Source: an uncultured Chthonomonadaceae bacterium
GTDB taxonomy: Bacteria > Armatimonadota > Chthonomonadetes > Chthonomonadales > Chthonomonadaceae
Assembly (NCBI GenBank): GCA_963835065.1
Contig: CAWIEK010000053.1
Span: forward strand, 508,595-572,594
DNA: 64,000 nt
Direction of reading: 5' to 3'
A program made the translations under genes and the position numbers. Of the stretch, positions 1-64,000 are shown one piece after another. The notes below the pieces were generated by a model, which did no database searches, had not been told where the DNA came from, and saw only the letters and a program-made list of their open reading frames with translations. Within the stretch, counting starts at the first letter, position 1. The number at the start of each line of letters is the position of its first letter.

Positions 1-1729
1 TGTAATACTGGCGCAGTTCCAGCGAGGATTTGCCAAAGTTGCCGCTCCCAAACACGCCCGGAATATCCGCGCCGTTGCCCACAGGCCGCAGGTTGGCGTG
101 TCCCAACGCCATTGTGAAGGACTGATAGCCGCCGCGTACCGCATCGTCCGGGAAATCGCGCGTATCGTGCAGCAGCAGGCCGCTCATCTGGAAAATCGGC
201 CCGTTTTGAAGAATTGTAGAACTCAGCCCGCTCAGGTCGGAAAGCGGATCGGTGCGCGTGTCCTCGCCTTTCAGGGTCAGTCCCGCCCGCAGCGTGTCGC
301 TCAAGGGCCGCAGAAACGCGATGCTGGCTCCCGTTCGTTGCTGATTGAACTGCCCATTTTGCAGCGACGATTGCGAATTGAACAGGCCGTTTTGCAGGCT
401 GGACGAAAACCGCGTGATGTTCTTGTCATACAGCGACAAGTCCATTTGCGTCCCCTTTTTGTCCACCCAGGGGCGCAGGTAATCGGCTTCCAGCGTATGC
501 TGCTTGAACGAACTGGTTCCTAATGCTCCCGTCAGGCTCAGGGTTTCGCCCCGCCCCCGGAAGTTATGCTCCACAATGGACGCGGTTCCCACCGGCCCGG
601 AACTCGCGCTGTAACTCAAACCGCCCAACACCTGCCCGCTCTTCTTTTCCGGCACGTTGTAGACAAGCGCGATTTTGCCCGGTCCCGCGCTGCGCTCTTC
701 CACCGTCACGTCTTCAAACAGGTCCGTCTTGTACACAGCCACGCGGTCACGCTGAACGGTAGCGCGATTGTAGTAATCGCCCTTTTTCGTTTTCAGTTCG
801 CGCAAAACCACTTCGGGGCGCGTTTTGTGGATTTTGGCAACTTTAATGTCGGAAACCCGCGCCACCACAAGCCGCGCTTTCAGGATTCCCTTTGAATCCA
901 GCCCCGCGTCCGGGTCGGGCGTGACGGCATAGCCGCGCTTGTTGTACAAATCCTGAATGTCGGAGCAGTCGCGGCGGAACTGGAACGGGTTGTACACCAT
1001 GCCCGGCTTGACGCGCAGCAGCGGCATAATGTCGGCCTCCTTGACCGGCCCGTTACCCTCTATAGCCACGCCCTTTACGGTATCGTTTTCGTCCACTTCG
1101 ACAATAACTTTGTACCGTTTCGCCGTTTTCGTATCTCCATCGCTTTTATCGGATTTATCTTTTTCGTCTTTGTCCTTGACGCTGTTCGCCATCGCCGCCA
1201 GAATCGGGTTGCGGTCTTCGGCAAGCTCAATGTGAACGCGCACGGCATCTTCGACAGACCCGCTGTGCATCCCGAAGAAGCCTTTCTGGAAGATATTGGC
1301 CCGCATTTCACTCAGCACCGACTCAATACAGGCATCGCCCGCATTGTGCCCGCTGAACAAAATAATGGCGGTTTGCGACAGGGTTTTGTTGCCGATAACG
1401 ACAATCTGCCCGATGCGCGGGGTATCCGGCGGCAAATCGGCTTCGGGTTCCGGCGCAAGCGCGGTAATGGGTTTGAGGATAGAGGAGGGTATGGCGGGAG
1501 CGGGTTTCGCGGCAGTGGTTTTGGCGTCTGTAGAGGGCGCGGGAGTCGTGGTTTGCGCCAGGCAGGAATGCCCGCCCAAAGCCAGCGCGCACAGGGTTGA
1601 CAGGGACAGCGTTGACAGGCGCAGAATAGAAGGCGCAATTACGAGACGTGAGGCGCGGCTGTAGCGATTACGCCGCGCCGTAACCGCCTCGAACGGCGCA
1701 GACACACAAGCAAGGGAGGTTTTCAGCAT
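1..1729 (-). CDS. Omp85/BamA-family outer membrane protein with POTRA domains, 3' end runs off the window
   Basis: Manually translated stop-free frame from ATG 1729 (GGAAGGAG upstream) to position 1. POTRA-like segments (IGQIVVIGNKTLS; KTRPEVVLRELKTKKGDYYNR) then barrel start (EHNFRGRGETL, DYLRPW, HDTRD). Absent from the ORF track because there is no stop in the window. Confidence 0.85.
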   Translation of the reverse strand, partial: MLKTSLACVSAPFEAVTARRNRYSRASRLVIAPSILRLSTLSLSTLCALALGGHSCLAQTTTPAPSTDAKTTAAKPAPAIPSSILKPITALAPEPEADLPPDTPRIGQIVVIGNKTLSQTAIILFSGHNAGDACIESVLSEMRANIFQKGFFGMHSGSVEDAVRVHIELAEDRNPILAAMANSVKDKDEKDKSDKSDGDTKTAKRYKVIVEVDENDTVKGVAIEGNGPVKEADIMPLLRVKPGMVYNPFQFRRDCSDIQDLYNKRGYAVTPDPDAGLDSKGILKARLVVARVSDIKVAKIHKTRPEVVLRELKTKKGDYYNRATVQRDRVAVYKTDLFEDVTVEERSAGPGKIALVYNVPEKKSGQVLGGLSYSASSGPVGTASIVEHNFRGRGETLSLTGALGTSSFKQHTLEADYLRPWVDKKGTQMDLSLYDKNITRFSSSLQNGLFNSQSSLQNGQFNQQRTGASIAFLRPLSDTLRAGLTLKGEDTRTDPLSDLSGLSSTILQNGPIFQMSGLLLHDTRDFPDDAVRGGYQSFTMALGHANLRPVGNGADIPGVFGSGNFGKSSLELRQYY

Positions 1730-2000
1730 CAACGTGGCTACTCCTTCCCATTTCCACGCCAGGCGGCGCGAAAATTTGCCGAGCAAGCGTCAGGAAAGAG
1801 GAATGGGAAAACAATCTGGCGAACATATTCTGACACATATTCGGTATTGACACCGATTTCTCCTGCTTGTAACGGAATTTCCGCCGAACTTTTTCCAATG
1901 AACATCGAGGAGCCGCATGGCAAGATTTTAATTCCTTGTCTGCCGCCTTTGACGCCGCAAAACCTCTCAAAAATATTCGTAAATCGTCTATACTAAATCA

Positions 2001-3710
2001 ATGCCAACTACGGAACCCTCGCCCCGCATGACGCTGTGCCTGGCGGTTGATTTGAAAAAATCAACCGTTGCCGGGCTGCGCCTGTCTACCAAGCGCCTCG
2101 ACCGCTTCAATCTCGCCCTGATACGGCAGTTAAGCCCGCACCTGCTTGCCGTCGGATTGGACAGGGCGTTCGTAAAGTTTACGGGGGACGGCTGGCTGGT
2201 GATTACGGATGATCCCGAAGACGCCGGGGCGCTGTGCTGCCTCGCCATCATTCTCGCCTGCCGCTTTCAGCCCGAAATGGCCGAAGATGCCGGTCTTGAT
2301 CTGGCAGATGTGCCGGCCCTGCGCCTGTCCGTCTGCTTTGGGCGCGATCTCGCCGTAGAATTGCCGAACGGACAGCGCGATTTCGTCGGCGACAGCGTCC
2401 GCCATGCCGTCCGCGCCTGCCAATTCTGCCATGACAACGAGGTTCTGGTGGACGATACCGTGTTGCGCTGGGTACACCACGATTTTGTCACCCAACGCCT
2501 GCCCCTCGAAGACCGCCGCGCCGAATTCCCCGACGCCAAACTCGAACACGATATGTCGTTCCACATTGTCGAAGAACTGCGCGCCGAATCCGTTCTGGAC
2601 AGCGAAGCGCCGGAGCATTTCGTCAACACGCTGACGGTTATCGGGCGCATGGGGGACGCGAAAGCGCTGGCGGGGCGAGTGGCAACGACGCTGCAAACGG
2701 ATGCGGAGGGCACAAACGCCGACCAGCAGGAATTGAACGAGCGCTTTAATCGCCTGCTGTCGAGCCATCTGGATTACGAGACGGTCAACCGCCTGCTGCG
2801 CGACATGCGCGAAGCCGGACTGCGCCCCGATGTGCGAACGTTCAACAACCTCATCGCCAAGTCCGGCGACCACGATACGCAGTGCCGCTGGCTGCAGCGG
2901 ATGCGGCAGGAAGGCGTTCTGCCGGACGTGCAGACGTTCACCATCCTGATAGAGCAGGCCGCAAGCGAGGCGATGGTAACGCGCTGGCTGACCCGGATGC
3001 GCAGAGCAGGCGTCGTGCCGGACACGTATCTGCTGAACGCGCTGATTGACCGCGCCCCTGACTACGAAGGGGTTGCCGCGCGGTTCGCGCAGATGCAGGA
3101 ATGGGGCGTGTGTCCCAACGCCACCACGTATGACCTGCTCATCGAAAAATCGCCGGACGTGACAACGGGGCAAAAGTGGATCGAGCGCATGTTTGAAGCC
3201 GACATCGCGCCCGGTGAAGTGTCGTTTCGCTCCCTGTTTTCCAAGAATTTAAGCGGCGTAAATGCCGACGAACTGCTGGCATGGTTTTTGCGTCAGCCGA
3301 CCCATCCCGTCAACGCCATCTGGCGCGCGATTGCCGAGTATCGCAAGGCAGGCCGCATAGACGACGCCCTGCGCCTGTGCCTCGACTACCCGTACACGCA
3401 GGCCGCGCAGCGCATTTTCCGCGCCCACCCGGATCGAACGCTCGCCTACTTCCAATCCATTCTGCAGTGGGAGCCGAACCACGCAAACGGCGCGTATGCG
3501 CTAGGCCAAGCTCTGCTCACGCTGAACCGCGCTCCTGAAGCCCTCCCCTGGCTGCAAAAAGCGTTCGCGCTGGCCTCGCCCGGCCCCCGCCGCGAAGAAC
3601 TGACCCGCTATCTGGAACAGGTACAAAACACGGCTTGCAAGAAGGTTGCTGAAAATACTTTTTCTGCTGTTCAAACGAGCAGGGATTTTGTAAAGGCTGT
3701 ATGCTTATGA
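2001..3710 (+). CDS. Class III nucleotidyl cyclase-like domain + five 32-aa PPR-like repeats + C-terminal TPR
   Basis: AVDLKKST, VKFTGDG and RDFVGDSVRHAVR cyclase motifs; repeats of type MRxxGxxPDxxTFxxLI at 2736-3215; TPR-like AYALGQALLTLNRAPEALPWLQKAFAL. Confidence 0.8.
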   Translation: MPTTEPSPRMTLCLAVDLKKSTVAGLRLSTKRLDRFNLALIRQLSPHLLAVGLDRAFVKFTGDGWLVITDDPEDAGALCCLAIILACRFQPEMAEDAGLDLADVPALRLSVCFGRDLAVELPNGQRDFVGDSVRHAVRACQFCHDNEVLVDDTVLRWVHHDFVTQRLPLEDRRAEFPDAKLEHDMSFHIVEELRAESVLDSEAPEHFVNTLTVIGRMGDAKALAGRVATTLQTDAEGTNADQQELNERFNRLLSSHLDYETVNRLLRDMREAGLRPDVRTFNNLIAKSGDHDTQCRWLQRMRQEGVLPDVQTFTILIEQAASEAMVTRWLTRMRRAGVVPDTYLLNALIDRAPDYEGVAARFAQMQEWGVCPNATTYDLLIEKSPDVTTGQKWIERMFEADIAPGEVSFRSLFSKNLSGVNADELLAWFLRQPTHPVNAIWRAIAEYRKAGRIDDALRLCLDYPYTQAAQRIFRAHPDRTLAYFQSILQWEPNHANGAYALGQALLTLNRAPEALPWLQKAFALASPGPRREELTRYLEQVQNTACKKVAENTFSAVQTSRDFVKAVCL

Positions 3711-5835
3711 ATGAGACAGTTACGCCTCTTATAACCGTAGATGAAGCTTGTGAACTGAATGAGGACGAGCGGCTGCAACTCCTGAAAGAACGATGGAACT
3801 TGGAACTGCCCATTGTTTTTGGGCGCGTAACATGGCATCAGCGTGGCTATTGGGTGCTAAGTGGTGTGTGCGGCCCTAACATGACACCATTAGAGTACCC
3901 TTTGTCAGACTACAACGGATATGTGGTAGATGAGGTATACATAGGGGAAGAACCCAACATCACCCGTCACTAGAAGGAACATTCGCACGTATAACTTTTG
4001 ATATTGCACCGCATGGTGCTCGTCGAAGACGAAAAAATCCGTTACTTATTTGTGCTGTGCAAGAGAGCCTGACGCAGTACGAAAACATTCGAGCCATAGA
4101 TGCAGTAGCAGGCTTGGACGGCAGCATTTGGGTTGAGGAGTTTGTTAAACAAGACTACCTTCAACGAAAACGGAAACAGTGGGATGAGGTGCTTCGCCCG
4201 TTAGAAAAACGAGTTGAAGAGTTAAAGCCTGAATGTGAGAATTTAGAGAATCAGGTTGTGAGATTCCAACAGGATGTTGATTCCCTGACAACGAGTGTAG
4301 CAATACTCGAAGAGAAGAAACAGATAATGACGAAAAATGTAGAGCAGCTAACGGCGTTTGTTAAGCAACAGGCAACTCGTCTCAGAGATTTGGATTTCAT
4401 TACGGAGGACCAATACAGGCGTCTCATCGGCGAAGATAACTCTAAGCCACCGCAAGAGCCGTACCTTGAGTTCTCGAAAAACCTCAGCAAAAACTTTCCC
4501 AAACTTGTTTCTACCATTCAGGCATATCTACATGAGCAGGGCAAATTGTATCCACGCTATCTTCTCACAGATTTCCTGACCCTGCTGCGCACTCACGACT
4601 TTATTGTTTTGGCGGGATTGTCAGGATCGGGGAAAACGCAACTCGTTAAAGCATTTGCTGACGCGACGCATGGTGTCGCCCATATCATTCCTGTCAAGCC
4701 GAATTGGACGAGCGCAGAAGACCTCCTGGGCTACTATAATCCTATCCAACGCACATATCTCACCACGCCATTTCTAGAAGCGCTGATGCAAGCTAAAAAC
4801 GATCCAGAACGTTTGCACCTGATCTGTCTTGATGAAATGAATCTGGCACGAGTGGAATACTACTTTGCAGATTTCTTATCATGTCTGGAAGAGCGAGAGC
4901 AGGCGCCTGTAATCAATCTTTACTCGCCGGACGAGGCTAATCACGTATTATCGGAGTTCAAGGGCTTCCTTAACCTTGTGGATGACGCAATTTCCAGCCA
5001 GCCGGACACAAAAGTTGAAAAGTTCGGCGACCTCATGTTGAATGAGGCCCTCAACAAGCGGCTTCAGGAACTACTTGGCACGGGGGAAAAGGAACATATT
5101 ATCGGGCTGCACAACCGCCTGCGTCGCCTTGTAGCGGGTGTACTCAATGTTCCCGCAACTTTTACTTTGCCGCTTAACGTCCGTATTCTTGGGACTGTCA
5201 ACGTTGATGAGACAACTCATTATCTCGCGCCAAAAGTATTGGATCGTGCTCATGTACTCCGCTTCATAAGCCCTCTCGAATATGATACAGACAAGATCGC
5301 CGAAGAAGTTGACTCAGCCAAAACCAGTAGGGTGTGGCTCACCCCGGACGACCTTCGATCTCCACGGGAGTCATACCCAAAGTTCAACAAGAATGACTTC
5401 GTTGCTAAGTATCTCATTCAGTGGAGGCAAGACTTTCTCGCACCGCTCGGAATGGACATCGGCCTGCGCACGATTCGACAAGCGCTTCATTACTGTAACC
5501 TTTTTATGGAAGCGGTTGCTGAGGGTTCTGACGATGAGAAGAAGCAGGCTGCGCTCAATGCTGCGCTCAATAATATCCTTTTGCATAAAATTCTCCCTCG
5601 CTTTTCATTCGATGGCCGCAGCAAGGTTGAAGCCAGTATTGCGCCCGACACCGCAGCAGGCACAGATGTAACAAAGCAATCGTTGGTTGTAACATTCCGG
5701 GCAGATGTGGAGAAGAACATAGGGTTAGGAAAACTGCCTGAAAACCTCGTACCCACTCTGAACGCCGTCACAGAGATAGGGCGGCTTGTAGCACGGGCTG
5801 AAAACAACGACGCGGTGTTCAACTACTGGAGCTAG
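3707..5835 (+). CDS. McrB-like AAA+ NTPase with N-terminal domain and coiled coil; split by one frameshift near 3945-3970
   Basis: Walker A GLSGSGKT, Walker B ICLDEMNLARVEYYF, McrB-type GTVNVDETT, KVLDRAH. The main frame is open from 3934 and overlaps the 3701/3707-3973 ORF, consistent with a single gene. Confidence 0.85.
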
Positions 5836-5848
5836 TCATCCGCGCTGT

Positions 5849-8521
5849 TTGACGTTTCATGCAACAGGAAGCCTTGCCATGACTGCTAATTTTCAACTGC
5901 ACTACGTATCGCTGCAATACAGTTCAGGTAAAACTCTTCTGTCACTTACGGCGTCTCACTTTCCCCTTTCGGTTACGAGCGATGGAACCAAGTTCACAGC
6001 AAAGGCAGTCATTTATCCTGACGTTGCTGGAAGACCCGCACAACTAGGCGTAAGCAGTGCCTGCCGTCCCCAAATATGTCGTCCAGACGGAACACTTGTA
6101 CCTATGCGGCGAGTTGTCAAACCTTGTTCAAATGAGGCGTACTGGATTGAAGACGGTAGTTGGGAGGAAAGCTATAAAAACTACACGGCGGAAACCCGAA
6201 ACAAACCCGGACTGTTCAAATTCGAATGCGATGATCAGCAATGCGAAGTAGATATTTCTGTAGAGTCGCGCCCTTTCTCAGAAGCAGAATACTTGTCACT
6301 ACTTGACGATTTTCAGCAGTCCCTGTTCGGTCTCGTAGTAGACCCACAAGGTTCGGTCAGCCACGTTTCGTCGAAACAAGTGCCAATATTTAGCAGAGAA
6401 GTTGAACAATTGTTTCGTGACTTCATCAAATACGCCACACAGATCACAGACGCGCCCACACATGAATTGCGAGAGACACAGGAACTTAGGCGGCCTAGTC
6501 GTGTGAAACCTGTGCGTCGCACGTTCATGGAGATTGCCTGTAAGGGAATGCCTGACAAGTTGACAAGCCGTGCTCATCAGGCATCTTATAACACTCCTGA
6601 AAACCGCTACGTGGCGGCTCTGGTAAACAGAGTGCATCGGGTTGTAAAAAACGCGACAAAGATGTTAGAGGGAAGGCAACGCACACTGGAACGTGCCCAC
6701 CAAAGAAATCGTGACCGTATCATTGAAATTGACCGTATCGAAGCGGATGGGTGGCAATATGTCATTGATCAGGACCAGATGGATTATGAGTTACAGGAAG
6801 CGCAAAGACAATCGGAAGCTTGGCAGCAGCGGCAATTGGAAGAATGGGAGCAACAAGTAAACAGAATAATTAAGGCTCAACCTGTAAGGGAGAAAGCACC
6901 TGTCAAGAACTTGCGAATTAAGACTGTCTTTGCCCCACCCAAGAAGATACAAAATGAAGAAGGCATGCATATTAAAATTAAATGTCGGTTGCAAACAAAG
7001 ACAGACTTTGAAGACCAATCTTTCAACCTCTACATACCTGCTCACTTGTGGTTCCCTGGTCTATTTGATGACAAGATGGAGTATGATATTACGGTTGACT
7101 ATGACTACAAGGGGTCGGAACATGTACTTTCTGTGAAATTTCTTAGTTCCGTTGTCATAGTGGATACACAGCTCTTTCGAAGAGATACACCGCACTTCCA
7201 ATTGGTTGCAAAACTGAAGACTTTGCGAACGAAACTAAAGAGTACCGGCTGGAAGCAACCCATGACAGCCAAAATGATCCACGACCTAAAAGCAGAACGT
7301 CAGGTTCTCGAAAACCGCACTTTGTCAGATACGTCTTCACCCCTTGATAGCCACATACACAACCTCGGCGCGTTAGAGCGACAACTCACGTCGCTTCAGA
7401 AGCGTCAAAAGTCTTTGGGCATCAAGCAGGATGCTCATTTCCCGGGTTCAATTATCTTTGTGCAAAATCCGCTGTATTCCGGCCTCAAATCCTCCTATGG
7501 GCAGCTACTGGTCAAAGGCGAGATCAATGAGGACTTAATGGAGCAGATTACTGGATTGGATGCGCTAGGCATAATTGACCTGCCGACAATTTACGAAAAA
7601 TGGTGCATGGTCAAGTTCATGGATTGTATCATTCGGGATTGCAATTTTATACCTCAAAACAAGAATTGGGTGGATGAGATCGTCTTCACGGCATCAGGGA
7701 AACGAGGAAGGTTTGAATGTGAGTTTAAACACGAGCATCTTCCATACTGTATTCGGTTTTCCTATCAGGAGGCCAGGAGAAACTACGCCTTCAACGAGAA
7801 TCAGACGAGGACATTTGTACCCGACTTTGTTTTTCAATTCTCACATCAAGAACAAAACATTTGGACGGACTTTGCGACTCTGGTATGTGATGCGAAGTGT
7901 AAGAACTTCGCACTCAATAAACCAACTGCTCTGGCTGATGATGCCTGGAACATTGATAAGAAGTACCGTCGAACTCCGCAAGACTTTATCTTCGTCGTCC
8001 ACCCTGCACAAGGCGCTATCAAGCGCCCACGTACAAGTCTGCTTCAAGTATGGGGGCAATCCTCCTTCTATGGGGGGAGTTGGCCGCCTGACTGGAAATT
8101 TCTTACAGATGGAGGGCGTGAGGAAAGGACACGATGGGTAGATCAACAGACGCCAAACCACCGGTTAGGGGCAATACTCTTAAAGCCACTCTCACAGGAG
8201 AGTATAGCCGACACGGACAACTTCAGGCGGCTTGTGCTAATGCTGCTGGAATATGGTTCACAACACAAAGAGCCTTTGTTTTGTTGCGCCTGCGGCAGTA
8301 CAGATTTGAAAAAAGAACAGCAGTACGCAGGGCATAAATTGACTTGTCGTGACTGTGGTGAATTCGCTATTTACACCCACTGCAACAACCTTCAGTGTAG
8401 TATGGGGACTCTAGGCAAACATGCTAACCTATACAAACACGGCACGTATTGGACGTTCCATGACTTTCACCCTACCGCCCCGTACAACATACGTTGTCCG
8501 CAGTGTGGCAGCACATTATAA
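5849..8521 (+). CDS. McrC-like (DUF2357-type) PD-(D/E)xK nuclease with coiled-coil insertion and C-terminal Cys-rich zinc ribbons
   Basis: SYNTPENRYV motif; IYEKWC; PDFVF...CDAKCK; CCACG, CRDCG, HCNNLQC, CPQCG; directly downstream of the McrB-like gene. Start may be ATG 5879. Confidence 0.8.
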   Translation: MTFHATGSLAMTANFQLHYVSLQYSSGKTLLSLTASHFPLSVTSDGTKFTAKAVIYPDVAGRPAQLGVSSACRPQICRPDGTLVPMRRVVKPCSNEAYWIEDGSWEESYKNYTAETRNKPGLFKFECDDQQCEVDISVESRPFSEAEYLSLLDDFQQSLFGLVVDPQGSVSHVSSKQVPIFSREVEQLFRDFIKYATQITDAPTHELRETQELRRPSRVKPVRRTFMEIACKGMPDKLTSRAHQASYNTPENRYVAALVNRVHRVVKNATKMLEGRQRTLERAHQRNRDRIIEIDRIEADGWQYVIDQDQMDYELQEAQRQSEAWQQRQLEEWEQQVNRIIKAQPVREKAPVKNLRIKTVFAPPKKIQNEEGMHIKIKCRLQTKTDFEDQSFNLYIPAHLWFPGLFDDKMEYDITVDYDYKGSEHVLSVKFLSSVVIVDTQLFRRDTPHFQLVAKLKTLRTKLKSTGWKQPMTAKMIHDLKAERQVLENRTLSDTSSPLDSHIHNLGALERQLTSLQKRQKSLGIKQDAHFPGSIIFVQNPLYSGLKSSYGQLLVKGEINEDLMEQITGLDALGIIDLPTIYEKWCMVKFMDCIIRDCNFIPQNKNWVDEIVFTASGKRGRFECEFKHEHLPYCIRFSYQEARRNYAFNENQTRTFVPDFVFQFSHQEQNIWTDFATLVCDAKCKNFALNKPTALADDAWNIDKKYRRTPQDFIFVVHPAQGAIKRPRTSLLQVWGQSSFYGGSWPPDWKFLTDGGREERTRWVDQQTPNHRLGAILLKPLSQESIADTDNFRRLVLMLLEYGSQHKEPLFCCACGSTDLKKEQQYAGHKLTCRDCGEFAIYTHCNNLQCSMGTLGKHANLYKHGTYWTFHDFHPTAPYNIRCPQCGSTL

Positions 8522-8566
8522 GGCACATTGGTTTGATTTCAGACTTCATTCTTGATTTTATAATGT

Positions 8567-8980
8567 TTACTCACTCCACGCGATATTTTGTGCGGCAAGA
8601 TGTGTTCGGATACGCGCAAACTCCTGATCGTGGTACGTCGCCGCCTCCTCTGATGTTGGCTGCCACAGAGCATAACGAACCAATTTGCTCGCCTCTTCCA
8701 GTGCAATATAGTCGGCTTCCATACGGCCCAAATGCTTTTTCACGTACTTGATGCGTTCGTTATGATTCGCGGGAAGTGGTTCCTGGAGACGTCCGCTTTT
8801 TGCAATGGCATGGGCTTGTACAAGCTGCAGAGCGGCATAGAACAGCACCACCAGCGCCCATCCGGCATCTTCCGGCGTTTGCAGAAAGCGTTGGTAACGC
8901 TGGTAGTTCCCTCGCGCGCCATCAATATGCTTGCGCGCTTGCTTTCCCGGCTGCAGCTGTGGCAGTTGTCTGGAGGGCAT
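8567..8980 (-). CDS. HEPN-like domain protein (putative toxin)
   Basis: WALVVLFYAALQLVQA...NHNER...YIALEEASKLVRY pattern typical of small HEPN proteins. Confidence 0.65.
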   Translation of the reverse strand: MPSRQLPQLQPGKQARKHIDGARGNYQRYQRFLQTPEDAGWALVVLFYAALQLVQAHAIAKSGRLQEPLPANHNERIKYVKKHLGRMEADYIALEEASKLVRYALWQPTSEEAATYHDQEFARIRTHLAAQNIAWSE

Positions 8981-8995
8981 GAACGCCTGCTTTCT

Positions 8996-9418
8996 CTACA
9001 CGTCGGCAAAGCGCGGGTTGTTCGCGGCCTCATCAAGTTCACGCCGGGGGCGAAACTCTATATTTATGATGGCATCAGGGTACTTGCGATACAAGTCGCC
9101 GCGTAATTTAACGATCTTATAAAATGCCTCGCTTCGTATTTCGGGAACCTCGATGCGGTATATCGGCTCCCACTCGTTTTCACCTGCGCGCAACGTCATA
9201 GAGGCGTCCCCTATCTTTACGGCACGTTCACGGAAAATGCGGTTAGCAATTTGCGTTTGCGTTTCTGCCAGTACCGGCGCTGGCGTACCCGATGCAACGC
9301 TCTGCCCATCATCCGCAGGGGAAGCGGACTTGGCAGGCGTTTGTTCCGCCGCCTTTTTGCCTGTCCGCCTGCGCTCCGGCTTCGGAAAATAGCGCCCCGG
9401 TTTTAATTGGGTTTCCAT
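8996..9418 (-). CDS. Hypothetical protein, putative antitoxin partner of the HEPN protein
   Basis: 140-aa ORF immediately upstream of and co-oriented with the HEPN gene; AAGGAAGAG before ATG. Confidence 0.5.
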   Translation of the reverse strand: METQLKPGRYFPKPERRRTGKKAAEQTPAKSASPADDGQSVASGTPAPVLAETQTQIANRIFRERAVKIGDASMTLRAGENEWEPIYRIEVPEIRSEAFYKIVKLRGDLYRKYPDAIINIEFRPRRELDEAANNPRFADV

Positions 9419-9465
9419 GATGCCTGGCTCTTCCTTTTATTCGTGGCCTGCCCTGTCCAACACTT

Positions 9466-10014
9466 TTAATGGGCATTTTTTTGCAGTTGCTCAATCTGCG
9501 CTTTGACCGCTTCCAAATCGCCATCAATTCGGGTGACGAATCGCCCGTTTCGGTCAATCAACACGCAGGAAGGGATGCCGCCGCCGCCGAATCAATTAAA
9601 GACGGCCTGATCTTCATCCGACAGCAGGGGATACGTCACGTTGTGCTTGTCGCGGAACGCTTTTAATTCCGCGCCGGACTCGCCTACGGCAAGCGCGAGT
9701 ACTTGTACGCCCTTATTCTTGTACGCCTGCCAGATTTCCTGTTCCAATTGCGGAGCCTCCGCATTGCAGCTTCCTCACCACGAAGCGTAGAACACAAGGG
9801 GAATGATTTTGCCCCGGTAATCGGACAAATGGACGGTTTTGCCGTTCTCATCCTTGAGCGCAAAGTCTTCTACGGGTTTTCCGACCTGCGAGGCAAGCGA
9901 CCCGTTCATCGGTTCGCCGGATGTGGCCGGCTTCAAACTCTGCCGGAACGCGAACACGACCCAGGCAATTGCCAGAGCCAATGCCATCGTCAGCAGCGTA
10001 ACACGTTTACTCAT
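9466..10014 (-). CDS. Selenocysteine-containing thioredoxin-fold redoxin (TlpA/AhpC-TSA-like), W-U-G-S-C motif; second in-frame TGA at 9592-9594
   Basis: N-terminal anchor, DFALKDENGKTVHLSDYRGK, FYASW-TGA(9775-9777)-GSCNAEAPQLE...YPLLSD...IPSCVLIDRNG; frame continues to TAA at 9466. Confidence 0.85.
9745..9766 (-). promoter_or_regulatory. Bacterial SECIS-like hairpin
   Basis: CAA-TGCGGA-GGC-TCCGCA-A-TTG stem-loop; G-containing loop 17 nt downstream of the UGA. Confidence 0.7.
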
Positions 10015-10050
10015 TGTTGATTTCTCTTTCAGGCGCGTCTTCTTTGGGGT

Positions 10051-10082
10051 TTATTCGCGTCCATTCGCGTTTATTCGCGGCT
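10051..10082 (-). repeat. Decamer repeat element (CGCGAAT core x3), same family as 59865 and 60954
   Basis: Reverse complement AGCCGCGAATAAACGCGAATGGACGCGAATAA. Confidence 0.85.
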
Positions 10083-10099
10083 AAATCCTCTTCTAAATC

Positions 10100-10172
10100 T
10101 TCTAAGTGGAGGTTTGCTGAAAGTTCGTAGTTCCTGCGCGTCTATCAACTACGAACTAGCAACTATCAACTG
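10100..10172 (-). repeat. About 75-bp dispersed element, copy 1: (GTTGATA)4 + GCAGGAACTRCGAAYTTTCAGC + CTCCRCTTAGA
   Basis: Aligns by eye with 53471-53545 on the opposite strand. Confidence 0.8.
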
Positions 10173-10195
10173 CTTGGGATTGGAGCGACACACGT

Positions 10196-11339
10196 ATGTC
10201 TTCTTTCGCTATTGACGTTGGCGGCCTGCCCCTGGTTCCCCTGGCAGGCTTGCAGAGCCGCAGTCTCAGCCGCGAGAACCCGGATGGCGGCAAGGGCGCG
10301 GGCGGGCAGGCGGGAAAAGGACGCAAGGGAGCGCCCAACATCGAACCCTTGCGGGCAGGCGAAACCGTCACGCTTGCCGACATAGAAGGTCCGGGCTGCA
10401 TCCGGCATATCTGGCTGACCACGCCACCTGGCAATCCGCTCCATGACCGCAATCTTATCATACGTTGCTATTGGGACGGGCAGGAACAGCCGAGCGTGGA
10501 ATGTCCACTGGGAGATTTCTTCGGCATGGCGCACGGACGCCGCAGGCATTTCGCCAGCGCCCTGACTTCTATGCCGGAAGGCCGGGGATTAAGCAGTTAC
10601 TACGCGATGCCGTTCCGCCGACACGCCCGCATCACGGTTGAAAACGATACGGGCGCAGACGTGCCCATGCTGTTCTACCAGATTGATTATACGGTTGGCG
10701 ACGCTCTGGACGACGACACCGGCTATTTTCACTGCCAATTCCGGCGCGTCAATCCGACCACACTGCGCGAGGATTACGTTGTACTGGATGGCGTACAGGG
10801 GCGCGGGCGGTTTTTGGGCTGCGTCATCGGAATTCGGACGCTGGACGCGCATTGGTGGGGCGAGGGCGAGTTCAAGTTCTATCTGGACGGCGATACAGCG
10901 TTTCCCACGATTTGCGGCACGGGCAGTGAAGATTACGCCTGCTCCGCCTGGGGCCTGGGCGTTCACCACACGCCCTATCACGGCTGTCCGCTGTATCTGC
11001 ACCAACATGCGGACGGACTTGACCGCGACCTGAACGCCCTTGTCAGCTATTATCGCTGGCATATCCTCGACCCTATTTACTTTCACGAGAACATCCGGGT
11101 TGCCGCGCAGCAAATGGGCGGCGCATCCGTAGAACAGGTTCGGGAACGCATCCAACAGGGCGCAATAGAGTTGGTAACGCCCCTGAAACCCGGCCAGGCA
11201 TTCACCCTCTTCGAGCGTCAGGACGACATGAGTTCCGCCGCCTTCTGGTATCAAACCCTGCCCACGCAGCCATTCCCCACTTTCCCTGACCGCGCTATTA
11301 CGCTCTATCGGCCTGGAATCGCGCTTGGAGGAACAATGA
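10196..11339 (+). CDS. DUF2961 / GH172-family glycoside hydrolase; apparent fusion to the next gene probably caused by a 1-nt insertion near 11297
   Basis: SRENPDGGKG, GPGCIRHIW, PLGDFFG, WWGEGE, GTGSEDY, YRWHILDPIYF, DDMSSAAFWYQ. The shifted frame reads LRSIGLESRLEEQ-TGA, overlapping the next ATG. Confidence 0.85.
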
Positions 11340-11668
11340 CATTGGACGACGTATCTATACTGCGACAGCAAGCCATGCAGAGTCTCGAAAAGCACATTCG
11401 GCAACAGCAATCACAAACCCAGGCGGAAATTCGCGCCCATTTGAACGCTCACCTGACAGAAGAAGAACAGGAGCGATTGACCCGAATGCAGGAACGCAGT
11501 AAAGAGCAGGAACCCACAGCGGAAGACTTGGAAGAGCGGCAGGAGCTATTTGCCCGCATTGAGGCCGTAGCAACGGAGAAAGCGGCAGCCATCTGGCTGT
11601 TATTGGGCAATTCGCTCCCAAATGGAGGTGGGAAAGGGGTGATGGAGGATGGAGGAACAAACCCATGA
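11336..11668 (+). CDS. Hypothetical alpha-helical protein
   Basis: GGAGG-ACA-type RBS before ATG 11336; ATGA overlaps on both sides. Confidence 0.65.
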   Translation: MTLDDVSILRQQAMQSLEKHIRQQQSQTQAEIRAHLNAHLTEEEQERLTRMQERSKEQEPTAEDLEERQELFARIEAVATEKAAAIWLLLGNSLPNGGGKGVMEDGGTNP

Positions 11669-12303
11669 ACCTTTCTGCGCAGGAAGCATGTCAAAATCTG
11701 GTTGACGCGCTTGCGGAAGCCCGCGCTGTCAACGCCGAGCAGAAGCAGCACACAACAGCCGCGCGCCAGAAGGCAGAGGGAGTCGAGGAGCAGGTTCTCT
11801 CCATGTTGAAGGCGCAGCAGGCGGATGTAGCGAGCGCAGATGCGCAACAGCAGCTTCGCCAGTATTATGAGCGAACGCGCAGCCGTTTGCCTTCACAGGA
11901 CGAAGAAGCCAATCGCCTTCTACATGTAACATCATTGCGTTTACGCTGGGAAACAGCCCTGTGTGACAGTCAGCTTGCGCTAATGCGCTTGTACGCCTAT
12001 ACCGAAGCGCAGGCAGGCGCAGAGCAAATCGCGGAAATGCTGCGAACCCTGCGCCTGCTTCAGGTTAAAGAGGTGCCGCGCCCTCGGCCTATGCCCCCGC
12101 TTCCCACTGCCGATATAGAAAACGCCTCCCAAAAAGACCAACAACGGCAAAACATCGGGATGGCGCTTGATTTCATTAAAGGCATGAGCGGCTACACAGA
12201 GCAGGTACAACAGTCGTATCAAGAGAGAAGCGACCAAACCCAAACGCTGTTAAAGCAGATATATGAGGAAGCCGAAGCGTTGGCACAGCGATTGAAGGCT
12301 TAG
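11665..12303 (+). CDS. Hypothetical coiled-coil protein
   Basis: 212-aa Q/E/A-rich ORF with GGAGG RBS. Confidence 0.7.
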   Translation: MNLSAQEACQNLVDALAEARAVNAEQKQHTTAARQKAEGVEEQVLSMLKAQQADVASADAQQQLRQYYERTRSRLPSQDEEANRLLHVTSLRLRWETALCDSQLALMRLYAYTEAQAGAEQIAEMLRTLRLLQVKEVPRPRPMPPLPTADIENASQKDQQRQNIGMALDFIKGMSGYTEQVQQSYQERSDQTQTLLKQIYEEAEALAQRLKA

Positions 12304-12477
12304 GCTTCGTGACAATTCCCCATTGCTAACGCAAGGGGCTTCTAAGGTTCTTCCCCTACCGTGTGTTGTCCCACACGGATCTGTTACGGAGCAACCCGGA
12401 AGGTTTTCTATCAGGCGGGATTTACGATTTGAGCCTGAAAACCGTTGGAACCTTCCTCTGCCTATGCTCAACTAATT
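12289..12477 (-). ncRNA. Putative standalone TnpB-type omegaRNA (scaffold + flank-derived guide)
   Basis: Stems AAGGTTC/GAACCTT, GGTTTTC/GAAAACC, CAGGC/GCCTG, CCGTGTG/CACACGG and the right-end hairpin. Confidence 0.6.
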
Positions 12478-12617
12478 GGGTGTAGTATACCAGACAAGCA
12501 TCTGCACAGTCAAGCGCGGATGGGAAGATTGCAAAGCCTTTTGCTGAGACAAAAGTTTCGCAACAGGAAGTCCATTCCTCCACATACCTAAACGTAGTGG
12601 CTTTCTGGACTTAGAAG
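12309..12617 (-). mobile_element. Non-autonomous IS200/IS605-family element (309 bp, no ORF)
   Basis: Left end TTAC|...GAAAG-CCACTACGTTTAGGTATGTGG hairpin; right end GAAG-CCCCTTGCGTTAGCAATGGGG-AATTGTCAC. Guide/cleavage tetranucleotides AAAG/TTAC and GAAG/TCAC follow IS608-type pairing. Confidence 0.8.
12484..12513 (-). promoter_or_regulatory. Sigma70-type promoter inside the IS605-type element
   Basis: TTGACT-18 nt-TATACT with extended TG, pointing toward the right end. Confidence 0.7.
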
Positions 12618-13082
12618 GTAAATTTTTAACCTTCCAAACATAAGGGCGTTGCTTGCTGCGCCCACCAGGAACAACCGGTCCAGAAAAAACACAGAAAAAG
12701 AAACAGAAAAAAGAGCGAAATAACGCGGAAAAAGCGAACCCTTTGCCTCACACAGCCGTCTAAATAGCAGAACAATGTCTATCATCCAAATGTTAGACAC
12801 CGGAAGGGAGGTGCAAAGCCTATGTTTCACCCCTCCCGCTCGCCCTGACGCTGCTGAGGCCATGACGCCTCACTCCTACAACTTGACACAACGAGACATC
12901 GGGCTGGAAGCGCTGCATTGCCAAGATTTCGACGCTGCCTCTACATATCATTCTTTCATCCTTCATCCTTTGCTTGCGCCACTTCTCATTGGCAAAGGTA
13001 GGCTTCCCGCCTGTTCGGGAAATTATTGATTTACGGACCCTTAACGCTGGTTTACGCAAAACAGACGCAGGACAAAGCATTT

Positions 13083-13614
13083 ATGAAAATAACAGGGTTT
13101 CAGTTGATGGATCGCATGGAAGCGCTGCGGGAACAGGGGCAGCTTGTCAACAAGCAGTTCGTGCGCTCCCTGTTTCGCTTTGCCGACGACCAGACGCAGC
13201 CCGGACCCACGCGACTTGATGCAGGCGTTTGAAGGGTATGAGCGCAAAATCGCGCTGCTGCAAACGGCGCAGGCGCAGTACAATTCGCGGGTGCAGGTGG
13301 AAGTTCGGGGCGAAACCATGCCGCTGCAGCAGGCCATTAAAATGTATGGCAGCATCAAGCTAATCAAGCAGAACTGGCAGACCGCCGCCAAGCCCGACCC
13401 AACGGACGCCTCCAAGCAGCGCTACTACACCGGCGGCAACGAATTTCTGTCACGGGATAAGGATACCGAGTACGCGCAGCGCGTGGTTTCGATGGAGGAG
13501 TGTCAGCGCTTGGCGGAAGACGCGGCCAACCTTGCGCTTGCCTTGAAACAGGCCATTCGTTCGGGCAATGCCGCCATCATAGACGTGGAAATGGATGCTT
13601 CCGCATGGGAGTAA
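13083..13614 (+). CDS. Hypothetical long-helix protein, one frameshift near 13200
   Basis: MKITGFQLMDRMEALRE...ADDQTQP continues as DPRDLMQAFEGYERKIALLQTAQAQYN in the adjacent frame. Confidence 0.65.
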
Positions 13615-13656
13615 GAAGCAGAACATGGCAATAAGGCAAAATTAAATTTGTTCCGT

Positions 13657-13852
13657 CTTGCCTCTGCGTTTTTCGGAACGCGGCGGCAGGAGGCGGAGAC
13701 TATCAAAAACTTCTTCGGTCTTCCATATCGGCGCAAAATTGGTTTTCCCGTCCGTCTGAGAACCTTGATTCTTCCCTCACTCGGACCAATCCCTGCTACT
13801 GCCGACGGTCGAATTCCGTCCGTGATCCTTGCTTGATGGTCTCCGCCTTTTT
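13657..13852 (+). ncRNA. Candidate structured RNA
   Basis: UUCG-capped hairpin 13657-13690; 16-bp long-range stem AGGCGGAGACTATCAA/TTGATGGTCTCCGCCT; internal GACGG/CCGTC hairpin. Confidence 0.5.
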
Positions 13853-14072
13853 CCACGCCCGCCCGATAGCTTAACCTTCAACGTACAGTGAGACCGCCGG
13901 AAACATTTCTCCACTCTGCTTACACCTGCACCGAGCGACGATTTTAACAGATTACGCAACAGTTCAAACATTTGCGCGTATGAGAAGAGAAACGTGTCAG
14001 GAGGTCAGCATCCGTTGAAGGACGACATTCTACTTCCTAAAACGCATTTTACTCCTTTGGAAAGGATCAATC

Positions 14073-14783
14073 GTGCAGCGCGAGTATCATAAATGGCATA
14101 GCGACATTTTGGGGCGGGATATGGAACTGCTGGTTTTTGGGCAGGGCGGTACGCCGCTTTTGGTGTTTCCCACGTCGATGGGACGGTTTTACCAGTACGA
14201 AGATCAGGGCATGATTGCCGCCACGCAAGCCAAGTACGAGAGCGGCCAGTTACAGGCGTTTTGCGTGGACAGCGTGGACGAGGAAAGCTGGTACAACAAA
14301 AGCGTTTCGCCGCATGACCGCGTGGCGCGGCACCTTCAGTACGAGCGCTACATCATTGAGGAAGTGCTGCCGTTTATTCACGGTCGCAACCAATCGCCCA
14401 CCTTGTGCGCGACGGGGTGCAGTTTCGGCGGCTACCATTGCGTCAACTTCGCCCTCCGGCATCCCGACCTGGTCACGCACTGCGTCAGCATGGCGGGCGC
14501 GTTCAGCGTCCGCTCGTTTTTGGACGGCTATTTTGACACGGACGCTTATCTCAACAGCCCCGTAGATTTCCTGCCCAATCTCAACGACGGCTGGTACTGG
14601 GAACGCTATCAGCAAATGCAGATGATTCTCGCCGTCGGCGAAAAGGACATTTGCCTGGCTTCCAACCTCCAGCTCAACGACATTATGAACGCCAAAAGCA
14701 TCCGGCACTGGCTGGACGTATGGGGCAACGGCGCGTACCACGACTGGCCCATCTGGCGGCAAATGGCGGTCAAGTATTTCTGA
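14073..14783 (+). CDS. Putative esterase (alpha/beta hydrolase)
   Basis: GCSFG nucleophile motif; HDWPIW. Confidence 0.85.
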   Translation: MQREYHKWHSDILGRDMELLVFGQGGTPLLVFPTSMGRFYQYEDQGMIAATQAKYESGQLQAFCVDSVDEESWYNKSVSPHDRVARHLQYERYIIEEVLPFIHGRNQSPTLCATGCSFGGYHCVNFALRHPDLVTHCVSMAGAFSVRSFLDGYFDTDAYLNSPVDFLPNLNDGWYWERYQQMQMILAVGEKDICLASNLQLNDIMNAKSIRHWLDVWGNGAYHDWPIWRQMAVKYF

Positions 14784-14909
14784 AGGGGTCAGGATTGAGG
14801 GGTCAGGGGTCAGGCAATCGCTTCCTCTGGCGGCACATCGCGGTTAAACTTCGGGTCAAAATTAGGGGTCAGTGAGAAGTGAGAGTGACAATTTGATGGG
14901 AGTGAAGCC

Positions 14910-15848
14910 TTGAAAAAAATCGGCATCTTGTACGGCATGGAGAACACGTTTCCGTTTGCGCTGATTGACAAGATCAACAGCATGAAAACGGAGGGCGTGA
15001 CGGCGGAAAGTTTGCAGGTGGGCGGCGTAATAATGGACGAACCCTGTGGCTATGACCTGATTGTGGACCGCATCTCCCAGGACATTCCGTTTTATCGCGC
15101 GTTTCTGAAACACGCCGTGCTGACCGGAACCCGCGTGATCAACAATCCCTTCTGGTGGACGGCGGACGACAAGTTTTTCAACTACGCGCTGTCTGCTAAA
15201 TTGGGAGTCGCCACGCCGCGCACCGTGCTGCTGCCGCACAATCAGCACCCGCCCGATACCACGTCACAGTCCCACCGCAACCTGATCTATCCTTTGGATT
15301 GGGAGGGAATTTTCGCGTACATAGGCTTTCCCGCGTTCCTCAAGCCTTACAGCGGCGGCGGCTGGAAACACGTTTACAAAGTCCATACGCCCGACGAGTT
15401 TTTTGCGGCCTATAACCAAACGGGCGACTTGTGCATGACTTTGCAGCAGGGCATCGAGTTTGAGGACTATTACCGCTGCTATGTCATCGGGCAGCAGAAC
15501 GTCCACATCATGCGCTATGACCCGCGCCGCCCCCATGCCGAGCGCTACGTCAAGGAACCCGCGCCCGCGCAGGAGCAGATGAACGCCCGCCTGACCAAAG
15601 ACTGCCTGACCCTATGCCGCGCGCTTGGCTACGACATGAACACCGTCGAGTTTGCGGTTCAGGACGGCATCCCCTACGCGATTGACTTTCTCAACCCCGC
15701 CCCGGACGCCGACATCGCTTCCGTCGGGCAAGAGAATTTTGATTGGATCGTCAACGCGATGGCGACCTACACTGTAGAGGAAGTTCTCAAGCCGACGCAC
15801 ATCGTACCCGAACTGCGCTGGTCAAAGTTTCTGGATTCCAGTCGGTAA
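14910..15848 (+). CDS. ATP-grasp (RimK/glutathione synthetase-like) protein
   Basis: DDKFFNY, FPAFLKPYSGGGWKHVYK, TVEFAV...IDFLNPAPD. Confidence 0.85.
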   Translation: MKKIGILYGMENTFPFALIDKINSMKTEGVTAESLQVGGVIMDEPCGYDLIVDRISQDIPFYRAFLKHAVLTGTRVINNPFWWTADDKFFNYALSAKLGVATPRTVLLPHNQHPPDTTSQSHRNLIYPLDWEGIFAYIGFPAFLKPYSGGGWKHVYKVHTPDEFFAAYNQTGDLCMTLQQGIEFEDYYRCYVIGQQNVHIMRYDPRRPHAERYVKEPAPAQEQMNARLTKDCLTLCRALGYDMNTVEFAVQDGIPYAIDFLNPAPDADIASVGQENFDWIVNAMATYTVEEVLKPTHIVPELRWSKFLDSSR

Positions 15849-15856
15849 GAAAGGGG

Positions 15857-15967
15857 GTCAGGTATCAGGTATCAGGTGTCAGGAGGCGATTGTCAGGTGT
15901 TCATACAAAGCAATGCGAGAGGAATAGAGGTTACCTGACACCTGACACCTGATACCTGATACCTGAC
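15857..15967. repeat. Inverted heptamer arrays (CAGGTRT)n / (AYACCTG)n
   Basis: Perfect 27-bp inverted repeat 15857-15883 / 15941-15967. Confidence 0.95.
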
Positions 15968-15978
15968 GAGGAGTTTCC

Positions 15979-16608
15979 ATGACAATCCGGCAGTACAGTC
16001 TTGGGCCGATGGACAACAATACCTATCTCATTGTGGATGAGGCGACGAACGAGGCCGCGCTGGTGGACCCATCGTTCGACAGCGAAACCATTCTGCCCGA
16101 TATTATGGCGAATGGCTATACTCTGCGCTATATTCTCAATACGCATGCCCATTTTGACCACATCATGGGCAATGCGTTTTGGGCGCGGGAAACCGGTGCG
16201 CCGATTGCCCTGCACCGCGACGATTTGTTTTTGCTGCAAGGCTTGGAAGACCAGGCCGTGATGTTTGGCTTCGACGCCACGCCCTCGCCCGACCCAACCA
16301 TTTTTCTGGAAGACAACCAGACACTTCAATTGGGTCAAACACAAATCAAGGTGCTGTTCACGCCCGGACACGCGCCCGGCCATGTCACGTTCCTTGTCGG
16401 CAATGTTGCGCTTGCCGGGGATTGCCTGTTCGCCGGCAGCATCGGGCGCACTGACCTGCCCGGCGGCTCGCTGCAAACCTTGCTGCACTCCATCCGAACC
16501 CGCCTGCTGACCCTGCCCAACGACACCCGCGTTCTGCCCGGTCACGGCAAGCCAACCACCATAGGAACCGAGCGCAGTCGCAACCCGTACCTGCAAGAGC
16601 AAGGATGA
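15979..16608 (+). CDS. MBL-fold metallo-hydrolase (glyoxalase II-like)
   Basis: THAHFDH, TPGHAPGH, GDCLF, PGHG. Confidence 0.9.
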   Translation: MTIRQYSLGPMDNNTYLIVDEATNEAALVDPSFDSETILPDIMANGYTLRYILNTHAHFDHIMGNAFWARETGAPIALHRDDLFLLQGLEDQAVMFGFDATPSPDPTIFLEDNQTLQLGQTQIKVLFTPGHAPGHVTFLVGNVALAGDCLFAGSIGRTDLPGGSLQTLLHSIRTRLLTLPNDTRVLPGHGKPTTIGTERSRNPYLQEQG

Positions 16609-16651
16609 GGGATAAGAAGATATTAAGATATAAGATATAAGGGGAGGCGGG

Positions 16652-17221
16652 ATGAAGGCGGAATGTGAGCGGGCGTTTAAGGAATGGGCGGTTTCGTGCG
16701 CGGCGCTGCAAAGCGGGGAGCAAATACTGCTCATTCGCAAGGGCGGCATACGCGAGGACGGAGGCACATTCACGATTGCCGATACCGAGTTCTTTTTGAT
16801 GCCTACCTACGAGCATCAGGACGCGGGGCTATTGCAGCCCCACTGGGTGTCGCGCCTTCATGCTCTGCAAGCCGAACCGCATGACGCGGACAAAGTAACC
16901 CTTGCCGCTTATGCCGTCGTGGACACTATCTTGCAGGCGCGGGATGACGCGCAGGTAAACGCGCTTGCCAATGATCACATCTGGAACGCCGCTTACGTGA
17001 AGCAGCGCTTCGACTTCAATCCCTACGACCCGCTGTACCTGCTGATTCTGCGCGTGTACAACCTGCCTCATCCCGTCACGCTGGAAATGCAGGCCGCGTA
17101 TGTTGGCTGCAAATCGTGGGTCACGCTTGACCGCCCACTTTCCACCCGCAACGTTACGCCTGCCCTCTCCGATGAAGCGTTTGCCCAACGTCGCGCCGAA
17201 CTGCTGGCAAAACTCAAATAA
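16652..17221 (+). CDS. DUF1802 family protein
   Basis: AFKEWAV...GEQILLIRKGGIRE...PTYEHQ...GCKSWV. Confidence 0.85.
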   Translation: MKAECERAFKEWAVSCAALQSGEQILLIRKGGIREDGGTFTIADTEFFLMPTYEHQDAGLLQPHWVSRLHALQAEPHDADKVTLAAYAVVDTILQARDDAQVNALANDHIWNAAYVKQRFDFNPYDPLYLLILRVYNLPHPVTLEMQAAYVGCKSWVTLDRPLSTRNVTPALSDEAFAQRRAELLAKLK

Positions 17222-17244
17222 TGTGACTCACGACCGCTTCCGGG

Positions 17245-17370
17245 TTCTTTGCTTCTTTTGCGGTTTTTTTCGTCTTGCCCTTTTCGTTTAGTTCGTGTGT
17301 TTCGCGGTTCCCATCTCTCCTCTTCTCCTTTTCTTCTTTTCTCTGTGAAACCTCTGTGCCTCTGTGTCTC
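17245..17370. repeat. Stack of 9-mer-period repeat arms, related to the right half of 45870-46160
   Basis: TTCTTTGC...GCGGTT, TTCGTGTGTTTCGCGGTT, CTCTGTG x3. Confidence 0.75.
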
Positions 17371-17456
17371 TAGCGCAGCGGGTGGTGAACTTCTCCCTCT
17401 GGAACTGCTGCGCGAGGGCTGTGGCGGTGATGAGCGGGCTTTACAGGGATGGAAAC

Positions 17457-18947
17457 TCACGGCGAGGCGAGCAGCTTCAAGAGACTATCCGCTGACTTTT
17501 CGGCTTCCGCGAAGTTACTGGCTTTCAGGGCGGCATCCAGTTGGCGCATCAGGGGTTCGGCCAGCGCCTGTTTCCCGGTTTTCTGAATCCACGCCGGCAG
17601 TTCCTGTTGTATCCGATGAATTTTGGCGGGCAGACGCTCCAGATAGGAAGAGGTCACAGACGGGGACTCCACCAGGCGTTCGCCCCGCAAGAACTTCCGA
17701 TAGGCGCGCAGGGCTTCCTCCCCCTCCGTCACCACGCGGAAGTCCATCTGCTTGTTCGCCTCGCCGCCCACTCCCCACGAGAAGATATTTACGAGCGTCG
17801 CGCCATGATTGAACATTGTCGCCAGGTAGGTTTCCATGTTCATGCCCGACTGTCCCGGCCCGCTGCCAAGCTGCAAGTTCGTGCCTTCACTGGAAGCCCA
17901 CCCCGGATGCCCATGCCGCGCCACTTCGCCCGCGATTTGCGCGAAAAGTCCGGGCTGCGGATACGTGCTAAAGCCGGGACGCCGGAACTTCCCAAAGGAA
18001 ACGGCGGGAAGCGCGAAATGGTTGTGTTCCGAGTACGAGGACGTATGCGAAGGCAGTCCTGCAAACAGTTGTTGCGGGAAAAACGCTGTGTGCGAGTATA
18101 TTTTGTCTGTGGAAACGCCTGCATCCGCAAGCCCTTTGCACCAGACGGTAATAAACTCCTCGACGATCTTCTCGCGCTCCCCGTCCATGTCGCGGGGCGG
18201 ATGGTTCTTGCTGAAACCGCGATTGACCAGCGCATGATAGCCCAAAGAACGGCCTGTGTCGAAGTCCTGCCCGATTTGTGTTTCCCATCCCGCAATCACG
18301 CCCGCGAACAGGTCCTCCTTGCCCTGCCGCCGGAGTTGGTCTGCACCCGCTTTGATCGCTTTGCCGATGACTTCGGCGCGACGCCGCGCTTCGGCCTGAA
18401 TCGCCTTGCTGTTGAAACACATCTGCGGAGGAATCTTTTTGGGATGTGGCCCCCAATCTATGCGCCGCCCGGTTGTGGGCGTCCCGTCCCAATCCAGCCA
18501 TTCCACATTGTCCGGGCTGCGCCACAGGTCGTTGCGCCGCGCCCAGAACATCGAATCGTCCAGATGAAACCCGATGGCGACCTTTTGTTTTAATGCGATA
18601 GCAAAGGCCGACGCAATGAGGCGCTGTACTTCGGCATCGGAATGGTCAAACGACAGGGGGCCGAAGATGATTGCCAGCCGGTTGTGTTTATCGCCGCTGC
18701 TGCCGATTCTATGAACAACGTCCTGCGTAAACGCGCTCAATTGGTCTTGCGAAGGGATGGAGCCGAGCGGAAGCAGCCCCGAATCGCCAATTGCCAGTGT
18801 CGGGTCGGGCGCTCCGGTGAACACTTGAAAGGCCAGATAGCGCGTTTGCGCGCTCTCCTCAACCCGTGTCTGTGAAAACGCCGCGCCGGCGGCAAGCAGC
18901 AGGCCGGCAAAAACGCCCAAAATTTGCGGCACGCTTCCAACCCGCAT
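17457..18947 (-). CDS. Secreted hypothetical protein, possible TIM-barrel glycoside hydrolase
   Basis: Signal peptide ending AAFS; AGWET and WASSEG candidate catalytic Glu motifs. Confidence 0.6.
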   Translation of the reverse strand: MRVGSVPQILGVFAGLLLAAGAAFSQTRVEESAQTRYLAFQVFTGAPDPTLAIGDSGLLPLGSIPSQDQLSAFTQDVVHRIGSSGDKHNRLAIIFGPLSFDHSDAEVQRLIASAFAIALKQKVAIGFHLDDSMFWARRNDLWRSPDNVEWLDWDGTPTTGRRIDWGPHPKKIPPQMCFNSKAIQAEARRRAEVIGKAIKAGADQLRRQGKEDLFAGVIAGWETQIGQDFDTGRSLGYHALVNRGFSKNHPPRDMDGEREKIVEEFITVWCKGLADAGVSTDKIYSHTAFFPQQLFAGLPSHTSSYSEHNHFALPAVSFGKFRRPGFSTYPQPGLFAQIAGEVARHGHPGWASSEGTNLQLGSGPGQSGMNMETYLATMFNHGATLVNIFSWGVGGEANKQMDFRVVTEGEEALRAYRKFLRGERLVESPSVTSSYLERLPAKIHRIQQELPAWIQKTGKQALAEPLMRQLDAALKASNFAEAEKSADSLLKLLASP

Positions 18948-19018
18948 GTTTATGATGCCTTCCCCAAAGAACAAAACTTATTGTCGGGCCAAAGGCCGGA
19001 GGAGGGCAGAACCCTCCA

Positions 19019-19633
19019 TTATGTCGGCGGAACGTTTTTAGCACATTCGGCGCAGACAGCATCGAGAGCGCCCAGCAGTTCCGGCAGCGTCTTCAAGCCG
19101 TACTGATCCGTCTCCCAAACTTCGCCTGCCTGCGTCAGCTTGTAGAACTGCCAGCCCTGCCCATTACTTACAATCCCGTACACGTCTAAGTTGTGGCCTT
19201 GCTGCGCGTTGTTCCAGCGGCAGGCCGCCATCTCAGCCAGGCACTGCGCCTGTCCCTGCACAAAATCATCGCGCTTGGCTTCGGCAACACACAGCAGGGG
19301 TATGGCAAGATAGGCGTAATCCGGCGCAATCAGGTAGTCGGCTACGCCAATGAGAGTATCGGTGCTTAACGAGGTCGCTTTCCAGACTTTGAGATGCGGG
19401 TGCAGCGGCACGATTTCGGCGAACAGCGCGTCAATAAGCAACGTCTTCGCCATCTCCGTGGTTTGGGTGTCGAAAACTTTCAGGCGGCGCAAATGCTCCT
19501 GTAAGGGTTCCGTAGGCGGGCGCGGCGGCGCATGGAGGTTCCAGGGCGTGAACCGCGTGATAGGTATCAACTGCATTGCCTCTTGCAGACGAATGGCGGC
19601 ATAGTTACGTTTCTTCTTCGTTGGCTTTTTCAC
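19019..19633 (-). CDS. PD-(D/E)xK / HsdR_N-like hypothetical protein
   Basis: GVADYLIA...VAEAK...QCLAEMAA...VYGIVSNGQGWQF; GTG start. Confidence 0.7.
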   Translation of the reverse strand: MKKPTKKKRNYAAIRLQEAMQLIPITRFTPWNLHAPPRPPTEPLQEHLRRLKVFDTQTTEMAKTLLIDALFAEIVPLHPHLKVWKATSLSTDTLIGVADYLIAPDYAYLAIPLLCVAEAKRDDFVQGQAQCLAEMAACRWNNAQQGHNLDVYGIVSNGQGWQFYKLTQAGEVWETDQYGLKTLPELLGALDAVCAECAKNVPPT

Positions 19634-19734
19634 AGGCGACTTTCTCAGAAAGGCTCGAAACAGGGAAGGGTGTGCCCCAACAATTCGGCGCGGACGTGGG
19701 GAATACCTGCCGAGAGAGAAGGAACAGCATCCTG

Positions 19735-20983
19735 TTATAGCAGGTCGCGCAGGGTAAGAACGAGCGGAAAGGTCCTGCCGTCGCGTTCCACTGTGAGCGG
19801 CAGTTTCATACCCGGTTCGCCGCGTACCACATCGCGTAACTTCAACAATGTCCACACTTTCGCCGGTCGTCCCGCAATATTAACAAGATGGTCGCCCACC
19901 TTCAACCCCGCATCCGAAGCGGGACTGTTCGCCATAACAAACAGGATGTCAAAACCATCAGGCGCAATCGTTGGAATGAAACCTGCCCGGTTGAATACGG
20001 CTTTCTTCCCGTACAGCGCGTTCTTCTCCAGGTAGAACCGGCGGTGCGGCCAATCCAATGTCAGCGTGAACTGCCGCAAAACCTCGCCCCCCAGCATACC
20101 GTCCTGAGAATAAGAGCGATTGGTGAGACCAACAAGCGTATTATGTACGGGCAGTGTTTTGCCCAGCATCAGGGTATTGTCGCGGGCGTACCATGCCGTG
20201 ACCGGAGTTCCGGCAACCGCCGTCCCTGCCGGATACTCGACAAGTTGAGGGTACTGATCGCGCAGATGGTTGCTTTGCGCAAAAGAGGCGGACAGTTCCA
20301 GTCCCCCGCTGGAAGTGGTGTACACTTCAAAGCGCCCCGGCACTCCGGCAATGCTGCCTGTAACGCACAAATTGTCATCTGCATCCACCGTGAATGGCAG
20401 CAACTCTCCCTTGCCTTTGTAACGGAATTTATCGGGCAGGGTCAGGCTCATACGCTGATGTTCGTAATCCACTGTGACCACGAACTGCGCCAGGAAGTCC
20501 GCGCCGAGGATGCCCTGTCCAGGGAAGCCGACGGGCGGATCATAGACATACAGCGTCAGGTTTTTCAGCGTGGCTGTGCCGATTTGCATGGTAACGGCTG
20601 TGCTGATTTTCGCCGGGCCACCCGCTTCCGACCCGGTATCCGCCTGAACGTTCCCAATAATCGGCAGATTGAGCGCAGCGGCAACGTCCCGGTTGAGAAA
20701 ACTGCCCGTTGCGCCGGTAGCCAGCAGGAACGTATACGGTCCTTTGCCGTTGAGTTCGAACTTCTATGGGAATCTGTCCGTGCGCGGCAAGCGCAGCCAC
20801 GAACGGAACCGTGACGCTCGGCTGCCCGTTGGCAATACCGGCGCTGAGGGGCGGCGGGTTTTGGGCGGCGCAGGGCCGCAAGACAGACGCGCACAGCCCG
20901 CAAAGGATGAGCAGCACAGGCAAAACGCGCCTGCCCGCATTGACCGGCAGGAACAGAGCGCGAACAGCATAGCACAGCAGCAT
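19735..20983 (-). CDS. Secreted tandem retropepsin-like + PDZ protein with degenerate catalytic motifs; frameshift near 20760
   Basis: ELNGKGPYTFLLATGA, GILGADFL...VTVDY, GMLGGEVLRQFTLTLDW; PDZ SPASDAGLKVGD. Confidence 0.75.
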
Positions 20984-21163
20984 AATAACGTTTCCTTCAA
21001 CACGAACAACGCGCAACGCCTGCGCATCGCTCCCTTCTCCCTTGCAGGAAGAACCGCGCCCGACTGCCACATTCGCCTTCTCCCTGACAGGGAGAAGGCG
21101 ACCGAAGGCCGGACGCTTTCATAGAATGGTGTGCCTCCTGCCAGAATGTACCCGGCATAGAAA

Positions 21164-22066
21164 TTACGGTTCGCAGACTACGCGGAAGCCGACGAATTTG
21201 CCGTCCGCAAGCCACCAGCGGCTTTTGGGAAGCTGCGGGTCCGTCGCCTGCCATTCGGGAGTTTGACGCTGCCGCGAAGTGGGCGCGATTTGATCGGGCT
21301 TGTCCAGAAATGTGCCGCCGCACAGGATTGGCTTGCCATCCGCGTCCATTGCCCACTCGCCCACGTTGCCGAGCATGTCGTATAGTTTCCAGGCATTGGG
21401 CAATTTCTTGCCGACGGGATGCGATTTCTTGTCGCTGTTGTCGCCGTACCACGCCAGTTTGTCCAATTGCGGCGCGGTTAGTTTTGCCGGCTTGTCGTTT
21501 CCCGCGCGGCAGGCGTATTCCCATTCCGCTTCCGTTGGCAGGCGGTACTTTTTGCCCGTTTGTGAGGACAGCCAGCGGCAAAACATGGTTGCCGACAAAA
21601 TACTGACGTTGATGACCGGGTAGCCGTGATGCCCCCATCCCAAATCCGGCAGTATGTAGGACTTGCTCGGACGGGCAACCGCGTCAATGGGGTATTTCGT
21701 CTGGTCATAAGCGGGGGAGGGCGGGCCACTCGCCATAAACACGTCGAAGGCTTCCCACGTCGTCTCCGTATTCGCCATCCAGAACGGTTTTACGGGCGTT
21801 TTCCTGCCGCCCATTTCCACATTGCCGCCGGGAATGGCAAGCATCTCCAGTTTCACCACCGAACCGGGCAGGGTTTGCGAGTAGGGTTTCAGCGGCGCAG
21901 AGGCGGGCGGCGCGGACGCAGGCTTTTCCTGCTTTATGGCGGCTGTGCCCTGCGCGTTCGGCTTTGCAGGCGTCAGAGGTACAATAAACAGTGCCGCCGT
22001 TGCCGTCAACACCCTTGTTGCGCGTAACGCATTGGGGGCGCGACGGGCTGCCGCCAATTGCTGCAT
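21164..22066 (-). CDS. SUMF1/FGE-sulfatase domain protein (start uncertain)
   Basis: YRLPTEAEWEYACRAG, PNAWKLYDMLGNVGEW, GFRVV. Confidence 0.9.
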   Translation of the reverse strand: MQQLAAARRAPNALRATRVLTATAALFIVPLTPAKPNAQGTAAIKQEKPASAPPASAPLKPYSQTLPGSVVKLEMLAIPGGNVEMGGRKTPVKPFWMANTETTWEAFDVFMASGPPSPAYDQTKYPIDAVARPSKSYILPDLGWGHHGYPVINVSILSATMFCRWLSSQTGKKYRLPTEAEWEYACRAGNDKPAKLTAPQLDKLAWYGDNSDKKSHPVGKKLPNAWKLYDMLGNVGEWAMDADGKPILCGGTFLDKPDQIAPTSRQRQTPEWQATDPQLPKSRWWLADGKFVGFRVVCEP

Positions 22067-22094
22067 ACAGAAATTATTGAGGCTTCTTTTTAAG

Positions 22095-23232
22095 ATGCGA
22101 TTATTCAAAACCCGACAAATCCTTTCCGAGTTGCTGGTTTCCGCGTTGATTTTCTCCATCGGGCTGCTGACGCGAAATGCGCGGGCAGACGGCAGCGAAA
22201 TTAACCCGCTATGAGTATACCGAATACCACATGGGCGTGGACGTTCGCATTGTCGCGTATGCGCCCGATACCAAAACGGCGGAACGCGCCTGCGCAGCCG
22301 CGTTCGAGCGGTTCGCCGAACTCGACACCATGATGAGCGATTACCGCGCCGACAGCGAACTGATGCGGCTGTGTGACCGGGCCGGCGGGCCTCCCGTTCC
22401 CGTCAGCAATGATTTGTTTCGCGTTTTGGAACGGGCGCAGCAGGTCGCGCAGCAGAGCGGGGGCGCGTTCGACGTGACCTGTGGCCCGCTCGTCGCATTG
22501 TGGCGCAAAGCCCGCAAAACGCATATTCTGCCGACAATGAACGAAATCGAAGAGGCGCGTACACGGGTCGGCTGGCAAAAGATGCAGTTAGATGCGCGTC
22601 AACATACCGTTCGCCTGCTCGTTCCCGGCATGAAACTGGATTTGGGCGGCATCGGCAAGGGCTACGCCGACGATTGCGCCCAACAGGTTCTCAAAAAATA
22701 CCATATCACCCGCGCCCTTGTCGAAGCCGGCGGCGATATTGTGGTCAGCGACCCGCCGCCCGGTGAAGCCGGCTGGAAAATTCAGGTTGCCAATGCGGTG
22801 GGCAGGGAACAGGGAACAGGGAACAGGGAACAGGGAACAGAAGAGAAGAAGACAGAAGACAGAAGACAGAAGACAGAAGCGCAATCGGCAATCCGCAATC
22901 CGCAATCGGCAATGTCTTCATCCTTCATCCTTCATCCTTCATCCTTTGCCGTGCCCGTCCTGCGGTTCGCCAATTGCGCGGTTTCCACCTCCGGCGACAC
23001 GGAGCAGTTTGTGGAAATCGGCGGCAAGCGCTACTCCCATATCGTTGACCCGCGCACCGGGCAGGCGTTGACCAACCGTATTCAGGTGACGATTATTGCC
23101 CGCAACGGCCTGACTTCCGACAGCCTTTCCAAAGTGGCGAGCCTGCTGGAACCTGAAGCGAGCGCAGGGGTAATGAAAATGTACCCCGGCACAACCGCTT
23201 ACGTCCGCAAGATTTCCACAGACGGGCAGTAG
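22095..23232 (+). CDS. apbE: FAD:protein FMN transferase (ApbE family); signal peptide separated by a frameshift near 22200; contains an in-frame heptamer array
   Basis: GAFDVTCGPL, LDLGGIGKGY, AGGDI, AVSTSG, YSHIVDPRTG. Confidence 0.9.
22804..22946 (+). repeat. In-frame four-block heptamer array in apbE
   Basis: (AGGGAAC)5, (AAGACAG)4, (SGCAATC)4-5, (TCATCCT)4. Confidence 0.95.
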
Positions 23233-23234
23233 GC

Positions 23235-23339
23235 TTTGTCTTGAACCATGATTAGGCATGATTTTAGTGATTATCATGATTGGGTCGGTTCTTCGTCATG
23301 TTAATCCGCCTAATCATTTAAATCATGGTTCAAGACAAA
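23235..23339. repeat. 105-bp palindromic element between convergent genes
   Basis: Perfect 19-bp inverted repeat TTTGTCTTGAACCATGATT / AATCATGGTTCAAGACAAA with internal 9-nt GATT/AATC periodicity. Confidence 0.9.
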
Positions 23340-23345
23340 CAACGG

Positions 23346-24488
23346 CTACTCTGATATTAGCGGCAGGGAAATCGGCTGCCCGCCCTGCGCGGAAGACTGG
23401 CGTAGCGCGAGTACAATCTCCTGATCCAAACGTCCCTGAAAGGCTCCATACGTCGGCTCGGCATCATTCCGAACGGCGTCTACGAGACTTTGTATACAGC
23501 CTGCGACGCCAATCTCATCGTCATGCCACTGCATCCCGTGTCCCTGCTTGACAGCGCGGAACGGGTTTTCCCATGTTACCGTTGGTAAGGTTGGGTCGCC
23601 CGTATGCGCCACAACCGCGATTAAAGCCCCGCCGTCCACGCGCTCATAGCGGCGCTCGATGCGCAGAAAACGGGGCGCTTCTTCACCCGGCGTGAGCAGG
23701 GAAAGATGCTCCTGCAAATCGGGATACACGCCCGTTGTCACGCCCATGCCCTTTTCAGCCAGAAAACGGCTGCTCCGCCACCAGCGCAGGGGCGAGTCAT
23801 AGCCCACGCTTGTCCAGTGGTACACCCCCGTTTGCCCGCCTTCAAACGCAATCAGGGCGTGTTCCTGCGTTTCGTTTCGCGCCCCGTGCTTGTTTTCCAG
23901 GCGTGACCAGTAGGGCGTGAGCGGGTATTGCCGCGCTATGCCCGTTATCTGCGTCGGTTTGGCATCAAAACCGATGTAACTGCGCAGGACGCTTACGCCA
24001 TGATAGCCATGCCCCGCAAAATCGTTGAAGGCGGTATGCACACTGCCGAACAACCCCGACGCCAGCAGTTTTAATTTGATCTGCTCCATCGGGCGGCGGT
24101 GAAACTGTTCAGCGATCTCGATTTTGACATTGCGCCGCTTCGCCGCCTCGATAATCGCGTCCGCTTCGCTGAGTTTGTGGGCAATGGGGGTTTCCAGCAG
24201 CACATGCAGCCCCTGCTCCACCGCCATCAAGCCCACTTCGCCGTTCGCGCCATAAGCGACGGAAACGATCCCAATTTGCGGGGAAACATCCCTCATCAGA
24301 CGCGCTATATCCGTAAAATGGGGTACGCCCAGACTTGCGCCCAGCGCCTGCGCCGACGCTTCGCTCCTGCCCCACACGCCCACGAGTTCCACATCCGGCA
24401 GGGCGTGAATCAAAGGGCCGTACAGATAATCCGAGCGTTTCGCCGTGCCAATAATCGCCACCCGAAGCGGCGCAATAGAATTCGCCAT
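23346..24488 (-). CDS. Gfo/Idh/MocA family oxidoreductase
   Basis: RVAIIGT, HVLLETPIA (EKP-like motif). Confidence 0.85.
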   Translation of the reverse strand: MANSIAPLRVAIIGTAKRSDYLYGPLIHALPDVELVGVWGRSEASAQALGASLGVPHFTDIARLMRDVSPQIGIVSVAYGANGEVGLMAVEQGLHVLLETPIAHKLSEADAIIEAAKRRNVKIEIAEQFHRRPMEQIKLKLLASGLFGSVHTAFNDFAGHGYHGVSVLRSYIGFDAKPTQITGIARQYPLTPYWSRLENKHGARNETQEHALIAFEGGQTGVYHWTSVGYDSPLRWWRSSRFLAEKGMGVTTGVYPDLQEHLSLLTPGEEAPRFLRIERRYERVDGGALIAVVAHTGDPTLPTVTWENPFRAVKQGHGMQWHDDEIGVAGCIQSLVDAVRNDAEPTYGAFQGRLDQEIVLALRQSSAQGGQPISLPLISE

Positions 24489-24505
24489 TAAGTTTGTCTC
24501 CTGCC

Positions 24506-25930
24506 TCAAAGCATAATTTCTTTAATGACCTCGCCGTGAACGTCGGTCAAGCGGCGGTCTATGCCGTCGTGCCGGAAGGTCAGGCGCTTGTGGTCAATCC
24601 CCATCAGGTGCAGCATGGTGGCGTGAAGATCGTAGCAATAGGTGGGATTTACGGCGGCTTTGTACGACCATTCATCCGATTCGCCATACGAGACGCCGCC
24701 TTTGATGCCGCCCCCAGCCAGCCAGTTCGTGAAGGTGTAGGGGTTGTGGTCGCGTCCCTTGCCGCCCTGACTGCACGGCATGCGCCCGAACTCCGTTGTC
24801 CACAAAACGAGCGTGTCTTCCAGCAGGCCGCGCTGTTTCAAATCCATGAGCAGAGCGGCAGCGGGTTTGTCCATGCTCGCGCCCATATCGCCGTGATCGC
24901 GCGCCAAATCTTCATGCGAGTCCCAGTTGCGGCGAGGGAAGCCGTTGTCCGCGCCGCTCCACACCTGCACGAACCGAACGCCCCGCTCCAGCAGCCGCCG
25001 CGCAATCAGACAGCGCTGTCCGAAATCCGCCGTAACGGCATCGTCCAAACCGTACAAAGCCCGGATTTGCGCTGTTTCCGTCCGTATATCCAGCGCTTCC
25101 GGCGCGCTCAACTGCATCCGCGCGGCCAGTTCATAGGATTGGATGCGGGCCGCAAGACGGGAATCGTCGCCGCGTGATGCCTGGTGTAACCGGTTCAAGC
25201 GATTGAGCAGGGCAAGACCGTCCGTTTCCGCGCCGGGGGTGATGCCGCTGCCCTGTGGCGGAAACAGGTCGTGAATCGGCGGCGTACTCCCCGCCCTCAC
25301 CGCTGTGCCCTGCGTGGAAGCGGGCAAAAACCCCGCGCCCCAATTCGCGGGACCATTGGGCGGCACGCCGCGATTGTCGGGGAGAACCACAAACGAAGGC
25401 AGATTAGCGTTCAGACTGCCCAATCCGTAACTGACCCACGCGCCCATGCTTGGAAAACCGGGCAAAATAAAGCCCGTACTCTGCATAAAGGTGGCCGGGC
25501 CATGCACATTGGATTTGGATACCATCGCGTACAAAAACGCCATATCGTCCGCGCAGGTTGCCAGATGCGGCAGCAGGCTGCTCATCCACCGTCCCGATTG
25601 ACCATGCTGCTTCCATGCCCAGGGGCTTGGCATGATACTGCCCGGCGCGCTCTGGAACAGTTCGATTTTGCCGCCCGGATCGAACTTCTGCCCGCCCCGC
25701 TTGATGAGTTCCGGCTTGTAATCGAACGTGTCCACCTGGCTGGCCGCGCCCGACATGAACAACTGCACGACGCGCTTCGCTTTGGCCGGATGGTGCAGCC
25801 CGCCGTTCCCATCCGGCCTGCCCTTGCCGCTTTGCCGCCCCTCCGCCTGTGCCGCCTCCATACCGAGCAGATACGCCAGCGCCACCCCGCCCAACCCACT
25901 CCCCGCTTGCAGCAGTTCCCGCCGATTCAT
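24506..25930 (-). CDS. DUF1501 domain protein (Tat signal)
   Basis: NRRELL, AKAKRVVQLFMSGAASQVDTFDYKP, ARRLLERGVRFVQ, WDSH, EFGRMP, GRDH. Confidence 0.92.
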   Translation of the reverse strand: MNRRELLQAGSGLGGVALAYLLGMEAAQAEGRQSGKGRPDGNGGLHHPAKAKRVVQLFMSGAASQVDTFDYKPELIKRGGQKFDPGGKIELFQSAPGSIMPSPWAWKQHGQSGRWMSSLLPHLATCADDMAFLYAMVSKSNVHGPATFMQSTGFILPGFPSMGAWVSYGLGSLNANLPSFVVLPDNRGVPPNGPANWGAGFLPASTQGTAVRAGSTPPIHDLFPPQGSGITPGAETDGLALLNRLNRLHQASRGDDSRLAARIQSYELAARMQLSAPEALDIRTETAQIRALYGLDDAVTADFGQRCLIARRLLERGVRFVQVWSGADNGFPRRNWDSHEDLARDHGDMGASMDKPAAALLMDLKQRGLLEDTLVLWTTEFGRMPCSQGGKGRDHNPYTFTNWLAGGGIKGGVSYGESDEWSYKAAVNPTYCYDLHATMLHLMGIDHKRLTFRHDGIDRRLTDVHGEVIKEIML

Positions 25931-25969
25931 GAATCACTCCTTCATCTCAATCTATTTTTCTCAACCTTC

Positions 25970-29251
<3,282 letters not shown>

Positions 29252-29489
29252 AGGTATTAACTCAGGCTTGCCTACAGCCGCAGGAGCGCTGCCGCGCGTA
29301 AACAGGGAAAGCGGTTGTCGGCTACATTCGCGCACAGCAGGCGTATCTCCCGACGCAATTCGGTGTATCATGCCGGATTGTGGCAGATCGAATGGGTGGT
29401 GGCGGAATTTGTCTCTTCTGACCCGATTTGGCGCGTTATGTCTGCTGCGCTTTGCGACACGCGGAATGTAGAGATGTTACCACAAAAAA

Positions 29490-29822
29490 TTGAATGAGGT
29501 TCTCTTGAAAATAAACCGTTCCCTGACCGCCTTAAGCCATTGCCTGGCCGAACTGAGTACCCTGAGTTTTCCTGACGCCCATACGCAGCGGTTTAAGGAC
29601 TGGCATGCGTATACCGTCAAAACGCTTGCCGAACTGCCGGGCAATAATGCGCCTGCCCTGGCGGAGTTTAACGCGATCCGCTTTGTGCCCCCGCTTCCCG
29701 CAGCACTCGACGAGCAGGAGGCCACCTGGCGAACCGGGAGAAACGCCGCGTACACGCTGCTGACAACCCTGCGCTTTCGACCCTACACCACGCCGAACGA
29801 ACTGGATGCGCCATATAGTTGA
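29490..29822 (+). CDS. Hypothetical protein (true start possibly ATG 29474 across an indel)
   Basis: 110-aa ORF filling the gap upstream of the beta-galactosidase. Confidence 0.45.
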   Translation: MNEVLLKINRSLTALSHCLAELSTLSFPDAHTQRFKDWHAYTVKTLAELPGNNAPALAEFNAIRFVPPLPAALDEQEATWRTGRNAAYTLLTTLRFRPYTTPNELDAPYS

Positions 29823-29859
29823 TAGTGTACTTAACACAACGGTAACAAAGAGGTTTTCC

Positions 29860-31929
29860 ATGTCTGATACTCCCGATGGCTTTACAACTCGCCTGCCTGC
29901 CGTGCTGTATGGCGGGGATTACAACCCGGAGCAGTGGCCGCGCGAGATTTGGGATGAGGATATGCGCCTGATGCGATTGGCGCATGTCAATATCGTTTCC
30001 ACGCCGATTTTTGGGTGGGTCAGCCTGCAGCCGGACGAGGACACGTTTACATTTGAATGGCTGGACGACATTCTGGACCGCATGGCGAAGAACGGCGTAT
30101 CGGCCTGCCTTGCCACCGCAACCGCCGCCCAACCCGCCTGGCTCGACCAAAAATACCCCGATGTTCTGGTCGTGGATGAAAACGGCAATCGGCGCAGGCA
30201 TGGCAACCGGCACAGTTTTTGTCCCAATTCGCCCAACTTTCGCCGTCTGTCTACCGGACTGGCGCGGCGCATTGCCGAGCGCTACAAAAACCATCCCGCC
30301 CTGCTGCTGTGGCACGTCGGCAACGAGTACGGCACGTACTGCTACTGCGAACAGTGCGCGTCGGCGTTTCGCAATTGGCTGCGCGTTCGGTATGGCAGTC
30401 TGGACGAACTGAACCGGCGTTGGGTGACGGCATTTTGGAGCCACACGTATACGGATTGGGCGCAGATCGAGCCGCCGTTTGCCAATGGCGAACGCAGTAT
30501 GCAGGCTTTGCGTTTGGATTACCACCGCTTTCAGTCCGACAGCCTGTTGGGATGCTTCAAGGCCGAGGCCGATGTGCTGCGCGAGGTGACGCCGGGTGTG
30601 CCGGTTACGACGAACCTGATGGGCGCGTTTTATCCGCTCAATTATCGCCGGTGGGCGCAGGAAATGGACGTGGTTTCGTGGGACAATTACCCGCGCCCCG
30701 AAGAACCGATTGCCAATGTCGCCTTTAACCATGCCCTGATGCGCGGCTTGAAAGAAGGCCAGCCGTTTCTGCTGATGGAGCAAAGCCCCTCGCAGCAGAA
30801 CTGGATGCCGTACAACGCGCTGAAGCCGCCGGGAGCCTTGCGGGTGCAGTCGTATCAGGCGATGGCGCAGGGGGCCGACAGCGTGATGTATTTCCAGTGG
30901 CGGCGTTCGCGGGGGAGCATCGAAAAGCTGCACGGCGCGATTGTGGAGCATAGCGGCAGCCCCAATAACCGGGTGTTCCGCGAGGTGGCGGAAATCGGAC
31001 GGGAATTGAAAAGCCTGGGCAGCCGGACATTGGGCGGGCGCGTTCCCGCTCGCGTGGCCGTGCTGTTCGATTGGGAGAACTGGTGGGCGCTGCGCTTTTC
31101 CAGCGGGCCAAGCGTGGATTTGGATTACGTGAAAGTGTGCCGCGCCTATTACGCCGCGCTACACAATCTGGGCGTACAAACCGATATTGTCGCGCCGGAC
31201 GCCGATTTGTCCCGCTACGAGGTGATTGTCGCGCCCCTGCTGTATTTGCTGCGCCCGGAACATGCCGCGCAGATTGAACATCGCGTCCATGCCGGAGCCA
31301 CGTTCCTCACGACGTTCTTCAGCGGCCTTGTGGACGAAAACGATCTTGTGCATGAGGGCGGCAGTCCCGGCCCGCTGCGCCGTCTGCTCGGCCTGAGCGT
31401 GGAGGAAACGGACGCCCTGCCGACTGCGAAAACCAACGGCCTGCGCCTGACGCAAACTTTCGGCAAACTGGAAACCGATACCGTGTACGCTTCCGGGCTG
31501 CTGTGTGACCGCCTGCGCATGGAAGGCGCGGAAACGCTCGGCGTGTATACGGACGATTTTTATGCGGGCGAGCCGGCCTTGACGCGCAATCGGGCCGGGC
31601 AGGGGCAGGCGTACTTTCTGGCGACGCATCTGGAAGAAGCCGGGTTACGCGCTATTTTGCAGGCAATTTGCGCGGAGCATAACATCGTTTCCCCACTTGC
31701 TGACGGCGCAATCCCGCCGCCGGATGTGGAAGTGACGCAGCGCAAAACGGGCGACGAACCCGCCCTGCTGTACCTGCTCAACCACGCGCCCGCGCCCGCA
31801 GAAGTGACGCTCGCAAGCGGCCACTACACGGATTTGCTGTCGGGCGAAACCTTTACGGAAACCGTGACGCTGCCCGGACGCGCCGTTCGTATTCTGGCGG
31901 CAACACCCTTAGAGTCCGTAAATCTATAA
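29860..31929 (+). CDS. Beta-galactosidase, GH42
   Basis: YGGDYNPEQW, WHVGNEYG, SWDNYP, LMEQSP, YFQWR, EKLHGA. Confidence 0.95.
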   Translation: MSDTPDGFTTRLPAVLYGGDYNPEQWPREIWDEDMRLMRLAHVNIVSTPIFGWVSLQPDEDTFTFEWLDDILDRMAKNGVSACLATATAAQPAWLDQKYPDVLVVDENGNRRRHGNRHSFCPNSPNFRRLSTGLARRIAERYKNHPALLLWHVGNEYGTYCYCEQCASAFRNWLRVRYGSLDELNRRWVTAFWSHTYTDWAQIEPPFANGERSMQALRLDYHRFQSDSLLGCFKAEADVLREVTPGVPVTTNLMGAFYPLNYRRWAQEMDVVSWDNYPRPEEPIANVAFNHALMRGLKEGQPFLLMEQSPSQQNWMPYNALKPPGALRVQSYQAMAQGADSVMYFQWRRSRGSIEKLHGAIVEHSGSPNNRVFREVAEIGRELKSLGSRTLGGRVPARVAVLFDWENWWALRFSSGPSVDLDYVKVCRAYYAALHNLGVQTDIVAPDADLSRYEVIVAPLLYLLRPEHAAQIEHRVHAGATFLTTFFSGLVDENDLVHEGGSPGPLRRLLGLSVEETDALPTAKTNGLRLTQTFGKLETDTVYASGLLCDRLRMEGAETLGVYTDDFYAGEPALTRNRAGQGQAYFLATHLEEAGLRAILQAICAEHNIVSPLADGAIPPPDVEVTQRKTGDEPALLYLLNHAPAPAEVTLASGHYTDLLSGETFTETVTLPGRAVRILAATPLESVNL

Positions 31930-31977
31930 CTTCTTGCTTTTTTCAGTATCTCCTGTTTCTTATGTCGAAACGTTCGC

Positions 31978-32015
31978 CGGTGAAAAGTTCAAGCGGTGTT
32001 ACAGCAAAGTGCAGC
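31978..32015 (+). repeat. Imperfect direct repeat, left of the RHS cassette
   Basis: CGGTGAAAAGTTCAAGCGGTGTTACAGCAAAGTGCAGC. Confidence 0.8.
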
Positions 32016-32040
32016 CGACAGCACAGGCTCCTGATACGAC

Positions 32041-32070
32041 AACAACCTGCTCGATAATGAGCAGGTTGTT
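32041..32070. terminator. Hairpin between convergent genes, putative terminator
   Basis: AACAACCTGCTC-GATAAT-GAGCAGGTTGTT. Confidence 0.65.
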
Positions 32071-32107
32071 GGTTCAAGGCTTGCCCGTAGAGTGAGAAAG
32101 CGCCGGT

Positions 32108-32818
32108 TCACTTGGCAAAGGGAGCGTCCGTGAGCTTGGCATCTTTGGGCGGCGTGAAAACGAATAGGGACGCCGGCAGCGTTTTGTTGATCTGGATGTT
32201 GGTAATGAGGGTGTCGGAATTGGTTACTTCGCCCTGCTTTGTTTTGGAATATGAGACAATCCGGCGCAGCAGCTTGTCGGGGCCGATGTAAAGCTGACGC
32301 TTATTCACCACCGGATGCGACACGTCAACTTCAATGACTTGGCAGGCCACGCCGCCAACGCTGCGGGTTCCAAGATAGCGCGTGGTGAAGGTAAACACGC
32401 CCATCGGGCCTTTGGAGAGACTGTCGGGCATGAAGAACATCGTACCGACTATATTGGAGGAAAGCGCCAGGAGGGGAAGAGAAGAAGCCTCTTTAGTATA
32501 CTGGTTGACCTCTTTGTCGTACACCCACAGGGTTTCCCCATCCGAGTAAACAGAGGTCACGAAAGCGGAGCCGCTGACGTACTTTCCGGTGGTAATCACA
32601 ACCGCCTGACCGGGTTTTTGCAGTTTGTAGGTTATCGTCTGCTGGTTTAAGTCCTTGCCAGCCCCAACATTCGTGACTGATTGCGCGGTGAGCGTTTGCG
32701 CCGACCGGTAAGCCTCTTTCATGTCTTTGAGCAGCGTGTCCGCCTTTTGATCCGCCTGCGCAGTGGCACAACAGCAGCAGAGACTTCCTATCAGGCACAA
32801 AGCCGAGTGAGTTTTCAT
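32108..32818 (-). CDS. Secreted LolA-fold (DUF2092-like) protein
   Basis: Signal peptide; LQKPG, SDGETLWVYD...NQY, LYIGPDKLLRR, FVFTPPKDA. Confidence 0.8.
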   Translation of the reverse strand: MKTHSALCLIGSLCCCCATAQADQKADTLLKDMKEAYRSAQTLTAQSVTNVGAGKDLNQQTITYKLQKPGQAVVITTGKYVSGSAFVTSVYSDGETLWVYDKEVNQYTKEASSLPLLALSSNIVGTMFFMPDSLSKGPMGVFTFTTRYLGTRSVGGVACQVIEVDVSHPVVNKRQLYIGPDKLLRRIVSYSKTKQGEVTNSDTLITNIQINKTLPASLFVFTPPKDAKLTDAPFAK

Positions 32819-33001
32819 TGTCTAACCTCCGTAAGCATCCGCTAAACTGCTTACACGCCTGATTCTACAATAAGTATGCTTACATAAACATGTACGCAGG
32901 CATGTAAGCAGAAAAAATGGAATGAGAGAAAGGGTTGTGAGGCAACAGCAAATTTCCTGGTTTTCACAACCCATAGCCAATCAACGACGTTTCTTCAAGG
33001 T

Positions 33002-36000
33002 TCAGGTCGTCGCAGTGGAAGCAAAAGGACGAGGAAGTTCAGGAATGGGCTTCGGGGTCGGTTTGGGTAAACTTTCCACACAAGCTTCTTTACAGAGTTC
33101 CAGAGACTTAGCGCAAGAAGGTTTTTTCTCGCATTCTTCTTTGAACGCCTCGTAGAGGTTGCGGAGACAGGCGTACCATCGTGGTGAGCGTTGAGGTGCC
33201 GCATGTAAATCACATTCACGCAACCACAGAACTGCGCCAATGAAGAAAGTGGCGATACAGGCGATACAGCCTAGTTTGAAGATAGGTTCTAAGGGATTAA
33301 AAGGCCCACCGCTTCCTGGTATTCCAATGCGTCCGTTCATAAACAGCAGGCCGTCTTCGGTTGTTGTGCCGTATTGCCACCAACCGGCAGCGTTGCCGGT
33401 GGTATATTGCTGTACTCCGAAAGCGTCATAGACGTTGCTGCCGGTAATCTGAGCAGCATTATTGGAGACGACAGGAAAGGAATTGAATATATCGGCATGG
33501 TAGTAATCGCCATTCCGACGAATGATCCGATTGCTACATCCACTGCCCCCTTTCAAGTATAAGGCGCTTGTTGTCCATGTGCTGCCTGTGAGGTCGCTTG
33601 TTTGCTCCACGAGTTCACCGGCATTGCAGGCGACGCCACACGGATACCATGTCCATACGTTGTTGGCATAATCCTTGCGCCACCGTCTGCCTCCATCCGC
33701 CGCATAACCGTAGTCGTAAGCGGTTGTTATCGTGCCACTGGTGTTGTGCTGGATGCGGGTGAGATGCTGCTCCTCATCATACTGGAACAGCTTCGTGTAC
33801 CCGCTTCCCGGCGCGCTTGCCAATGTGCCGTCGTTGTTCCAAGTGTACAGTTCCGTCAAGCCCGTTGCGCTGTCCACCACTTGCGTCAACCTTCCGGCTC
33901 CGTCGTAGGTGTACGCGCCGTTGTGAACGGTGACGCCGTTGGTCACGACAACAGCCGTCTTGCGCCGGTTGCTGTTGTCATACGTGTACGTGCCACTGTA
34001 GGGCTTTGTGCCCGTCCTGACTTCGCTGAGGAGGTTGTTGGCACTGTCATAGCGTGAACGTGGTCACATCCCCGCTTGGCTGCTCCGTAATGCTGGTCAG
34101 CCGGTTGGCGTTGTCATACGTGGCGGCATAGCTTACCAGAACCGTGTTTGTTGCCACCACTTTGTGGCTGAGGCTTGTCAGGCGGTTTGCGCCATCGTAG
34201 CCATAGGTGGTCTGTGTGCCGTTGGGGTACGTAACCGTAGTGACAAGCCCATCCACGTTGTAGGCGTAGTCGGCATGGGCGTTGTCCCCTCCATCCAATA
34301 CAGACGCGAGTTGGTAGAGGCTGTTGAGGGTGTTCGTCACTTGCCGGCTGCTCACATCGGTTTGCGTGAGCAGATTGCCCAATGGATCATACGTGGCAGA
34401 AGTGTTGCCGCGTGGATCGGTCATGCTCGTTCGCTGACCGAGCGTGTTGTAGCCGTAGGTGCGAATACCCGTCACATCGCTGCTCTGCGTGAGTTGCCCT
34501 GCCGGATTGTACACGAAGCCAAGACCGGTGTTGCCGCTCGTGGGGTACGCTACTGCCGTTGTTCTTCCCCAATCATCAAGGGTGTAGTTGGTGACGCGGC
34601 TGAGAGCATCGGTGCGCTGCGTTGTCTGTCCCACGCTGTTGTTGACCCACGACGTGACATGGCTCAGAGGATCAGTGGAACTGTTGGGGAAGCCGTTCGT
34701 GTCGTAGCCGGTCAGCCACATCCGGCTTTCTCCATCCGTGAGGCTGGTTTGCTGTCCAAGCGTGTTGACGCCGTAGCTGGTGGTATGCCCGTTCGCGTCC
34801 TGAACGCTGGTCAGGTTGCCATGCGTGTCATAGCCGTAGCTCGTCATGGTGGCTGAGAGGATCGGTGCTGGTGAGCAGTCTGCCGCTTGGCCCGTCTACC
34901 GTCTTGACCGTCTGGTGTCCAAGCGGGTCTTGGGACACGAGTTCGTTGCCATAGTTGTCGAAGGTGGAGTTGAACGTTTTGCCGGAAGGGAGTTGGGTTG
35001 CCGTGCGGTTGTGGCTGTTGTCATAGGTGAATACGGTCAGGTTGCTATTCGCGTCCATGACGCCCACCACGCGGTTCAAGTTATCCAGTCCGTACTGCGT
35101 GATGTTGCCGTTGGCGTCGTGCCAGTGCTTCAAGGTCGTGCACGTTGGCAGGCCAGGGCGAACCATCCGCAGGCGCAGAGGCGAGATGCGGGTAGCCGCC
35201 ATTGTTGCCGCCGGGCAAACGTGGTGCTGCTCAACACGTTGCCGCTATAGCCATAGCCCCATGTCCGTCCAAGACGATCTGCAAGGGAGGCAACGTTGTT
35301 GTTGCTGTCGTAGGTCATCTGCTGATTGTACGTCTGCCCGGACAAAGCAGGTGTGGTGAGGCTGGTCAGTTTGCCGCTGGTATAGCCAAGCGTGTAGGTT
35401 TTGCTCTGGCAGTCCGTCACGGTTGTCAACTGCCCGCTCGTGTAGCCAAGCGTCAGGGTGCGGCTGGCGGCATCCGTCACGGTTGTCAGCAAGCCGCCTG
35501 TGTACGTCAAGGTGGTTGTCAAGCCGTTGGTGTCTACGATGCTGCTCAACACGCCCGCAGACGTGAAGTTGAGCTTTAACACCGCCCTTGCGGGTCAGCG
35601 TCCATGTGCCGCCGCCATTTTGAACAAGGCTGTCATAGCACCCGGCAGGCGGCGTGTACGTGGTTCCACTCACCGGAGTAAGCGGTTTCGGTTCCATCCC
35701 CTTCCACAAGCACGACAGGAGACGTGCCGGTGAGAAAGACGTTGTAGCTGTGCGTCCACTTGGCTCCAAGCACACTGTTGCGCGTACTCTGGCTGTTGAA
35801 GACGAGGGCTGAAAGCGATACCGCCACCAAGCCCACCCCAGCCACACACGGGCAAACTCAACTGCGTGTTGTTGGTACTCAGGCAGGAGTTGCCGCCATA
35901 AATGCCGATACTCGCCTGCCACGCCTTGGGAGAACCCGGGCGTACCGGAAGCGCCGCCTGCCCCCTCCGCCGCCAAGCTGCGCGTCGGAAGAAGCAGGCA

Positions 36001-36178
36001 GCAGCGTGGACGACGGCAAGTCCGGTTCCGAGGGACGCCAGCCCTTTCAGGAACGAGCGGCGCGAAGCATTGACTTCCGAGTTGTCAGCCGTTCCCGAAG
36101 CGGCGTCCGCAGAAGAAGAAATTTCGGGGGGGTACTTTTGTCTACGTGTTCAGTGTTGATAGGTTTCTTACGAGGCAT
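33002..36178 (-). pseudogene. RHS/YD-repeat protein split by several frameshifts, Cys-rich C-terminal tip
   Basis: YD repeats in successive frames (TSYGYDTHGNLTSVQD, TTYGYDGANRLTS, YTYDGAGRLTQ); LGAKWTHSY N-terminal RHS motif; YDAFG core motif. Confidence 0.85.
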
Positions 36179-36626
36179 CTGAAAAGTATCCTTTCGCCTG
36201 TTCTGCGGCAACATGCAGTGATTTGCAGCAAAACAGGCGGGCGCACAGATAGAGGCATTTGAACCGCTATCTGACATTGACAACGCCGAAGAATACTGTG
36301 CATACTGTTGTGCAGAGTCCTTCGGGGCTTGCGCCGCTCGCGTCCTCTTTCTCGGCCAAGAGTTAAGGGAGGGCGCGCGCGGCAGTTTCGATGTCTGCTC
36401 CAAAATGGGCGCTGTCTCTGACGCAAACAGGAGAAAACGAGAAGAGACAGCCGTTGAAAGGGAAACAATAGGAAAAAAATGTTGGCTTGGGAGGAGCGCG
36501 TCATCTTTTAGCATTTTATCAAATATCAGGAAAATCGTAAATACGTGAAGAAGTTAGGATTTCTCCTATTTTTAACAGGTTAGTTTATGAGAAAGGTAGG
36601 CGCAACGATCCCTGCCGGCGCGGCAG

Positions 36627-36663
36627 CGGCGAAAAGTTCAAGCCTGTTATGGCAAAGTGTAGC
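36627..36663 (+). repeat. Imperfect direct repeat, right of the RHS cassette
   Basis: CGGCGAAAAGTTCAAGCCTGTTATGGCAAAGTGTAGC. Confidence 0.8.
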
Positions 36664-36709
36664 TGCCCTCAACCAAGGTTAATCCTGTCTATTTGCATCG
36701 GAGGCGGAC

Positions 36710-37291
36710 GTGGCGCGCGGCTTGTTTATCAGTTTTGAGGGGGGCGAAGGGGTGGGCAAGACCACGCAGATCGCCTTGCTGCGTTCGGCATTGGAGCGGG
36801 ACGGCGCGAACGTTTGCGTGACGCGGGAACCGGGCGGCGATTCCGTGTCGGAAACCGTGCGGCATTTGCTGCTGACAACCGACATGACGCCCCGCGCCGA
36901 ACTGCTGCTGTTTTTGGCCTCGCGCGCCCAAAATGTCGAACACGTGATTCGCCCGCATCTGGAACAGGGCGGCATCGTGCTGTGCGACCGCTTTACCGAC
37001 AGCAGCCTGGCATATCAGGGCTGGGGGCGCGGCCTGGGACTGGAAGCCGTCGCGCAACTTAACGCTTTTGCCACCAACGGCCTGACTCCCGACCTGACTT
37101 TTCTCCTCGACCTCGACCCGGAACAGGGACTTTCCCGCCAAACCGACCACAACCGCATGGAAATGCAGGGATTGGCCTTTCATCAAAGGGCAAGGGAGGG
37201 TTTTCTGCATGTCGCGGCGAATGAACCTGCAAGAATCCTCGTATTGGATGCGTCCCTGCCCGCAGAGGAACTGCACGAGAGGATATTATGA
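36710..37291 (+). CDS. tmk: Thymidylate kinase (C-terminus possibly clipped by an indel)
   Basis: FISFEGGEGVGKTTQ, TREPGG, LCDRFTDSSLAYQG, PDLTFLLD. Confidence 0.95.
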   Translation: MARGLFISFEGGEGVGKTTQIALLRSALERDGANVCVTREPGGDSVSETVRHLLLTTDMTPRAELLLFLASRAQNVEHVIRPHLEQGGIVLCDRFTDSSLAYQGWGRGLGLEAVAQLNAFATNGLTPDLTFLLDLDPEQGLSRQTDHNRMEMQGLAFHQRAREGFLHVAANEPARILVLDASLPAEELHERIL

Positions 37292-37318
37292 ACGAGTGAG
37301 GAGTCGGATGGAAATTCT

Positions 37319-37648
37319 ATGAAACTGGTTATCACCGTCGTACACGAACGCGACAAAAACAAGATCACTGAAGCGCTGCTGCGGCATGGCTATAAATTTA
37401 CCAAAATCGGCAGTACGGGCGGCTTTTTGCGCGAGGGGAATGTCACGCTGCTGATCGGCGTGGAGGGCGACGACGCGCAGAAGGTGATAGACGTCATCAG
37501 CGACAGCTGCAAAACGCGCGAGCAGTTCGTCAACGTGCTTCCTCCCGACGCGGCTCCTACGGGCGGGTTCATGCCAAGTCCCGTCAAAGTACAGGTTGGC
37601 GGCGCGGTGTGTTTTGTGGTGGACGTGGAGCGGTTTGAACGATTTTAA
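37319..37648 (+). CDS. darA: Cyclic-di-AMP receptor, PII-like (DarA/PstA)
   Basis: TKIGSTGGFLREGNVTLLIG, VGGAVCFVVDVERF; directly after tmk. Confidence 0.9.
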   Translation: MKLVITVVHERDKNKITEALLRHGYKFTKIGSTGGFLREGNVTLLIGVEGDDAQKVIDVISDSCKTREQFVNVLPPDAAPTGGFMPSPVKVQVGGAVCFVVDVERFERF

Positions 37649-37721
37649 GCAAGTGAACTCTTTAGCGGCGCGTTAGGCGGCAACGACAAAGCGGATATGG
37701 AAAGCGGCGAGGAACCTGAAC

Positions 37722-38036
37722 ATGCGAAACTTGTGCAGCGCGATTGTGCGTACCTTCGGCTCGGCCTGGCCGACATTGGGCTGGATGCTATTTGTCGTGG
37801 CTCTGGTGCTTCCGCATATTCCGTTTTTCGGCGCAATCCTGTGGCCGTTCCTGCTTGGCGTCCGCATTGCGACGGGGTTCTGGTGGGTGATTGATCTGGT
37901 GGATCAGGAGTTTATCACCACGTATCTGGGCGGCGGCATCCTGCTGGTATTCCTGACGCTGGTGTGTCCGCCCAATAGCGGGCTGTTTATCGTCTGCTGG
38001 CTGGTTTACATGACGCGCGTTCGCCGTAGAAGTTGA
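37722..38036 (+). CDS. Small membrane protein
   Basis: 104-aa hydrophobic ORF with GAGG RBS. Confidence 0.6.
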   Translation: MRNLCSAIVRTFGSAWPTLGWMLFVVALVLPHIPFFGAILWPFLLGVRIATGFWWVIDLVDQEFITTYLGGGILLVFLTLVCPPNSGLFIVCWLVYMTRVRRRS

Positions 38037-38241
38037 TAGTTGATGGTTGATAGTTGATAGGGCATCCGCTCCTTCTGTCTTCTGTCTTCTTTTCTTCTTC
38101 CTTCCTGCTCACGCCGAACGAGGATAACTATTTCCCGATCTTTGCACACGCAACAACTTTCCTGCCGCGCTATGCGGCGACTTATACATCCTCGCAGTTC
38201 CCGGCGCGTGGGCGCGATGCTGCTATCGGGGCGGGCCTCTC

Positions 38242-38832
38242 ATGGAAGCGGGGCAGGACTTTCGCGTGAACAGTTCCTGCAAACGCTCCGGCCTGCCCCA
38301 CCCACGCATTGACACGCAGAAACCATTGCCCGGTTTTGTACAGCCCTTGCAGCCGTCGGACATTCGCGCGTTTCTGGCGCGGATTGACCCTGCCAATTCT
38401 TATGGCCTGCGCGTGATTCGATTGCGGCAGGAGTGCCTGCTGCACCGAAATGGAATTACGTTCGCGGAATACGTCATCCCCGGTGAAATCCATCTGTACG
38501 CGCTGCCGGCTTCGCCCTGGCATCTTCCCTTTGTGCCGTGCGCGTCTGACAGGGAAACCTTTGCGCGTCACGGCGGAATGGTCACGGTGGACACGGCGCG
38601 AAATGATACGACGGTAGTTTGGACGCGCGACAGCCTGCAATCCTTTTTGCTGTACGAAGTGTTGGCGCACGAACTCGGCCACCACGTCTTGCAGCACAAC
38701 AAAGGCAAGCGGCAAGCGCAAATCTGCCGCCGCGCCGACCATGAAGCCTGCGCCGACCTGCACAGCCGTCGAATGGGCAAGTTGAGAGTGGATGATTTGT
38801 CTGCTTTCGCGCAGCGTTGCGGAGGAACTTGA
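38242..38832 (+). CDS. Putative zincin-like metallopeptidase
   Basis: VLAHELGHH (HExxH) followed by HEACAD. Confidence 0.6.
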   Translation: MEAGQDFRVNSSCKRSGLPHPRIDTQKPLPGFVQPLQPSDIRAFLARIDPANSYGLRVIRLRQECLLHRNGITFAEYVIPGEIHLYALPASPWHLPFVPCASDRETFARHGGMVTVDTARNDTTVVWTRDSLQSFLLYEVLAHELGHHVLQHNKGKRQAQICRRADHEACADLHSRRMGKLRVDDLSAFAQRCGGT

Positions 38833-38869
38833 GGAAGTCGGATGGCACGACAAACCAGTTGGGAGGATA

Positions 38870-39994
38870 ATGAAACAACCTGTAGGCGGCGGTACGCCGT
38901 TCACGTTAATTGGCGAGGAGATTTCCGGGGAGTGGAACGCGCAGGCGCTTGCCGATGTTGCCCGCGCATTTGGCGGCGAGTACGCGCCCTATGTGGGACA
39001 TTCAAACGAACAAACGCGAACAAATGACGCGGCTGTTATTGACGATGCGTGTGTTTCCGACGGGGATTTGCTGAATAATTTCGACTGGCTGCTTGGTGTG
39101 GAAAATCGGCAGGACGCGCAGAATATCTATGCACTGAAGCCGCCTGTGCTGCAAAACCGGGCGCTGATAGTCGGCAACGAAGCCAAAGGTCTGCGGCGCA
39201 GGACGCTGAAACAAACCCAGGCCGTCGCGGAAATCCCGATGGTGTCGCAAAACATCAACTGCCTGAATGTGGCGGCAGCGGCGGCGATTATGCTGTATTA
39301 TTTAGGGGTGAACGAACAGCGCAATGCCCCGCTCGGACAATCGGCGCGAACGCTGAACGCCCTGCAAAACGCGCGTCCCGATGTGCTGCTGCTTGGCGGG
39401 CACGATCCTATGGAATTGGGCAGCGTGGTTCGCTCCGCCTGCGCGTTCGGTTGGGAGCGCGTGTTTCTGGATGACCGGCACAAGGCGTGGTACGCCTGCG
39501 ACCGCGTGATGAAGTCGGAAGGCCGGGGCGCGGCGCGAAGGGGGCGCAACCCTATCAAAGTAATCCCGTGTCCCGGCGACCTGCTTGCGCATTACAAGAC
39601 GATAGTTGTGGTAACGCGCGAACACGAAGCCGGCGTACCGCGCAATTCGGCAGGAACGCCGCCGCTTCATCAAATGCAACTGACAAAGCGACCTGACGGC
39701 CCGGTGTTGATCGTATTGCCGGATGAAAGCGCAAACGCGCAGGACTGGATGGACTGGATTCAAGCGGCGCGGGAACAGCATTGCGTTGTCCACGCCCATC
39801 TGCCTGCCATAGCCCCGGCACAGTACCATTATCGCCAATCCGCCTCTATCGCGCTTGCCGAAATCGCGCGGCAGTTGGGCAAAACAGACGGCAAAGGCAT
39901 TTACCTGCACACCAAAAAGCAAAGATATCAGAAGGCTTTAGAGGTTACAGATACGGCAGATTGGATTGAATTAGAGGATTTACGCATGTTTTGA
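38870..39994 (+). CDS. TrmH/SpoU-family RNA methyltransferase-like protein with two SPOUT-like domains
   Basis: IVGNEAKGL, EIPM...NCLNVAAAAAIMLY; second domain ELGSVVRSACAFG...ASIALAEIARQ. Confidence 0.75.
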   Translation: MKQPVGGGTPFTLIGEEISGEWNAQALADVARAFGGEYAPYVGHSNEQTRTNDAAVIDDACVSDGDLLNNFDWLLGVENRQDAQNIYALKPPVLQNRALIVGNEAKGLRRRTLKQTQAVAEIPMVSQNINCLNVAAAAAIMLYYLGVNEQRNAPLGQSARTLNALQNARPDVLLLGGHDPMELGSVVRSACAFGWERVFLDDRHKAWYACDRVMKSEGRGAARRGRNPIKVIPCPGDLLAHYKTIVVVTREHEAGVPRNSAGTPPLHQMQLTKRPDGPVLIVLPDESANAQDWMDWIQAAREQHCVVHAHLPAIAPAQYHYRQSASIALAEIARQLGKTDGKGIYLHTKKQRYQKALEVTDTADWIELEDLRMF

Positions 39995-40005
39995 GAGGAT
40001 AAATA

Positions 40006-40569
40006 ATGATACTTGTCATTGATAATTACGACAGTTTTACCTACAACCTGGTGCAATATCTGGGAGAACTTGGCGCAACTGTGGAAGTGCGGCGCAATGA
40101 CCGCATCACGCTGGACGAAATGGCCGATTTGAAGCCGGAGCGTATCCTGATTTCGCCCGGCCCGTGTACGCCCAATGAAGCGGGCGTCAGCGTTCCCTTG
40201 ATACAACGATTTGCGGGCGAAATTCCGATTTTCGGCGTGTGTCTGGGGCATCAAAGCATCGGCGCGGCGTTCGGCGGCGACGTGGTGCGCAATGACCGCA
40301 TCATGCACGGCAAAACGTCGCTGATTCAGCACGAAGGTAAGGGCGTATTTCGCGGCCTGCCGCAGCCGTTTGAAGCCACGCGCTACCATTCCCTCGTGAT
40401 CAAGCGCGACACCCTGCCGGCCTGCCTGGAAATCACGGCGGAAACGGCAGAAGGCGAAATTATGGGCGTCCGGCATCGCGAGTATGCCATCGAAGGCGTC
40501 CAGTTTCACCCCGAATCCGCCTTGACCACCAGCGGCAAAGACCTTCTGCGCAACTTCCTTCAAACCTAA
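40006..40569 (+). CDS. trpG: Anthranilate/aminodeoxychorismate synthase component II (TrpG/PabA)
   Basis: [36 protein letters not shown]. Confidence 0.93.
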
Positions 40570-40606
40570 ATTGTAACTACTCAGGCACTTCTCGCAACGT
40601 GAGAAA

Positions 40607-40682
40607 AGCCCCTCACCCACAAAACGTATTTCCAAAGCGTAGCAGAAATACGTAACGTGGGGGAGGGGTTGGGGTGAGGGCT
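40607..40682. repeat. REP-like palindrome (CCCCTCACCC...GGGGTGAGGG); related arms at about 21029-21100 and 53557-53603
   Basis: GCCCCTCACCC / GGGGAGGGGTTGGGGTGAGGGC between convergent genes. Confidence 0.65.
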
Positions 40683-40689
40683 TGAATAG

Positions 40690-43062
40690 TTACGGGATGC
40701 GCAGGATGCGGCCCAGACCGCCGGGAAGGTTCAGGCTGCGCAGGGGATTGCCGACCTGCCCCGTAATCGCGCCCAACGGGTTGCCGAACCCGCCCTTGAT
40801 CTGGTCGAAAGCGTTGCGCATTTCGGGAGGCAGATAATCGGTCAGTTCCGTTCGCAATCCCGTTTGTTTCAGGATGGCAAGGGCGCGGGTCATGTCGGGC
40901 TGCACTTCCTGAGCGTCTTCGCGGTAGCCTGCCGCTTCCGCGTGCTGCGCGTCCTTTTTGCCGCCGTTGGCGTTGGCGGCTTCCTGCTCATGCAGGCTGC
41001 TCAACGCGAGATTGATGGCGGCGATTTCATCCACGTTCGCCGTCGAACCGCGCAGAGCGTTGGCCTGCTCGTACTCGTGTCTGGCGTCTTCGGTTTTGCC
41101 GAGCAGATGCCAGCAGTAGGCGAGTTCGCGGTGCGCCTCATAGTAATCCGGGCGCAGGGCAATGGCGCGTTTCAGGGACGCGGCGGCCTCGTTCAGATTG
41201 CTGTCGCGCCGGTCGCCGGGCTTGTCGTTGGCGGCGTAAGCGCGAGTCACGAAGCCGAGCCAGTAGTGGTTCGCGGCGTCTTTGTCATCCAGAAACGTGG
41301 CTTTGGCGAACGCGGCCAGCGCGTCGTTGCGATTGCGCCCGTTGCTGTCGTTGAGGACAAGCGCCAATCCGCGCGCAATTTGCGCTTCCGAGGAGGCCGC
41401 ATCCGCTCCAACGGCGGCATCCGCCGCTTTCAGGGCTTCCTTCCCGGCTTCCTGCCCGTTGCCGGATGTGTCTGCCGCGCCTTCTTCCCCGGCGGTTTCC
41501 CCCGGCTCTTCTTTTTTGCGCTTTTTGCCGAACAATCCGCCGAGTTTGTCGCCGATGCTTCCGCCGTTTGTTCGCTTTGTTTCCGCTTTTTTGCCCGCCT
41601 TGTTTGCTTCGCCCGCGCCGTCTCCCGCCGCTTGCCCGACCGATGCGACATAAGCGCGACTGAGCAGGCTATACGCATGAGCCGTCGGTTCCGCCGCTTC
41701 CAACCGCTTGCGCAGGGTTTGGATGGCCGCGTTCGCGTCCTTTTGCCCCAACTGCAATTGCGCCAATCGCTCGTAAGCCGGGGCAAACTTCGGCTCCACG
41801 TCCATCACCGTCTGATACCCCGCAATGGCGACGCGGGTTTCGCCATGCGCTTCGGCGTCAAGGGCGCGTCCGTACAATTCCGTCGCGCGGCTGTTGCCTC
41901 CTCCCGCGCCGCCTGCCATTCCCGGCTGCAAATTAACCGTAAGCGGATACGGGTAGCCATCCAGTATATCCAGTGTTTCTTCTCTGGACTGATACCCCGG
42001 AGCCTCGATTTTCACCATGCGCCTGCCCGATGTAACAGCAATATCCGTCTGCGGTCCCGCGCCGATACGGGCGCTGTCTACGGTGATGCGCGCATTTTCA
42101 GGAACGGTGGTGACAATCAACCGGGGCGGGTCGGAAGCAAGCGGGTTAGAAACCATGCGCTTGATTTTCAGCAGCGACACGGGGCCGCGCAGAATACCGG
42201 GCTGAAAATCGGGCGTCTGCTCGTACTCGTTGTCGCCCGACGCCGACGCCTGCTTTGTCCACGCCGCCACTCCCAGGCGCACATACGTCGCCATGCGCCC
42301 CATGTCTACAATCCCCTGCCTGTCGGGAACGTTGCCTTCGGTCAGGGCTTTCAGCACGTTGTAGGTAAACACGCCATGCTGCAATTTGTCGTCTTCATAC
42401 GCGCGCTGCCCAAGCTGGCAGGCGAAAAAAGTGACGGCAGAAGCGGACTGCGCGGCGTTTTCGGGAATCACCTGGATGCTGCGGGCGAGAACGTTGCTCA
42501 GGGCGTTGGCCTTCAAGCCTCTGCCGGGAGTGGGGTCTTCGCGGCAGGCGTCCACAAACACGATGAACTGCGCGGCGGGCAATTTCGCAAGGCTGGCTGC
42601 CAGCGTTTTCAGGTTCACCGCCGACTCTTCCATCGCGGCTTTGCTCAAGCCCTTGACATCGGTGGGCAGGAAATACCCTCTGGCGTCCGGCCCGACCCCC
42701 TTGGCGATCCCGTGCCCGGCAAGGGAAACAATCACGGTATCGCCGGGCTTGACATGGGATTTGAGGAACGTGTCCACGCCGTCCACAATATGCGCGGCGG
42801 TGGCGTCGTCATTGATAAGCAGCTTGACGTGGTCGGGCGGCATATTGCCCAGTTCCGGGTTGGTCAGGGCGTCGCGCAGGCTTTCGGCATCTTTGGCGGG
42901 AAAGCCAAGCGAAGATTTCGACAAAACCTGATAGTGGCTGACCCCGATGAGGAGCGCCCAGGTATCTGCCGCCCAAACCGATTGCACCTGCGTTGTCAGC
43001 AAAAGCGCCACAAGGGCTGCGCCGCCCGTCGCTTTCAAGCCGGTCTTATAAAGCACGTTCAT
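40690..43062 (-). CDS. Secreted caspase-like (peptidase C14) + PEGA + TPR protein
   Basis: WALLIGVSHY, LAGHG, FVDACR dyad, HGVFTY; PEGA-like VTTVPENARITVD; TPRs. Confidence 0.88.
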   Translation of the reverse strand: MNVLYKTGLKATGGAALVALLLTTQVQSVWAADTWALLIGVSHYQVLSKSSLGFPAKDAESLRDALTNPELGNMPPDHVKLLINDDATAAHIVDGVDTFLKSHVKPGDTVIVSLAGHGIAKGVGPDARGYFLPTDVKGLSKAAMEESAVNLKTLAASLAKLPAAQFIVFVDACREDPTPGRGLKANALSNVLARSIQVIPENAAQSASAVTFFACQLGQRAYEDDKLQHGVFTYNVLKALTEGNVPDRQGIVDMGRMATYVRLGVAAWTKQASASGDNEYEQTPDFQPGILRGPVSLLKIKRMVSNPLASDPPRLIVTTVPENARITVDSARIGAGPQTDIAVTSGRRMVKIEAPGYQSREETLDILDGYPYPLTVNLQPGMAGGAGGGNSRATELYGRALDAEAHGETRVAIAGYQTVMDVEPKFAPAYERLAQLQLGQKDANAAIQTLRKRLEAAEPTAHAYSLLSRAYVASVGQAAGDGAGEANKAGKKAETKRTNGGSIGDKLGGLFGKKRKKEEPGETAGEEGAADTSGNGQEAGKEALKAADAAVGADAASSEAQIARGLALVLNDSNGRNRNDALAAFAKATFLDDKDAANHYWLGFVTRAYAANDKPGDRRDSNLNEAAASLKRAIALRPDYYEAHRELAYCWHLLGKTEDARHEYEQANALRGSTANVDEIAAINLALSSLHEQEAANANGGKKDAQHAEAAGYREDAQEVQPDMTRALAILKQTGLRTELTDYLPPEMRNAFDQIKGGFGNPLGAITGQVGNPLRSLNLPGGLGRILRIP

Positions 43063-43240
43063 ACACATCCCATCCTTAAATGTTCTCAAAGTTCAAATGT
43101 TCTTTGCCCGAAAGTTTCGTCACCAAACGCCGCACTTATTGTGGCGTTTTTCCACACTTATCATTATAGCGCAACAAACCAACGCGCCTGAGTGACATTT
43201 TGCACTCAGACGCGGATAATTCAGCACAAATTTTCGATAC

Positions 43241-43285
43241 TTACCAGATGGTCGTCACCTGCGCTGCCTGTATCTTGTGGTCGCA
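43241..43285 (-). pseudogene. C-terminal remnant of a PIN/VapC toxin gene
   Basis: DHKIQAAQVTTIW-stop directly after the antitoxin stop. Confidence 0.55.
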
Positions 43286-43286
43286 A

Positions 43287-43566
43287 TTAAATATCCTCTC
43301 GTGGAAAGTTGCCCCACATTTCGCGCCGCGCTTCGTGTATCTCCTCGGCAGTGATTGCCTTGTCAACGAGGTGCTTGCCACAATCCCTTCCAACGCTTTC
43401 TTGTGCTGTTGGGCAGGACGCGCAAATGCAGGAACTCGACAAAATCGCGTACTTCCTGCTGCTTGTCGGGCGGCAATTGCCGCAGTTTCGCAACAACCGC
43501 TTCTTCTAATGTTAGAACGTCTGTGGCTGTCTGCGGGGATGATCCTGCAATGGTTTCTGTACTCAT
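43287..43566 (-). CDS. DUF2281-like antitoxin, frameshifted near 43370
   Basis: KLRQLPPDKQQEVRDFVEFL...WKGLW / ITAEEIHEARREMWGNFPREDI. Confidence 0.7.
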
Positions 43567-43699
43567 GTATTCCTCCGTCGGTTTTCAGTGCGTTTTCCTG
43601 AGAATTCATCCACATCAATGCGTAAAATCTCCAGTCCCTGAAGAACTTTAGAAAAATCTTCCGGTGTAATTGCCGTCTTCTTGGTTCTTGTCGCCATAC

Positions 43700-44254
43700 C
43701 TAGCCCCTCACCATTTCCTCGTGCCACACATCAGGATTGCGTTCTCGCATAGGAACGCGGGTATAGTCCTGCTCCTGCGCAAAGATCGAAAACACTTGTT
43801 CTTCCTTCCAGTGATAGGCTGGCGCGTGGTTAAATTCCACCGAAGCGGGTTGCGCTTCAATGATTGCGCCAAATTCATGCCCGGCACTCAGCGCAGTGGC
43901 TCCCGACATCAGCAGGGTTTGTACCAGTGAGTTCAGGCTGACGCCCTGTTCTTCCGCGAGCCGATGCAGTTGCGCATGCAGCACCTTCGCCACGCGCACG
44001 TTGAATTTGCCGCTGAACTCGTCCCACTCTTTCGGAACTTCCGGCGCAGGCAAAGTCTGCCCCAGGTCTTCAATCGCTGCCAGAAAGACAGGAACGGCTT
44101 CCATCAAATCGTTCACAGCTTCCTGCGCCGTTGCGCCATACCCCACGACGCCGCGCACAAGCTGCGGAAACAGCGCCTCAAAGCCGCCTCCATCTTCTTT
44201 GGAAAGCGGTTTCACTTGCATGGCATAATTTTCAATCACGTTCGCGTTAGTCAT
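43700..44254 (-). CDS. hicB: HicB family antitoxin
   Basis: EDGGGFEALFPQL...YGATAQEA, FSGKFNVRV...LH...AEEQGVSLNSLV. Confidence 0.88.
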   Translation of the reverse strand: MTNANVIENYAMQVKPLSKEDGGGFEALFPQLVRGVVGYGATAQEAVNDLMEAVPVFLAAIEDLGQTLPAPEVPKEWDEFSGKFNVRVAKVLHAQLHRLAEEQGVSLNSLVQTLLMSGATALSAGHEFGAIIEAQPASVEFNHAPAYHWKEEQVFSIFAQEQDYTRVPMRERNPDVWHEEMVRG

Positions 44255-44537
44255 CTTCGTCTTTCTCTTGAATAATTTTCGCAGCTTTCAAAATGTCCTT
44301 AACAGCTTTTGGGTGAGTTTTCCCCTGATCGCCAAAGGCATGGCTGCTTACCGTAATTGTGCCGTTTGGGAAGAGATCAGAACCCACCAGCGCAGGATGG
44401 CTGGCGACCAGATGTTTTGAACCTTCTCGAACATCCATGCCAAGCCGCTTCATTACGGCAATGGCATCTTTAACATCAACGGCGTCCGTAGGTGGCTGCT
44501 GCCGCCACTTGCGAAGTAACTTTTCTGCGTTATCCAT
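44247..44537 (-). CDS. HicA-like toxin
   Basis: EKLLRKW, REGSKH, ITVSSH; overlaps the hicB start. Confidence 0.7.
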   Translation of the reverse strand: MDNAEKLLRKWRQQPPTDAVDVKDAIAVMKRLGMDVREGSKHLVASHPALVGSDLFPNGTITVSSHAFGDQGKTHPKAVKDILKAAKIIQEKDEDD

Positions 44538-44546
44538 CGTTCTCTT

Positions 44547-44575
44547 ATAGTACCATATATAGTGGCATCTGTCAA
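44547..44575 (-). promoter_or_regulatory. Sigma70 promoter of the hicAB-like operon
   Basis: TTGACA-17 nt-TACTAT, 9 nt upstream of ATG 44537. Confidence 0.75.
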
Positions 44576-44711
44576 GAGCAAACTTTAGAGAAAGTTCACT
44601 CAATGTTTTAGAGCTACGCTGCTTGTCTGAGAAGCGGAAAGACAAAGATGTAAAAGCAACCCATTGTGAACATAAATGCGTAGGCTGCTTTTACAACTGC
44701 CGACAGGCTGA

Positions 44712-45848
44712 TTATTGCGGCAATTTGATGACAGAGCGGATCACGTTGCCGGTTTCCATTTCGTGGAAGGCGGCTTCCACGTCGCCAAGTCCGATTATGT
44801 TTGTCACCATTTCGTCGAGTTTGAGTTGGCCTTGCAGGTACAATTGCGCCAGCAGCGGAAAGTCGTGCGAGGGAAGGGTGTCGCCCGCGTGGCAGACAGC
44901 AAGGCTGGCTTTGTTCCAGTATACGCCCGTGTCAATGTTGCCGACGTTGAGCGTGACTTCATCGGTGGGGCCGGGGAAGCCGATGTTGACGGCTGTGCCG
45001 CCGTAGTTCACCATGCGGACGCACTGCTCCACGCACTTCATCAGGCCGGTGGCTTCATACGCGAAATCCACGCCGCCCTCGTAACCCGGCCACGGATCGG
45101 TGACAAGGCCGCGCACGGCAGCGACGGGATCACTCTCTCGCGCATCTACCACATGGGTCGCGCCATAATCTTTGGCCCATTGCAGTTTGACCGGGTTCAC
45201 GTCAACCGCGATAATGGTTTTGGCGTGAGCCAGTTTCGCGCCCTGTATCACGCTCAGGCCGACCCCGCCGCAGCCGACAACGGCCACGCTCGCGCCCGGC
45301 CAAACATGCGTGGTGTTCAGGGTCGCGCCAACCCCCGTAATCACGCCGCAGGCGATCAGGCAGGCTTTTTCGAGCGGCATTTCTTTGGGCATTTTCACCG
45401 CCGCCTTGCCATGCACAACCGTATGGGTCGAGAACGTGCCGCAGCGCAGAACCTGCGAACACAGCGCCCCATCCCGCTTGCGATGGATACGCTGTTTGGG
45501 GCGCAGGGCGGCGTAGCAATGGCGCGGGTCGCCCCGCCGACACGCGGGACACTGTTCGCACGGCGCGCGGTACGCAATTACAACCGGATCGCCCGCCTGC
45601 AAATGCGTCACGCCCTCGCCCACCTGCTCCACGTACCCCGCGCCCTCGTGCCCCAGCACAATCGGGAACGGCATCCCGCTCCCCTTCTGGTTCTTGATGG
45701 TCAAATCCGTGTGGCAAACGCCGCTCGCCACCACGCGAATCAGCACTTCCCCCGGCCCCGGCGCATCCACCGTAATGTCTTCCAGCATGGCGGGCGTTCC
45801 CGCCTCGTTCAGCAATACCGCCTGTCCTTCAATTACCGGCATGTCCAA
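44712..45848 (-). CDS. Zn-dependent alcohol dehydrogenase (class III / thiol-dependent formaldehyde dehydrogenase-like)
   Basis: GVCHTD, LGHEGAG, CEQCPAC...C, GCGGVG. Confidence 0.92.
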   Translation of the reverse strand: MDMPVIEGQAVLLNEAGTPAMLEDITVDAPGPGEVLIRVVASGVCHTDLTIKNQKGSGMPFPIVLGHEGAGYVEQVGEGVTHLQAGDPVVIAYRAPCEQCPACRRGDPRHCYAALRPKQRIHRKRDGALCSQVLRCGTFSTHTVVHGKAAVKMPKEMPLEKACLIACGVITGVGATLNTTHVWPGASVAVVGCGGVGLSVIQGAKLAHAKTIIAVDVNPVKLQWAKDYGATHVVDARESDPVAAVRGLVTDPWPGYEGGVDFAYEATGLMKCVEQCVRMVNYGGTAVNIGFPGPTDEVTLNVGNIDTGVYWNKASLAVCHAGDTLPSHDFPLLAQLYLQGQLKLDEMVTNIIGLGDVEAAFHEMETGNVIRSVIKLPQ

Positions 45849-45869
45849 ATCTCCTTGTTACAAATTATA

Positions 45870-46160
45870 AACCACGGAGAACACGGAGGACACAGAGAGG
45901 AAGAAAAGGAGAAAAGGAGAAAAGGAGAAAAGGAGATTGGGAACCGCGAAACACACGAAATAAACGAAAAGAGAACAAAAAGACAAAAGAAAATAAAGGC
46001 AAATATTCTGCGAAGTGGCTGCTCTTCTTTGCCTTCTTTGCCTCTTTGCGGTTCTTTGTATTTTCTTTTTCGTTTTGGTTCGTATGTTTCGCGGTTGTCC
46101 GTCTCCTCTTCTTCTTTTCTCCTTTTCTTCCCCTCCGTGTCCTCCGTGTTCTCCGTGGTT
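45870..46160. repeat. Nested palindromic element built from 9-mer-period arms
   Basis: Outer perfect 24-bp IR AACCACGGAGAACACGGAGGACAC; inner 18-bp IR 45942-45959 / 46079-46096; (GGAGAAAA)n between them. Confidence 0.92.
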
Positions 46161-46263
46161 CACTCCGCATTTTCATTCGTGGTAAGAGGGCGTATTTCCT
46201 CCGTTTTCTAATAATCGGGTATATTCTTGCGGAACAGTGAAAATACAAGTGACAGGAGTGGGC

Positions 46264-46869
46264 ATGGATTGGTATGAAGCAGAGGTTCGGGCGATGGAAA
46301 CAGCGCGGCAGGCCACGCCGCCACAAACGGGAGTAGTAGTGTTTTACGGCAGTTCGTCTATTCGGCTGTGGAGCAGTTTGCGCGAGGATTTTCCGGGCGT
46401 GGATGTGGTCAATGCCGGGTTCGGCGGCTCTACGATGGCCGCCTGCGCGGTCTATTTTGAGCGTTTGGTCGTTCCCTTTCAGCCTCGTTCCCTCGTGGTG
46501 TATGCGGGCGACAACGATCTGGGCGACGGCCAGCACCCCGAAGCAGTGTTGGCTTCGTTTCGCAGCCTGCTGCAAAAGATGCAAGCATTAGGGCCTGTTC
46601 CGTTTGCCTTTATTTCCATCAAGCCCAGCCCCGCCCGCTGGCATCTGCTTAATTTGATACAGCAAACGAACGCTCTGATACGTCAGGAAATGACATCACG
46701 ACCTCACAGTTATTATGTAGACGTGTCGCCCGCCATGCTGAACGAAAAAGGTGAGCCGCGTCACGAACTGTACCAGGAGGACGGCCTGCACCTGAGCGCG
46801 ACAGGTTATCAAGTATGGACGCAAATTTTGCTGACCTACCGAGCCGAACTTTTCGATGTCGAAGCATAG
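46264..46869 (+). CDS. GDSL/SGNH lipase-esterase
   Basis: FYGSSS, NAGFGGS, YAGDND, DGLH. Confidence 0.9.
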   Translation: MDWYEAEVRAMETARQATPPQTGVVVFYGSSSIRLWSSLREDFPGVDVVNAGFGGSTMAACAVYFERLVVPFQPRSLVVYAGDNDLGDGQHPEAVLASFRSLLQKMQALGPVPFAFISIKPSPARWHLLNLIQQTNALIRQEMTSRPHSYYVDVSPAMLNEKGEPRHELYQEDGLHLSATGYQVWTQILLTYRAELFDVEA

Positions 46870-47012
46870 AAGAATAGAAGACAAAAGACAGAAGACAGAA
46901 GCAGGGGAAGACCGTAGACGGAAGGAATATAATCTACAATCCACAATCGGCAATCGAAAATCGAAAATCTCCACACCTAACACCTTAAAACCTTATAACC
47001 CTAAAACCCTAC
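46870..47012 (+). repeat. Multi-block heptamer/octamer array
   Basis: (AAGACAG)n, (AATCNRM)n, (ACCCTAAA-like)n ending just before the next ATG. Confidence 0.85.
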
Positions 47013-47015
47013 CCC

Positions 47016-47744
47016 ATGAACAGAGAGTATCACAAATGGTTTAGCCCGCATGTTGCGCGGGAGATGGAACTGCTGGTGTTCGGCCATGCGGGGGCGCGGA
47101 CGCTGGTGTTTCCGACCCGCAACGGGCGTTTCTTCGATTATGAGAACTGGGGCATGGTCAACGCGCTGCGGGGCAAAATCAATGCGGGCTTTTTACAGCT
47201 TTTTTGCGTGGACAGCGTGGACGCGGAGGGGCTGTACAACGAGACGCGCCCGCCGCAGGATCGCGCCGGCCTGCACGTTCAGTACGAAAACTACCTTCTC
47301 CATGAGGCGCTGCCCTTTGCCGAATGGAAAAATCCCACGCCGTTCACCATCAGTCACGGATGCAGTCTGGGCGCGTACCATGCGGTCAACATCGCCCTGC
47401 GGCATCCGCAGCGATTTCACAAAATCGTCGCCCTGAGCGGCAGGTACGACCTGACACAGCCCGTCGGCAGTTTTCGCGGCCTGTTCGACGATTATTACGA
47501 CGACACTATCTACTATCACACCCCCAACCATTTTCTCGCGCAGCTCACCGACCCGACTCTGCTCGGCCTGATGCGGCGCATGGAAATCACGCTGGCTGTC
47601 GGGCAGGAAGACGCCTTTCTGGACAATAACCGCCAGTTCAGCGACGTGCTGAGGGACAAAGAAATTCCCCACAATTTCTACATATGGGATGGCGAAGCCC
47701 ACCGCCCCCGCTCCTGGCGCCACATGGTTGATCTGTATCTTTAG
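47016..47744 (+). CDS. Putative esterase, paralog of 14073-14783
   Basis: REYHKW...MELLVFG...FCVDSVD...GCSLGAYH. Confidence 0.85.
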   Translation: MNREYHKWFSPHVAREMELLVFGHAGARTLVFPTRNGRFFDYENWGMVNALRGKINAGFLQLFCVDSVDAEGLYNETRPPQDRAGLHVQYENYLLHEALPFAEWKNPTPFTISHGCSLGAYHAVNIALRHPQRFHKIVALSGRYDLTQPVGSFRGLFDDYYDDTIYYHTPNHFLAQLTDPTLLGLMRRMEITLAVGQEDAFLDNNRQFSDVLRDKEIPHNFYIWDGEAHRPRSWRHMVDLYL

Positions 47745-47784
47745 AAACGGCGACGGGTTATAACCTGCTTCCTCTTTAAAGGAC

Positions 47785-48732
47785 GGGTGCGTTTCAAAAT
47801 TAAGGCACGTCAAGCGGACATAGCGCAGTAAGGTCTCAGATCGGGCGGACAGGTCGAGAGTTGGGCTGCGCGCAAGGCCACAATCGCCTCGGCACTCTCC
47901 TGCCGCCAGTGCATTCCCACTTGATCCAGTCGCTGCGCGACGACATGTTTGCAGGTGGCTTCCACCACGCCGCTGCCAATGTGGTAGCCCGCTTCCAGAA
48001 ACGTTTTGTAGCGCATGCGGTGCGCGTTGTTATAGAAGTACATGTAGGTACTCTGGCGCAACTGCTTCTTGACCGCACTTGTGGGTTTCCAGGCTTGCAG
48101 GTCGGCGAGTACCTTGCCCAGTTGGTCGCTTTTGAGTTCTTCCTGACGGGCATGCCGCCAGTCGTGGCCTTCTTGGGTGTCTTTGCCAAAACGCGCTTCG
48201 GCCACGTGTGCCAGATGTTCACTGGCATGGAAGAAGTCCACGATCTGCACGGCTCCTGTGAACTGCTTGGCGGCTATCTGCCAGATCCAGGGCGCTCCGT
48301 CGCCAATCACCACCACTTCCTGGGCGGTGTGGTGGCCGTGCTGGTGGGCCAGGGCGCCGAGCAAGGAGCCAAAAGCGTCTACTTTGTCCAGTGTGGCGAT
48401 GTAGGCGTGGGGGCGGACGCGGCTATCCTTGCCCGCGTTGTCTTGACAGGCTTCATACACCACGCCGCTCTTGCATTCGCCATAGCGACAGGTGAGGTCG
48501 CCTAAGCTTTTGTCGTGCTTGTACGCCTCGCGCAGAGGAACAAAGACACCATCCATGCCCACATACAGCCGCTTGGGACGCTTGTTGGCAGGAGCGGGCA
48601 ACGTATTGGCCTGCTGCTGCTGCGCTTGCTGCTGCTCGGAAGCGCGCAAGGCCGTGCCGATGGTGACACTCAGCCGTTCCACGCTGGCCGGGGAAAGCGG
48701 CACTTGCGTCAACATCTGCAAGGTCGTGGTAT
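47785..48732 (-). mobile_element. ISKra4-family (UPF0236) element, 5'-truncated transposase (ORF 47810-48721) with one candidate terminal IR
   Basis: YVGMDG, IGDGAPWIW, IVDFFHASEHL, IGSGVVEATCK; end sequence GGGTGCGTTTCAAAATT at 47785. Confidence 0.85.
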
Positions 48733-48883
48733 GACAAAATTAGCGAGCCGAAAGTTGCGTGAGCAGCAGAAAATTATAAAAATATTAGCCATAGTATTTC
48801 AATACCTTCGCCAAAATTGCGAGACTTGGAAATTACGATTTTTCGCTCATTTCGAGCAGTGCCGCAAATATCAATAACTCTGA

Positions 48884-49246
48884 TTAGATGGATTCTTTCA
48901 TTAACCGCGCACCGATCCCATGCCCGATACTTTCGGGAAGAACATACAAGCGCATCAGTTCCATCGGTTTTGTACCGGTCACGCTGGCGTCCGGGGCACC
49001 GCTTTTCAATTTTGCATATCCAAGGGGCTTGCCAGATAGTTCAGCAATCAAGAATACAGCGAGCGGATCAGCGATTTCCTGCGCTAATTTCCCCTCGGAA
49101 AAATTTTCCGTCAGATACGCCTCCATATCTTCGGGCGTGTTGTCTTGTGCAAAAGTGACCTGAAAGGTCGTTGCACCCAACTCTGCTAAAAGCGAACTAT
49201 CTTTGTGCGAAGCAGTACGCACTATCACACTCTCTTGATTTTCCAT
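48884..49246 (-). pseudogene. GNAT N-acetyltransferase, apparently C-terminally truncated
   Basis: TFQVTFAQDNTPEDMEAYL, LMRLYVLPESIGHGIGARLM; stops before the usual final strands. Confidence 0.7.
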
Positions 49247-49490
49247 ATAAGGTATATTACCCCGCAGGCTACTCCTGCACCGTCAGAGATCAGATAAAGC
49301 GCCCGGACGCGACCCATAGGCAGCACGATGTTGTTCACAGGGTAGCAGCGAGAATCAACAGGAATAAAGTCGTATCGCGTCGAAGATTATTTTTAAGCAT
49401 TCTTCGTTCATAATGGATAGGGACTCTCATGAAAATAATCGTGTCAGTTCGCGAAGTGAAATTCGTTACCCATGACATGGAGTCCTCTCA

Positions 49491-50687
49491 ATGTTCCGAT
49501 CCAATCCTGTTTTTCGTCTGATAGCGCCGATATGCTGTGCGTTTCTGTTGGCGCTGTTACAGACCTCGGCTCCGGCACAAAATGACCGAAAAGCACAGCG
49601 GACGGCAATGAGCGCGGATGCCTATAACTATGTTCTGGGTACGCAGGCCATAGGAGGAAGCTATCAGTTCACAGCCTCCCCGCCCCTGGTGGAAGCGGCG
49701 CGCGCTATTCTCGAAATGGGGTCGAATACCATTAAGTTTGCGCTTGCGCCCGATAAAAGCGACAACATTAAGCCCAAAAGCCTGACGGAAACCGCTCAGA
49801 ACGTTGGCTCGGTGAAAACTACTCTGGAGATGCCCTTTTCCTACTATCTGCTGTGGGTGTATCCGATCTCCACCGAAGCCAATCGTTTCCTCCCGGCCTC
49901 GCTCAACAGCGAATATGCGGAGATGTATGACCTGACCTGTTATCTGCTGAAAACCTATGCCGGAACGGGAAAGCGTTTTTATCTGGGCAATTGGGAGGGA
50001 GACTGGCACCTGACACATACGGACCCGAATTACGTTCCGACGGACGCGGAGGTTCAGAATATGATCGCATGGGTCAATAGTCGGCAGAAGGCCGTAGACG
50101 ATGCGAAACGGGCCACCCCACACAGGGCCGTAGAGGTGTACTATTATCTGGAAGTGAACCGCGTCGTAGATGCAATGCAGGGGAAAACTCGCCTGACAAA
50201 TGCCGTGCTGCCGAAAACAAACGTGGATTATGTTTCCTACTCCTCCTATGACGCGCTCAACGGCGACATCGCTATTAATCTGCCCAAGTCACTGGTTTAT
50301 ATCGAGGCGCATCTGCCGCGCAAATCCGGCATTTCGGGCAAGCGGGTCTTTATCGGGGAATACGGCTTTGCTGCTCTGGGAAGTTCGCCTGGGGAGCAGG
50401 CAGAGCGCTCGCGTCAGGTGATGCGCGCAGGGCTGAAATGGGGATGTCCGTTCATACTCTATTGGGAGTTGTTCAATAATGAAGTCACAGCAGACGGCAA
50501 ACAAAAAGGCTTCTGGCTGATAGACGATCATAATGAAAAGCAGCCTATCTATGACACACACCAGCGATTTTACCGGCAAGCGAATCAGTATGTCGCGGAT
50601 TTTCAAAAAAGTCGTCATCGGAAACCGACGCGGGAGGAGTTTCGCGCGCAGGCAGTCGCTTTGCTGGATTTGCCCCCGGTTCCCTGA
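49491..50687 (+). CDS. Secreted hypothetical protein, possible GH-A-like TIM barrel
   Basis: Signal peptide; LGNWEGDW, DYVSYSSYD, VFIGEYG, LYWE. Confidence 0.6.
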   Translation: MFRSNPVFRLIAPICCAFLLALLQTSAPAQNDRKAQRTAMSADAYNYVLGTQAIGGSYQFTASPPLVEAARAILEMGSNTIKFALAPDKSDNIKPKSLTETAQNVGSVKTTLEMPFSYYLLWVYPISTEANRFLPASLNSEYAEMYDLTCYLLKTYAGTGKRFYLGNWEGDWHLTHTDPNYVPTDAEVQNMIAWVNSRQKAVDDAKRATPHRAVEVYYYLEVNRVVDAMQGKTRLTNAVLPKTNVDYVSYSSYDALNGDIAINLPKSLVYIEAHLPRKSGISGKRVFIGEYGFAALGSSPGEQAERSRQVMRAGLKWGCPFILYWELFNNEVTADGKQKGFWLIDDHNEKQPIYDTHQRFYRQANQYVADFQKSRHRKPTREEFRAQAVALLDLPPVP

Positions 50688-52308
50688 TGCTTTATCGCAA
50701 GTCTTTTTCATTCGTCGCTCGGGAGCCTGCATTGGACACTGCTGAACTGTATAAGCGGGGTGTGGAAGCGCTGGACGCGGAGCAGTTTGCGGACGCGGCT
50801 GCGATGCTGGCGGAAGTGGCGCGGCAGCGACCCGGCGATGCGCTGTGCCGCTCACAGTTGGGGGATGCGCTGACCGAGTTGGAACGGGCGGAAGAAGCGG
50901 AAGAAGCGTATCGGGAAGCCGCGCGACTGGAACCGGAAAACGACGAGTATCAGAACGCCTGGGGTAGCGCGTTGCTGGCGTTGGGGCGGATGGAAGCGGC
51001 GGTACAGGCGTTTCAGGCTGCCGCGCGGATTGCTCCCGACGATGCCCACAATTGGAAATGCCTGGCCTATGTCCACGCGGAACTGGAACAGCGGGCGGAA
51101 GCAATTTCCGCCTACCGTCAGGCAATGCGGCTCGACGCGGACGATGACGACGCTTTGCAGGACATGGCATTTATTCTGGATGAAGCCGGGCAATCGGAAG
51201 AAGCCGTCGCGCTTTATGAAGGCTTGCGGGAACGCTTGCCCGCTGATGCCCGCCTGTGCTATAACATGGGCATCGCGCTCAGTCACATGGAACGAACGGA
51301 CGCGGCGCTGCAAGCGTATCGAGAAACAATACGCCTGAACCCGAAGTACGCCAAAGCGCATTTCAATATCGGCGCGATTTTGCAGGAGCAGGGGCAGTTA
51401 AAGGAAGCCTTCAACGCTTTTCGGGACGCGGTTCTCGCCAAACCGGATTATGGACGCGCGTATTTTCGCCTGGGCAACATTCTCAGCGAGTGGGAGGAGT
51501 GGGAAGACGCGATTGAAGCGTATCGCCATGCCATTCGCTGCGACTACGCCCCCGATGAGGCATGGAACAACATCGGCACGGCGTACAGCGATTGGGACCG
51601 CGACGAAGACGCCCTGGCCGCGTATCACGAAGCGCTACGCCTGAACGACACGCTGCACGATACGTGGTTTAATCTTGGACTGTGCCTGACGCGCTTGGAA
51701 CGCTATACGGAAGCCATTGCCGCCCACGAACGCGCCCTCAACCTGGTTCCCGACGAGCCGGATTATCTGGACAATCTTGGCATTGCGCTTGATCTGTCCG
51801 GCAGGCATGACGAGGCCATTGTGGTTTACGAACACGCCCTGGACGTAAACCCCTATCGCGCCAGCCTGCACCACAACATTGCCATCTCCCTGAGCAATGT
51901 CAATCAGAAAGAAGAGGCTTTGGAAGCGTTTCGGACTGCCGTGCGCTTGCAGCCTGACCGTGCGCGGTATTGGAGCAGTTTGGGCGACATGCTGCGCGAA
52001 ATGGGCGAGGAAGACGAAGCCGTAGAAGCCCTCCAACAGGGCGCAAAACTCGATCCCAACAACGCCGATGTGCGCTTCTGCCTGGGCGACCTGCTTGATG
52101 ATATGGGACGCTACCCGGAAGCCATCGCCGCCTTCAAGCAGCCATTGTCATTGACCCGGACGACGCGCAAACCCGCTACTATCTGGGCGTCGCCCTCGAC
52201 AACGCCGGACGCCGCGCCGACGCCCGCTGGGAATGGCAGCGCGTCCTCACGCTCAACGATCCCGAAATGCGCGAGTTAGCCCGCGAAGCGCTCAATCACG
52301 GCATTTAG
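50687..52308 (+). CDS. Long TPR-repeat protein, frameshift near 52140
   Basis: Many consecutive TPRs; shifted frame continues SLTPDD-like/YYLGVALDNAGRR...REALNHGI-stop. Confidence 0.88.
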
Positions 52309-52334
52309 AAAGTTTCTCATAGAAAGAACACGCT

Positions 52335-53469
52335 ATGAAACGTTTTTCAACCTTCAACCTTCTTTTTCTGCTTGTGTGCCGTTATGTTGTGCCGTCAAAG
52401 CGCAAACGCGCAAACCGATACCAGCCCGGACACGTTCAAAACGTGGGGATTGGAAACGCTCAACCGTATTGAGGCCGATTACGCCCTTCCCGGACGCGGC
52501 TTGTATGCGGATGAGTGGAAGCGCGATCAAGCGAAACCGGGCGGGCCAGCGTTTATGTGGGGATGCGGCGTCCAACTGACGGCGCTGGCGGCGGCGGCAA
52601 AACTGGACCCGACCCACTACGACGCCCGCCTGCGCCGTTTCGCCAAAGGCATGGACGTGTACTGGCAGAACAACGCCAACAAAATCTATGCCTACGACGT
52701 GCAGCCCGGTCCCAAGTCCGCCGACCGCTATTACGATGATAACATCTGGATATGCCTGGCGCTGTGCGAGGTGTACGAAGTTACAAAGGAACCAGCGTAC
52801 CGTGACCGCGCGGAAATGGTTTTCGCGTTCGTGCTGAGTGGCGAAGATACGAAACTGGATGGCGGCATCTACTGGCACGAGCAGGATAAGCGCAGTAAAA
52901 ACGCCTGCTCCAACGGGTCGGCTGCCGCCGCCGCCCTGCGCCTGTACCAGATCACGGGTAAGAAAACCTATCTTGACGCCGGGAAACGCTTATATGCCTG
53001 GACGAACGCGCATTTGCAGGATACGGACGGCCTGTATTGGGATAATATGCGCTTGGACGGCGTAATAGAAAAGATGAAGTGGTCGTACAACACCGCCCTA
53101 ATGCTGCGCGCCAATTGCCTGCTGTACGAAATCACCAAAGACGCGAAGTACATTGACGAAGCGGAACGGGTAGCCCGCGCTGCCGAAGCGCATTGGGTAA
53201 AATCCGACACGGGCGCGATGGCGGACGGCGGCGCGTTCGCGCACCTGTTGTGCGAAGCGTTCCTGTACCTCGCCGCGCAGGACAGCAGCAGCCATTGGAC
53301 AACCCTCGTCCGCCGCGCCCTGACCTTCGTACATGACAAAGTGCGCGACACAGACGGGCATTACGGCGACCATTGGGATCAGCCCCTTACCAAGCCTTTG
53401 GACAAGGCCAGTATGCTCAATCAGGCAAGCGCCGCCCGCGCCTTTCTCACCGCCGCGTATCTGCCATGA
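52335..53469 (+). CDS. GH76 family glycoside hydrolase (alpha-1,6-mannanase-like); indel in the signal peptide region
   Basis: RYYDDNIW, GGIYW, SKNACSN, WSYN. Confidence 0.88.
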
Positions 53470-53470
53470 G

Positions 53471-53545
53471 CAAGTTGATAGTTGATAGTTGATAGTTGAT
53501 AGCAGTGCAGGAACTGCGAATTTTCAGCGCCTCTCCGCTTAGAAC
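53471..53545 (+). repeat. About 75-bp dispersed element, copy 2
   Basis: (GTTGATA)4-GCAGTGCAGGAACTGCGAATTTTCAGCGCCTCTCCGCTTAGAA. Confidence 0.8.
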
Positions 53546-53612
53546 CTATGGAGATAGGTTCCCCTTCTCTCAACTTTGTGAGAAGGGGTTAGGGTTTGAG
53601 GGCAAAATACAC

Positions 53613-54720
53613 ATGCCAAACGCCGAACCAATCGAACAACAGCCAGTGGAAACGCCGATAATGCAAGCCCATGAAGCCGATGAGGAGACGGGGCAAACTC
53701 TGTCCCTGCGGCAGATACGGCGCATCCTCAACGACAGCCGCGACAGCGAGGAACGCCGCCGCGCCGCGCAGGAATTGCTGCCGCGCCTGTGGGATCGGAT
53801 GCCCTGGAACCGCTATGCGGCAGGCTGCGCGCTGACAACCCGCGTGTACCTGCCGTCTACAATGCTGTGGCTGGAATGGGGTTCGTTTCCCAATGTGCTG
53901 ACGCGCGAACTGCGGCGTAACAAAGTGGGGACGCTGCCGCCCACAACCGGGGCGCGGCGCGACGCCCTGACATTGACTCTCGGCGCGATGCTCAAGAATT
54001 GGTATGACCGCTACATTCGCATGTCAACCGGCAAGCGGGGCGAACCTAACATCAATTTCGACATTGCCGCCGATGTGTGCGAGGCAATCGGGCGATTGGG
54101 CATTGTGGAAGCGGAAAAAGACCTGCTTAGACGTGATTTCCCGTTTTGCCGCAACGAGTAATCAGGTGCGCAGCGCGGCCCTGCTCGCCCTTGCTGCCCT
54201 GCCGCCCGACCAACTCACCCAAACGTGGGAATGGCTGCACAATGGCGCGCAGCGCGAACGCCGCATGATCGGTGACGCGCTTGCCTACATGACCCTGCCC
54301 GAAGCCGTGCCGTACCTGCTGCAATCCCTGCCCGTTATTGCCGGTGACCCGGCCATACAGGAACCTGTCGGCAGACCCCTTCTGCTTGCTCTCGGACGCA
54401 TCGGCGACCCGCGCGCCCTGCCCGACCTGAACATTCTTGCCCGCAGCGAGCGCCATCCCTTGCAGCCGACTGCCCGCAAAGCCATCAAAATTTTAATGAA
54501 GGAAGCGGAAGGCCATGAGGAAGTAACGCTCGTGCGCGCGTCCGGCGCATCGTCCATTGCGGAAGATACGCTGCTGCGCGCGTCCTCGGAAAATGCCGCG
54601 AACCTGCGCCCCGAACAGCTTTTACGCGCCACCACACTGGAAAGCAAAGCGGAAACTCCTGCCCCGCCTTCCCAAGAGAAAGCCGACGCCAATCGCGAGT
54701 CGAAAGCAAGCGAGGCGTAG
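53613..54720 (+). CDS. HEAT-repeat protein with C-terminal LLR motifs; frameshift near 54135
   Basis: VRSAALLALAAL, ALGRIGDPRALPDL; tail TLVRAS/TLLRAS/PEQLLRA. Confidence 0.75.
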
Positions 54721-54723
54721 CCC

Positions 54724-55872
54724 ATGCCGTTCTGGAACTGGAACCTGTTTCGTAAACCAACAATGGACGCTTCAGGCTGCAACGCCTACGCCGACACGCT
54801 TGGTCTCGTGGCTCATGCGCGCGCCGAGTTGTCGCCTCCCTCGATAAGAAGTAACGCTGTAAACGCTCACGGCGATCAAATCTTATCTGAAGCCACCCCT
54901 CTGAAACCGAGAACGAATGTGCTAGTTGGCAAGTTGTTAGCCGGTCTATGGCAAGATGACCCCATTATCCTGCTCCTTGTACATGACGCGCTTACGAGGC
55001 GTCCACAGTACGATCCAATCATGCGCGGTATGGCCGGGAACACTGCCCTTGACAGGGAATTGCTGCAAATTGCTTCTATGCCGGGCGTGGCTGCCGCCGC
55101 TCTGCCTGCCTCCTACTTCATGCGAGAATTGCAGGCGTTTACGCGGCGGCAGACTCCCTGTTGTCCTGAGGATTGTGAAGTGCGTTATGATGCCGTTGTT
55201 GCCGGTCTGCGCGCCTGCCTGCGCCATAACATGCAGGAACTACACCAGACGGACGAAATAGTTCCGCTGGATTACGTGTTCGACTGCCTGAAAATAGGTT
55301 CCAAACTGGCCGCAGACGATTACCTGCGGGAAGTTTTCTGCGAAATGCTAATAACCATCAGGCAAATTATCGCTTTAGAGCGGGACGGCCCGCTTATATC
55401 GCGTCTGGAAACGCTGCGGCGTGAGCTGCACACGTTTCTGTTTCGGGCTTCGCATACACACCCTATTCTATGGCAGATGCTCAAAGACCCGGCAACTTCC
55501 GAAGTGTTCTGGCCGGTTGTGGACATGATGCGCAGCCACTGGTGTAGCCCCTTTGTACCCCCATTGCTGGACGCGCTGCCGTTTCTGTCGGACGACGGCA
55601 AGGCGCGTGTGATTGCCGCCTTACATGACATTGGCGACCCATCCGCTTTGCCGGCCTTGCAGCAGTTGGCGCAGGAGAAAACCTCCCGCGTATCGCCCCT
55701 TGCGGCGAAAGCCGTCAAGTCTATCCTGCGCCACAATAAAGGCGATGCGGCGCAACTGCTGCGCGCGGCGGATGCGCAGGGCAACGCAAACGCAGGCGCG
55801 ACGCTGCTGCGGCCTGTAGAAGCGAACGCAAACCTGACGCGCCCGGAGGAACTGCTGCGCCCGGAGAATTGA
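54724..55872 (+). CDS. HEAT-repeat protein with C-terminal LLR motifs
   Basis: ALHDIGDPSALPAL; tail QLLRAA/TLLRPV/PEELLRP. Confidence 0.75.
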   Translation: MPFWNWNLFRKPTMDASGCNAYADTLGLVAHARAELSPPSIRSNAVNAHGDQILSEATPLKPRTNVLVGKLLAGLWQDDPIILLLVHDALTRRPQYDPIMRGMAGNTALDRELLQIASMPGVAAAALPASYFMRELQAFTRRQTPCCPEDCEVRYDAVVAGLRACLRHNMQELHQTDEIVPLDYVFDCLKIGSKLAADDYLREVFCEMLITIRQIIALERDGPLISRLETLRRELHTFLFRASHTHPILWQMLKDPATSEVFWPVVDMMRSHWCSPFVPPLLDALPFLSDDGKARVIAALHDIGDPSALPALQQLAQEKTSRVSPLAAKAVKSILRHNKGDAAQLLRAADAQGNANAGATLLRPVEANANLTRPEELLRPEN

Positions 55873-55894
55873 CCCTGTCCCAAAACCAGTGCCA

Positions 55895-56017
55895 TTCAAA
55901 TAAGAGTTCGTAGGGGCGTGATTCATCAACGTCCTCCAATCTACCGCATCACGCCCGCAAAATGTCTATTCCGAGAGAGGGCGCAATAAATTGCGCCCCT
56001 ACGAACTCTTATTTGAA
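55895..56017. repeat. GTAG-type REP doublet within a long inverted repeat
   Basis: Perfect 24-bp IR TTCAAATAAGAGTTCGTAGGGGCG / CGCCCCTACGAACTCTTATTTGAA; internal GGGCGCAATAAATTGCGCCC hairpin. Confidence 0.9.
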
Positions 56018-56063
56018 CGGTATTGTTCCTAAAACCCTGAAACCTTAGAACCCTACTCCCTGC

Positions 56064-57338
56064 TCACTTGCTTTGCGAGGCGCGGATTGGGCCGATCCAG
56101 AGCGTGTTTTGCTGAGACTGCTCGGCGGTGAAGGCGGCGGTGTCGGCAATGGTCAGGTTTTTCAGTTGCGAGAAGTCCAGTTTGCCTTTTGGGTCGGGGG
56201 GCGAGTCGTCGGTCAGCGTGAAGTTAGCGAAAAACAGGGCTTTGCGCGCGACGGCGCTGTCCGCGGGCACATCTACAAAGGCGCTGTATTTCACACCGTT
56301 TTTTTCTTCCAGCACGAAGATCAGTTTAGTGGCTTTGGTGGAAGCCACGTCGAACTGAAGTTGATTATAAGGGGTTAAATTGACGTTGTGCATATCGTGG
56401 ATGAGGGCGGCGAACTTGCCCTTTTCCTGCGTGTAGTCTAAGCGCAGGGCGCGGCCTTTGGTAGGCGCTTTGGCATCCACCTGCATTTCCACATTGCCGA
56501 GCGGAAGCCACGTTAGCGTGTCGCGCCGCAGCGATTCGAGCCATAGCCCGCTTTTCTCGTCGGGCAGTGTGGGTTCCGGCTTATCGGGGGCGGGAAGTGT
56601 GGTCAGGGCGGCGAAATCGTCAATCCACAGCGAATGTTCGCCGGTGACGAAGGGGAACAGCGCGGCGTTACCGGGCGTGTCTTTCACGCTCAAAGCGGCA
56701 TACGCATACAGATTAAGCAGGGTGACGCTTTCGATTTGATCCATGTCCAGTTTGCCGTCAGGGTCTTTGGGATCGTCCTTGCCGTCCGTGAGCGCAAAAT
56801 CCGTGGTGGCTAAAACCACCTGATGCCACTGGTTTTTGGGCAGCCAGATCACGGCCACGTAGCGCCCGCCGCCGTTCTTTTCGGTCAGTGTCACGGCAAG
56901 CGGCGTGTTGGCGTCCGTCCGCGCCCAAAAACTCAGGGCGCGGGCTTTTGCCAGTTGGCCGTCCGGGATGGGGCGTACCAGCGCGTCGAGCGGGAGTTGG
57001 CCGGCTTCCACCGCCGCGCCGCCGTTCTCAAGGCGGTAATTGAACGACAGGGCGCTTTTACCGTTTTTCACTTTGCCCGCTTCGTTGGTCGTGCCTACGC
57101 GCGCATGAGGTCCGTACCCCATCCACGTATTGGCATCCGTTTCAAACGTATCCGTGAAAATGCTGTCATCGGCACGCGCCGACCGGGGCGCAATGGTGAG
57201 AACGGCGGCAAGCGCCAGCGCGGACACCCCCGCCGACAGGGAAGAGCGCCGGAAACGCGGAGCGTAAGCGAAACGAGCGGCTTCAAGAATTTGCGCAACG
57301 GCGCAGCGCGCGGTGTTCGTATTATTTCTGTGAATCAT
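56064..57338 (-). CDS. Secreted protein with two carbohydrate-binding-like (CBM11/CIA30-type) beta-sandwich domains
   Basis: Duplicated motifs ALSFNY/ALRLDY, LTEKNG/LEEKNG, DPDGKLD/DPKGKLD, LWIDD/LWIGP. Confidence 0.65.
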   Translation of the reverse strand: MIHRNNTNTARCAVAQILEAARFAYAPRFRRSSLSAGVSALALAAVLTIAPRSARADDSIFTDTFETDANTWMGYGPHARVGTTNEAGKVKNGKSALSFNYRLENGGAAVEAGQLPLDALVRPIPDGQLAKARALSFWARTDANTPLAVTLTEKNGGGRYVAVIWLPKNQWHQVVLATTDFALTDGKDDPKDPDGKLDMDQIESVTLLNLYAYAALSVKDTPGNAALFPFVTGEHSLWIDDFAALTTLPAPDKPEPTLPDEKSGLWLESLRRDTLTWLPLGNVEMQVDAKAPTKGRALRLDYTQEKGKFAALIHDMHNVNLTPYNQLQFDVASTKATKLIFVLEEKNGVKYSAFVDVPADSAVARKALFFANFTLTDDSPPDPKGKLDFSQLKNLTIADTAAFTAEQSQQNTLWIGPIRASQSK

Positions 57339-57526
57339 GGAAACGTGCCTTTCTCCGTCCGCGCCATTACTAAATCTGCAAGAAGGCTGCAGGAATGTCG
57401 CGATTCGGAAGGGTGCAAAGCGGGTATGCTGTCAGACGAGACGATTGGCAGGTATCATAGGTTTCATCAAGCGCGTTGCATTGTAAATTGACACTGTTCC
57501 TAATCTCTATGTCTGGAGGCGCTTTT

Positions 57527-58339
57527 ATGCCCGGCCCGTTTCTCGGAATGGACCCGTATTTGGAAGACCCGATAGGCTGGCCGGATGTTCACGACGGTCT
57601 TATCGGCTGCCTGCGCGCCGAGTTGAACCATCTGCTGCCGCCCGAATATGCCGCGCGTATTCAGGAGCGGTGCTACATTGTGAATCCGCGCCGGGATGTG
57701 ATTCCTGACCTGATGGTTCGTCGGCAGCCAACCCCGGCGTCTACCACACCCGAACGGCGCAGTGTGGTGGTTATGCAGCAAAGCGATCCTGCCCTGAAAG
57801 CGCGCTTGTCTCCACTGGAAATACGGGAACCGGCGCTGGAAATCATCCATGCGCGCGAGGGGCGTCGCGTGGTGACAGCCATTGAAGTCCTCAGCCCCTC
57901 CAACAAAGCGCCCAACAGCAAAGGCAACCGCCTGTACCGCCGAAAGCAGCGGGAACTGCTGGCGAGCCGCACCCATTTCATCGAAATAGACTTGCTGCGT
58001 GCGGGCGAACCTACCGTTGCCGTTTCACCCGGCGTGTTGGGAAGAGACACGCGATGGCATTATCTGATTTGCCTGTATCGCGCGGGACAATCACTCGCGG
58101 AACAGGATGGTGACGTGTGGCCTATACTGCTGTCGCAGCGCCTGCCTCGTATCGCCGTACCGCTTGACGAGGGCGTACCGGACATTATTTTGGATATGCA
58201 GGCCGTTTTTGACCGCAACTACGAGGAAGGCGCGTATGCGCGTCAGGTAAACTATACGCAAGACCCCGTTCCGCCGCTAACGCCGGAAGAAGCCTTATGG
58301 GCAAACGCTTTGCTGAAGGAACGCGGCTTGCGCTCCTAA
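57527..58339 (+). CDS. DUF4058 family protein
   Basis: MPGPFLGMDPYLE, VVTAIEVLSPSNK, IEIDLLRAG. Confidence 0.88.
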   Translation: MPGPFLGMDPYLEDPIGWPDVHDGLIGCLRAELNHLLPPEYAARIQERCYIVNPRRDVIPDLMVRRQPTPASTTPERRSVVVMQQSDPALKARLSPLEIREPALEIIHAREGRRVVTAIEVLSPSNKAPNSKGNRLYRRKQRELLASRTHFIEIDLLRAGEPTVAVSPGVLGRDTRWHYLICLYRAGQSLAEQDGDVWPILLSQRLPRIAVPLDEGVPDIILDMQAVFDRNYEEGAYARQVNYTQDPVPPLTPEEALWANALLKERGLRS

Positions 58340-58370
58340 AGTATTTATCGGGAATGAGTTTCAAGAACAC

Positions 58371-59554
58371 CATGATAAACAATTTCTTCTGTTTTCTTTT
58401 GGCGCTGCCGCTATTTTCGATAGCGCTGTCCGCGTCCGCGCAATCGGCTCAGAATTCTTCCACAGCCGGAACGCGCTCGATTTCAAGCCGCGCTTCAGCC
58501 GTTTGTGGACAGCCACGCGCTTGCCGGGGTGGTGACGCTGGTGGCGGACAAGGACAAAGTGTTGGATGTGGAAGCGGTCGGGTACGCGGATGTTGCGGCG
58601 GGTAAGCCGATGAAGCCCAACGCGCTGTTCTGGATCGCGTCGCAGTCCAAACCGATTACGGCCACGTGCCTGATGATGCTTGTGGATGAGGGCAAGCTGA
58701 AGCTGGACGACCCGGTAGAAAAGTACCTGCCGGAGTTTCGGGGGCAATGGCTGATCGTGGAGCAGGACGGAGCGCATCAGCGGCTTCAGCATCCTCCACA
58801 CCCGATTACTGTCCGGGAAATTCTCAGCCATACCAGCGGCCTGCCGTTTTCGTCCGCAATGGAAAATCCTACGCTCGACGGGTTGCCGCTTTCCATTGCC
58901 GTTCGCAGTTACGCCATGACGCCGCTGCAATACGAACCGGGCGCGAAGTACCAGTACGCTAATGCGGGCATCAACACGGCGGGAAGATTGATCGAAGTGT
59001 TGAGCGGCATGCCCTACGAGCAATTCCTGCAAACGCGCTTGTTCGATCCGTTGGGCATGAAGGATACGACGTTCTGGCCCAGCAAAGCGCAGGTGGCACG
59101 ACTGGCAAAATCCTACCGGCCCAATGGTGACAAAACCGATCTGGAAGAAACTACCGTCACGCAATTGAAGTACCCGCTCAGTGACCATGCTTCGCGCTAT
59201 CCCATGCCCGCGGGCGGCCTGTTTTCCACCGCCGCCGATCTGTCGCGCTTCTGCCGCATGGTTCTCAACAAAGGGGAACTGGACGGCAGGCGCTATCTGT
59301 CGGAAGCGTCCGTGCAGGAAATGACTCGCAAGCAAACCGGAAACCTGCCGGACGGCTACGGATTGGGATGGGCGGTTGGCGGGGATTGGTTCGGACACGG
59401 CGGCGCATACGCGACCAACATGACGGTTGACACGCAGCGCGGACTGGTTCTGATTTATCTGGTTCAGCACGCAGGCTTTCCCAAGAATGGCGACCAGAGT
59501 GGTGGAGCCTTCCAAAACGCGGCGCGCCAGCAGTTCGGGCAGGCGAGTAAGTGA
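58371..59554 (+). CDS. Serine hydrolase, beta-lactamase family; signal peptide separated by a frameshift near 58490
   Basis: FWIASQSK (SxxK), LSHTSGL, YQYAN, GGLFST, FGHGG. Confidence 0.9.
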
Positions 59555-59562
59555 GGGGTTTG

Positions 59563-59889
59563 ATGCACTACCTGTTGTTTTATGAAGTTGTAGAAGATTA
59601 TGCGGAGCGGCGGCAGGCGTTTCGCGCCGCGCATCTTGCCCACGCGCAGGCAGCCGTAGCGCGGGGGGAATTGCTGCTGGCCGGCGCGTTTGCCAATCCT
59701 GTTGACGGCGCATTGTTGGTGTTTCAGGGTTCCTCGCCGGATGGGGCTGAAAACTTTGCCCGCGCCGATCCTTATGTCCTCAATGGCCTCGTCACGCAAT
59801 GGCGGGTGCGAGAGTGGACAACCGTTGTGGGCGAAGGCGCGGCGGTTCCTATAGCGAATTTGGGAATAGCCGCGAATGAACGCGAATAA
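59563..59889 (+). CDS. YciI-like protein
   Basis: RAAHL, LLLAGAF, DPYVLNGLV...REW. Confidence 0.88.
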   Translation: MHYLLFYEVVEDYAERRQAFRAAHLAHAQAAVARGELLLAGAFANPVDGALLVFQGSSPDGAENFARADPYVLNGLVTQWRVREWTTVVGEGAAVPIANLGIAANERE

Positions 59890-59897
59890 ACGCGAAT
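59865..59897 (+). repeat. 33-bp decamer repeat providing the YciI stop codon
   Basis: AATAGCCGCGAATGAACGCGAATAAACGCGAAT. Confidence 0.95.
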
Positions 59898-59904
59898 AAC
59901 TTGT

Positions 59905-60978
59905 ATGCTTATGCGCTACCTTATCCTCAATGCGGACGATTTCGGTTACTCGGAAGAAGTGAACGCCGCTATTTTACGGTCGCACCTGGAAGGCGTACTG
60001 ACCAGCGCCAGCCTGATGGTTGGGGAACCGGCCTGTGAACAGGCGGTTGAAATCGCGCGGCAAACGCCTACGCTCGGCGTCGGCTTGCACCTGACCGTCA
60101 CGTATGACCGCGCCCTACTTCCCCCCCGCGAGATACCTCTATTAGTGAACGCGCAGGGGCGGTTCGGCGCAGACCCGTTTCCCGTCGCATGGCGCTATTT
60201 TTGGAATCGCGGTGCGCAGGCGCAGCTTCGGCGGGAAATGGAAGCGCAATTCACCCGCTTTGCCCACTTCGGCCTCCCCTGGTCACACGTAGACGGCCAC
60301 CAGCATTTTCACCTGCACCCGACCGTGTGGGACACGCTGCTCGATTTATGCGACGCTCACAACGTCCTTTGCCTGCGCGTTCCCCGCGAAGACACAAGGG
60401 CGCACTTCAGGCAGGGGAGGGAAGACAAGGAGACAGGGAACAGGGAACAGGGAACAGGGAACAGAGGAGAAGACGGAAGACGGAAGACGGAAGACGGAAG
60501 AGGCTCAATCGAAAATCGAAAATCGAAAATCGAAAATCGCATTGAAGGTTTTAGCCTGAATACCATATCGTCCCTGTTTTTGCGGCTGCTGCGGCGGCGG
60601 AATTTGCGCGTCCTGCGGGAGCGGAAAACGTTGGGCGGCAAGCCCGCGTTTTTTTGTGAGCGCGTGTACGGGCAATTGCAGACCGGCAACATGCACGAAT
60701 CCTATATGCTGGCGTTGCTGGACCGCCTTCATGCCTACACGAACGAAATTTATTTTCATCCCGGCAGCCCTCACGCCCGCCCACTGCCTGCCGCATTACA
60801 ACGGGAAGGGGTACGCGATGTGGAACTCCATACGCTATTATCGTCCGCCGTTCGCGCCCGCATCGAAAGCCTGGAACTGCAAATCGGCACGTATGCGCAA
60901 ATCGAAGCGGCAAACGCGCAGCATAATACTGTTGCGAAGCGAATGAAGATGGAAATAGCCGCGAATGAACGCGAATAA
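59905..60978 (+). CDS. ChbG/HpnK (YdjC) family deacetylase with an in-frame heptamer array
   Basis: LNADDFG, TSASLMV, GVGLHL, HVDGHQHFH, EIYFHPG. Confidence 0.9.
   Translation: MLMRYLILNADDFGYSEEVNAAILRSHLEGVLTSASLMVGEPACEQAVEIARQTPTLGVGLHLTVTYDRALLPPREIPLLVNAQGRFGADPFPVAWRYFWNRGAQAQLRREMEAQFTRFAHFGLPWSHVDGHQHFHLHPTVWDTLLDLCDAHNVLCLRVPREDTRAHFRQGREDKETGNREQGTGNRGEDGRRKTEDGRGSIENRKSKIENRIEGFSLNTISSLFLRLLRRRNLRVLRERKTLGGKPAFFCERVYGQLQTGNMHESYMLALLDRLHAYTNEIYFHPGSPHARPLPAALQREGVRDVELHTLLSSAVRARIESLELQIGTYAQIEAANAQHNTVAKRMKMEIAANERE
60428..60540 (+). repeat. In-frame three-block heptamer array
   Basis: (AGGGAAC)4, (AAGACGG)4, (AAAATCG)4. Confidence 0.95.
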
Positions 60979-60986
60979 ACGCGAAT
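60954..60986 (+). repeat. 33-bp decamer repeat providing the YdjC stop codon, identical to 59865-59897
   Basis: AATAGCCGCGAATGAACGCGAATAAACGCGAAT. Confidence 0.95.
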
Positions 60987-61081
60987 GGAAAACGATTGAA
61001 TTTGTAATCGCTTGCGTCCGCGCATAGAACGCGCAATAAGTTAGGGAAGGATACAAAGTTCTCCGAACTCGCCGCGAAAAA

Positions 61082-61107
61082 TGAACATTCGGAAGCGTCC
61101 TGCGTCT
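61082..61107 (+). promoter_or_regulatory. Putative autoregulatory ECF promoter
   Basis: TGAAC-16 nt-CGTCT upstream of the ECF sigma gene. Confidence 0.55.
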
Positions 61108-61188
61108 GCAAGTGTAGAAGCGTTGTTTCGCTGAACTGATAAGCGGGCGAACAATTCAAGATCATACTTGCGGTAAGCGGAGAATAGA

Positions 61189-61791
61189 ATGTTTGCTGTG
61201 GGGAACATTATGCAGGCGGACTTTGCGCTGGTACAGCGCGCTCAGGCCAATGACCGGGCGGCTTTCAATGAAATCGTCCTGCGCTACAAAAGCAAGGTGT
61301 ATAATTACGTGCGCCGTATGGTTCCGAGCGCCCCGGATGCCGAAGACTTGACGCAGGAAACGTTCGTGCGCGCGTATCTAAGCATACACTCGTTTCAGTC
61401 GCGCGCCAGCCTGAATACGTGGCTGTTTCGCATCGCCACCAACCTGTGCATTGACTACAGCCGCAAAAACAAGAACAAGCAGGGCATGACCACCTCGCTG
61501 TCACAGGAAAATGACGAAGAAGACGAAACGCAGCGCGATATTCCCGATACCGCCTTCGATCCGCAGCGTCTGCTCTTAAACAAAGAACTGGGATCGCAGT
61601 TGGACGCCGCCCTGAGCGAGTTACCGGAAAAACTGCGCGCCGTCGTCCTGTTATATGATGTCGAAGGTTTGGCGTATGATGAAATCGCCACTATTACGGC
61701 CTGTCCGTTGGGAACCGTGAAGTCCCGCCTGTTCAACGCCCGCAACGCCCTGCGAACAAAGTTATCGCCCTATTTGAAGGGGGCGGCGTAG
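61189..61791 (+). CDS. ECF RNA polymerase sigma factor (RpoE/SigW-like)
   Basis: DAEDLTQETFVRAY, TWLFRIATNLCID, YDEIA...PLGTVKSRLFNAR. Confidence 0.95.
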   Translation: MFAVGNIMQADFALVQRAQANDRAAFNEIVLRYKSKVYNYVRRMVPSAPDAEDLTQETFVRAYLSIHSFQSRASLNTWLFRIATNLCIDYSRKNKNKQGMTTSLSQENDEEDETQRDIPDTAFDPQRLLLNKELGSQLDAALSELPEKLRAVVLLYDVEGLAYDEIATITACPLGTVKSRLFNARNALRTKLSPYLKGAA

Positions 61792-61793
61792 GA

Positions 61794-61858
61794 AGGCATC
61801 AGGCATTAGGCATTAGAGAAGAACATGTATCCATAATGCCTAATGCCTAATGCCTAAT
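61794..61858. repeat. Inverted heptamer arrays (AGGCATY)n / (TAATGCC)n
   Basis: Seen directly between the sigma and anti-sigma genes. Confidence 0.9.
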
Positions 61859-61880
61859 ATCTAGACAAAGTAAGACGATC

Positions 61881-62489
61881 ATGAACTTTTTAACCAACCT
61901 CTTTACAAACAAGGCTGCCGACGATGGGGTTTGTTCGCGGATGCGCGAACAGCTTTCGGCGTATGTGGACAACACGCTTGCCGCCCGTGACGTGTGGGAA
62001 GTGGAAAAACATCTGCGCGGCTGCGCGGATTGCGCGGAAGTTTCGCGGCAAATGCAGGCGACCGTACAGTTATTGCGCAGCGTGGAGCGTCAGGATACGG
62101 GCGACGACTTCATGGCGAAACTCCATGCGCGTTTGGACGGTCTGGAGCCGGAACCGGCGCGTCGGCGTTCGCTTGCGGAGCAGATGCAGGAAATGGCTGC
62201 AAACCTGCGCGGGAGTTTGAGTCCCCGGCGCGCGCCCGGTTTCAGCCTGGGTATGGCCGCAGCAGGCGTGGCAGCGATTGCGGTTTTCACGCATCTGCCC
62301 GCATCAACAACCGCGCCTGCCACGCAATCCATAGCCGTTACTCCCGTGCCTGTCGCGGCGGATGCCAGCGCCGGGGTCCACGGAAGTTTGCAGCGTAACG
62401 TCGCCCTGACCGCCAATGACCCACTTGGCGATGTGGCGGCGGAATATCTGGAAAGCGCCGACAACGGCAAAGAAACGAATGGAAGTTAA
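61881..62489 (+). CDS. Zinc-binding anti-sigma factor (zf-HC2) with a transmembrane helix
   Basis: LSAYVD...HLRGCADC (HxxxCxxC). Confidence 0.9.
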   Translation: MNFLTNLFTNKAADDGVCSRMREQLSAYVDNTLAARDVWEVEKHLRGCADCAEVSRQMQATVQLLRSVERQDTGDDFMAKLHARLDGLEPEPARRRSLAEQMQEMAANLRGSLSPRRAPGFSLGMAAAGVAAIAVFTHLPASTTAPATQSIAVTPVPVAADASAGVHGSLQRNVALTANDPLGDVAAEYLESADNGKETNGS

Positions 62490-63676
62490 AGCTGTGATTG
62501 GTTCTCGCGTACAATCAGCGCGAATAGGTTTGGGCCTGATGGCGGTTTGCGCGGGCGGCTTGCTGGTAAGCCTGCCCGCTTTGTCTGCTCATGCGTGGCA
62601 GCAAAAACGCCTGGCGAAACGGCGGGGCGTGTTCCAGCAGCGCCTGCCGCGTACTGCCCCGCTACGCCCGCTACGCCTCCCGAACCCGAATGTAAATATC
62701 CCCGTTCGTGTCAGGGCGAGCGGCGTGAACGGGGAGGCCAATGCCCTGCCTTTGCTGGCAAAGATGCTGCGACCGAGCATGAATTATGAGGGCGTGGAAG
62801 TGTCCAACGTCAGCATGAGCGGCATGGCGTCGGAAGAAAATATCTGGGGCGACACGAACGGGCGAACCCGGCGCGAGTACATTTCCCCCGGCGCACTGCA
62901 GGGCGATATTCTGCTGACCGCCGCCACCCAATCCTATCAATTTCACAATCGTGACCGGCAGTTGTTTGCCGCGCATTGGCCTGTAGATCAGGGCGACAAA
63001 ATCGGGCGGCTGCGCAGTCTGGTAAAAACGGGGCGTATCCGTATTCAAATCACGGGCGAAGAGATGGTGGCGGGCCGAAGCGCCACGATTGTCACGATTT
63101 CCGCGCTGAACAGCGGCACAACGGGGGAAGCGCGGCGCGTTCTGTACCTGGACAAGGAAACGGGCATTCGCCTGCGCATTGACCTGTACAACAGCGTGGG
63201 ACGGCAAATTTCGTCCACGTACATGAAGAGCATTACGGTCGGTACGCCACTCGACGCGACGAAGTTTGACCCGCGCTTCCTGCCGCAAGCGGACACGTTC
63301 CCGATTTTCCCGGAAGGACAGCCCATGTTCGGGAACGTGGAACAGGCGCGGAGTCAGGTTCCGTTTGCCATCCGGGAGCCGAAGCAATTGCCGATGGGGT
63401 ATGCGCTGGACGGCGTGTGGGTGTTCGGGGAAAACGCCCGCGCCAATCGCGCATCGGTGCTGCTGCGATATTCAGCGGCGTCAACCATTTCAGCCTCTTC
63501 GAGACGCTGGCTCCCACTAACGCCGCGAAACCGCTACGTCCGGCCAAATGCGCCCGCGCCGCGTTGCCGGCGGCTGGGCCTGGCGCGAACCGGTTCCCGA
63601 AGGCGAGTTGACCCTGCTTTACACCGGCCATTTGCCCGAAGCCGATTTGCAGGCGCTGCAAAACTCCCTCCACTGA
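62479..63676 (+). CDS. MucB/RseB-like (LolA-fold) periplasmic sigma regulator; frameshifts near 63475-63580
   Basis: RREYISP, EMVAGRSA, LYLDKETGIRLR, PKQLPMGYAL; shifted frames give YFSGVNHFSLFE and LLYTGHLPEADLQALQNSLH-stop. Confidence 0.75.
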
Positions 63677-64000
63677 ACCTTTTTTGTAACTTGAATAGCC
63701 TGCTTTGCGCAGCAGCTTCATTCGTGAGACTGTTGCGTGTTATTGTCTATCTAGGGGTCGGCGTTTTTACAGCGTTGACGTTTTTCAGAGTAAAGAACAC
63801 TTTGCCAACAATGCGCTGTACCCTGCCCTTTTTGCCTGTACATGATCACAACATCACGCGAGGCGCGTCCGCTGCCCGGTTCACTGACAGAATACTCAGA
63901 GGGGACAACCTGCTGGTGAAGGGGCGCAGGAATGCCCGCGTATCATGAACAGAACAGCCGCAGGTTAGATCAGGACGGCGTATCCGGTATAGAACGAACT

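Follow-up and report, generated by a model that had tools for sequence, protein, structure and literature searches.

Architecture of the cyclase-PPR gene

The window analysed here, a 64,000-nucleotide stretch of the genome of an uncultured Chthonomonadaceae bacterium, encodes near its start a 569-aa protein in which a class III cyclase-like head is joined to tandem PPR-type repeats and a TPR-like cap (Table 1). In the full-length AF2 model of this protein (pLDDT 94.0, pTM 0.82), head and repeats are no more than a 40-aa helical linker apart, with linker-region helices at residues 205-213, 217-236 and 242-253. We favour the ATG at 2001 as the start because residues 5-9, which lie ahead of the second Met, are kept in orthologues. 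A promoter consensus scan of the upstream gap yielded a single site where 1.4 would arise by chance, and the site listed is therefore a weak candidate only.

Table 1. Features of the cyclase-PPR gene and its upstream region (positions are those of the window)
Feature	Residues	Position	Strand	Basis
Promoter-like site (weak candidate), TTGACG + 17 nt spacer + AATATT		1949..1977	+	consensus scan, 214-nt upstream gap
Whole gene, cyclase-PPR-TPR protein of 569 aa (P0001)		2001..3710	+	open frame, ATG start
Class III nucleotidyl-cyclase-like catalytic domain	9-198	2025..2594	+	AF2, Foldseek, VIA, HMM alignments
Helical linker, already running into the solenoid	205-245	2613..2735	+	full AF2 model
Five tandem 32-aa PPR-type repeats	246-405	2736..3215	+	repeat frames, Pfam, PDB profile, AF2, VIA
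Degenerate sixth repeat, same 32-aa register, fifth/last residues R, V	406-437	3216..3311	+	repeat frames, AF2
Conserved TPR-like C-terminal cap, travelling with the PPR array	438-545	3312..3635	+	profile, VIA, alignment
Poorly conserved C-terminal tail, end of the long last helix	546-569	3636..3707	+	AF2, alignment

Searches with Pfam, NCBIfam and PADLOC found no P-loop family in the 569-aa protein, and both the domain searches and the AF2 model indicate that a central STAND NTPase domain is absent. Mean pairwise identity among 20 orthologues is 62% for the head, 48% for the linker, 41% for the repeats and 57% for the cap, by which measure the PPR repeats are the fastest-evolving part of the protein. 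The regulatory partner of this cyclase head is a PPR array, unlike in known class III cyclases, and, in line with the initial annotation, we found no cyclase-PPR fusion described in the literature; if the head is active, a PPR array would here govern a class III cyclase.

A class III cyclase fold with one invariant substitution

The initial annotation had proposed a class III cyclase fold at the N-terminus, and structural comparison bears this out. The AF2 model of head residues 5-205 has a pLDDT of 94.1 and a pTM of 0.91, and a Foldseek search of it against the PDB gave 187 matches at E<=1e-3, with class III adenylyl or guanylyl cyclases in every row among the matches listed and the best at 5oyh_D (E 1.1e-10, TM 0.73/0.79). 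VIA-align of the full model to CyaB 3r5g gave Z 20.9 with an rmsd of 2.5 A over 184 residues; across CyaB, Rv1625c (7yzi) and RhGC (5oyh/6aoa), Z ranges from 17 to 21 and rmsd from 2.4 to 3.1 A over 170-190 residues, with Foldseek E values of 1e-10. The strong structural matches are class III cyclases, all of them, and ESM Atlas scores 0.97 to Guanylate_cyc clusters. These models assign to the head the beta-alpha-beta-beta-alpha-beta palm-type fold of class III cyclases.

Pfam Guanylate_cyc (PF00211) gave no match at E<=1 to the 569-aa protein, matched 2 of 46 family N-domains (best E 6.7e-4), and occurs in none of the precomputed domain sets of 120 listed relatives. A profile of the family searched against PDB sequences recovered nucleotide cyclases as the best 21 of 28 matches (E 1.4e-4 to 0.75), the top ones being the ATP-converted E497K/C566D mutants of RhGC. 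The only PADLOC match of the 569-aa protein is PycC, at E 0.014 and 12.9 bits. A BFVD search matched solely giant-virus and phage cyclase-domain proteins, and these matches held no pointer to a trigger.

The catalytic residues lie in the motifs AVDLKKST (D17), KFTGDG (K59, D63) and VGDSVRHAVRA (R134, R138). Alignment to 3mr7 sets D17 and D63 on the two metal-binding Asp, R138 on the phosphate-binding Arg and R134 on the transition-state Asn of the G-x-x-V-N-x-A-x-R motif, and alignment to 3mr7 and RhGC puts K59 and D127 at the base-specifying positions, with D127 on the Asp of the ATP-converted C566D RhGC mutant. These assignments agree with the metal Asp, the Lys/Asp pair and the Arg-for-Asn exchange read from the sequence at the outset. 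Both metal Asp are kept as in class III cyclases. So are a Lys 4 positions ahead of the second Asp and, counted from the Asn position, an Asp 7 before it and an Arg 4 after it, a spacing equal to that of Rv1625c. Across all 81 aligned family members D17, K59, D63, R134 and R138 never vary, and D127 is conserved in at least 90% of them; the G.S.R...R motif is present in 185 stored family proteins. From the K/D pair the predicted substrate is ATP, a purine and not a pyrimidine nucleotide.

What sets this family apart from class III cyclases is the invariant Arg in place of the transition-state Asn, together with the lack of a significant PF00211 match. Because of these two features, the chemistry of the head may differ from that of canonical cyclases or be lost. 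Taken to its end, this would make the head a pseudo-cyclase that binds nucleotide without cyclising it and serves as the regulatory or oligomerisation domain of a binding PPR protein. Such a reading could appeal to the exchange being fixed in all 81 members, to the Pfam model missing the head, and to the match (VIA Z 13.3) with 6yii, solved as a "class III adenylyl cyclase-like ATP-binding protein". True cyclases, however, reach Z 16-21 in the same comparison. Pseudo-enzymes usually lose catalytic residues, whereas here the metal Asp pair, Lys, Asp and Arg are invariant or nearly so despite overall identity of family members to the 569-aa protein of down to 27%, and we consider a pseudo-cyclase very unlikely. 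The invariant Asn-to-Arg change offers a natural experiment on how catalysis proceeds in class III cyclases.

A strict 32-residue PPR array with a TPR-like cap

The array is built from exact 32-aa frames (aa 246-277, 278-309, 310-341, 342-373 and 374-405), whose fifth and last residues are ND, ND, TD, NN and DG for repeats 0-4, just as first read from the sequence. The sixth repeat forms helices at 406-413 and 422-431 in the AF2 model. Pfam identifies the repeats well above cut-off (PPR_2 66.4 bits against 30, PPR_3 44.4 against 25, PPR_1 39.3 against 23.8), and TIGR00756 matches at 33.6 bits (cut-off 20); the profile searches that had been suggested for both halves of the protein therefore succeeded for the PPRs and failed for Guanylate_cyc. 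The profile search against the PDB reached E 1.3e-105 to designer PPRs, VIA aligned aa 245-404 to the synthetic PPR 4ozs at Z 13.2 (rmsd 3.5 A over 160 residues, 31% identity) and gave Z 11.7 to the PRORP1 PPR domain with tRNA, and the ten best Foldseek matches of the full model are PPR proteins, mostly solved with RNA or ssDNA. The repeats thus model as PPRs and not as the TPR or HEAT units that had been raised as the alternative.

Compared with eukaryotic organellar and designer PPRs (PPR10 4m59, dPPR 5i9f, cPPR 4ozs), the helix-turn-helix repeats are alike (E 1e-105), position 5 being occupied by N/S/T and the last position by D/N in both. They differ in being prokaryotic, in being fused to enzymatic or immune heads with a conserved TPR-like cap, and in their strict 32-aa period against the canonical 35, a difference that the initial annotation had rightly drawn and that comes from three residues missing after helix A, where every repeat aligns to the 35-aa PPR with a 3-residue gap. 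By itself such a length has precedents, in the short PPR variants of 31-32 aa that form the S motifs of plant PLS proteins. According to the model, the deletion alters the solenoid geometry relative to 35-aa PPRs, with an rmsd of 12-19 A over long alignments of the full model in Foldseek.

A TPR after the repeats had also been annotated. Single-sequence Pfam TPR matches at 477-535 fall just under cut-offs (TPR_17 23.6 against 24.4 bits), the family profile matches consensus TPR proteins at 481-534, and VIA aligns aa 454-546 to the KLC1 TPR at Z 10.8, so that the call stands. Cap and array belong together in other proteins as well, aa 249-542 aligning ungapped over 294 aa to a TIR-NB-ARC-PPR protein. 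In the tail, pLDDT falls to 59-84 and the sequence is unalignable among homologues.

The 32-residue period is a property of the whole group: within the 12 commonest spacing classes of the stored relatives, 951 of 1055 spacings are exactly 32. A count over 1125 repeats (240 proteins) gives N/S/T at position 5 in 84% and D/N/S/T as the last residue in 93%, and canonical-type code pairs make up 82.9% (ND 31.5%, NN 23%, SN 9%, SD 6%, TD 4%, TN 4%), so the code positions do carry the residues expected of them. Position 2 is Val in 39% of these repeats, and a Lys or Arg matching the phosphate-contacting Lys is found in 72%. Within the 20 orthologues, the code positions have an entropy of 1.2-1.5 bits against 2.2-2.8 bits at neighbouring surface positions. 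Net charge of the PPR region runs from -13 to +6. Designer RNA-binding PPR repeats are themselves acidic in their consensus, and we therefore dropped net charge as a test of RNA binding.

Does the array read RNA?

These regularities bear on the model of the initial annotation, in which the PPR array would read a short ssRNA (or ssDNA) by its fifth/last-residue code and switch the cyclase on, making the protein an RNA-gated second-messenger enzyme. It can draw on the identity of the repeats as PPRs by both sequence and model, on the nucleic acid ligands in most of their nearest structures, on the code pairs, the Val at position 2 and the basic phosphate-contact-type residue, and on the better conservation of code positions than of the surface around them. 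Other points stand against it. Five repeats would read about 5 nt (predicted U-U-G-Y-?), and a word of this length could hardly mark non-self RNA because it is present in almost any cellular RNA. The code alphabet may instead be structural, since the D/N/S/T that end the repeats commonly cap the N-termini of helices too; position 2 in the Armatimonadota clade is often Glu, Arg or Lys and not Val; and the 3-residue deletion changes the geometry of the solenoid. We judge this RNA-gated model unlikely.

The nearest experimental precedent cuts both ways. PPR-bearing Avs5 is a working antiphage protein, and the report on PaAvs5-3 places PPR repeats in its C-terminal sensor (PMC12931631). PaAvs5-3 is reported to protect also against an ssRNA phage, which suits the RNA model, but it is activated by a phage protein, JADA (PMC12931631), and no other trigger is known to have been tested for a PPR-bearing immune protein. 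We liken PaAvs5-3 to the present protein by its reported PPRs. Whether bacterial PPRs are nucleic-acid readers like those of plants or protein sensors is the question that the array raises. Should it read RNA, this would be the first RNA-gated nucleotide cyclase, and some TIR, SIR2 or CHAT NLR-like immune proteins would sense phage RNA and not phage protein. Short, programmable-looking repeats fused to a signal-generating enzyme could also be useful to biosensor design.

A module shared by interchangeable heads

Sequence comparison places the cyclase-PPR protein in a large undescribed family, and the survey of homologues proposed at the outset found the fusion of cyclase-like head to PPR-type repeats recurring in many genomes. 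The cyclase head is present in 91 of the 150 best representatives, and of the 134 long proteins with the head the best 120 have PPR/TPR Pfam domains without exception, indicating that head and repeats are tightly coupled across the family. Another 32 of the 150 representatives have a different N-terminus of more than 250 aa; domain scans of all 32 identified TIR_2 in 5 (one of them with NB-ARC), SIR2_2 in 3, AAA_16/nSTAND in 4, and DUF4062, a PGAP1-like hydrolase, Metallophos and CHAT in 1 each. The PADLOC models ThsA, ThsB and SAVED-TIR match heads of such relatives, and one family member (L043) combines SEFIR, cyclase head and PPR.

In other proteins, then, the module of 32-aa PPRs and cap is attached to TIR, SIR2, CHAT, hydrolase and STAND NTPase domains, and a C-terminal repeat sensor is common to proteins with interchangeable effector heads, as in STAND/NLR-like proteins. 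What emerges is a module found prokaryote-wide, a strict 32-residue PPR array and its cap, that is swapped among cyclase, TIR, SIR2, CHAT and hydrolase heads.

A patchy gene in a variable block

The gene is found in 4 of 68 genomes of the class, in 0 of 2 of the same genus and in 13 of 401 sampled in the phylum, while the family spans many phyla, including some archaea. Among sequencing runs, none of RNA was listed as containing the sequence and the best DNA run shared 0.23 of the words, so we make no claim on habitat or expression. In a quick tree of the family, phyla are mixed outside an Armatimonadota clade, and the Armatimonadota copies (15 rows) are monophyletic with SH-aLRT 99. Their 192-aa repeat region is free of indels in 20 of 20 orthologues, the clade having a fixed 5+1 repeat architecture.

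In the window the gene sits in a block of about 7.7 kb that is unmatched in the stretches around the conserved flanking genes in two same-genus genomes and that adjoins a candidate defence pair, PDC-M26. We rejected a functional linkage to this pair because it was found at the window only and has a G+C of 46-50% against 62%. To look for partners, we clustered the genes within 6 positions at 55 loci (blastp 1e-8, at least 50% coverage; the focal ORF is missing from L013, and the greedy caller picked an antisense ORF in L001) and found that only the protein itself clusters in more than 3 loci, so we rejected an operon partner too. The 102 neighbours scanned with Pfam in 21 loci are mostly housekeeping genes and include no cNMP-binding effector; defence- or mobile-type genes occur within 3 genes in 5 of the 21 loci and at the window. 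Enrichment in defence islands is unsupported by this set, which has no matched control. Overall, this is a patchy, stand-alone accessory gene.

TPR-linked bacterial cyclases are many, and the protein could be an ordinary regulatory adenylyl cyclase whose solenoid is a protein-protein scaffold and whose cAMP is read by CRP-type proteins, with no role in conflict. In favour of this, 11 cNMP_binding matches in the host genome pass the Pfam cut-off, ATP is the substrate predicted from the K/D pair, the neighbours are mostly housekeeping genes, and the Armatimonadota copies form a single clade with indel-free repeats. Against this stand the rarity of the gene within phylum and genus, the lack of a conserved partner or operon, and a sensor module held in common with TIR, SIR2 and CHAT heads. 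Four archaeal genomes with family members, of unstated completeness, have no PF00027 match, a weak further point against it. An ordinary cyclase seems to us unlikely.

A proposed ligand-switched sensor-effector

Because the same 32-aa PPR and cap module is carried by TIR, SIR2, CHAT, hydrolase and STAND NTPase proteins, the cyclase-PPR protein is by analogy likely an immune-type sensor-effector, a ligand-switched alarm enzyme. We propose that it is a single-chain sensor-effector which, once its solenoid has bound a ligand and not before, is predicted to synthesise a cyclic nucleotide (likely cAMP from ATP), a specific function that we hold at slightly less than an even chance. The PPR/TPR solenoid would bind the ligand, and binding would bring together or re-orient two heads so that a cyclase dimer is assembled and catalysis turned on; the product might then feed resident cNMP receptors, such as the 11 of the host genome, or ATP might be drained. 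A solenoid ligand could switch catalysis in this manner because class III cyclase active sites form across the dimer interface, and monomer-to-dimer activation is noted for class III cyclases (PMC11224242).

As the putative trigger we favour a foreign protein over single-stranded RNA or DNA, giving the former about an even chance and the latter a smaller though appreciable one. The fullest nucleic-acid version of the proposal, in which the family is a prokaryotic 32-residue PPR code reader, an array of five to six repeats binds ssRNA and thereby assembles the cyclase dimer, and the same module arms TIR, SIR2 and CHAT effectors, strikes us as improbable.

Some observations weigh against the sensor-effector and immune-type readings. 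The activation logic of the TIR and SIR2 relatives may not transfer, because the STAND NTPase that most of them have is absent here. The monophyletic Armatimonadota clade with its fixed 5+1 architecture suggests a settled role in the cell more than it does an arms race, and both the mostly housekeeping neighbours and a PADLOC search yielding just PycC at E 0.014 count against an immune role.

Comparison with known defence and signalling systems

The initial annotation likened the protein to Pycsar and CBASS. The immune analogy gains support from the occurrence of the module on TIR, SIR2, CHAT and STAND proteins; the likeness fails in that no partner effector gene is conserved. PycC has the same class III fold as this head, with VIA Z of about 16 to 8jsf, 8jsz and 7r65, below the purine cyclases, and it is the weak PADLOC match noted above. 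Pycsar is described as pairing two genes, one for a cyclase and one for a cNMP-receptor effector (PMC11224242). Unlike Pycsar with its PycTM or PycTIR effector, this protein lacks a conserved neighbour across the 55 loci, its K/D pair predicts a purine substrate, and its sensor is in the same chain as the cyclase. For the CBASS CD-NTase there was no PADLOC match at E<=1, and none is among the structural matches listed. Since the partner effector gene is absent, the cyclase-PPR protein is not Pycsar and probably not CBASS, which raises the question of whether a cyclase head by itself, with no receptor gene as its partner, can be an immune effector.

The overall plan is closer to that of Avs5 and STAND antiphage proteins, which likewise join an N-terminal effector to a C-terminal helical-repeat sensor, and the SIR2- and TIR-headed relatives found here have the same 32-aa repeat and cap. 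Unlike Avs5, the protein is without a STAND NTPase, and its head is a cyclase-type domain and not an NADase. Mycobacterial cyclase-STAND-TPR proteins of the Rv0386 type presumably share the N-terminal class III cyclase and C-terminal helical-repeat sensor, and would have an NB-ARC/AAA module, TPRs and a LuxR HTH where this protein has PPRs and no NTPase.

Architecture of the cyclase-PPR protein

The cyclase-PPR gene is separated from its divergent neighbour by 214 nt containing one weak promoter-like site, a count not above chance expectation. Residues 5-9, which precede a second methionine, are conserved among orthologues, and the upstream ATG is therefore the likely start.

Features of the cyclase-PPR gene and its surroundings (window positions unless marked aa)
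Feature	Position	Strand	Remarks
POTRA/BamA-like gene	2-1786	-	divergent from cyclase-PPR gene
Cyclase-PPR gene	2001-3710	+	single open frame, ATG start, 569 aa
Five exact 32-aa PPR repeats	2736-3215 (aa 246-405)	+	32-aa frames
Degenerate sixth repeat	through aa 437	+	follows the five exact repeats
TPR-like cap	last 110 residues	+	family profile and VIA-align
Small ORF	3701-3973	+	90 aa; 10-nt overlap with cyclase-PPR gene stop; island-like low G+C
PDC-M26A/B pair	4057-8521	+	McrBC-like candidate defence system in PADLOC; next after cyclase-PPR gene
Two unannotated ORFs	8567-8980 and 8996-9418	-	inside the block at about 1600-9460

Single-sequence searches are almost blind to the cyclase head, whereas profile and structure methods are clear. 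The HMM search proposed in the initial annotation succeeded for the repeats, with PPR_2, PPR_3, PPR_1 and TIGR00756 above curated cut-offs, and failed for the head, where Pfam Guanylate_cyc gave no match at E≤1; PADLOC returned only PycC for the head (E 0.014), and PF00211 matched only 2 of 46 family N-domains. Run against PDB sequences, a profile built from 46 family N-domains (A2) had nucleotide cyclases as the best 21 of its 28 matches. The AF2 model of residues 5-205 (pLDDT 94.1, pTM 0.91) matched 187 PDB chains in Foldseek at E≤1e-3, and among the matches listed all were class III adenylyl or guanylyl cyclases. VIA-align superposed the full-length model on CyaB with Z 20.9 (rmsd 2.5 Å, 184 residues), on other purine cyclases with Z 16-20, on Pycsar pyrimidine cyclases with Z about 16 and on GGDEF domains with Z about 11, and an ESM Atlas result was concordant with the cyclase assignment. 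Profile and structure comparisons thus bear out the N-terminal class III fold first proposed from the sequence.

The initial annotation described the active site correctly, including an Arg in place of the transition-state Asn. In an HMM alignment to 3mr7, D17 and D63 fall on the pair of metal-binding Asp, R134 takes the place of the catalytic Asn and R138 matches the Arg. None of D17, K59, D63, R134 and R138 varies across 81 aligned family members, at least 90% of which also keep D127. Of the six canonical catalytic positions, five (D17, K59, D63, D127 and R138) are therefore retained; the sixth, the Asn position, always holds an Arg, which may preserve, alter or abolish cyclisation. A G.S.R...R motif is present in 185 stored family proteins. 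The top-scoring PDB sequences for the head were E497K/C566D "ATP-converted" rhodopsin-guanylyl cyclase mutants, with whose engineered Asp D127 aligns. The Lys/Asp pair predicts ATP as the substrate, and cAMP is the predicted output. The host genome has 11 matches to cNMP-binding domains; none was found in four archaeal genomes that encode family members, so the output may instead be an ATP drain or another product.

For the repeats, re-reading gave the same five frames and the same pairs of 5th and last residues (ND, ND, TD, NN and DG) as first described. The family profile matched designer PPRs at E 1.3e-105, each 32-aa repeat pairing with a 35-aa PPR through a 3-residue gap directly after helix A. 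In the full-length AF2 model (pLDDT 94.0, pTM 0.82) residues 205-545 form an unbroken solenoid of helix pairs, and the top Foldseek matches were PPR proteins, not the TPR or HEAT proteins that would have spoken against the original reading; the TPR noted after the repeats corresponds to the cap. VIA-align superposed aa 245-404 on the synthetic PPR 4ozs (Z 13.2, rmsd 3.5 Å, 160 residues, 31% identity) and gave Z 11.7 for the PRORP1 PPR domain. Foldseek rmsd to 35-aa solenoids was 12-19 Å over long alignments, and the curvature of the solenoid therefore differs from that of 35-aa PPRs. The repeats of the window's protein have diverged from one another (3-15 of 32 residues identical). The ten 32-aa repeats of P0145, a TIR-NB-ARC-PPR protein of 1117 aa, are nearly identical to each other, which suggests that certain immune-type relatives have amplified or homogenised their repeats very recently.

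Family distribution and exchange of heads

A word-indexed search found 72 full-length relatives (97-32% identity), an exhaustive search 3431 proteins at E≤1e-3, and a genome scan 56 family loci in Armatimonadota, Acidobacteriota, Chloroflexota, Planctomycetota, Bacteroidota, Actinomycetota, Verrucomicrobiota, Elusimicrobiota, Nitrospinota, Pseudomonadota and archaeal bins. The gene is patchily distributed. It occurs in 4 of 68 genomes in the class and in 0 of 2 in the genus; across the phylum, 13 of 401 sampled genomes, belonging to 11 of 208 genera, carry it, each with a single match. Family proteins are about 500-1400 aa long, with arrays of variable length. The best 120 of 134 long head-bearing proteins all have PPR/TPR Pfam domains, tying this head subfamily to repeats. 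In a quick tree of heads the Armatimonadota group as a single clade (15 rows, support 99), outside which phyla are intermixed. The near-identical heads of L047 (Pyrinomonadaceae, Acidobacteriota bin) and L049 (Neomarinimicrobiota bin), with branch lengths of 0.08 and 0.16 and support 100, reflect either recent inter-phylum transfer or a binning error.

Three further proteins stand out. An 830-aa open frame in a Verrucomicrobiaceae bin (L043:939-3428) is a three-part fusion joining a TIR-superfamily domain, SEFIR (aa 60-199, E 8e-7), to the family's cyclase-like head (aa 225-427) and then PPR. A 1398-aa member from an Acidimicrobiaceae bin (L038:3-4199) carries about 540 aa ahead of the head, a further N-terminal module with no Pfam match. 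Only one other place in the host genome matches the head profile (L058, G000:C9:134242-134703); the match is weak (E 9.4e-5, 466-aa frame) and presumably reflects a class III cyclase of the ordinary kind.

The cyclase head is present in 91 of the 150 best representatives and absent from 59; in 32 of these 59 the first repeat is preceded by over 250 aa of different sequence. A Pfam scan of all 32 found TIR_2 in five (one also with NB-ARC), AAA_16/nSTAND in four, SIR2_2 in three, and DUF4062, a PGAP1-like hydrolase, Metallophos and CHAT in one each; 14 had no recognised head, and two were ordinary 35-aa PPR proteins. In PADLOC the TIR and SIR2 heads matched ThsB, SAVED-TIR, ThsA and LmuA models. 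These TIR/SIR2-type relatives keep the same strict 32-aa period over 8-15 repeats, and a TIR-NB-ARC relative shares 30% identity with the window's protein over an ungapped alignment of aa 249-542, which takes in the cap. Such swapping of effector heads on a 32-aa PPR and cap module is the hallmark of NLR-like conflict proteins in prokaryotes.

PPR repeats form the sensor in the functional antiphage SIR2-STAND protein PaAvs5-3 (PMC12931631) and occur as partners of HNH nucleases (PMC12738770); in the searchable portions of the literature, only these two papers place PPR repeats in a conflict-protein setting. Literature searches returned no paper on a cyclase-PPR fusion and, as far as they reach, the family is large and undescribed, as are the architecture and the 32-aa PPR and cap module, although each part is of a known class. 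The window's protein resembles class III cyclases, with a built-in sensor, but differs in its Asn-to-Arg exchange and sub-threshold Pfam score; it is like PPR proteins by profile and unlike them by period (32 versus 35 aa), and its sensor is also that of Avs-like proteins, whose NTPase it lacks.

Candidate triggers and mechanism

We consider the chances that the trigger is a protein to be about evenly balanced. The sole tested trigger of a PPR-bearing immune protein, in the searchable text of PMC12931631, is a phage protein, JADA; the same text reports that PaAvs5-3 also blocks an ssRNA phage, which would suit a tentative alternative, that the PPR array reads single-stranded nucleic acid. Canonical-type code pairs occur in 82.9% of 1125 repeats (purine-type pairs in about 23%), so the unconserved code that the initial annotation had named as counter-evidence was not found, and in orthologues the code positions are conserved above neighbouring surface positions; D, N, S and T at the last position are, however, also helix caps. 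Val at position 2 and a Lys/Arg corresponding to the phosphate-contacting residue occur frequently across the wider family, but position 2 is often charged in the clade of the window's protein, and five repeats would read about 5 nt, too little to single out foreign RNA. Were the repeats to read RNA and gate the cyclase, the significance of the finding would be greater. That the solenoid has no specific ligand seems unlikely to us. The repeats are the fastest-evolving part (mean identity 41%, and 35-37% in the middle repeats, versus 62% in the head and 57% in the cap), which fits a recognition surface.

Because class III cyclase active sites span the interface of a dimer, and a domain on its own may be monomeric and inactive (PMC11224242), the simplest switch would be a solenoid ligand, whether protein or other, that pairs or re-orients two cyclase heads. 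Such pairing would parallel the way in which TIR and SIR2 heads are activated by oligomerising.

Genomic neighbourhood

Clustering of all genes within 6 positions of the family gene revealed no neighbour common to more than three fetched loci, and thus no conserved partner effector. The likeness to Pycsar drawn initially accordingly extends to the class III fold and a likely immune setting only, a partner effector being the defining feature of Pycsar. The 102 neighbours from 21 loci run against Pfam are mainly housekeeping genes; defence- or mobile-type neighbours occur in five of the 21 loci (ABC-3C CTD7 with IS91; OLD TOPRIM; a DNA methylase; DndB, Schlafen-AlbA_2 and HEPN AbiU2 at L049; and an ADP-ribosylglycohydrolase). 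RNA-metabolism genes (RNase Y, RNase R, YbeY, an RRM protein and a MiaB-like enzyme) adjoin the family gene in L002, L019, L023/L055, L029 and L021; they would be relevant to RNA reading if that were true, but none is conserved across loci and their number is near chance.

In the PDC-M26 pair PADLOC identified an A protein with an AAA_5 ATPase (E 1.2e-184, covering only profile positions 190-724 of 724) and a B protein with DUF2357 and PD-(D/E)XK (E 8.5e-130). The 90-aa ORF ahead of them has no family match; it could be a third member of the system or what is left of the N-terminus that the A protein lacks. The left, BamA-like flank is conserved in both same-genus genomes (G031 and G032) and the right flank, from about 9460 on, in the stretch fetched from G031; nothing at positions of about 1600-9460 matched the regions retrieved from the two genomes around these conserved flanking genes. 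Given these conserved flanks without a matching interior, and a G+C content of 46-50% in the PDC-M26 pair versus 62% in the cyclase-PPR gene, both belong to a variable block, and separate acquisition of the two is probable. The block may represent a defence hotspot adjoining the BamA-like gene. Further right, at 10196-11668 (+), lies a DUF2961 protein (E 1.3e-79) that has several paralogues in the same-genus genomes and is unrelated to the cyclase-PPR gene.
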